From NCBI GenBank assembly GCA_003697105.1, contig RFFQ01000187.1, positions 1-35,578 of the forward strand: a stretch of DNA of 35,578 nt, given 5' to 3'. This stretch comes from Gemmatimonadota bacterium (GTDB lineage Bacteria; 4572-55; J002). A program made the translations under genes and the position numbers. Positions 1 through 35,578 of the stretch are shown here, piece by piece; position 1 is the first letter of the stretch, and each line of letters begins with the position of its first letter. Below the pieces are notes generated by a model. That model ran no database searches. It saw only the letters and a list, made by a program, of their open reading frames with translations, and was not told the DNA's origin.

Positions 1-67
1 TCAAACGAGGCAATGACCATGGCAAATGGCTGCCCAAAAAACGATAAAGTGGTACCAAATGTGTCAT
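1..67 (-). CDS. 5' end of a probable gene running off the window (MTHLVPLYRFLGSHLPWSLPRL...), product unknown
   Basis: ATG at 65-67 (minus) preceded by a purine-rich GGAAGAAAG; frame open to the window edge; candidate promoter at 117-145 upstream. Confidence 0.35.
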   Translation of the reverse strand, partial: MTHLVPLYRFLGSHLPWSLPRL

Positions 68-116
68 GTCTGCTTTCTTCCAAATTTAGAACGAGAAAAG
101 GAGCGGATTGTTCTAG

Positions 117-145
117 AAAGTAGAAGAAAGTGGACTTTTTTTCAA
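117..145 (-). promoter_or_regulatory. candidate sigma70 promoter TTGAAA-17-TACTTT
   Basis: Read on the minus strand; 17-bp spacer; points at the ATG at 67. Confidence 0.4.
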
Positions 146-336
146 GTTTTGTCGTGTACTATGGGCAGTGCCATACGCCCTTCGACGGTATCGACATCCA
201 CAACAAAAGAGGTCACGATAATCTGCACCGCTTGCAAACTCCGAGCAAAATCACCAAGAGCATAATAATTGGCGGCTTGTGCATCGGGATTGTTGGCAAG
301 GGCGCTGTAGGAGTTGCTATATGCGATCCGGTATCA

Positions 337-2826
337 TTAGGGATGTGCCACCACTACCGTCTGGGTTTTCACCGTGGTGCCAAGAGTTATCGCGCAAATA
401 TAGAGATGATCCGGTACGACCTTCCCGTTACGGTCGCGACCGTCCCACAACACCCCAATCGCGGCGTCTTCAGGTGTAAATACGCGATTATCCACCAGTG
501 TTCGCTGCAATCGACCGGCGATATTGTAAATTTGGATGGTTACCGGACGTGGTTGATCTAATGAGAACCAGATTTGAGCCACTTCTCCGGTAGATGGGGC
601 AAATACTCGCGGTAGCACATCTACCTGTGCTGTGGTGATCGAAAATATCTCTGAAAAGACGGTATCGGAGCTATTCAAGGGGTCGCTTACGGTCAAACGT
701 AATTGCCCCTGCCGCTCCGAACCATAACCGGAGGTATCCCACACGTAGCGTCCATCATTGACCGCCATCGGTTGGGCTTCGGCATCAAATGGGTTCAATG
801 ACCGCCACGAAACGCCTCCATCGTTGCTATAATCGATCTGAATGGTTAAATCCTCCGGTAAATGATCGCTATCAGTCGCTTCCCACAAAATCTCTTGTAA
901 CCCAGTCCAGACCGTATTAGGTGTCATGGGGCGGCGCAATGTCGCTTGCGGGGCGTTATTGATGGTGTTGATGGAGAACTGTTTTTTGCCAGTCCATCCC
1001 GAACTCAAACCGGAGGCATCCACTGCCCGGACCCAAACTTCATACAATTGGTCTTCTAGTAAGGGTTCACTTGTCCAGCGGGTCACTCCGCTAACCATCT
1101 GATCCACTTCGGTTTCGATCTTTTGAAATTTAAAAATTTGAATTTGGTAGCGCATGGTTTCGGGGGTATCCAGCGGGTCTGGATCGTTGTTGAATTGCCA
1201 GCGCACGGTGACCACCGGTTGGTTCGCATCGGGTTCTGGGATGACATCTAGCGGAGTAGCGGGTGCCTCCGGCTGAACATCCACCACAAACGACTGCGTT
1301 GATGACCATCGCGCGGAAGAATCCCCTTGAGCATCTACAGTACGCACGCGATAATACCAGCGTTGGTTATCCTGCAAAGGATTATCCGGTTGCCACATCG
1401 CTTCACCGGGGGGAGTGAGCACATCGATTGCAACCGGGTTAAACGTTGGTTCCACCGAAAGTTGCAAGTGATATTGTATCTCCAGAGGCGTATTGACCGG
1501 ATTCCATTGGATCCGTGGACGCGGTGTTCGGATAATCTCATCATTTGCGGGTGAAAAGCCACCTTGGACAACTACCGGACGGAGCTTAAGCCAGCGGGCA
1601 AAAATATCTCGGGAATGCTCCCAAACAACCCACACCCGATTATTAACCACGTCCACAGCGAGTTGCGGTGAGCGATGAAACCCAATGGGTTCATTCACCT
1701 GCATCACCGATGACCAGACTTCCGTACCGTAGGGACGATAGCGGTAATAAATATCACTGGAATCCGCGGTATTACTTTGCCAAGTTACCCACATGTTTAG
1801 TGCCGGATCGACCACAATTCCCGGTAACGTGTCATCTCGACCGGGTAATTCTACGGAGATGGGTTCATCCCAGACGTCTGCTTGTAGGGATTGTAGCCAG
1901 ATGTCCCGCGCACCGGATTCCCCGCGAGCCCACGCCAGCCACACTTGACCGTGTTCCGTGATAAAAATCGCTGGGTCTGTATCGTGGCTCCCATCCGGGG
2001 TCAGTTGCCCTTCTGGCAAAGATGGATCGGGACCGGAGAGCGGTTGCCAACCTTCCGGTGTATGCCGGTAAGCAAACAGGGCACTCCCGCGGGGCCTCTC
2101 AAATGACGCGACGACCCAGGGTTGGTACGTTTGGGGATGCACCGCAATTGCCGGAAAGGAGCCGCTCGAAATCTGGTGTTCCGCAACAACCACCGGGTTA
2201 CCTTGCCACCGCCCGGGGAAACCATCCACATACTGTTGTGCCATCACCGAAACGGTATCGGGATGGGAATCTATCTCCGCATTTAACCGGCGATACCAAA
2301 CTGCCCAAATATCGGGTCTGGTGCGGCTGGCAGCGATGTTTGTTTGCATATCCCAATCCTCACCAGAGGATGAAAAACTATGGGGACCGCGCCAAGCTCC
2401 GGTCTGGGGATAAAAACTCCGGTCATATAGGCGGCTGGCGATGTTTGTCTCTTGCCAGAGTAACATGATCCCCCCCAAGGCACTGATGGCGACTTTCGGA
2501 TGTTCGTTTGAGCTATAATCGGAGAGTTGTCCTTGGCTATAATGACTTTCTACCGGCGGGGGGTACTCCCAATTTTGACCATTGTCGGTTGAGAATTTCG
2601 TAAATGTGAGTGATTCTGTTGCATCACCTTTGCGCTGCCAAGTTATCCAAATTGACCCATCCAGTGCTGAAATAGCCAGATGGGGCATATCATTTAGCCA
2701 ATCGGATGTTTCTACGGCTAAATTATTGGAGCCCACCAACCGCTCATCAACCGGAAATCCCGGGACGGGGATCACCAGTTGAGTGACAGATACCCATATC
2801 AATGAGATTAATATCGTGCGGATCAT
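337..2826 (-). CDS. secreted multidomain protein: sialidase/BNR-like beta-propeller, fibronectin type III-like domains, C-terminal FlgD-Ig domain
   Basis: 829 aa ORF; hydrophobic N-terminus; Asp-box-like STDNGQNW and YSNDGGVSW; repeated P-x-I/L-A...W-x-x-W blades; WYYRVRTVD and YEVWVRAVD FN3-type strands; C-terminal IQIYNIAGRLQRTL...WDGRDRNGKVVPDHLY. Confidence 0.8.
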   Translation of the reverse strand: MIRTILISLIWVSVTQLVIPVPGFPVDERLVGSNNLAVETSDWLNDMPHLAISALDGSIWITWQRKGDATESLTFTKFSTDNGQNWEYPPPVESHYSQGQLSDYSSNEHPKVAISALGGIMLLWQETNIASRLYDRSFYPQTGAWRGPHSFSSSGEDWDMQTNIAASRTRPDIWAVWYRRLNAEIDSHPDTVSVMAQQYVDGFPGRWQGNPVVVAEHQISSGSFPAIAVHPQTYQPWVVASFERPRGSALFAYRHTPEGWQPLSGPDPSLPEGQLTPDGSHDTDPAIFITEHGQVWLAWARGESGARDIWLQSLQADVWDEPISVELPGRDDTLPGIVVDPALNMWVTWQSNTADSSDIYYRYRPYGTEVWSSVMQVNEPIGFHRSPQLAVDVVNNRVWVVWEHSRDIFARWLKLRPVVVQGGFSPANDEIIRTPRPRIQWNPVNTPLEIQYHLQLSVEPTFNPVAIDVLTPPGEAMWQPDNPLQDNQRWYYRVRTVDAQGDSSARWSSTQSFVVDVQPEAPATPLDVIPEPDANQPVVTVRWQFNNDPDPLDTPETMRYQIQIFKFQKIETEVDQMVSGVTRWTSEPLLEDQLYEVWVRAVDASGLSSGWTGKKQFSINTINNAPQATLRRPMTPNTVWTGLQEILWEATDSDHLPEDLTIQIDYSNDGGVSWRSLNPFDAEAQPMAVNDGRYVWDTSGYGSERQGQLRLTVSDPLNSSDTVFSEIFSITTAQVDVLPRVFAPSTGEVAQIWFSLDQPRPVTIQIYNIAGRLQRTLVDNRVFTPEDAAIGVLWDGRDRNGKVVPDHLYICAITLGTTVKTQTVVVAHP

Positions 2827-4328
2827 GAATAAAAGACTTTCGCTTGGTCTTGCAGGTGCTTATGGACAATCAGGGGTGTTGTGGGATTTTCCCGTAAGGC
2901 GCTATAGACGGAGGGGTCTTGTACCCATTTTTCATTCTGGGCGATTGCCCAGAGCACAATTTCCGGTGTTTTTTCGCGTCCGGCAAGCATCAAGACATCT
3001 TCTTTTTTCATCAACGGGTTGTTCAGAGCGGATTTGACCACATTCCCATCGGGATCGGTGATCAGCACATCTAAAATCAGACGGATATTGGTCTGCGCCG
3101 CGAGTGCCACCCGGGAGCTATATGGCAACCCTCTCACTTTTTTTGCGAGGGCAATCCGGGCTCGCCGGCGGATTTCGGGGCTAAGTTCCGGTAAACGGGT
3201 GATTTCTAGCAAATCCTGCTGAGTTAGGTCGGGTAACAAGGGGATCGAAATCTCCGGCGGGGTATTGGGGTTACGGGTCAGTGCCAATTTAATGGGGTAC
3301 ATGGCACTCCATTTTTTATTTGCGGCAATAACGCGCAAGAGTTCCGGTGTGGTACTGCGGCGGTTGGTGAGCAGAATAATTTGATGATCGCGCAAACGGG
3401 GATTGGCTAAAACGTGCTTGAGGACTTCAGGCTCGCGGTCGTAAATCAGGAATTGGAGCCATTTTTGGTCGCCTTTTTTTGCCAGTGCGATTCGTTCGCC
3501 GGTCATTAAGTGCTTGGTCTGTTCTCGGGCATCCTCTACGGCACTATCGCTCAACATTTCGTGGAGGAGTTCATCCGGCGGGGCTAAATCCTCTGTGTCA
3601 TGGATGATGCGCACCGGTGCCCAGAGTGTTTTCATGGTATCTAACTGGTACGAACCATCGTCTAATCGATCAAATCCTTGTTCTTGCAATCGTTTACCAA
3701 GTTGGGCGTACACTTTGCGGATAATGCCCACATTATCCCCTTGTAAAAAGAGTTCTGCCAAGGCGTAGGGTTGGATCCGAATCTGTTTCAGGCTCTCAAA
3801 TCCATCTGCTTGGCAGGTGTTATACAGATGTTTAAGTAGATGGAGCATTCCCAATGGGGATCGACTCAGCTTGAGTTCGGTAGCAAAACCGCGAATGACT
3901 TGCATCAAACAGGGGATCAATTCTGCCAGCATCCGTGCTGATCGATTGAACAAGCGCGGAAAATCGGTCATCAGTTGCCAGACATTGAGATAGCCTTGGT
4001 GCAGGGTTTCTTCCAGCATCTGTTGCCAGCGCCGTTCCCCGATCAATTGGCTGATTTCGTACTCGCAAAGCAGGCAGAGCAAAACCCGCTCGGCATCCGG
4101 GTCTTCCCGGATCGCTTCCTCGTAGATCGAATGCAGGAGGATGGGCACATCTTCTAACGGCTGATCTTCCAATGCCATCGCTAACCCTTTGATGATGGCG
4201 TAATTTTCGGTATGAATGGAGAGATCGTGGATGAGTTGGAGAGCTTCTTGACGAAGGCGCAGGGGACGCTCCCACTTGAGTACCCATTCGGATGAGGAGC
4301 GCGGGGTCGGGGTCGCATGAGGAGACAT
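2823..4328 (-). CDS. hypothetical protein with C-terminal leucine-rich-variant (LRV)/HEAT-like repeats
   Basis: ATG at 4328 follows AAGGAAA (track start 4361 is less likely); repeats LANPRL, LTRNPNTPPE, LNNPLM, LRENPTTP; ATGA overlap with the downstream gene. Confidence 0.75.
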   Translation of the reverse strand: MSPHATPTPRSSSEWVLKWERPLRLRQEALQLIHDLSIHTENYAIIKGLAMALEDQPLEDVPILLHSIYEEAIREDPDAERVLLCLLCEYEISQLIGERRWQQMLEETLHQGYLNVWQLMTDFPRLFNRSARMLAELIPCLMQVIRGFATELKLSRSPLGMLHLLKHLYNTCQADGFESLKQIRIQPYALAELFLQGDNVGIIRKVYAQLGKRLQEQGFDRLDDGSYQLDTMKTLWAPVRIIHDTEDLAPPDELLHEMLSDSAVEDAREQTKHLMTGERIALAKKGDQKWLQFLIYDREPEVLKHVLANPRLRDHQIILLTNRRSTTPELLRVIAANKKWSAMYPIKLALTRNPNTPPEISIPLLPDLTQQDLLEITRLPELSPEIRRRARIALAKKVRGLPYSSRVALAAQTNIRLILDVLITDPDGNVVKSALNNPLMKKEDVLMLAGREKTPEIVLWAIAQNEKWVQDPSVYSALRENPTTPLIVHKHLQDQAKVFYS

Positions 4329-4354
4329 GAGCCATTTCCTTCCGAATATCAATC

Positions 4355-4383
4355 TTGACAACCCAGTTGAACACGCCTATTAT
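4355..4383 (+). promoter_or_regulatory. sigma70 promoter TTGACA-17-TATTAT for the TPR gene
   Basis: Near-consensus boxes with ideal spacing, 37 bp upstream of ATG 4421. Confidence 0.75.
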
Positions 4384-4420
4384 TTAATATCTTTTCAAAA
4401 AAAAGTAAAGGAGCGTAGGC

Positions 4421-4978
4421 ATGTCCAAAAAACGAATCCGTTTGCTGGTGTTGGTTGGTGTGCTGGTTTGGAGTGCGCAATATGTGCCGGGTACAATTCG
4501 CTGGGTCGATTCGCAAATGGCGATTGTCTTTGCACAACGCGCATTACAAGAAGGGGATCAAGCGGCGGCGCTCAACTGGTTGCAACGGTGTACCTCTTTG
4601 AACCCTCAGCATACCCGTGCGTACCGCTTAATGGGCGAAATTTTCTACTTTCAAAAGCGTTGGGCGGAAGCGGTTCGTGCCTACGAAAAAGCAGTAGCGG
4701 CGGGCAGTACCGATGCTGTCATGTTCAATAATCTAGGCTGGACGCTGATCGAACACGATCTCGACTATGAAAAAGGCATTGAATACGCCAAACGGTCACT
4801 GGAACTCGATCCCGACAAAGCGTACACCGAGGATACCCTCGGTTGGGGTTATTACAAACTGGGTGATTATGAGCAAGCCCTTTATTGGGTGGAAAAAGCC
4901 TACCAACGTGCCCCCCACGAACCAGAATTGAAAACACACTACGACGTGTTAGTTGATTTGGTCAAACAGGAGCAGTGA
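4421..4978 (+). CDS. exported or membrane-anchored tetratricopeptide repeat protein
   Basis: AAGGAG RBS; basic plus hydrophobic N-terminus; TPR motifs AYRLMGEIFY, FNNLGWTL, EDTLGWGYYKLGDYEQA. Confidence 0.85.
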   Translation: MSKKRIRLLVLVGVLVWSAQYVPGTIRWVDSQMAIVFAQRALQEGDQAAALNWLQRCTSLNPQHTRAYRLMGEIFYFQKRWAEAVRAYEKAVAAGSTDAVMFNNLGWTLIEHDLDYEKGIEYAKRSLELDPDKAYTEDTLGWGYYKLGDYEQALYWVEKAYQRAPHEPELKTHYDVLVDLVKQEQ

Positions 4979-5000
4979 ATCGTGGTCAGTGAACAGGTAG

Positions 5001-5041
5001 CAACTCCTCAACTCAAGAAACTCCCCAACTCCCAAACTCCT
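5001..5041. repeat. five degenerate ~8-bp tandem units (C/A)AACTCNN
   Basis: caactcct caactcaa g aaactccc caactccc aaactcct between the convergent TPR and gcvPA stop codons. Confidence 0.6.
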
Positions 5042-6387
5042 TAATATCTCCGTAGAAACTCGATAAATGCATCCATTTCCGCTTTGGAGCGTTTTTCGGT
5101 AACGCAAACCAGCATAGAATGCTTAAATTCGTCGCCGTAAAACCGGTCAAGGGCGATACCAGCATGAATCTTCTCTGACAGGGCATCTGTGATGATTTGC
5201 GAGGCGGGCACGGGTGTTTTAACGACAAATTCTTTGAAGAAGGGTGTCTTAAATTGCAATTGGAATGCAGCCAAATCGGCAATGCGGGCGGCTAAATAAT
5301 GGCTTTTTTGCAGGCAATGGTGCGCCACATCGTACATGCCTTGTTTCCCCATCAAACACATGTAAACCGTTGAAGCTAAAGCGACCAACCCTTGATTTGT
5401 ACAGATATTAGATGTTGCTTTTTCCCGCCGGATGTCTTGTTCGCGGGTACGTAAAGTCATGGTATATGCCCGTTTCCCGTTTAGGTCAACGGTTTCGCCA
5501 ATGACCCGGCCGGGCATCTTGCGCACATATTGGGTTTTGCAGGTGAAAAATCCCAGATGCGGTCCGCCAAAACTTGCCGGATTGCCCAACGCTTGGCCTT
5601 CGCCAACGGCAATATCAGCATCGTATTCCCCCGGCGGCATGAGGATAGGTAAGGAGATGGGGTCCACCACCGCAATAAACAACGCTCCAGCATCATGGGT
5701 AACTTGGGCTAATGTTTTCATATCTTCCAAATGTCCGAAAAAATTCGGGTGTTGGACAATCACGCAGGCAGTTTTCTCATTGAGGGTCTGTTTCAAGGTG
5801 TCAATATCCGCGCTGCCATTGTCGGTAAATGGTACCTCGATGACGGTGGCATCCACTGCCGTGTTGTAGGTCTTGACGACCTCAATGTAATTCGGATGTA
5901 CAGATTGCAGAATGACAACTTCATTGCGTTTCCGCAGTAAATTTTGTGCCATTAAGGAGGCTTCGGCGGCGGCAGAAGCACCATTGTAAAGCGAGGCATT
6001 GGAAATATCCATGCCGGTAAGTTCACACATCAAACTTTGATATTCAAAATTGACTTGCAATGTTCCTTGAGCCACTTCCGGTTGGTAGGGGGTGTACGCC
6101 GTGTAAAACTCTGAGCGCAATAACATATGGTTTACGGCTGCCGGAGAGTAATGATCATAAGCACCCCCGCCCAAAAAGGACACAAACTGGGACGAATCCG
6201 CGTTGAGACTCGCCAAATACTTCATCAATTTTGTTACTTCAATTTCGGAAAGGGCGTCCGGTAGATTAAGCTCGGAGGTTAACTGAATCTCATCGGGGAC
6301 ACTATCCAGTAAATCTTGAAAGGACTCCACGCCGATAACGTTCAGCATTTCCCGACGCTCGGAATCAGTAATAGAGAGAAAAGGCAT
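5041..6387 (-). CDS. gcvPA: glycine dehydrogenase (decarboxylating) subunit 1
   Basis: 448 aa; FLGGGAYDHY, EFYTAYTPYQPEVAQG, SFGGPHLG, REQDIRREKATSNICTNQ; AGGAG RBS. Confidence 0.96.
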   Translation of the reverse strand: MPFLSITDSERREMLNVIGVESFQDLLDSVPDEIQLTSELNLPDALSEIEVTKLMKYLASLNADSSQFVSFLGGGAYDHYSPAAVNHMLLRSEFYTAYTPYQPEVAQGTLQVNFEYQSLMCELTGMDISNASLYNGASAAAEASLMAQNLLRKRNEVVILQSVHPNYIEVVKTYNTAVDATVIEVPFTDNGSADIDTLKQTLNEKTACVIVQHPNFFGHLEDMKTLAQVTHDAGALFIAVVDPISLPILMPPGEYDADIAVGEGQALGNPASFGGPHLGFFTCKTQYVRKMPGRVIGETVDLNGKRAYTMTLRTREQDIRREKATSNICTNQGLVALASTVYMCLMGKQGMYDVAHHCLQKSHYLAARIADLAAFQLQFKTPFFKEFVVKTPVPASQIITDALSEKIHAGIALDRFYGDEFKHSMLVCVTEKRSKAEMDAFIEFLRRY

Positions 6388-6516
6388 CTTAAGACTCCTA
6401 GAGATAACGAATAGTATAAGTTTGAGACCTTTGGTTTTTCAGATATTTTTACGGGATTTACGGAATCCTTAAAATCCCAGCAGAACTAAACTTTATAATT
6501 TACGATGTAACGGGAT

Positions 6517-7737
6517 TTAATACCATTTGCGCCGTTTACCCCATTTTTCGCTACCCGAAATTGAGATAGCAATGCGGGTAATGGTTTCTTCGACCGTGTT
6601 CGGTTCAACACTTCCCCGTTTACCCCACTGCACCGCCACATCGACGATTCCAAACCGCCCTTTGAGCGGCATCCCCCACCCGATGGAAAAAAAATGCTCG
6701 CGGATTTTATCACCATCCGCATCTTTGTAATAATAGGGTTGGGTGTAATAGCCGGCACGGAGCGGCATCCGCAGGAAATAATTACGGCGCGGGTCAATAC
6801 TGGGTAGATACTCCACCCCGACTGAAAATCGTGCGGTGTCAATATATTCCAACTGGTGACTCTGCTTACCGTTAATTTCAAACTCAGACCAATTGGTGAC
6901 AACCATATCTGCCGCCACTTTCAGATTCGCCATGGCTTTATAATACGCTCCCACCCCATATTGGGACGGAATGGTGGCCTCATGTTGTTGGGTTATCGGC
7001 TCGGTGGAATAGATCGCCGTGATTTCGGTCTCCTGATCCAAAGTTGCCTTGGGGGCATATATCCCGCCGAGAGCCAGATCATCATGAAGACGCCATAAAA
7101 AGCCACTGTACATCCCCATACCGGTTATTTTTGCCTGAATGTGGTCTTCGGAATCGACAAAATCGGGGTTGGCGAAATCGCGGTACCACGTTTGATCGGT
7201 GGTGCCAAAATAATACTTTAACCCGAGGCCAAATGCCAACCGCTGCCATTTACCGGCAACGCTCAAGCGCACCGAATAAAGACCGCCGCTACCCTCAATA
7301 TCACTGCGGTAAGGCTCATCTTCATCCAAAAATGTTTTTGAGGTCAGATAATCATAATCGGTCTCTTGCACATACCCCAGTGACATGGAATAGCGGCTCG
7401 GTAAGGGGATGCTCAACTTAAAATGGGGAAACAACGAGCCATTGAAATGCGTTTTTGTCACCGCATCCTGCACGGCATAACGTTCAGGTTGGTAGGTAAA
7501 TGAGGCAGTCGTCAAGGATTGCAAAGAGGAGAGTGCCGGGTTCAATACACTTAAATTTTGATCATCTGCTACACCCAATGTCACCGTGCCCATACCCATG
7601 CTCCGGGCGGTGGCACCATAAATCGACTCTCCCAGCCCGTTGATGGAAAAAATAGACTCACTGCGTCCGGAGGAAGGAATCCCCAGCACCCCGATAAAAA
7701 AAACGATGAAGACCCAACGCGGTACAAATGAATACAT
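6517..7737 (-). CDS. outer-membrane beta-barrel, FadL/TodX/PorV-like
   Basis: Signal peptide; SIFSINGLG...ARSMGMG...NPA N-terminal plug motif; alternating amphipathic beta-strands; LRAGYY. Confidence 0.7.
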   Translation of the reverse strand: MYSFVPRWVFIVFFIGVLGIPSSGRSESIFSINGLGESIYGATARSMGMGTVTLGVADDQNLSVLNPALSSLQSLTTASFTYQPERYAVQDAVTKTHFNGSLFPHFKLSIPLPSRYSMSLGYVQETDYDYLTSKTFLDEDEPYRSDIEGSGGLYSVRLSVAGKWQRLAFGLGLKYYFGTTDQTWYRDFANPDFVDSEDHIQAKITGMGMYSGFLWRLHDDLALGGIYAPKATLDQETEITAIYSTEPITQQHEATIPSQYGVGAYYKAMANLKVAADMVVTNWSEFEINGKQSHQLEYIDTARFSVGVEYLPSIDPRRNYFLRMPLRAGYYTQPYYYKDADGDKIREHFFSIGWGMPLKGRFGIVDVAVQWGKRGSVEPNTVEETITRIAISISGSEKWGKRRKWY

Positions 7738-7778
7738 TCACATAACCTTTTTTTCTGAAGACGGATAGATAAATGGTG

Positions 7779-9149
7779 TTAATTTTCCCACGGATCACGT
7801 GGGGGAACGGTGTAATGAATTTTCAAGCGAGGTTGTAAGGTGGGCTCTGCTTCCCGGGTAAATATCCGGCCCACGCTGAAATTGGCGCCTTCCCACCCGG
7901 AACGCAACATGAATCCGAAGTTGGATTCCGGCTGGAGGCTCCACAGTTGCACCAAATTGGTGATACGATACCGCAAGGTATCAATTTTACCGGGGGTAAT
8001 TTCAATATCCAACCCGGCGACCTGCTGGCTGATACCAAAATCAAGCTCAGTGGTGTTGGTATCTTCATCCCATGCTTCTTCCAGCGGTAACAACAGCACA
8101 TTCATATAATCAATGGAGACAAACAGCGAATCATCACGATACGTTTTATCATACATACCGGACATGGTGCTATCGGCAAAAAGAGTCAACTCAGCATAAT
8201 TGATGGTCGCATCGGTGGGGATGATGTCCCTGAGGTCAAACCGCATCAAACCGCGATAGTACTGCCCGCTGTTTAACTCCAGAAACGGTTGTTGACCCAC
8301 GCCGGTGGGCGTAATGGGTTTAACAATATACCCATCATCATAGGAGGTGGCAGAACTGCCAATATTGGTTGTCGAAACCCGCATCTGATCCACGGCGATG
8401 GTATCTTCCCCGGTCGTTTTCACGTAATTATACCGGATCGAAATTTTAGGATAGCTGGCTTGGTAGGGGATATTGGCATCAACGCGTTCCACATCCCCGG
8501 CATATACATGTACCATGGATTGCATATTTTCGTCTGGCACAATCGCCAACGCATAAAACCGGTCGAGGGTGTCTTGAAACGTGGGATACCATTTCTCCAA
8601 AACAGAACTAATATCAATCCCGATAGAATCACCAGCCACCGCCGGATGGATGGTAACCGTTTGAGTCACGATGGGTTCTTCCGCAAATGTTCCCCCCGGG
8701 GTATCCCACAAGCTGTCAAGTGCGGCATTTTCCCACGAAAATTCATAAGGATTAAACGGTTGGGTGACTTCATAAACAGAAAATGTAAACGGCACGGAGT
8801 CACTTTGCGCATAGCCGTATAAGGTCAGGGTCGCTTCCACCCATTGCACCCGTTCCCGAACGATTGCTTGGGTCCCCAGATCACCGGGCGGTTCATCAAA
8901 GCGCAAAAACGCACGGGCTTCTGTATCGCCGAAACGCCCGAATGCGAGTGAGGATTTAATCCCCACATCACCGGAAAACTCCGCCCGGTAATACGTATCT
9001 TGGGAAGACGGGGTCAATTCAACGACGAGCGGTGCGGTTTCTTGCAACTCCGACAGGTCATAACCGACCGTATTCTCGGTATCCTCACTACAAGAGATAA
9101 CACCACTAGAAATCAACAACAAGGATAGTATTAACCGGTAAGCTCGCAT
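7779..9149 (-). CDS. lipoprotein with two DNRLRE-like beta-sandwich modules
   Basis: Lipobox VISC; duplicated RAFLRFD...ATLTLY and RGLMRFD...AELTLF; WDTPGG; ITNLVQLW...NFGFML...PRLKIHY; TGATG overlap with the tatA stop. Confidence 0.65.
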   Translation of the reverse strand: MRAYRLILSLLLISSGVISCSEDTENTVGYDLSELQETAPLVVELTPSSQDTYYRAEFSGDVGIKSSLAFGRFGDTEARAFLRFDEPPGDLGTQAIVRERVQWVEATLTLYGYAQSDSVPFTFSVYEVTQPFNPYEFSWENAALDSLWDTPGGTFAEEPIVTQTVTIHPAVAGDSIGIDISSVLEKWYPTFQDTLDRFYALAIVPDENMQSMVHVYAGDVERVDANIPYQASYPKISIRYNYVKTTGEDTIAVDQMRVSTTNIGSSATSYDDGYIVKPITPTGVGQQPFLELNSGQYYRGLMRFDLRDIIPTDATINYAELTLFADSTMSGMYDKTYRDDSLFVSIDYMNVLLLPLEEAWDEDTNTTELDFGISQQVAGLDIEITPGKIDTLRYRITNLVQLWSLQPESNFGFMLRSGWEGANFSVGRIFTREAEPTLQPRLKIHYTVPPRDPWEN

Positions 9150-9367
9150 CAATTGTTAATTTCTCCATTTGATTTATTCTGATTATTGGATTCGATTTCA
9201 TCGGGTCGATTGATTTCACGTTCGATCTCATTCACCCCACGCTTAAACTCGGAAATACCTCTCCCAAAGGAGCGGGCAATTTCCGGAATTCGCTTGGCGC
9301 CAAAGACCAGTAAAACGACCAGAAAAATCAGAAACATCTCTCCCATTCCAAGTCCACCAAACGGCAT
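9149..9367 (-). CDS. tatA: twin-arginine translocase subunit TatA
   Basis: GMGEMFLIFLVVLLVFGAKRIPEIARSFGRGISEFK; GGAGG RBS supports a start at 9367 (MPFGG). Confidence 0.93.
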   Translation of the reverse strand: MPFGGLGMGEMFLIFLVVLLVFGAKRIPEIARSFGRGISEFKRGVNEIEREINRPDEIESNNQNKSNGEINN

Positions 9368-9454
9368 ATTAACCTCCATTGAAAAACGTGAAAGACAAGG
9401 GTTAAACTCGTTGTGGGAAGGTAACAGGGTCAGGCATAAAAGTCAATCAAATTC

Positions 9455-10357
9455 TCATAAAACGCGTTCTAGGGTCAGTTGGCCGGTCTCGCAATAAGTT
9501 GCCACCGCCACTAGCTGGCCGGATTCGGCGTCAAGGCGGACAATCGCCGGTGCGGAGATGTCCGGCGGTAAGTAAAGCAGGTCGTTTAGGGCGGGAGATA
9601 CGCCATTTTTCACACGCGAAACCACTGCCTCGGGAATAATCACGCGAGGAAGGTGCGCCAGTGCCTGATCGGGGGGAATCAGAACACCGGTGAGTTCTGG
9701 AGGAGGACATTGCGTCGAATCATTAGCAATAGAATCCATAGGGATAGAATCCGTTAGCGAAAAATGCCCGATCTGCGTGCGGACTAACCCGGCAAGATAA
9801 CCGCCACAACCCAAATGTTGTCCTAAATCATGAGCGAGAGAGCGGATGTACGTTCCGGCAGAGCAATGCACGCTAAAAGTCACTTGCGGCAACGCCACCT
9901 GAATATCCCGTATCGCATAGATCGTTACTTGCCGTTTGGGTACTGCCACAGACCGGCCTTGACGCGCGAATTTATATAGTGGTTTTCCGGAAACTTTAAT
10001 CGCAGAATAGACCGGCGGTTGCTGTTCAATCTGTCCCATAAATTGGTGTAATGCGGTGCGAATACGCGCAGGCGTCACATCCGGCGGAAGCGGTATTTGG
10101 CATACAATATCTCCTTCTGCATCGTACGTGGTGGTTTCCACCCCAAGATGCACCGTAGCGCGATAGGTTTTATCGGTCGGTAGAAAGCGGATCAACTTGG
10201 TGGAGCGCCCTACCGCAACCAGTAACACTCCGGTTGCTAAAGGGTCCAAAGTCCCGGAATGCCCGACCCGCCGGATACCGGTCAATTGGCGTATCCGGGC
10301 GACGACATCATGCGATGTAACGCTTTTGGATTTATTGATGTTTAGAAAGCCATCCAT
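9455..10357 (-). CDS. truB: tRNA pseudouridine(55) synthase
   Basis: TSHDVV, GHSGTLDPLATGVL, QQPPVYSAIKVSG, CSAGTYIRSLAHDLG. Confidence 0.96.
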   Translation of the reverse strand: MDGFLNINKSKSVTSHDVVARIRQLTGIRRVGHSGTLDPLATGVLLVAVGRSTKLIRFLPTDKTYRATVHLGVETTTYDAEGDIVCQIPLPPDVTPARIRTALHQFMGQIEQQPPVYSAIKVSGKPLYKFARQGRSVAVPKRQVTIYAIRDIQVALPQVTFSVHCSAGTYIRSLAHDLGQHLGCGGYLAGLVRTQIGHFSLTDSIPMDSIANDSTQCPPPELTGVLIPPDQALAHLPRVIIPEAVVSRVKNGVSPALNDLLYLPPDISAPAIVRLDAESGQLVAVATYCETGQLTLERVL

Positions 10358-10433
10358 AGGGGGTTATCTCATCTCCGGGAAACCATACTGAGTGTAATGT
10401 GCTGATACCATTTTTGGGTGGAACGTACCGCTA

Positions 10434-12608
10434 TCATTGTGCCATCTTCTGCAAAATATATTCTCGCAAGTCATCCGGTAAAAGCGAATTGGAGAGTAGA
10501 GCGCCCCAGACCACCCGATTTTCATCATTTGCCAGTTTTTCCAAGGCTGAGATTGGCGTCCGTGGATGCTGAGCCACATCTCGCCGGACGGTTTCTGCTG
10601 GGTCCCATGCCATCTGGGCTAAAATATCCGGGGTAATATTGGGATGTGCCACAAGGACCTTGCGTACTTGCGGGTCTTCATCTTCTGCCAGTTGCCGCAT
10701 CTGGTTATAGGGTAAATGGGGGTTGCGGGCTAAAAACTGCCGTACGGAAACCGCTGGATCACCTGCCAACAGCTCCAGCACGAAGGGAATATCCGTAAAA
10801 TAGGCAAGTTTTTCGCGCACTGCCGTCTCGGGGTCACGAACCATGAGGACTGCCAGCTCCTCCGGTAAGTTAGGGTTTTGGGCAAGAGCGCCTTTCACCA
10901 GCCGAAAATAATCCGTATTCAGCAAATAATTGATGAGTTCCGGTTCGGTATGTGTTTTAGCAATCAGGGTTTGGTATGTGGTATTGAGGCTACTCATCTT
11001 TTTCAAGGTTTCCAGAGGCGTTTGGGGGTGGACACAGACCGCCAACCCCACTTCGAGGCGAGGGTCTTTGCTTAATTGAGTTAAGACCACAGGGAAGGTA
11101 TTGGGATTTTCAGCCACGGCAATGCGTACCATCATCTGTTTATCTGTGGCAAGTTCGCGCAAAGTACGAGTCGCCGTTGTGGGATGTTGGGCGATAGCGA
11201 TCCGCACAATGTCAGCCGAATCGGGCATCATTCGATTCAGTTGTAAAGCGGAGATGGCGGGATGCCGAGCCGCCGCTAACCGTACCAAAACATCGGTATC
11301 TGTCGCCAGTGTTTCAAGGGGTATTTCGGCGGCGGGATGGATCCGCGCTACCCGCCGGATACGCGGGTCGGTGTCCTGAGTCAACGATTTGACCACCTCC
11401 ACTGGGGTATTGGGGTGCATTGCCACCGCATAGCGCAATTGCCAATCTTCGTGGGTGGCAAAAGAGGTGAGCAACTCGGCGGGTGTCTTTAAGTCCCACA
11501 CCACAGACCGTTGAAATTCGGTGACATCTTCTAGTGCCACCAAATGGAGTCGGTAATACCCATCGTATTTGGGATCGTTTAAAATATCGCGCCGGTTGAT
11601 TTCGTGCCGGGCGGCGCGTTCCAATTGCGGGGCGGGTAAAGGCAGGCTTTGTTCGACCAGTTCATCCACCAGCGAGCGTTCCAAGCGATAATGCGTCACT
11701 AAATCTCGAATAAACGGGTCTTCATCCTCAAGTAATATATTGAACACCGACGCTGGTAAATTGGGATTTTTGGCTAAATTTCGCCGTACCTGAATGGACT
11801 CATCCCGGGCTAATATTTCCAAGATTTCCGGGGGGGTACGCTCATGTATCGCCACCAAACTTCGGATGGTATCGGATTCTTCAGCAACCATCCGCTGATA
11901 ATCCACTAGGGTTTGGGTATAATTTTCGAGCAAGGTGTTTAAAGCGATTTCGCGCACCGCCGGATTGGGATCGTTGAACAATTGCCGTAAGACGGTCGCC
12001 GGAGTGAATGGGTTCGCCGCAACGGCTTCTTTCACGGGTTGGTGCAATAAGGAGCGTCCAAATCGATAATCTTTCCGGTCCACAATCGTGGTTTCATCCA
12101 TCGCAAGCCATGCCAGTACCGAAAGGGGGGTATTCAGGTGTTTTGCGACCGCTACCCGTACATCCAGTGAATCATCACTCGCAAGAACCTCGAGTACCGC
12201 GGGCATCAGCAGGCGGTTGCGGGCTAAGGATTCGCGGACTCTTTTAGAGGGGTCTGATGCCAGTACCACTAACACGGAATCCGGGGTTAAATGGTGTTGG
12301 GCAATCATCGTCCGAATATCTTCCGGGCAGTTGGGTGAAGCAATAAGCTGTGCCTGATGTTCCGGCATGTTCGCCAAAATAATAAGGCTTTCCAACGGCA
12401 ATTGGGCGATATACGCCGGAGGGAGGGCGAGCAGGTCTTCGGTTTGCCGGTACACCCGCCGGTCTCCAAACGAATAGTGATAATGTGTCTGGATAAACTG
12501 GATGCAATCTTCAACAGAGGTAGGGGTATAGCGTTGATCCGCCGCGAAGAGAACAGCAGATAAAATAAAGCCGATCAACAGAGTCGTCATAATAATCCAA
12601 TAACGCAT
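10434..12608 (-). CDS. signal-peptide-bearing LRV/HEAT-like repeat protein
   Basis: 724 aa; AAGGAG RBS; N-terminus MRYWIIMTTLLIGFILSAVLFA; roughly twenty ~24-aa units of the type LAxDxxxxVRxAVAxHPNTP. Confidence 0.85.
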   Translation of the reverse strand: MRYWIIMTTLLIGFILSAVLFAADQRYTPTSVEDCIQFIQTHYHYSFGDRRVYRQTEDLLALPPAYIAQLPLESLIILANMPEHQAQLIASPNCPEDIRTMIAQHHLTPDSVLVVLASDPSKRVRESLARNRLLMPAVLEVLASDDSLDVRVAVAKHLNTPLSVLAWLAMDETTIVDRKDYRFGRSLLHQPVKEAVAANPFTPATVLRQLFNDPNPAVREIALNTLLENYTQTLVDYQRMVAEESDTIRSLVAIHERTPPEILEILARDESIQVRRNLAKNPNLPASVFNILLEDEDPFIRDLVTHYRLERSLVDELVEQSLPLPAPQLERAARHEINRRDILNDPKYDGYYRLHLVALEDVTEFQRSVVWDLKTPAELLTSFATHEDWQLRYAVAMHPNTPVEVVKSLTQDTDPRIRRVARIHPAAEIPLETLATDTDVLVRLAAARHPAISALQLNRMMPDSADIVRIAIAQHPTTATRTLRELATDKQMMVRIAVAENPNTFPVVLTQLSKDPRLEVGLAVCVHPQTPLETLKKMSSLNTTYQTLIAKTHTEPELINYLLNTDYFRLVKGALAQNPNLPEELAVLMVRDPETAVREKLAYFTDIPFVLELLAGDPAVSVRQFLARNPHLPYNQMRQLAEDEDPQVRKVLVAHPNITPDILAQMAWDPAETVRRDVAQHPRTPISALEKLANDENRVVWGALLSNSLLPDDLREYILQKMAQ

Positions 12609-12708
12609 GTAGTGTATCTCCTTGATGGGGGAAACAAAACGGAACGAATTCGCCGATTACGGAAGCAATCAATAACCATATTGGTACTAAAATTCAATAA
12701 AAAAATGA

Positions 12709-12737
12709 TTGACGCCCGGTGACTTGCCCGCTATAGT
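12709..12737 (+). promoter_or_regulatory. sigma70 promoter TTGACG-17-TATAGT for tex
   Basis: Near-consensus boxes with a 17-bp spacer, upstream of the AGGAG RBS. Confidence 0.75.
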
Positions 12738-12779
12738 AAGCGCCTCATTTTTTAGGACACTCACTTTTCAGGAGCCGAT

Positions 12780-14954
12780 GTGATGATCACTATTTCGCAC
12801 CAACTCGCCCAAGAGCTTCATTTACCCGTAGTTGCGGTTCAAAATACGCTTGATTTAATAGCAAACGGGGCGACTATCCCCTTTATTGCACGTTATCGTA
12901 AGGAAAAAACCGGAAATTTGGATGAGACAATCCTACGCCAGATCGTAGATCGCCACCAGTATTTGACCGAATTAGAAGACCGCAAACAGACCATCTTACG
13001 CGCCATTTCGGAACAAGGTCTGCTGACCGATAGCTTGCGGGAACAGATCGAGACATGCCAGCAAAAAACAATGCTGGAAGATTTATATCTGCCTTACAAA
13101 CCGAAAAAGCGCACCCGCGCCACGGTTGCCCGCGAAAAGGGTCTGGAGCCGCTGGCGGATGCCATTCATGCTTTGAATATAGAGCAAAAACATGGCGACC
13201 AACCCTCAATTTTAATTGACCTTGCCCAACCGTATTGTTCTGAAGAAAAAGGCGTTTTGACAGTAGAAGAGGCATTACAAGGGGCATCCGATATTCTGGC
13301 AGAACGCATCAGCGAACAGGCGGATATCCGGGCTTATTTGCGGAATTACCTATCCCGCAAAGCTGACCTTGCCACGTCGATCCATCCAGATTATCCCGAA
13401 GGAAGTACAAAATATGAGATGTACCGCCAGTTCCGAATCCCCATAAAGGACGCCCAACCCCACCATATTTTAGCCATGTTTCGCGGCGAGAAAGAGGGAA
13501 TTTTATCGCTACAAGTGGAATTTGATGCGGCAATCGTCCAAGCCTATTTACAGCGTAAAATCATCGCAACCCCCCACCCGGAAATTGTCGCGTTTTACCA
13601 GACGATGCTTAAAGATGCCTTTGACCGGCTCTTAAAAAATTCGTTAATAACGGAAGTGCGGCAGATGAAAAAAGCAGAAGCCGACCGGGCATCCATTCAG
13701 ACATTTGAGAAAAACTTGCGCCAATTGTTGCTTGCCAGCCCAGCAGGAATGAAACCCACGTTGGGAATCGACCCCGGCTTTCGGACGGGATGTAAAGTGG
13801 TCGCCGTTGATGCTACCGGCAAATTGTTGGAATACCAGACCATTTTCCCCCATACGGGCGGTTATAAACGGGCAGAAGCGGCAGAAATCATCAAACAAAT
13901 GATTGATCGCCATCACATTGAACTCATCGCGATTGGCAATGGTACTGCCGGACGCGAAACCGACCGGTTTATCCGGGAAGTGTTGCAAGAAGTTGACCGC
14001 CGGCCGGTAAGCGTGATGGTCAATGAAGCGGGAGCGTCGGTCTATTCTGCCAGTCCGGTTGCCATTGAGGAATTCCCCGATCAGGATGTAACGGTACGGG
14101 GAGCGGTCAGTATTGCCCGGCGCTTACAAGACCCTTTGGCAGAACTGGTCAAAATCGATCCCAAATCGATTGGAGTGGGGCAGTACCAGCATGATGTCGA
14201 TCAAAAACAGCTCAAAAAGAAATTGGCAGAAACCGTAGAAAGCTGTGTAAATTATGTGGGAGTGGATTTAAACACCGCCTCTACGGAACTTCTAAGCTAT
14301 GTTTCTGGGATCACCAAAGGTTTGGCAAAACACATTGTAGCATACCGCAATGAACAGGGAGCATTCCGGAACCGGCAGGAACTGTGGAAAGTACCCCGCT
14401 TCGGCGCAAAAGCGTTCGAGCAGGCATCTGGATTTTTGCGGATTCGCAACGGCGACAATCCGCTGGATAATACAGCGGTTCACCCCGAACGGTACCCCGT
14501 GGTGGAGCAAATCGCTAGAGACCTGAATCTCGATTTAACCGATCTGGAAGCCCTCGCCGCCGGCATCAAATCGGTTGATTTAAACACCTATTGCACCGTA
14601 GAGGTCGGAAAATTGACCTTGATGGATATTGTCACGGAATTACAAAAACCGGGGCGAGACCCGCGAGCGGAATTCCGGTACGCCTCGTTTAATGAAAATA
14701 TCAACGACATCAAGGACTTAAAAGAAGGGATGGTCTTAGAGGGTGTGGTGACAAATGTGACTAATTTTGGGGCGTTTGTCGATATCGGAGTTCATCAAGA
14801 TGGGCTGGTTCACATTTCCCAGTTGGCGAACCGCTTTGTAAAAGACCCGACCCAGATCGTCAGTGTAGGTCAGGTGGTTAAAGTAAAAGTCCTGAAGGTG
14901 GATGAAACATTAAAGCGGATCACCCTTTCCCGGCGCCAAGTTACCGAAAAATAG
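12780..14954 (+). CDS. tex: Tex/YhgF transcription accessory protein with C-terminal S1 domain
   Basis: GATIPFIARYRKE, LEDLYLPY, IDPGFRTGCK, IGVGQYQHD, S1 motif NFGAFVDIGVHQDGLVHIS; start may be ATG 12783. Confidence 0.95.
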   Translation: MMITISHQLAQELHLPVVAVQNTLDLIANGATIPFIARYRKEKTGNLDETILRQIVDRHQYLTELEDRKQTILRAISEQGLLTDSLREQIETCQQKTMLEDLYLPYKPKKRTRATVAREKGLEPLADAIHALNIEQKHGDQPSILIDLAQPYCSEEKGVLTVEEALQGASDILAERISEQADIRAYLRNYLSRKADLATSIHPDYPEGSTKYEMYRQFRIPIKDAQPHHILAMFRGEKEGILSLQVEFDAAIVQAYLQRKIIATPHPEIVAFYQTMLKDAFDRLLKNSLITEVRQMKKAEADRASIQTFEKNLRQLLLASPAGMKPTLGIDPGFRTGCKVVAVDATGKLLEYQTIFPHTGGYKRAEAAEIIKQMIDRHHIELIAIGNGTAGRETDRFIREVLQEVDRRPVSVMVNEAGASVYSASPVAIEEFPDQDVTVRGAVSIARRLQDPLAELVKIDPKSIGVGQYQHDVDQKQLKKKLAETVESCVNYVGVDLNTASTELLSYVSGITKGLAKHIVAYRNEQGAFRNRQELWKVPRFGAKAFEQASGFLRIRNGDNPLDNTAVHPERYPVVEQIARDLNLDLTDLEALAAGIKSVDLNTYCTVEVGKLTLMDIVTELQKPGRDPRAEFRYASFNENINDIKDLKEGMVLEGVVTNVTNFGAFVDIGVHQDGLVHISQLANRFVKDPTQIVSVGQVVKVKVLKVDETLKRITLSRRQVTEK

Positions 14955-14977
14955 ATTTATATATCTATATAAGTTAT

Positions 14978-15005
14978 TTGACAACCATCCAAAATGACGT
15001 ATATT
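14978..15005 (+). promoter_or_regulatory. sigma70 promoter TTGACA-16-TATATT for the sensor kinase
   Basis: Perfect -35, 5/6 match -10, 16-bp spacer. Confidence 0.6.
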
Positions 15006-15069
15006 GCCGGAATTATCCGTCGATTTATAGATTTAGTACACCCTGATACACCCCTTTTGAGAGAAAATT

Positions 15070-16695
15070 GTGAACCCGCAGAATACCACCGCATCTGCCG
15101 ACTCATCAACCGAACCGGTAATCCTCAAAGAAGAAAAATTAGCCCTGATCCTGCTCTTTTTGATGGTGTTAGGATTAGGGTTTTATATGATTTACGATAT
15201 GATGAGTATTTCCCACACGTTGTTGGAAGAACACCAGCAACGCGCTGAGACCCTAGCGGAGACGATGATGGTTGGCATCCGCACGACAATGCTTTCAGGG
15301 CAAGCCGACCATGTGCAGGATTTAGTAAAGGGTGTTCACGAGCGGGTAACCACCATTGAAAAGCTCCGTATTTACAATCAGGATGGGCAGGAAGTGTATT
15401 CTGACGTGGTACCCTCCCCGAGTCATCCATTGAACACCACTCCTGCGATTCAAGATAGTGTAAACCTTTTATTAAAAACCGGTCAGCCGCTCCGGTTTAT
15501 CCAAAAAATTGACGGCATCAACTATTTAACCCAGTTAAAGCCACTACACAACGCAACGCCCTGCCAAACCTGCCATGATCCGGCACATCCAGTAATTGGG
15601 GTGGTGGAAGTTTCGACCTCTTTAGCTCCGGCATCCCGGCGAATGGCCCAGACCGGAGTTTATGCCCTGTCCGTGATTTTGGCGGGCTTAATTTTGGGGG
15701 GAATTGTATTACGGTTGCTCTATATCTCCAAACAAAAGCGAACCGCCGAGCTTCAGGAACATAACCGGATTGTGCGGGAATACGCAACGGAACTCGAAGT
15801 GCAGAAGGATCATTTGGCAGAAATGGTGGCGGAACGCACCGCCGAACTTCAAGAAAAATTACAGGTGATCCAGCAACAGCAACGAGAACTTAAGGAACAT
15901 CAAGCGCAACTAGTTGAAAATGAAAGGCTTGCCACACTCGGGGAAATGGCAGGCATGATCACCCATGAAATTAACAATGCGATCAGCGGGTTAGGTGCCC
16001 CCCTTCATCTCATTAAAAGTATACCCCCACTGGACGAAGAGACCATCTGGCACTGTTGGGAATCCGATCAGGAAGGAACAGAGTTGAAAGCCTATTTGGA
16101 ACAGTGGCGTCAACAGTGGGACACCATCCAAGAAGGGTTGACTTTAATCGAATTGACAGATAAACGGACCCGGACGATTGTGCAGGATGTTCGTAATCTT
16201 ATCGGTGGGCAAAGTCGCGTGCTACGCCCAACGAATATCTGCCACGTGTTTCGGGAAACCGTGCGCTTGCAACAGCGCCGTTTGGAAGATATACGAATCG
16301 AAGAGAACTTTAGCGCCGAAAGCATCAACATCGTTGCCACTAGTGGCGAATTAGGACAAATTTTTACCAATTTTCTGATCAATGCCGCTCACGCCTTGGA
16401 ACAAGTTGAACATCCAACGATCACGGTTCAGATTACCCAGCGGGAAGACAAAAGTGTTGATATTCGTTTTAGCGATAATGGATGTGGGATGCCGCCCGAA
16501 GTACAAGCTCGTATTTTTGACCCTTTTTACAGTACCAAAGGGGAAAAAGGCACGGGGCTCGGGCTTTCTACGGTACGGCGAATTATCGAAAAATATCAAG
16601 GCTCGATTCGGGTAGAAAGTGAACCGGGTAACGGAACAACCTTTATCCTGTGGTTGCCCTATGACTATAGCATGCCCCATCCAGAAGCAGCATAA
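15070..16695 (+). CDS. membrane sensor histidine kinase with periplasmic CxxCH (c-type heme) motif
   Basis: Two TM helices flank a domain containing CQTCH (15562-15576); coiled coil; H-box THEINN; N-box QIFTNFLINA; DNGCG, FDPFYSTK, GTGLGL. Confidence 0.9.
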   Translation: MNPQNTTASADSSTEPVILKEEKLALILLFLMVLGLGFYMIYDMMSISHTLLEEHQQRAETLAETMMVGIRTTMLSGQADHVQDLVKGVHERVTTIEKLRIYNQDGQEVYSDVVPSPSHPLNTTPAIQDSVNLLLKTGQPLRFIQKIDGINYLTQLKPLHNATPCQTCHDPAHPVIGVVEVSTSLAPASRRMAQTGVYALSVILAGLILGGIVLRLLYISKQKRTAELQEHNRIVREYATELEVQKDHLAEMVAERTAELQEKLQVIQQQQRELKEHQAQLVENERLATLGEMAGMITHEINNAISGLGAPLHLIKSIPPLDEETIWHCWESDQEGTELKAYLEQWRQQWDTIQEGLTLIELTDKRTRTIVQDVRNLIGGQSRVLRPTNICHVFRETVRLQQRRLEDIRIEENFSAESINIVATSGELGQIFTNFLINAAHALEQVEHPTITVQITQREDKSVDIRFSDNGCGMPPEVQARIFDPFYSTKGEKGTGLGLSTVRRIIEKYQGSIRVESEPGNGTTFILWLPYDYSMPHPEAA

Positions 16696-16752
16696 CCTTG
16701 CTAAATAAAGCGGGAATCCCTTTCTGTGACGTTTCCATCATCGATTTTCCGC

Positions 16753-16781
16753 TTGACAAGCCGCTACCCCCGACGTATATT
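16753..16781 (+). promoter_or_regulatory. sigma70 promoter TTGACA-17-TATATT for the tRNA
   Basis: Near-consensus, 22 bp upstream of the tRNA. Confidence 0.8.
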
Positions 16782-16803
16782 CCACCACCTAAATTTTAAT
16801 GGT

Positions 16804-16880
16804 GCGCTCGTAGCTCAATTGGATAGAGCATCTGACTACGGATCAGAAGGTTTGGGGTTCGAATCCCTACGAGCGCGCCA
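16804..16880 (+). tRNA. tRNA-Arg (anticodon ACG), CCA encoded
   Basis: Acceptor stem GCGCTCG/CGAGCGC; D-arm GCTC...GAGC; anticodon arm TCTGA-CTACGGA-TCAGA; T-loop GTTCGAATC; 3' GCCA. Confidence 0.98.
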
Positions 16881-16932
16881 TATCTCAGTAATACTATGTG
16901 AGATGAGCGAAAACGGCTACCATTACTGACCG

Positions 16933-16968
16933 GGATTTACTTCGTATGTATGAAGTAAATCCTTTTTT
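16933..16968 (+). terminator. intrinsic terminator between the tRNA and glmS
   Basis: GGATTTACTTC-8 nt-GAAGTAAATCC followed by TTTTTT. Confidence 0.8.
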
Positions 16969-16982
16969 ATTTAGGAGGTACC

Positions 16983-18803
16983 ATGTGCGGAATTGTAGGC
17001 TATATCGGAACGAAACCAGCATTACCCATTTTGCTCGAAAAGCTGGAAAACTTGGCATATCGTGGGTATGATTCCTCCGGCATTGCCATTATTGAAGGGG
17101 GTCAATTTTATTTGGAGAAAATGGCAGGTAAAATTGACAATCTAAAAGCCAAAGTCAACATCGATTCCCCGGGTACCGTTGGGATCGGGCATACTCGATG
17201 GGCAACTCACGGTGAACCGACAGACATCAACGCCCACCCCCACCCCGACGGGTCTGGAAATATCGTGGTGGTGCAAAATGGAATCATCGAAAATTATCTG
17301 GAATTGAAAGAGTGGCTTCAAGAAAAAGGGCATGTGTTTGTCAGCCAGACGGATACCGAAGTTGTGGGGCATTTGATCTCCGAATTTTACGACGGTGACA
17401 TTGAGACGGCGGTTTTTCAGGCGATTCGTAAATTAGAAGGATCATTTGCCTTAGCCATTTTGGATAAGCGTACCCCGGAGAAAGTTATTGCCGTACGCTT
17501 CAACCCGCCGCTGGTGATCGGTTTGGGTGAAGACGGAAATTACCTTGCTTCGGATATTCATGCTTTGTTAAAATACACTCGGGAGATACTCGTGGTTAAG
17601 GATGAGGAGGTCGCCGTGTTGACTCGCGATCAAGTGCGGTTATACCGTTTTGACGGTACCGAAATCACGGATCGAGCGCCCCTTCATGTGGATTGGTCTG
17701 TAGAAATCGCCAAAAAAGAAGGATATCCCCATTTTATGCTCAAAGAAATCTACGAGCAGCCCACCACCGTTGCCGATACGATTTTGGGACGTTTACTAGA
17801 TGATGGTACGGTGGTATTGGATAATGTGCATTATCGTCAATATCATTTACAGCAAATTCGCCGGATCAACATGGTCGCTTGCGGTACCGCGTATCATGCC
17901 TGCTTGGTTGGCAAGTACGTCTTGGAAGACTTTTTACGCATTCCTGTTGATGTGGACATTGGCTCGGAATTCCGCTATCGTGATCCGCTTGTCGGGGAAG
18001 ATTATCTAACCATTGTCATTAGCCAATCGGGGGAAACCGCCGATACCATTGCCAGCTTAAAAGAAGCAAAAGCGAAAAAGTCACGGGTGATGGCGATCAC
18101 CAATGTGGTGGGCAGTACGATTTCCCGAATGGCAGATGACGTGCTTTATACCCGCGCCGGACCCGAAATCGCCGTAGCATCCACCAAAGCGTTCACAGGG
18201 CAATTAACCGCCATCTATCTGACCATGTTATATATGCTCCAACATCTGGGTGAGCGCCGTCTGAACCAACCTTTGTTTGATGGATTACGGCATTTGCCCG
18301 GACAAATCCAGCAAATATTGGATAATCATGACCAGATTAAACAGATCGCCAAAAAATTAAAAGATAAAGACAATTGTTTTTTCATCGGACGAAATCTGGA
18401 CGAACCCATTGCGCGGGAAGGGGCATTGAAGCTCAAAGAAATTTCCTACATCCACGCCGAGGCATACGGCGCCGGCGAGCTTAAACATGGCACCATCGCC
18501 CTGATCGAAGAGGGTATGCCGGTCATTGCGCTCGCCAGCCAAGACAAAGTGTATGATAAAATGGTGAGCAATATTCAGGAAGTGGTCGCCCGCAAAGCCT
18601 ACGTCATTGCCGTTGCACCCGAAGATGCAACGGATATTGAGAAACATGCCAGTGACGTTATCCGCATTCCACGAACCCACCCCCTACTAATGCCCGTGTT
18701 AGTCACAATTCCACTGCAATTGCTGGCATATTATACGGCGGTAGAACGTGGGTGTGATGTCGATCAACCGCGGAATTTGGCGAAAAGTGTTACCGTTGAA
18801 TAG
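16983..18803 (+). CDS. glmS: glutamine-fructose-6-phosphate aminotransferase
   Basis: MCGIVGY, GHTRWATHG, SQSGETAD, GELKHG, DQPRNLAKSVTVE; AGGAGG RBS. Confidence 0.98.
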   Translation: MCGIVGYIGTKPALPILLEKLENLAYRGYDSSGIAIIEGGQFYLEKMAGKIDNLKAKVNIDSPGTVGIGHTRWATHGEPTDINAHPHPDGSGNIVVVQNGIIENYLELKEWLQEKGHVFVSQTDTEVVGHLISEFYDGDIETAVFQAIRKLEGSFALAILDKRTPEKVIAVRFNPPLVIGLGEDGNYLASDIHALLKYTREILVVKDEEVAVLTRDQVRLYRFDGTEITDRAPLHVDWSVEIAKKEGYPHFMLKEIYEQPTTVADTILGRLLDDGTVVLDNVHYRQYHLQQIRRINMVACGTAYHACLVGKYVLEDFLRIPVDVDIGSEFRYRDPLVGEDYLTIVISQSGETADTIASLKEAKAKKSRVMAITNVVGSTISRMADDVLYTRAGPEIAVASTKAFTGQLTAIYLTMLYMLQHLGERRLNQPLFDGLRHLPGQIQQILDNHDQIKQIAKKLKDKDNCFFIGRNLDEPIAREGALKLKEISYIHAEAYGAGELKHGTIALIEEGMPVIALASQDKVYDKMVSNIQEVVARKAYVIAVAPEDATDIEKHASDVIRIPRTHPLLMPVLVTIPLQLLAYYTAVERGCDVDQPRNLAKSVTVE

Positions 18804-18857
18804 AAGCGAGAGACAAAAGACGCACTGACCTTTGAACCTTAAATTTAAAGACGAGTT

Positions 18858-20216
18858 ATGAGAACATTATTTGGAACAGACGGTATTCGAGGTGTGGCAA
18901 ACACCTATCCCATGACACCGGAATTGGCGTTGCGTGTTGGACGCGCCGTGGGGTATCTATTTCACCGGGAAGAAGGACGCCGTCATAAAATCATCATCGG
19001 TAAAGACACTCGTATTTCCGGTTATGTGTTGGAAAATGCGCTCACAGCAGGCTTGTGCTCCATGGGCGTCGATGTATTTTTGGTTGCCGTCTCGCCGACA
19101 CCCACAGTGGCGCATTTGGTGCGGAGTTTCAATGCAGATGCGGGGATCATGATCTCCGCCTCGCACAATCCATTTACGGATAACGGGATCAAGCTGTTTT
19201 CCCGTCAAGGTTACAAATTGCCGGATGAGATGGAAAAACGGATCGAAGAACTGGTGCTTGGGGATGAAATCGATAATATCCGCCCCACCGGTAAGGATGT
19301 TGGCAAAGCCTTTCGCATCCGGGATGCCGTTGGACGGTACATTGAATTTGTAAAAGCCACCCTAGACCCCGGCACCAGCTTTGAGGGGCTGAAAATTGCC
19401 GTCGATTGTGCCAATGGCGCCGCTTACAAAATCTCACCCATGGTTTTGGAAGAACTTGATGCCCAAGTTGTGGTTATTGGCAACAAACCCAATGGGCTAA
19501 ACATCAACGACCAGGTGGGTTCAACCCATTTGGAGGCGGTACGGCAAGTGGTACTAGATCACGGGTGTGATTTAGGCATTGCGCATGATGGGGACGCCGA
19601 CCGGACACTATTTATTGACAGTGACGGAAATGAAGTTGATGGAGATCAGATTATGGCCATTTGTGCCTTACATCTGGCGGAACGGGGTCAATTAGCAAAA
19701 AACACCTTAGTAACCACCGTGATGAGCAATTTAGGGTTGCGTCTGGCAATGGAAGATGCCGGTATTCACACGGTTCAAACCCAAGTCGGTGACCGGTATG
19801 TGCTGGAAACGATGCGCCAACACGGCTATAACTTGGGAGGTGAGCAATCCGGGCATGTCATCTTCCTAGACCACAATACCACAGGTGATGGGATTCTCAC
19901 GGCATTGCAAGTGATTCAGATCGTCCAACATCGTGGAATGCCATTAAAAGACCTCGCCAGCAGGTGCATGACTCGCTTTCCCCAAATTTTATTGAATACT
20001 CAGGTGAAAGAGAAAACCCCGTTGGAAAAGATGCCCGCTGTGATGCAAGCCATCCACACCGCCGAGCACCAGTTAGGAAAACGGGGGCGCGTGCTGGTTC
20101 GCTATTCCGGCACCGAAAACAAAGCCCGCGTCATGGTTGAAGGGGAAAATGAAACGGAAATTCGCCAACTGGCAGAATCGATCCGCAATGAAATTAAAGC
20201 GGAAATCGGGAGTTAA
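18858..20216 (+). CDS. glmM: phosphoglucosamine mutase
   Basis: FGTDGIRG, GKDTRISG, ISASHNP, DGDADR, GGEQSGH, RYSGTE. Confidence 0.96.
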   Translation: MRTLFGTDGIRGVANTYPMTPELALRVGRAVGYLFHREEGRRHKIIIGKDTRISGYVLENALTAGLCSMGVDVFLVAVSPTPTVAHLVRSFNADAGIMISASHNPFTDNGIKLFSRQGYKLPDEMEKRIEELVLGDEIDNIRPTGKDVGKAFRIRDAVGRYIEFVKATLDPGTSFEGLKIAVDCANGAAYKISPMVLEELDAQVVVIGNKPNGLNINDQVGSTHLEAVRQVVLDHGCDLGIAHDGDADRTLFIDSDGNEVDGDQIMAICALHLAERGQLAKNTLVTTVMSNLGLRLAMEDAGIHTVQTQVGDRYVLETMRQHGYNLGGEQSGHVIFLDHNTTGDGILTALQVIQIVQHRGMPLKDLASRCMTRFPQILLNTQVKEKTPLEKMPAVMQAIHTAEHQLGKRGRVLVRYSGTENKARVMVEGENETEIRQLAESIRNEIKAEIGS

Positions 20217-20257
20217 GCGTCCATATTCCAGCCGGTTGCAGGGCTTCGCGATTCTGC

Positions 20258-20286
20258 TTGACAAGCGATCCACTTTGTGATACTCT
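20258..20286 (+). promoter_or_regulatory. sigma70 promoter TTGACA-17-TACTCT with extended -10 (TGTGn)
   Basis: Read directly; upstream of the STAS gene. Confidence 0.75.
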
Positions 20287-20339
20287 TGCCAAACCATTGC
20301 CGGATAACGAATTTTATCACCATAAAGTGAGGCAAAACG

Positions 20340-20750
20340 ATGCAGGTTCACGAGGCATTCACCGAATACGGGCTTACCACGGAAATCGGTTATTACGACA
20401 CCAATAAAACCGTTATTGTCATCAGTTTTACGGGCGTTTTGGATATGCTCAGTGCCGAGGTGGTTTTTGTGAAACGCCGCGCTACCCTCAAAGAATGGTT
20501 TGAAAACAAGCCGGATACGCAACGAATTGTGTTTGATCTGTTTCACTTGGATCACATCAATTCATTTGCCATCGGGCATCTGACCCAATTTTATCTTGCC
20601 TTGTACAAACGCAAAATTCCGGTGACGCTCGTAATTGACCCTGAGAGTACCGTTTATCAGATTTTAGATTACTGCGGATTATTTGAGCTGCACGGCTTGC
20701 ACGTCCAGCGGAAAGATTTAACGGAAGGGCTGGAGCCTTTAGGCGGGTAA
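20340..20750 (+). CDS. divergent STAS-domain (anti-anti-sigma-like) protein
   Basis: VISFTGVLD...RIVFDLFHLDHINSFAIG...VYQILDYCGL follows the SpoIIAA pattern; GAGG RBS. Confidence 0.75.
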   Translation: MQVHEAFTEYGLTTEIGYYDTNKTVIVISFTGVLDMLSAEVVFVKRRATLKEWFENKPDTQRIVFDLFHLDHINSFAIGHLTQFYLALYKRKIPVTLVIDPESTVYQILDYCGLFELHGLHVQRKDLTEGLEPLGG

Positions 20751-21734
20751 CGTGGCGATAAACGCCGAAAACGAAGCGTACGTAGCGATATTATCCGCAA
20801 AAATATCCCGGAGAGACTTCAAAAATAAAATCGCCGATTGAGGGCGTTGACCCGGTTGGAAATGTAAACAACTGTGGACAATGCCCCTTTCTTTTTCTGG
20901 AAGCGCGGCGGCATTGAACATGGCGGTCACCCATGCCTCCTGTTGTTGGCTATCTTCAATAAAGGTCTGGAACTGACTGGCATCGAGGTGTCTCCCGCGC
21001 GAATCTAATTGAAAAATAGACTTACCCGCCAGTACTTCCAACAGAATAATGCCAAGGGAATAAATATCGGCGGCGGGGGTCACCTTGGCCCCACTAAAAC
21101 ATTCTGGGGCACTGTACCCCATCGTCCCAGCGCCGAGGGGAACATGGGGAAAATCCGTTGCCGGGAAACGGTGCGACTCACGGAACACATGTGCAAAACT
21201 GAAATCACAACATACCAAATCGCCATCCGCCGAAACCAAGATATTTTCCGGTTTAAGGTCGCAATGCACCAAGCCGACACGTTCAAAATACGCCACAGCG
21301 TGTGCCAGCTCGCACAAAATATAGCCGGCGAGTGCTTGTCGTTCTGTTTCATTCGTAATGGTGGCAAGTGCCTTCATTACGGGACGTAGTGTTCCTCCGC
21401 CGAATGCCATCCGAAAATACGGAATCCGAGCCAAAGGTTTGCCCATGTGCTGGCGGTCAATCCGGTGTCCCAAAAACCGGCAAAATGAGGTTGTTTTGAC
21501 CACATACTGGCAGTTAAGACGCCACAGCAACTCCGCTTCACGTTCAAATTTGTGTTTGAGGTCGGGGTCAGAAGCCGGTAACATCACCTTGAGAACATGG
21601 GTACGCCCTTCAAAATCAACTTTGTAAATCTCTGCCATGCCTCCAAGACCCAATTGTTCTAAGATGGTGTACTTCAAAAAGGTATTATCGGCATCGATTA
21701 ATATCTCACCGGGTTTAAATCGATAAATTTTCAT
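20739..21734 (-). CDS. Hanks-type Ser/Thr protein kinase, soluble, kinase domain only
   Basis: LGLGGMAEIY, VLK, FEREAE, HCDLKPENILV, DFS (for DFG), GTMGYSAPE, DIYSLG, RP. Confidence 0.9.
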   Translation of the reverse strand: MKIYRFKPGEILIDADNTFLKYTILEQLGLGGMAEIYKVDFEGRTHVLKVMLPASDPDLKHKFEREAELLWRLNCQYVVKTTSFCRFLGHRIDRQHMGKPLARIPYFRMAFGGGTLRPVMKALATITNETERQALAGYILCELAHAVAYFERVGLVHCDLKPENILVSADGDLVCCDFSFAHVFRESHRFPATDFPHVPLGAGTMGYSAPECFSGAKVTPAADIYSLGIILLEVLAGKSIFQLDSRGRHLDASQFQTFIEDSQQQEAWVTAMFNAAALPEKERGIVHSCLHFQPGQRPQSAILFLKSLRDIFADNIATYASFSAFIATLPA

Positions 21735-22315
21735 ACCCTATCCATTGCAGGAAGCCGTTCCAAAAAATGGGCAATAATTTTGCCGGTCAATCCCCACACA
21801 GTGTAATGGCGCCACTCATAAAAATGCACCAGATAGACCTCCCCGTCGTGCCGCCATTTTCGGATATGGTGAATCGCCGGGTCGCGAAGTTCATGTAACG
21901 GAATGTTAAGTAGATGATCAATTTCGCGGGGGTTCGGAATCAACGGCACTTGAGATGAAATCACCCCGACAAAAGGTGTGACAATGTACGTTGATCCGCG
22001 AGATTGGACATCATCCAACTGCCCGAGGATGTCGATCTGGTTGGGCGAAACACCAATTTCTTCTTGCGTTTCGCGGAGTACGGTCTCCAACAGATTTTCA
22101 TCGTGCTCATCCATGCCCCCGCCGGGACAACTAATCTGCCCCTTATGAGTTGGCAGGGTCTCTGTGCGTTGGGTGAACAATACTTGGCACTGTTCCGGCA
22201 GGTCGATCAATGTCACCAACACCGCGGCACGTTTCCAACCGTTGGGAACCAGCAGTGTACGGGGCGGGTGTCGCGCCAGCATATCCCGGATTTGTTCGTA
22301 AAATTGCGGATCCAT
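21731..22315 (-). CDS. Nudix hydrolase, CoA pyrophosphatase (NudL/Pcd1) family
   Basis: AAVL, LFTQRTETLPTHKGQISCPGG, Nudix box LRETQEEIG, VWGLTG. Confidence 0.9.
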   Translation of the reverse strand: MDPQFYEQIRDMLARHPPRTLLVPNGWKRAAVLVTLIDLPEQCQVLFTQRTETLPTHKGQISCPGGGMDEHDENLLETVLRETQEEIGVSPNQIDILGQLDDVQSRGSTYIVTPFVGVISSQVPLIPNPREIDHLLNIPLHELRDPAIHHIRKWRHDGEVYLVHFYEWRHYTVWGLTGKIIAHFLERLPAMDRV

Positions 22316-22324
22316 CGTCTGTTT

Positions 22325-25300
22325 TCAATTCACGCGACGTTGTGACTCGTTAGAGGTCTCACAGGATTGCCATTTTAGCAAGACACGTTTGGCAATATCG
22401 ATGACCTCCATTTCGGTACGTGTTCCATAGTTTATCGTAATGGCAAAGGGGTCACCTGCTTGGAAATGGAAGGGGACACCTTTTTCATCCAGAAAAGCCG
22501 AGACCCGTGCAAAGGTTTCGGTCGGTGGCAATTTTTGCGGTAAAAATTCGTAGTAAATCTCCCCATTTTTGATGCGTACCACCGGAATCCACGCCGTAGC
22601 CGCCAGAACACGAATTTCCATAGAGCCAAGTAACAATTCTGCCGGTTCGGGAATTGCGCCGTACCGGTCTCGCAGTTCCGCACGCAATTCGGTGATTTCA
22701 TCCAACCGGCGGGCGGTGGATAAGCGTTTGTAGATCATAATTTTCTGCCGGTTGTCGGCGATATACTCATCGGGAATATACGAATCGATGGCAATACGAA
22801 CATCCGGTTCTAGGAACGGCTCTTGATCATCGCCTTTTAATTCGCGGACAGCATCTTCCAGCAATTCGCAGTATAGGTCAAACCCGACCTCTTCGATATA
22901 GCCACTCTGTTCCGCTCCGAGCAAATTTCCCGCACCCCGAATTTCGAGGTCACGGAGGGCAATTTTCAGCCCGCTTCCCAGTTCGCTGTATTCCTCAATA
23001 GCCTGCAATCGTTGTTTTGCGGCAGGGGTCAAGGCACCTTCTGCCGGTGTCAGAAAATAGGCATACGCCAACCGTGTGGAACGCCCCACCCGCCCGCGCA
23101 ACTGGTACAACTGCGCCAAGCCAAACCGGTCTGCCCGATTAATGATGATCGTGTTCACGTTTGGAATATCCACTCCATTTTCAATGATCGTGGTACAAAC
23201 CAACACATCAAACCGGTGATCCAAAAAATCCACCATCTGTTTTTCCAACTGATGACCTCTCATCTGTCCGTGAGCAATCCCAAACCGCACTTGAGGCAAA
23301 AGCTTATGGAGATAACCCGCCATGGCTTGAATGGATTGGACACGATTATGCAGGAAATAGACTTGCCCGCCGCGATCCACTTCGCGCATGATGGCATCAA
23401 TAATAACCTCATCGGAAAAAGGCACCACTTCCGTGCGAACCGGTAAACGTCCTTGCGGAGCGGTATTGATGATGCTCATATCGCGGACACCCATCATTGA
23501 AAAATGCAGAGTTCGGGGGATGGGTGTAGCTGTCATGGTCAAGACGTCAACTTGTTTGCGCAGTTGTTTCAAATGTTCTTTGTGAGTCACGCCAAAGCGT
23601 TGTTCTTCATCGATAATCACCAAGCCGAGGTCTTTAAATTTCACATCTTTTTGCACTAGCCGGTGCGTACCGATCACAATATCCACTTTCCCTTCTTCCA
23701 ATTCGGCAATGATACGTTTAATGTCTTTGCTATAACGAAAGCGGCTCAACATCTCAATTTTGACCGGAAAATCGGCGAGCCGTTCTTTGAAGGTCAACCA
23801 GTGTTGTTGGGCTAAGATGGTGGTCGGGACAAGAACCGCCACTTGTTTGCCATCTAACACTGCCTTAAATGCCGCTCGAATCGCCACTTCTGTTTTACCG
23901 TAGCCCACATCACCACAAATGAGCCGGTCCATGGGGGCGCTTTTTTCCATATCATGTTTCACATCCTCGATGGCTTCCAGTTGATCCGGCGTTTCTTCAT
24001 AGATAAATGAGGCTTCCAGTTCGCGTTGCCAAACGGTATCCACGGTGTACGAATGTCCCCGCTTGGTTTGTCGCTCTGCGTAGAGTTTGACCAACTCGTC
24101 TGCCATATCCATAATGCCTTTTTTGGCACGTGCTTTAACTCGCTCCCAAGCGGTACCCCCCAGTTTGGTCAGGGAGGGCAGAACCCCATCTTCTCCCATG
24201 GAATATTTGTGGACATATTTGATTTGGTCCACCGGCACAAACAGCTTATCATTATCTTTGTAGGCAATTTCAAGACAATCCGTGATGCGATCATCAATGG
24301 CGATGCGCTTAATCCCCCAGTAAACGCCAATGCCATAGTTGACATGCACCACAAAATCACCCTCGTTAAGCATATTCAAGCCCGAAATCGCTTGACCGGT
24401 TTTAAATTTACGCAAATGTCGCCGTCGCCGGTAACGATTGAAGATCTCCCGGTCTGTGAAAACCGCTAACTTCACTTCAGGGAAAACAAACCCTTTATGA
24501 AGTGTTCCGACCCGAAGGGTCGCCTCCACCGCCCAATCTTCTACAATCTCCTGCATTCGCTCAACTTGACCTTTATTATCGCAATAAATAAACAACCGGT
24601 ATCCAAAGCGATGCAGTTCGGTCAGCTTTTCCCGCAACATCTCCAAATTTCCATTCAGCGGTTCTTGCGCTTGAACATCTAGTTCAATTTCCAATTGGGA
24701 TTTATGGCGTCCGGGGGCATTGAGATAGAGCCGCTGATACTGTTGAAATCGCTCTTCTAGCCGGTGGTAGGGTTCGTAAATGTCATGGGGTAACGGTACA
24801 TCACGTCCTTTCCGCACTGCTTCATTATACAGATATTCGACTTCATCAGCAATGGTGCCGCCGATACGTTTCAGTTCTTGGGGGCGATTCAGCAGTAGGA
24901 TCGTTTCAGAAGGAAGGTATGATAACAATGTGGCGTCGGACGGGATATTCATTTGAAGTTCCCGGCGCGGTAGGATTTTCACCTGATTCAAGGTACGGAC
25001 GGACCGTTGCGTCACAATATCAAATTCTCGAATCGAATCGATGGTTTCTCCAAACAATTCAATTCGTACCGGATTTTCATTTCCGAACGAATAAATATCG
25101 AGAATCCCCCCGCGGAGGCTAAACTCACCGATACCTTCAACCATCGGAACCCGCTCAAACCCAGAAGTCACCAACGTTTCTAAAAGATATTCCAGATCGA
25201 TATCCTCATCACGGGCGAGATGAATAGTAGCAGCCCGAAACGTAGCCGGAGCAACTACTTTTTGGAGGATTGCCCGAATGGGAGTGATTATAATTCGGGG

Positions 25301-25639
25301 GGTGCCCTCAACTAGCGAGCTTAGCGCTTCTGTTCGAGCCGCAATCAAGGCATCATTGGGTTTTTGGGTGTCATAAGGCAGGGCTTCTAACGCAGGATAG
25401 AGCAAAATACGGTCTGGATCGGCAAAAATACTAAGGTCATCAAAAAAATCTTCAGCATCTTCCTGCGTTTGGGTAATAAACAAGCACGGGCGCCCGGTAT
25501 GCACAAAAAGGTAGCTGGCAAGCGCCACCGGCAAAGAGGCTTTGGCATGCCGTACCCACTGTTCTGGAGTTTGTTGAAGTAAATTTTGAACGAGAACCGA
25601 AAATGAGGGATTATCTTGAAATAAAGCTGTATTTTTCAT
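22325..25639 (-). CDS. mfd: transcription-repair coupling factor
   Basis: 1104 aa; [10 protein letters not shown], CarD/RID region, [48 protein letters not shown]. Confidence 0.98.
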
Positions 25640-25648
25640 AGCAAATAG

Positions 25649-25683
25649 AAAAAATAGGGTACATTTATAGATGTACCCTATTT
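25649..25683 (-). terminator. intrinsic terminator closing the four-gene signalling operon
   Basis: 13-bp inverted repeat AAATAGGGTACAT/ATGTACCCTATTT running into a T6 tract on the minus strand. Confidence 0.8.
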
Positions 25684-25713
25684 GAAATTAAATCAACGAA
25701 TTCAAAGAAAACG

Positions 25714-26070
25714 TTATAGAGAATTAATCGCGTCGTCAATCGTATCCTGAAAATTCAAGATACTAGTAGCACCAACAATATCAAAAATTTCAAACACATT
25801 TTCATTCACCGCGGCAAGGATGAATTTACCCCCTTTTTGCACCACTCGTTTGTTGTAATCAATGATATTTCCTAACGCCGTACTATTGAGGTACTTCAAC
25901 TGTTCAAAATCGGCGATAATATTGACGACCCCGGAATCATTAAGGAGTGAGATAATCTGGTCGGAAACCGCCTGAATATTCGTGGCATCCAACGAACCTG
26001 AGAAATGCATAATTTTAGAATCACTGCGTCCTGCAACATCTTCCTGAACAATTTGGATATCTGTAGCCAT
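25714..26070 (-). CDS. STAS anti-sigma-factor antagonist (SpoIIAA/RsbV-like)
   Basis: FSGSLDA...IIADFEQLKYLNSTALG...VFEIFDIVG; phospho-acceptor Ser retained; GGAGG RBS. Confidence 0.9.
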   Translation of the reverse strand: MATDIQIVQEDVAGRSDSKIMHFSGSLDATNIQAVSDQIISLLNDSGVVNIIADFEQLKYLNSTALGNIIDYNKRVVQKGGKFILAAVNENVFEIFDIVGATSILNFQDTIDDAINSL

Positions 26071-26098
26071 CTATAAAATGACCTCCCTTGAGATGAAC

Positions 26099-26929
26099 TT
26101 ATAGTGTAAAATATTCATTTTCTTGTTTTTTAAATTTCACAATATGGATTTTGGTACCGGGGCCACTTCGGGTATCTATTTCCAGCATATCGGCGAGCAT
26201 TGCCACAATTGGCAATCCACGTCCTCGTTTTTCGACACTGACTTTGCCCTGCTCGGTAAATTGAACTTTTGCCACGGCGCGCCTCAACCCTTCGGCACTA
26301 TCTTTGGAAGCGCCTTTATCTTCAACAACCAAATCCATTTTATCATTATCGATAGTACAGCGCACATTGATCACCGAGTCACTCTCTTTTGAGCCATGTT
26401 CGATAGCATTATTGCAAATTTCATCCACAATCGTCTGAATCCGGTAGGCTTCTTTTCCTTCAAAGCCACGCATGGAAGCGATATTGGAAATAAAGTCCCG
26501 AACACAAGGCACAAAGTCGAGCGAGCTGGGAAAGGCAAGGGTGATAGTTTCTACCCGGGCGGCTTCTTCAAATTGCTGTACGGCATTATACACCGCGGGA
26601 TAAATATCAAACAGTTTATGCACACCCATCACGTGCAGGGCTTTTTCAACCGCCGGTGTAACCCCCGCTAAAATCAAATTTCCTTTCGCCGCCACGGCTT
26701 GCCCCCGGAAACCCATCAGCACTCCCAAAACCGAACCATCAATGTGATTCGTCTGGGTTAAGTCCGCAATGACCTGAAATTTTTTTTGGGCAACTAAATC
26801 TGCAATAATGGCGTTTAATTCTGAAAGCGCTTCCACATTGACCCGTTCACCAAAAGTCAACACGGGTATATCTGGGTTTGTCGGAGCGGGAACAACTTCA
26901 ATGATGTGTTTTGTGGGGTTCATTGCCAC
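26099..26929 (-). CDS. STAS domain fused to an RsbW/SpoIIAB-type ATPase/Ser kinase
   Basis: N-terminal VIADLTQTNHIDGSVLG; C-terminal N-box DEICNNAIEHG, VEDKG, GRGLPIV, GTKI. Confidence 0.87.
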   Translation of the reverse strand: MAMNPTKHIIEVVPAPTNPDIPVLTFGERVNVEALSELNAIIADLVAQKKFQVIADLTQTNHIDGSVLGVLMGFRGQAVAAKGNLILAGVTPAVEKALHVMGVHKLFDIYPAVYNAVQQFEEAARVETITLAFPSSLDFVPCVRDFISNIASMRGFEGKEAYRIQTIVDEICNNAIEHGSKESDSVINVRCTIDNDKMDLVVEDKGASKDSAEGLRRAVAKVQFTEQGKVSVEKRGRGLPIVAMLADMLEIDTRSGPGTKIHIVKFKKQENEYFTL

Positions 26930-26943
26930 TGATTTTACCCTCT

Positions 26944-28434
26944 TTAGGCAGATTTCACTTCAACCAAGCCGGATGAGACCAAACTGTACATGACTTTGTA
27001 TGTTTCAAATTCCGCATGAGTACTTCGCGCTAGGATGTTTTTGACGACCCGTTCTTGCTGGATCAAGGCAATAATGTTCATTTCTTCCGAGGTTAATTTA
27101 ATCTCCCGCTGGGCATCAGAGGGTTGCGGCAACACCACCAGTTCCGCATTCACACTTGGAATTAACTGTTTGATAACATCCATTTCATCCGTTTGGCGAG
27201 CACCTTCCATGAGCAAATGTTGCCAGTGCATTTTCACAGTTCGTTCTTCTTGTGTCACACCCGCCTCAAATATAAATGAACCTTTGCTCCATGTAAAGAA
27301 CGAATATACAGCTTCTTCACCCGACATCCGGTCATCAAGCAGGGCATGAACAATATCCCCATTTTCAAAGAAAATTTCCCCTTTTCCGTTGGGCGAATCC
27401 AGTGTCAGTTTGCCGGTCATTTGGGACGAGCAGATCGTATTGATCAAATCTGGGAAACTGAACACTTCCAACGTGCCTTCCAGACCCAACGCTTTACGGG
27501 CGATTTCTTTAATTCGAGTTTTTAAGGAGACCCGCATTTCATCAAATTTTTCAGCCAAAATACCGACTTCATCTTTGGTATGAACTTCTACGGCATGTTC
27601 GAGGTCACCTCCGGCGATAACCAACGCTTCATCCACAAGGTGTTTAATGGGTTCGGTCACTTTGCTTCCCACCCAACGCGCAATGACAAACGATAAGATG
27701 ATAATGATCAACGTAACCACAATCACAAACAAGATGCTTTTCAGTGTGCTGCGCCGTGCTTCTTGTTCCATACGGGCAATATCTTCTTCCAGTTTTTCAT
27801 ACGATGCCAAATACCGCACGGTATACAAGTGACCAATACCTTCTGCTTCAATTACGGGAAAGACCAAATCCAGCGCCCGAATTTCGCGCCCGTTAATATC
27901 GATAGTCGCTTCCAAGTCCACATCAGGTTCTTTTCCCTGAATGCGCTTCTTGAGTTCGGGGTCACCGGTAATTTCACGCGATCCTTCATAGCGCATCCCC
28001 CGGCCTTTTAACTCATCCCGAGAATCAAAAAGAATTTTTCCCGTGGATGAATATATAATCACGGCTCCGTTATCCACATCCGCATTATTGTCTAAGAGCC
28101 GTTGCATCGGTTCAACGAAAAATTCTTTATATGCCTCTTCAGGGGTCCCATCATAAAACGGCGGCTGGAAGTTATAGTTTTTTTCGTAAAGGTCAATAAT
28201 TTCTTGAGTCGCAAAGCGAGCAAATAAGCGGGTACGGGCTTCCAAGTCGGTTTTCATCTCGCTGCGTTTTTGTTCCAACTGGGCTTTATTCTCTTGATTT
28301 TTCAGATAGATCAGCACGCCGGCATTGATCACCGCACTCACAATAACCAGAGAGCTAATAATGGTGATCAAACGGGGGGTTAAACTGCGTTCCCAGATAT
28401 TATGCCATAGTCGCAAGAAGGGATTTGACTCCAT
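26944..28434 (-). CDS. membrane receptor: TM-periplasmic domain-TM-HAMP-DUF4388 (PATAN-like) with winged-helix-like tail
   Basis: Two TM helices; HAMP VTEPIKHL...GGDL...DEVGILAEKFDEM; DUF4388 pattern LEGTLEVFSFPDLI...TGKL...GEIFFENGDIVHA...GEEA...WSKGSF...LLMEGARQTDE. Confidence 0.85.
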   Translation of the reverse strand: MESNPFLRLWHNIWERSLTPRLITIISSLVIVSAVINAGVLIYLKNQENKAQLEQKRSEMKTDLEARTRLFARFATQEIIDLYEKNYNFQPPFYDGTPEEAYKEFFVEPMQRLLDNNADVDNGAVIIYSSTGKILFDSRDELKGRGMRYEGSREITGDPELKKRIQGKEPDVDLEATIDINGREIRALDLVFPVIEAEGIGHLYTVRYLASYEKLEEDIARMEQEARRSTLKSILFVIVVTLIIIILSFVIARWVGSKVTEPIKHLVDEALVIAGGDLEHAVEVHTKDEVGILAEKFDEMRVSLKTRIKEIARKALGLEGTLEVFSFPDLINTICSSQMTGKLTLDSPNGKGEIFFENGDIVHALLDDRMSGEEAVYSFFTWSKGSFIFEAGVTQEERTVKMHWQHLLMEGARQTDEMDVIKQLIPSVNAELVVLPQPSDAQREIKLTSEEMNIIALIQQERVVKNILARSTHAEFETYKVMYSLVSSGLVEVKSA

Positions 28435-28479
28435 TAGACGGTCCTTTCTGATAAAAGATGCACCAAGTTACCAACAAAT

Positions 28480-30228
28480 TTACCGGATCGCAAAGTTATA
28501 CGGTTTATTATAGTTTTGAAGCATTCGAGTTTGGACGCGTGCGGCGGTGGTGAGTGCTTCTTGAGGACTTTCGACATCGTTAATCACTTTATTAATGGTC
28601 GCCACTTGAACTTCTTTCCAATCGATTTCCCACGGTTTAAACCACATTCCCGCATATTCGGCTTGTTCCACAAAGGGTTCGAGTAATGGATTCTCTCGTC
28701 GAGCAATTTCTCCGGCATCCCGGCGGGTAGGAGAGCGTTTGGTCTCGCGAAAATAATGTAACATGTTGTCGCGTTCCGCGCAAAATTTAATAAAATCCCA
28801 CGCGACTTCAGGGTGTTTGCAATCTTTAGAAACCACTTCGCCCCAGAACGTCGCATGGGCATACTTATTATTTAAGTCGATTTGTGGAATAGGCGCTACG
28901 CCAAAATCAATACCGGCATTGATAAATCCCCCGGCATACCATCCACCCGACATCACCATCGCACATTTACCCTCAATGAATGCTTGACGTTCTGGTGGGG
29001 CATCCGCCGACCAGATATTATATTTTTTAACAAAATCGGTGTAAAATTCAAGAGCTTCTACAAATTTAGGCTGATCTACGAGGGATTTCTTCAAATCAGG
29101 AGATACGGGTGGTTGCCCCATTTGTACGGCAATCATCTCCAGCAAGTTATGATCTTGCGAAACATTACCGACCGATCCGATTGCCGCACCATATACTTCC
29201 CCGTTTGTAGCTTTCTTTATTTGCAAACAATAGTTCAGGAAGTCATCCCACGTGCGAGGGGGACGTTCTGGGTCCAGACCTGCCCGCCGAAAAATCGTTT
29301 TATTGTAATATAAAGCAATCGTATTTGCGCCCAAGGCAATTGCCCAAAGCTTTTCATCAGGCGTATCCATATCAGTGGCAAAGGCGCGACGTACGAAGTC
29401 ATAGAACGTCTCAGCATATTCTTGTGGAGTCATCACAGACGGGGGAATCGGTTCCAGTTGGTCAATATAGTAAGGCAACCATGAGGCATGAATCTCAAAC
29501 ATATCCGGACCCAAACCCAATTCTAACGCCGGTAATAACTTTGATTGAAAATTCTTTTTGCTGATTTGCTTATATACGATATCCACATTTGGGTGCATTG
29601 CCTCATATTTTTCAATTAACGGGGCAAACACCTCCTCTTTTTCCCAAATTCGCCAATATTCTAAGCGAATTTTCGAGGTATCAACCTCAGCGAGTTCCAG
29701 TGCCACTTCATCAACAGGTTCAACAATCAAATTGGTGTGAAGCACGTCCGCCAGACTGGAGCCATCTTCCGCGTCATTTTGAACCGCAATAAACCCTTTA
29801 TTATCAACAAATAACGTTGTGGGTAAACTTTGAATTTCATACTTGGTTAAGAGGTCTGGTTCTCCCATTAGAATGGGATAAGAAATATTGTAAATCCGGG
29901 AAAATCGTGCGGCATCACGCGGGTCAGAATCAAACAAGATCGCCAGCACTTTGAGTCGTGCTTCATTACCGTTATAATATTTTTGGAGCGTGGATAAATC
30001 TTGCCGGATATCACTCTGGTCCACATCCGAACCAAAATAGATCAAACTGACAGAATTTTGAATTGTACTCGTCAGATTAACCTTTTCCCCGTTGACATCC
30101 GTCAGGGTAAAATCAACCACTTTATCGCCCAATTTTGCCCGGGACGAACAGCTACTCATGGTTAATGAGATGATGAAGATAAAAGCGAGGTAGCGTACAA
30201 AGGGGGAAAATGTGAGTATGGATTTCAT
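28480..30228 (-). CDS. lipoprotein: TlpA/AhpC-like thioredoxin fold lacking CxxC fused to a family-1 sugar solute-binding protein
   Basis: Lipobox MSSC; DFTLTDVNGEKVNL...YPIL...SLPTTLFVDNKG; SBP motifs YEAMHPNVDI, GPDMF, LYYNKTIFRRAGL, PPRTWDDF, AWDFIKF; ATG 30228 preferred over 30258. Confidence 0.87.
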   Translation of the reverse strand: MKSILTFSPFVRYLAFIFIISLTMSSCSSRAKLGDKVVDFTLTDVNGEKVNLTSTIQNSVSLIYFGSDVDQSDIRQDLSTLQKYYNGNEARLKVLAILFDSDPRDAARFSRIYNISYPILMGEPDLLTKYEIQSLPTTLFVDNKGFIAVQNDAEDGSSLADVLHTNLIVEPVDEVALELAEVDTSKIRLEYWRIWEKEEVFAPLIEKYEAMHPNVDIVYKQISKKNFQSKLLPALELGLGPDMFEIHASWLPYYIDQLEPIPPSVMTPQEYAETFYDFVRRAFATDMDTPDEKLWAIALGANTIALYYNKTIFRRAGLDPERPPRTWDDFLNYCLQIKKATNGEVYGAAIGSVGNVSQDHNLLEMIAVQMGQPPVSPDLKKSLVDQPKFVEALEFYTDFVKKYNIWSADAPPERQAFIEGKCAMVMSGGWYAGGFINAGIDFGVAPIPQIDLNNKYAHATFWGEVVSKDCKHPEVAWDFIKFCAERDNMLHYFRETKRSPTRRDAGEIARRENPLLEPFVEQAEYAGMWFKPWEIDWKEVQVATINKVINDVESPQEALTTAARVQTRMLQNYNKPYNFAIR

Positions 30229-30287
30229 GTATAATGCCTTCTCCCAAGGAGGAATCAACTACGAGCTAAACCTTAGAACTGTGAATG

Positions 30288-30316
30288 ATTCTACACAATT
30301 TAGAAAATGATGTCAA
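30288..30316 (-). promoter_or_regulatory. sigma70 promoter TTGACA-17-TAGAAT for the four-gene operon
   Basis: Reverse complement of tgtcaa (30311-30316) and attcta (30288-30293). Confidence 0.8.
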
Positions 30317-30366
30317 GCAAAAAATCCATTGATACCGCGGCAGTTATGCCATATTGGTGCTTATGA

Positions 30367-30408
30367 AAATACCGGAATAGCCGTAGATTATCCACTGTTC
30401 CGGTATTT
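30367..30408 (-). terminator. hairpin downstream of xerC, probable terminator
   Basis: AAATACCGGAATAG/CTGTTCCGGTATTT, 14-bp arms with one mismatch, 14-nt loop, short T run on the minus strand. Confidence 0.5.
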
Positions 30409-30432
30409 GTATAATAAAAAATTATGTAAATA
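30404..30432. other. dif-like inverted repeat (11-7-11)
   Basis: TATTTGTATAA-TAAAAAA-TTATGTAAATA; inner ATAA...TTATG as in canonical dif; ends 3 bp from the xerC stop. Confidence 0.4.
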
Positions 30433-30435
30433 GTA

Positions 30436-31383
30436 CTACGCTCGGGGATGTGCCATATTATAGATTTCGCGCAAGCGTTTCGTGGCAACGTGGGTATAGA
30501 CTTCCGTACTGGCTAAACTTTCGTGACCCAACAGTTCTTGAATTGAGCGCAAATCGGCTCCCGCATCTAAAAGATGTGTGGCAAAACTATGGCGTAGGGT
30601 GTGGGGGCTAATATGGCTCACTTCTGCCAACTTTTCAATATGACGATTCAACATATATTGGACACTAGAAACGGTCAAGCGATTGCCATACCGGCTCAAG
30701 AATAGCGCATCATGATCAATTCGTATCCGGCGTCCATCTTTCCAATTTTGTTTCATCCCTTTCGCCCGTTCAATGTACTCTTCCCGGCGTGCTAAATATG
30801 CCCGCGTAGCCACAATAGCCCCCTCTCCCATAGGCACAATACGCTCTTTACGCCGTTTACCCAATATACGAACCAGATTTTGATCCAAATCTACATCACC
30901 TACATTCAACCCAACCAGTTCACTGACCCGTACTCCAGTACCATACATCATTTCCAGCATGGCACGATCCCGCAAACCCTGAACGGTATCTAAGTCTGGC
31001 ATTTCCACCAAGCGTGAAATTTGCGGCACATTTAAGAATTCTGGAAGTTTCTTTTCGATTTTAGGACTGGCGATCTGTGCTGCCACATTGATAGTAATCA
31101 CTTTCCGGTCACACAAAAAGTTAAAAAACGACCGTAACGTAGACAGCTTGCGGGCGATCGATTTCTTTGTGAAATCCTGTTCGTATAAGTCACTCATAAA
31201 TGCGCGCACATCTTGACGGCTAACCTGAGCATAATCGATGGGTTGGGTCGCATCCAGCCCCAGAATACGGCGTAACGAGGTCTCAAACTGTTCCAAATCT
31301 CGCCGGTACGCCACGATGGTGTGCTCCGAACAATTGCGTTCGTATTTCAAATAATCCAAAAAACGAGCGATCCACGTCTCCAT
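30436..31383 (-). CDS. xerC: tyrosine recombinase XerC
   Basis: AGGAG RBS before ATG 31383; FLDYLKYERNCSEHTIVAYRRDL, SIARKLSTLRSFF, GVRVSEL, GKRRKER, HTLRHSFATHLL, LGHESLASTEVYTH. Confidence 0.88.
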   Translation of the reverse strand: METWIARFLDYLKYERNCSEHTIVAYRRDLEQFETSLRRILGLDATQPIDYAQVSRQDVRAFMSDLYEQDFTKKSIARKLSTLRSFFNFLCDRKVITINVAAQIASPKIEKKLPEFLNVPQISRLVEMPDLDTVQGLRDRAMLEMMYGTGVRVSELVGLNVGDVDLDQNLVRILGKRRKERIVPMGEGAIVATRAYLARREEYIERAKGMKQNWKDGRRIRIDHDALFLSRYGNRLTVSSVQYMLNRHIEKLAEVSHISPHTLRHSFATHLLDAGADLRSIQELLGHESLASTEVYTHVATKRLREIYNMAHPRA

Positions 31384-31385
31384 AG

Positions 31386-32225
31386 CTAAAAGCTCCTTTC
31401 CTCTGGATAGATAAAGAGATGGTGCTGGGTCATTCGCGCTCGATTGTACGCTACCCGCGCCGCCCGAAATAGAAAGAAACCCAGTAAAATCAGCCAAACA
31501 CCGTTCAAAACATCTGGTTCAAACAGGAAAAAAAATCCTCCACCCATCAAGAAGCCTCCCACCAATTGCCCGGCAGCCGATGCGATTACAGTTGCCTTTT
31601 CAAAATTATGGAGCAACCGCCAGAGCATTGCCCGGAGTAAACGTCCACCATCCAAAGGAAATGCCGGTACTAAATTGATGGTTGCCAAAACAAAATTCAG
31701 GAGCATCACATACCCCAGCAACGCCACACATCCAGCGAGATACGAATTTCCACCGGTAATCGAACCGCTAATGATCTGATCAAAAGCCACCCAAAAATGA
31801 AAGGCAGGCACCCACAAAGGCAGAAGCAACCAACCGATTAGCAGGAGTAGCATCCCGATCCCAAAGCTACAAAGGGGACCGGCGATCGCAATAACAAATT
31901 CTGCGCCGGGCGTAGGCGGCTCTTGTTTAATTTGGGCAACACCGCCAAACATAAATAGAACAATACGGTGTACCCCAATCCCATACTTGATGGCAAAATA
32001 GCTGTGCGCCAATTCATGTAGCGTAATTGAGATAAAAAGCAGGGCGGCAGAAACAGCACCCAAGAAGAAAGCGATAGGAATATCAAACGGGGTATAAAAT
32101 GAAGTGGCCAGACTTACGGTGATCAGAACCATCACCACAAACCAGGAGACATGAAGTTCCAGATCGATGCCCATCGGACGTCCAATTTTCCACGAAGCAC
32201 CGATAACGAGTTCAGCAAAACGCAT
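31386..32225 (-). CDS. site-2 protease, peptidase M50 (SpoIVFB-like), no CBS tail
   Basis: HELAH, FGGVA, IAIAGP, NLVPAFPLDGGR; multiple TM helices. Confidence 0.92.
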   Translation of the reverse strand: MRFAELVIGASWKIGRPMGIDLELHVSWFVVMVLITVSLATSFYTPFDIPIAFFLGAVSAALLFISITLHELAHSYFAIKYGIGVHRIVLFMFGGVAQIKQEPPTPGAEFVIAIAGPLCSFGIGMLLLLIGWLLLPLWVPAFHFWVAFDQIISGSITGGNSYLAGCVALLGYVMLLNFVLATINLVPAFPLDGGRLLRAMLWRLLHNFEKATVIASAAGQLVGGFLMGGGFFFLFEPDVLNGVWLILLGFFLFRAARVAYNRARMTQHHLFIYPEERSF

Positions 32226-32231
32226 GTAGAT

Positions 32232-32975
32232 TTAATCTCCTGTGGCCAGGCGTTCTGCCAGAAGATAGGGCAAATTTGCCGCCAGAATTTTTTGTTGGGC
32301 GGTCTTGATGTCATATTCAATGCGTTTGATCTGAACCGTGTGCGCTGTCGCATCAAAAACACAATATGCGGAAAGCGGATTCCGATCCCGAGGTTGCCCT
32401 ACGCTCCCAACATTGATGATATACCGGCTATCGGGCATTAATTCAATCACGTCGGTACCATTTTGGGCGGGGATGACATCGATCTCACCGTCACAAAATC
32501 GAATGACCATCGGGGTATGAGAATGACCAATGAAACAAATCTGTTCAGTGAAATTACGAAATTCATATTTGGCTTCATAGCGGGAGAAGATGTAGTTCCA
32601 CGCCTCGGGTTGCGAGGGTGTCGCATGCACGACCATAAAATTATCATTCTCAAAATGATGAGAGAGTTCTCGTTTACGTAAGTAGTTCATATTTTTTTTA
32701 CTCAGCACATCCCGTGTCCAAAGAACGGCATGTTTGGCATAGGGATTAAAGTGGCGAATATCCGTCAATTCTAGGGCGGCATAATCATGATTACCTGCCA
32801 ATACTACCGTGGCATTCTGACGTACTAACTCGACACACTCATTGGGATTTGCACCATAACCGACTACATCGCCTAAACAGATATATTCATCAATAGATTC
32901 ATCTTCATACGCTTTCAACACGGAGGTTAGGGCTTCCAGATTCCCATGAATATCCGAATATATTCCGTACCGCAT
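32232..32975 (-). CDS. calcineurin-like metallophosphoesterase
   Basis: SDIHGN, LGDVVGYG, GNHD, VHA, GHSH, NVGSVGQPRD; AGGAG RBS. Confidence 0.92.
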   Translation of the reverse strand: MRYGIYSDIHGNLEALTSVLKAYEDESIDEYICLGDVVGYGANPNECVELVRQNATVVLAGNHDYAALELTDIRHFNPYAKHAVLWTRDVLSKKNMNYLRKRELSHHFENDNFMVVHATPSQPEAWNYIFSRYEAKYEFRNFTEQICFIGHSHTPMVIRFCDGEIDVIPAQNGTDVIELMPDSRYIINVGSVGQPRDRNPLSAYCVFDATAHTVQIKRIEYDIKTAQQKILAANLPYLLAERLATGD

Positions 32976-33042
32976 CAATTTCTCCTAAACTTATTCGATA
33001 GTTATAAAGGTCATGGTTAGTAAACTCAAAGCGGCGTGTAGA

Positions 33043-33549
33043 TCAGGCATTTAGCTCGCGTCGCACTCGATCTAGAATGCCATTGACAAACCGGCTGCTA
33101 TTTTCCGTGCTAAACTCTTTCGCCAATTCGATGGCTTCATTGATAGTGACTTTTACAGGAATATTCTTTCTCAAATAGATCATTTCGGCGAGGGCCATGC
33201 GCAAAATGACTTTATCAACCAAGGCAATACGGGGTAGGTCCCAATGTTCGGCAGAGCGTTCGATCCACTGATCAATTTCAGTTTGATGGTGAATTGCAAT
33301 GTCGAGCAATTGGGTAGCAAATGCTTTGGTGGGCAGGTCAAACACGGCATCTTCCTTGAATTCAGGATCATCTTCATACTCTTTCATTTGCCAAAACCAG
33401 GAACTAATTGCCTCCGGCGAACCACCCGTAACACTATATGAATACAGCATTTGCAGGGTACAACGACGTGCCAGATGTCGCTTTTGGAATCGCCCGCCTT
33501 TGGGTTTGGACGGATGCGATTTGGTATGTTCCGCTCGTTTAGTTTTCAT
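33043..33549 (-). CDS. nusB: transcription antitermination factor NusB
   Basis: RHLARRCTLQMLY, WDLPRIALVDKVILR, PVKVTINEAIELAKEFS, FVNGILD. Confidence 0.95.
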   Translation of the reverse strand: MKTKRAEHTKSHPSKPKGGRFQKRHLARRCTLQMLYSYSVTGGSPEAISSWFWQMKEYEDDPEFKEDAVFDLPTKAFATQLLDIAIHHQTEIDQWIERSAEHWDLPRIALVDKVILRMALAEMIYLRKNIPVKVTINEAIELAKEFSTENSSRFVNGILDRVRRELNA

Positions 33550-34609
33550 TTTCTGACTCTTTTTCGATATTTTCCAACAATCGTTTCACATCTTGTGCCC
33601 GATCTTTCGGACAAACTAAGGTAATATCATCTGTGCGGACAACGATTAAGTCCGAAATACCAATGGCGGCAATTTGCCCTTGATCCGCATAGAGTACCGA
33701 GCGTTTCACATCTAGCGTATGACAATCTCCGTGACGAACATTTCCGTGCGCATCCTTTTCGTACACACGCTCTAATGATGCCCACGATCCCACATCATCC
33801 CAATGAAAATCACCGGACACAACCGCCACATTTTGCGCTTTTTCCATGATACCATAATCAATGGAAATCGACTCGACCGCTTGAAAAAAGTGAAGTATTG
33901 CCGCGGGTTCATCCTTTGTATGGATTGCTGTTGAAAGTTCCCGCATTAAGGCATACATTTCCGGCAGATAGATTTCAAATGCCTGAGCAATCGTTGCCAC
34001 ACTCCAGACAAACATGCCACTATTCCATCGAAAATTACCGTGTCGCAAAAAGGAATGAGCGGTTTGTAGGTCTGGTTTTTCATGGAATTGGTCGGCTTTT
34101 GCCACAGTCACCCCATTTTGGATATCGATAGTCTCACCAACTTGGATATAGCCATACCCGGTTTCCGGACGGGTCGGCGGAATGCCAAACGTTACCAACA
34201 TGTTATCACGGGATGCGGTCGCCGCAGCGATTTGTAAAGCACTTAAAAAGGGTTTTGGTTGGGCAATATAATGGTCGGCGGGCAGAACTGCCATCACGGC
34301 GTCGGGATTCACAGCAAGTAGATAGGCAGTTGCAAACGCAATTGCCGGTGCGCTATTACGCCCCAAAGGTTCTGCTAAGACGGTGGTTTGGGGGTTTACT
34401 AGCGGGGTCACTTCCGGTACCAAATCTTGACTGGTTACAACAATGACTCGCTCCGGCGGAATACACGGTGATACCCGAGAGATGGTTTCTTCTAGCATAG
34501 TCTGCTCACTAAGGATCGGTAGCAGTTGTTTCGGGCGTTCCGGTAAACTTTTGGGCCAAAATCGAGTGCCTTTACCACCGGCAAGAATTATTGCGTATAA
34601 ATTCATCAT
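33539..34609 (-). CDS. manC: mannose-1-phosphate guanylyltransferase
   Basis: ILAGGKGTRFWPKS, PKQ, EPLGRNSAPA, PADH, PETGYGYI, FHEKP, WNSGMF, SIDYGIMEK, WDDVGSW. Confidence 0.93.
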   Translation of the reverse strand: MMNLYAIILAGGKGTRFWPKSLPERPKQLLPILSEQTMLEETISRVSPCIPPERVIVVTSQDLVPEVTPLVNPQTTVLAEPLGRNSAPAIAFATAYLLAVNPDAVMAVLPADHYIAQPKPFLSALQIAAATASRDNMLVTFGIPPTRPETGYGYIQVGETIDIQNGVTVAKADQFHEKPDLQTAHSFLRHGNFRWNSGMFVWSVATIAQAFEIYLPEMYALMRELSTAIHTKDEPAAILHFFQAVESISIDYGIMEKAQNVAVVSGDFHWDDVGSWASLERVYEKDAHGNVRHGDCHTLDVKRSVLYADQGQIAAIGISDLIVVRTDDITLVCPKDRAQDVKRLLENIEKESENEN

Positions 34610-34659
34610 TATTCAAAGACAGTTTCGGTACTAAAGGATGTAAACATAGAACATATAAG

Positions 34660-34688
34660 AGTGTAATAGTTTCGCGAATGCTTGTCAA
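34660..34688 (-). promoter_or_regulatory. sigma70 promoter TTGACA-17-TACACT for the manC-nusB-...-xerC unit
   Basis: Reverse complement of tgtcaa (34683-34688) and agtgta (34660-34665). Confidence 0.7.
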
Positions 34689-34755
34689 CGATAAACAACA
34701 CTAAAAATAAATTAAAGTAAATTTTATAACCACAAATTTGGTATATTTCGTATTT

Positions 34756-35475
34756 CTAATCCCACCGTTGAATCTGTTTCCACGCAACGGTTAAATCTTT
34801 CGGCAGATTGGCTTCATATAAAACCATCTGTCCGGTGCGCGGGTGAACAAACTGGAGCCGTAACGCATGAAGCGCCACTCGCGCCAGTAACGGGCGTTCT
34901 GCCGCTTTGCCACGATAATTGGGCTTAATTTCTGAGAGATAAAAGGCATCTCCTCCTCCGTAGAGGGCATCGGCGGTAATGGGATGCCCTAGTGCGGCTA
35001 AATGCACTCGTACCTGATGATGCCTACCCGTTTGGGGGTAAACTTGTACCACGGCAAAATGGCGTGTGCGGGCAATAACTTCGTAATAGCTGAGCGATGA
35101 TTTTCCACGAGAATGGATTATCATTTTACCGGGTCGTTTGGGGTCTTCAGCAATCGGTAAATCAATATTCCCGGAGGACTCTACCGGAATACCCCGAACC
35201 AGTGCCCAATATGTTTTGCGGACGGTGCGTTGTTGAAATTGTAAAGAAAGGGATCGGTGCGCCTCGGGTGTTTTCGCAAACACCATCACCCCGCTCGTCC
35301 CTACATCTAGCCGGTGTACAACTGAAGCCGTGGGTACTATCTTTTTCAATTCCTCATCCAGATTGGGTTTATTGGCATCCCACCGATCTGGGACGGTACG
35401 CAATCCGGCAGGTTTACATACGACGAGGACACTATCATCTTCGTCAATAATGGGAATTTGTAATCTTTTTGGCAT
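34756..35475 (-). CDS. RluA-family pseudouridine synthase (no S4 domain)
   Basis: KPAGL, VHRLDVGTSG, KTYWALV, TGRHHQVRVH, LHA. Confidence 0.93.
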   Translation of the reverse strand: MPKRLQIPIIDEDDSVLVVCKPAGLRTVPDRWDANKPNLDEELKKIVPTASVVHRLDVGTSGVMVFAKTPEAHRSLSLQFQQRTVRKTYWALVRGIPVESSGNIDLPIAEDPKRPGKMIIHSRGKSSLSYYEVIARTRHFAVVQVYPQTGRHHQVRVHLAALGHPITADALYGGGDAFYLSEIKPNYRGKAAERPLLARVALHALRLQFVHPRTGQMVLYEANLPKDLTVAWKQIQRWD

Positions 35476-35578
35476 TTAAACTGTCTTATCACCTGACCTG
35501 TGAGAATTTTCTTTTTAGGTCGGTATTTTTGTGTTAAATAATGGGATAACCCTTTTCATACTAACCAAATTAGCAAGA

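Follow-up and report, generated by a model that had tools for sequence, protein, structure and literature searches.

In its classical form, a partner switch sequesters a sigma factor that is encoded with the switch. The Hmp partner-switching system of Nostoc punctiforme, reportedly described by Riley et al. in 2018, is said to have a non-classical output and to be tied to type IV pilus-dependent motility. ChvE-VirA and LuxP-LuxQ are known as SBP-dependent membrane sensor pairs. Passages on CBP-ChiS describe another such pair (PMC12704726), and in the relevant passages of its source the chlamydial Rsb system is presented as a partner switch whose sensor phosphatase, RsbU, is a membrane protein (PMC11619594). 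[quoted passage not shown]

The locus described here combines elements of these systems in four minus-strand genes, which lie in a window of 35,578 nucleotides (the whole stretch of DNA analysed) and carry the following features.

30288..30316, minus strand: sigma-70-type promoter-like site, TTGACA-17-TAGAAT, agreeing with 11 of 12 consensus positions
28480..30228, minus strand: gene 1, SBP lipoprotein, 582 aa from the ATG at 30228
30258, minus strand: alternative TTG start of gene 1 (ORF list), giving 592 aa
29785..30129, minus strand: AhpC/TSA-like thioredoxin-fold domain without CxxC (Pfam PF00578, 2e-09)
28711..29631, minus strand: SBP_bac_1/SBP_bac_8 domain of the MalE/UgpB-like sugar-binding type (Pfam)
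26944..28434, minus strand: gene 2, membrane receptor, 496 aa
28315..28371, minus strand: TM1 of gene 2 (TM prediction)
27736..28314, minus strand: periplasmic sensor domain of gene 2, residues ~41-233, single-Cache/PDC-like fold (AF2 model, pLDDT 82)
27679..27735, minus strand: TM2 of gene 2 (TM prediction)
27520..27675, minus strand: HAMP domain of gene 2, residues 254-305 (Pfam PF00672, 7.8e-10)
26953..27483, minus strand: PATAN module of gene 2, residues ~318-494, composed of an alpha/beta part (DUF4388), one long helix and, at the C terminus, a winged-helix-like subdomain
26099..26929, minus strand: gene 3, STAS + RsbW-like kinase fusion, 276 aa
26582..26887, minus strand: N-terminal STAS domain of gene 3
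26135..26533, minus strand: RsbW/SpoIIAB-like GHKL serine kinase domain of gene 3
25714..26070, minus strand: gene 4, single-domain STAS protein, 118 aa
25652..25683, minus strand: intrinsic-terminator-like hairpin, 13-bp stem and 6-nt loop, followed by a T tract

Separated in order by 45, 14 and 28 bp, the four genes were predicted, from spacing and motifs only, to form one transcription unit. The ATG at 30228, which is the start used for gene 1 in the protein collection (582-aa form), was preceded by the promoter-like site at a distance of ~60 nt. The promoter scan as a whole yielded 16 sites against 13.1 +/- 3.9 in shuffles, which was not above chance, and a second 11/12 site fell inside gene 1; TTGACA-17-TAGAAT is a plausible promoter of gene 1 that is not statistically unique in the region. 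The 74-nt spacer with the hairpin folded at -17.9 kcal/mol (z = -5.35), and none of 200 shuffles folded as well. The start of mfd followed 13 nt past the hairpin on the same strand, and transcriptional read-through from the unit into mfd may occur. The unit contained no gene for an ABC permease, a PP2C or a sigma factor, and a profile scan of the window's 21 other ORFs of 150 aa or more found none either. The original prediction, made from the letters of the window, was borne out in these respects: four co-oriented genes with gaps of 14-45 bp, an opening promoter-like motif (with the scan overall at chance level), a closing 13-bp hairpin with a T tract, and a unit devoid of permease/ATPase, PP2C and sigma factor genes. 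Its domain calls for all four genes were likewise confirmed by the Pfam profile search.

The order SBP, receptor, STAS-kinase, STAS was kept in all three genomes of a three-species candidate phylum. Order and tight spacing persisted at 35-57% protein identity across two families, and the flanking genes differed fully (xerC-like and mfd here; folD and PP2C in the sister genomes). A metagenome scan for further loci returned three, one of them a 2.2-kb fragment. The receptor appears to share contigs with the SBP, judged indirectly from equal "longest contig" sizes of the two clusters (11240, 21263 and 12795); such sizes were also equal for the receptor and STAS-kinase clusters (2736 and 12795). 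The linkage evidence comprises three independent genomes and a few contigs, all kin.

The gene 1 product began with one hydrophobic segment followed by SSC, a lipoprotein-type signal, and matched AhpC-TSA (2e-09) and SBP_bac_1 (2.7e-36) in Pfam. The "Trx-SBP" label originally given to it held in that both the thioredoxin fold and the SBP domain were matched, and needed amending in that the Trx domain has no CxxC. After the lipobox Cys, neither this protein nor its Trx-SBP orthologues P0193 and P0195 had any further Cys before the SBP domain, and the ResA match reached 45.6 bits against a cut-off of 170. A redox role as a thiol-disulfide oxidoreductase (TlpA/ResA/AhpC-TSA) was ruled out for this domain, as it has no Cys. 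The closest solved relatives of the SBP domain were sugar or oligosaccharide SBPs (best E 5.9e-21), in agreement with the sugar-like ligand class predicted earlier. Orthologues formed a group at 41-70% identity, beyond which identity fell to 34%, and carried anchoring extras, in the form of a LysM domain or of a lipoprotein signal combined with a dead Trx fold. In 3/3 genomes of the phylum, the SBP gene adjoined the receptor gene with no permease alongside; SBP orthologues beside ABC permeases, which the earlier proposal had named as evidence against itself, were not seen in these genomes.

The gene 2 product was laid out as TM1, Cache-like periplasmic domain, TM2, HAMP and PATAN (Pfam HAMP 7.8e-10; DUF4388 7.5e-27). 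The Foldseek matches of its sensor domain were extracellular domains from WalK, KinD and TlpB, at E 2.6e-05 and weaker and TMt of at most 0.73. The PF14332 match scored 94.2 bits against a cut-off of 25 and covered profile positions 1-121 of 122 over 100 residues, and the whole PATAN unit (~177 aa) recurred in 8236 representative proteins. Its AF2 model (pLDDT 94.4) had no Foldseek match in the PDB at E <= 0.001. In a wide structure search, the C-terminal 70 residues resembled winged-helix folds at Z 6-7.6, a range called common, and no other PATAN part was matched; a PATAN profile search of PDB sequences gave weak MarR/AdcR-type matches only (best E 0.0027). That DUF4388 is a non-enzymatic output, as first proposed, agrees with the passages on PATAN in the literature (bioRxiv 10.1101/2021.06.11.447907). 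Pfam matched no Response_reg (receiver) domain in the gene 2 product, whose N-terminal part consists of TM, Cache-like, TM and HAMP segments; with its PATAN domain not fused to a CheY-like receiver, it was rejected as a PatA-type response regulator. MCPsignal was not matched by Pfam either, and MCP-family matches covered only TM2-HAMP (residues 207-321), far under their cut-offs; a methyl-accepting chemotaxis protein was also rejected, as no MCP signalling domain follows HAMP.

Gene 3 encodes a predicted RsbW/SpoIIAB-like serine kinase (Pfam STAS 8.9e-11; HATPase_c_2 4.2e-21). Its best NCBIfam matches were RsbW (1.1e-17) and SpoIIAB, all under the equivalog cut-offs, and the kinase N-box and G2-like RGRGL were invariant in 18/18 aligned homologues. 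Its STAS domain had Gly at the phospho-serine-equivalent position, which was not conserved. The gene 4 product matched Pfam STAS at 1.2e-15 and TIGR00377 at 57.9 bits (cut-off 53.45). In a residue-by-residue alignment with solved chains, its Ser63 (codon 25882-25884) fell on the first Ser of the SpoIIAA DSSG motif, a position that is Ala in the variant SpoIIAA chain 1tid_B, and the motif was invariant in all three gene 4 orthologues. No sigma-70 family gene, the classical sequestered target, was found in the scanned window ORFs or the sister loci, and none of the 6 Sigma70_r2 matches of the genome was on contig C69.

The proposal that this switch operates without PP2C input was not supported by the comparison with the sister genomes. 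In each of the two sister loci, the STAS gene was directly followed by a HAMP-GAF-SpoIIE gene whose product has TM segments; locus L002 had another such gene after it. The best matches of these PP2Cs in the genome of the window were two tandem genes on another contig, C112:29360-31708 and C112:27058-29358. In reverse searches, the top matches of each were the cluster-linked PP2Cs of G001 and G002 (E 4.8e-61 and 3.0e-72 for the former; 3.0e-114 and 3.3e-113 for the latter), and by sequence the C112 pair are reciprocal-best orthologues of the sister-locus phosphatases. All five proteins had a pair of TM segments flanking 240-300 periplasmic residues. The absence of a PP2C neighbour tells little here, because each of the 13 PP2C genes of this genome lies apart from any STAS or RsbW-like gene. 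With PP2Cs standing beside the sister STAS genes and their orthologues kept on C112, the four genes represent the core, now detached, of a partner switch of six genes with ordinary PP2C input rather than a PP2C-free pathway.

The reading that we favour, with confidence somewhat above even, is that the four genes provide the sensing and switching core of a partner-switching module that comprises six genes and is conserved in a small candidate phylum; within it, an SBP-fed PATAN receptor would dock a switch component. The kinase domain of gene 3 would phosphorylate Ser63 of the free STAS protein, and two membrane phosphatases (TM, periplasmic domain, TM, (HAMP), GAF, PP2C), whose genes would have moved as a pair to contig C112 in this genome, would strip the phosphate; we infer that the C112 phosphatases act on the gene 4 STAS. 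The envelope-anchored, permease-less sugar-type SBP would convey ligand binding to the receptor at the Cache-like periplasmic domain, and HAMP would relay the signal to the C-terminal PATAN module, a protein-binding output with no enzyme activity of its own. Depending on ligand, this module may dock a component of the switch at the membrane (most likely the kinase's N-terminal STAS domain, which cannot be phosphorylated), and the receptor would thereby set the amount of free STAS that is phosphorylated. Unphosphorylated STAS or the kinase would then act on a target other than a sigma factor of this cluster. The PATAN-switch contact is purely conjectural; a complex prediction of STAS-kinase and STAS with the PATAN module as partner, run without controls, scored 0.00 against a mark of 0.32, an outcome that speaks neither for nor against the contact.

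The clustering would also be explained if the PATAN module did not touch the STAS proteins and bound a target encoded elsewhere, such as the N-terminal domain of a PilB/MshE-like ATPase, with unphosphorylated STAS acting on the same machine and the genes held together since both regulate one process. We consider this unlikely on balance. The cyanobacterial PixE PATAN binds the PilB1 N-terminus and the PilC NTD according to the passages cited above (bioRxiv 10.1101/2021.06.11.447907), the present genome has 7 PilB/GspE-size and about 5 PilT-size T2SSE ATPase genes, and on contig C84 a STAS gene directly follows an MshEN-T2SSE ATPase gene. HAMP-PATAN receptors with a cytoplasmic module 47-49% identical to ours were found in two unrelated MAGs, between TolC-like and lipid-kinase genes and with no STAS gene beside them, which fits a conserved target outside the cluster and counts against the favoured reading. 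The genome yielded 6 sigma-70 region 2 matches against 24 STAS matches and 13 PP2C genes, and therefore most switches in it would have non-sigma outputs. Against these points, the cluster and its flanks were free of pilus and secretion genes in all three genomes, the cyanobacterial data concern PATAN-REC proteins from a distant phylum, and the C84 STAS is a different paralogue. We think it improbable that the receptor is a new transmembrane class with regulated docking in which, on binding of a cell-envelope glycan by the anchored SBP, the PATAN/winged-helix module captures or releases the STAS-kinase through its non-phosphorylatable STAS domain as a second, phosphatase-independent input, with a PilB/MshE-like ATPase of secretion or pili, rather than a sigma factor, as the final target.

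The original version of the model, in which the SBP/HAMP/DUF4388 receptor is the sole input and controls the STAS-kinase/STAS pair through contact, now seems very improbable. The unit does end here at a strong hairpin with no PP2C gene, and the split parted the PP2C pair from the SBP and receptor, which remained beside the kinase and STAS. However, PP2Cs follow STAS in both sisters, with orthologues kept in this genome, and a kinase with a phosphorylatable substrate requires a resetting phosphatase, of which the genome has 13, none STAS-linked. It is also improbable that the genes have no functional link, with the SBP an ordinary uptake protein for an ABC transporter elsewhere, the receptor an independent sensor, STAS-kinase/STAS a separate module, and adjacency a matter of lineage-specific synteny. 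Every sub-unit was also found alone elsewhere; STAS-kinase and STAS, for example, were paired without a PATAN gene in G107 (none within ~8 kb by HMM) and in G115, on a contig of just 3.4 kb. Several BPD_transp_1 permease pairs lie in this genome on contigs without an SBP_bac_1 match, and the gene 1 SBP could serve one of them. Support for linkage came from one small lineage, in which two independent units could be travelling together. Order and spacing were nevertheless retained at the divergence given above, with wholly different flanks, the SBP orthologue group is narrow like that of the receptor and appears on the same contigs, and the SBP anchoring domains are atypical of a diffusible uptake protein.

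Under the favoured reading of a six-gene module, the core switch (kinase, STAS, PP2C) is itself ordinary. A search of open-access main texts found no description of a HAMP-PATAN receptor and no link between PATAN and a partner switch. Three features remain new with respect to that literature: the coupling of Cache, HAMP and PATAN in one transmembrane receptor, the constant company of a permease-less SBP, and the placing of this receptor in a partner switch without a sigma factor. The inputs and outputs of partner switches outside Firmicutes are mostly unknown, and PATAN has so far been studied almost solely in PATAN-REC regulators of cyanobacterial pili. The module would offer testable cases of a transmembrane ligand sensor that drives a PATAN domain and of a partner switch fed by three membrane sensors, namely one PATAN receptor and two PP2Cs. 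It also advises caution in neighbourhood inference, as the "missing" phosphatase was absent only at the locus of this one genome.

Compared with RsbU/RsbV/RsbW and SpoIIE/SpoIIAA/SpoIIAB, the module shares a STAS Ser that aligns with the SpoIIAA phosphosite, an RsbW-like GHKL kinase and, in the conserved cluster, membrane PP2C sensor phosphatases. It differs in that an N-terminal STAS domain is fused to the kinase and has Gly where the phosphosite would be, that no sigma factor is in or near the cluster, that the PP2C genes are detached in this genome, and that the cluster includes an SBP and a Cache-HAMP-PATAN receptor. Similar to ChvE-VirA, LuxP-LuxQ and CBP-ChiS, a binding protein gene stands beside that of a sensor with a periplasmic PAS/Cache-like domain and no adjacent permease; the output here is PATAN and not a histidine kinase, the SBP is anchored (lipid and dead Trx fold, or LysM), and its binding to the sensor is a prediction. 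Gene 1 shares the SBP_bac_1 fold and sugar-SBP relatives with the CUT1 sugar-type ABC SBPs, and has no adjacent permease or ATPase genes. The Hmp system is likewise a partner switch whose output is not the classical one, and in its host the pilus motor is also a target of PATAN regulators; it belongs to another phylum and involves no SBP, and we know of no PATAN protein reported as part of that switch. The PatA-type PATAN-REC regulators of cyanobacteria (PixE, PixG, PatA) have, in the passages of the source on these proteins, the same non-enzymatic PF14332/PATAN protein-binding output, and the gene 2 PATAN appears to lack the alpha-clip insertion described there, judged from the Pfam match (100 residues over 121 profile positions) (bioRxiv 10.1101/2021.06.11.447907). 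In those regulators the PATAN domain is joined to a phospho-receiver domain, whereas in the gene 2 receptor it is placed under a transmembrane Cache-HAMP input.

The original prediction described four co-oriented genes bounded by a promoter-like site and a hairpin, and this arrangement was confirmed by open reading frame (ORF) analysis, motif scanning and folding against shuffled sequences. The features, in the direction of transcription, were as follows.

30316..30288, minus strand, promoter-like site TTGACA-17-TAGAAT (11 of 12 positions match)
30258/30228..28480, minus strand, gene 1, solute-binding protein (SBP) lipoprotein (ORF; 582 aa from ATG, the form in the protein collection)
28434..26944, minus strand, gene 2, receptor (ORF, 496 aa)
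26929..26099, minus strand, gene 3, STAS-kinase (ORF, 276 aa)
26070..25714, minus strand, gene 4, STAS protein (ORF, 118 aa)
25683..25652, minus strand, terminator-like hairpin (strong stem)

The gaps between the genes were 45, 14 and 28 bp, and Pfam returned the domains as originally named: AhpC-TSA and SBP_bac_1, HAMP and DUF4388, STAS and HATPase_c_2, and STAS. Promoter-like sites numbered 16 in the region against 13.1 +/- 3.9 in shuffles, which is no excess, and a second site of equal quality was located within gene 1. The spacer holding the hairpin folded at -17.9 kcal/mol (z = -5.35), an energy reached by 0 of 200 shuffles; its reading as a transcript end is qualified by the start of mfd 13 nt past it on the same strand. 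The flanks were housekeeping genes, with an XerC/D-type recombinase upstream and mfd downstream, and no permease, PP2C or sigma factor turned up among the 21 remaining ORFs of 150 aa or longer that were scanned in the window.

The product of gene 1 is predicted to be a lipoprotein, as its N-terminus carried a single hydrophobic segment followed by SSC. Its SBP domain was of the sugar/oligosaccharide type, the closest solved relatives being family-1 sugar SBPs (best E 5.9e-21), and the NCBIfam matches (GanS, UgpB, MalE and NgcE) all fell far under their equivalog cut-offs. The thioredoxin-fold domain contained no cysteine and is therefore no redox enzyme; a redox role was ruled out on this ground, and the orthologues P0193 and P0195 likewise lacked a CxxC motif. 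The orthologue group was as narrow as that of the receptor (41-70% identity, followed by generic SBPs at 34% or less). Two anchoring extras were distinguished within it, a lipoprotein signal with a dead thioredoxin fold in the window's subclade (three proteins), and, in the sister family, a C-terminal extension common to L001 and L002, the sister loci in two other genomes of the same candidate phylum; Pfam scored this extension as LysM in L002 and in the database protein P0197. As originally proposed, the SBP had no permease partner at the locus, with none adjoining it in any of the three phylum genomes. Some permease pairs in the window's genome lay on contigs without any SBP_bac_1 match, and the SBP may serve a distantly encoded ABC transporter, which would speak against its tie to the receptor.

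Gene 2 encodes a protein with two predicted transmembrane segments. The AF2 model of its periplasmic domain (pLDDT 82, from a 10-row alignment) resembled extracellular domains of the single-Cache/PDC type, those of WalK, KinD and TlpB, at E 2.6e-05 and weaker and TMt of at most 0.73. The C-terminal part consisted of a HAMP domain and a module of about 177 aa, of which Pfam DUF4388 spans only the first 100 residues; the module recurred whole in 8236 representative proteins (E <= 1e-3), and its fold was predicted with a pLDDT of 94.4. Its last 70 residues showed a winged-helix likeness at Z 6-7.6, a range rated common by the search tool, and structure and profile searches found no clear solved relative for its first part. 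DUF4388 is identified as the PATAN domain in a preprint (bioRxiv 10.1101/2021.06.11.447907), which reports that the PATAN part of PixE on its own binds PilC at its N-terminus and the pilus ATPase PilB1 at its N-terminal domain, and is by itself enough to reverse phototaxis. PATAN has thus already been described as an output domain that works by binding proteins, which bears out the suggestion that DUF4388 acts as a non-enzymatic output.

The kinase of gene 3, an RsbW/SpoIIAB-like domain fused to a STAS domain, kept its N-box and RGRGL motif unchanged across 18 aligned homologues. In the fused STAS domain, the position equivalent to the phospho-serine, with the register set by a shared xLG anchor, was Gly, with G, S, Y and A among homologues. 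Gene 4 encodes a lone STAS domain. In an alignment with solved SpoIIAA chains, its Ser63 matched the first of the two serines in the DSSG loop, the residue that we take to be phosphorylated; the equivalent position was Ala in the SpoIIAA variant chain 1tid_B, and the Ser63 motif was identical across three orthologues. True STAS-kinase fusions were scarce, with five among the 301 genomes searched, three of them in this phylum; the remaining matches were rejected, as they had arisen by reading through the stop between a STAS gene and a neighbouring kinase gene.

Outside the phylum, the fusions in genomes G107 and G115 adjoined a free STAS gene; a custom HMM found no PATAN gene within about 8 kb of the G107 fusion, and none was present on the 3.4-kb contig of the G115 fusion. 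The receptor family was very small, a search of 5.8 billion proteins yielding 10 clusters at E < 1e-100. Receptors at L003 and L004, in two unrelated metagenome-assembled genomes, carried a HAMP-PATAN cassette 47-49% identical to that of the window and a different periplasmic domain, and no STAS gene stood beside them. At both loci (L003:4728-8841 and L004:5189-9113), the receptor gene was flanked by a TolC-like OEP gene on one side and a YegS-type lipid kinase gene on the other, a triad common to the two. As HAMP-PATAN occurs elsewhere without STAS, and the fusion without PATAN, comparison indicated that the SBP, the receptor and the STAS-kinase/STAS pair are separable sub-units whose union is specific to this lineage, which counts against a link between them.

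Related genes were encountered elsewhere in the window's genome. A further STAS ORF in the window (20340..20750, plus strand, 136 aa), after glmS and glmM, carries a Ser at the NSxxxG position, and a gene for a Hanks-type Ser/Thr protein kinase (20739..21734, minus strand) converges on it. On contig C119 (L030:5064-7323), an Arf/MglA-like small GTPase ORF precedes a PATAN protein, a pair that fits the MglA/PATAN neighbourhood described in the PATAN preprint (bioRxiv 10.1101/2021.06.11.447907). On C135 (L028:1288-3229), a gene for a REC-PATAN protein and one for a cNMP-binding PP2C converge. On C143 (L029:3306-9447), about 4 kb and two cNMP-binding ORFs separate a PATAN-TPR gene from a GAF-PP2C gene. 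Of the other nine PATAN genes in this genome, two therefore had a PP2C gene within 6 kb. Among the representative proteins returned by the search with the PATAN module, the giant P0046 (2014 aa) contains four alternating cNMP-binding and PATAN units.

In the GTDB-based genome set the phylum was represented by just three species, each of which had the receptor. Support for linkage of the module comes from one small lineage. The neighbourhood search proposed at the outset found the order SBP, receptor, STAS-kinase, STAS kept at L001 and L002 (identities 52-53, 44-45, 35 and 54-58%), with flanks wholly unlike those of the window and folD upstream. 'Longest contig' sizes agreed between receptor and SBP clusters (11240, 21263 and 12795) and between receptor and STAS-kinase clusters (2736 and 12795), which suggests, indirectly, shared contigs. 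This agreement, the narrow SBP orthologue group, its anchoring extras and the lack of an adjoining permease speak for a link between SBP, receptor and switch. That the arrangement is mere synteny without function we consider improbable. Directly after STAS, both sister loci carried a TM-HAMP-GAF-SpoIIE phosphatase gene (about 800 aa). At L002 a second such gene stood immediately after the first. In the sister genome G002 the second PP2C gene lay about 2.6 kb behind the first, with one intervening ORF without assignment. Within the window's genome, these phosphatases matched best to a pair of neighbouring genes on contig C112 that kept their order, and searches back from the C112 genes returned the cluster-linked genes at the top in both sister genomes (E 3.0e-72 and 4.8e-61 for the first, 3.0e-114 and 3.3e-113 for the second). 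All five PP2C proteins had two transmembrane segments flanking a periplasmic stretch of 240-300 aa. Because the cluster-linked phosphatases have this orthologous pair, which sits behind a small aspartyl-protease-like ORF and ahead of an ABC-2 transporter, the conserved unit is one of six genes, with the phosphatase pair apart from the core in the window's lineage; after the split, the SBP stayed beside the PATAN receptor rather than the phosphatases, which also favours the link.

The original prediction had assumed a pathway free of PP2C, in keeping with the gene content of the window. The sister loci and the C112 orthologues make that pathway very improbable. The window's genome held 13 SpoIIE-type PP2C genes, 24 STAS matches, about 7 RsbW-like kinases and only 6 Sigma70_r2 matches, and no STAS or RsbW-like gene lay within 6 kb of any of the 13 PP2C genes; the absence of PP2C from the locus is therefore the rule in this genome and no sign of a different mechanism. 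Sequence and comparison showed that kinase, phosphorylatable STAS and PP2C are all encoded, the PP2C in trans in the window's genome. They also showed three membrane sensors, each with a periplasmic domain, a sugar-type SBP that lacks a permease, a receptor output domain that binds proteins and has no enzymatic function, and no sigma factor. The solid part of our reading is a predicted partner switch whose PP2Cs are encoded in trans and whose link to the SBP and receptor is conserved. The SBP would dock on the Cache domain of the receptor, in analogy to ChvE-VirA, LuxP-LuxQ and CBP-ChiS, and HAMP would toggle the PATAN module between binding states. The partner bound by PATAN would be a switch component, and the extra STAS domain of the gene 3 kinase is favoured, as this domain is no possible substrate and has no other explanation. 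Taken as a whole, this reading is moderately probable; the specific PATAN-STAS contact is its weak part and, on its own, rather doubtful. In the main alternative, which we regard as unlikely, PATAN would bind a conserved target that is encoded elsewhere, for instance an ATPase of the PilB/MshE-like kind, and receptor and switch would form parallel branches onto one machine. The window's genome encodes seven PilB-size ATPases. On the short contig C84 (L027:409-2447, minus strand), a STAS gene comes immediately after one for a PilB/MshE-like MshEN-T2SSE ATPase, which may be a secretion or pilus ATPase under STAS control. The same contig also bears an LSDAT_prok/SLOG and SLATT_1 gene pair.

In the main texts of the open-access literature, no paper was found that describes a HAMP-PATAN receptor or connects PATAN to a partner switch. 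The locus offers a concrete, testable entry to PATAN binding partners outside cyanobacteria, and bears on the intake of envelope signals by non-sigma partner switches. Gene 2 shares the PATAN family with PatA-type regulators and differs from them in having no receiver domain, and it likewise differs from methyl-accepting chemotaxis proteins (MCPs) in having no MCP signalling domain; it therefore belongs to neither group. The module shows three of the four defining features of an RsbU/V/W-type partner switch, the sequestered sigma factor being the one missing. The parts and the switch logic are already known, and it is their combination that is new: a PATAN receptor, putatively gated by ligand, paired with an anchored orphan SBP within what is predicted to be a sigma-less partner switch.
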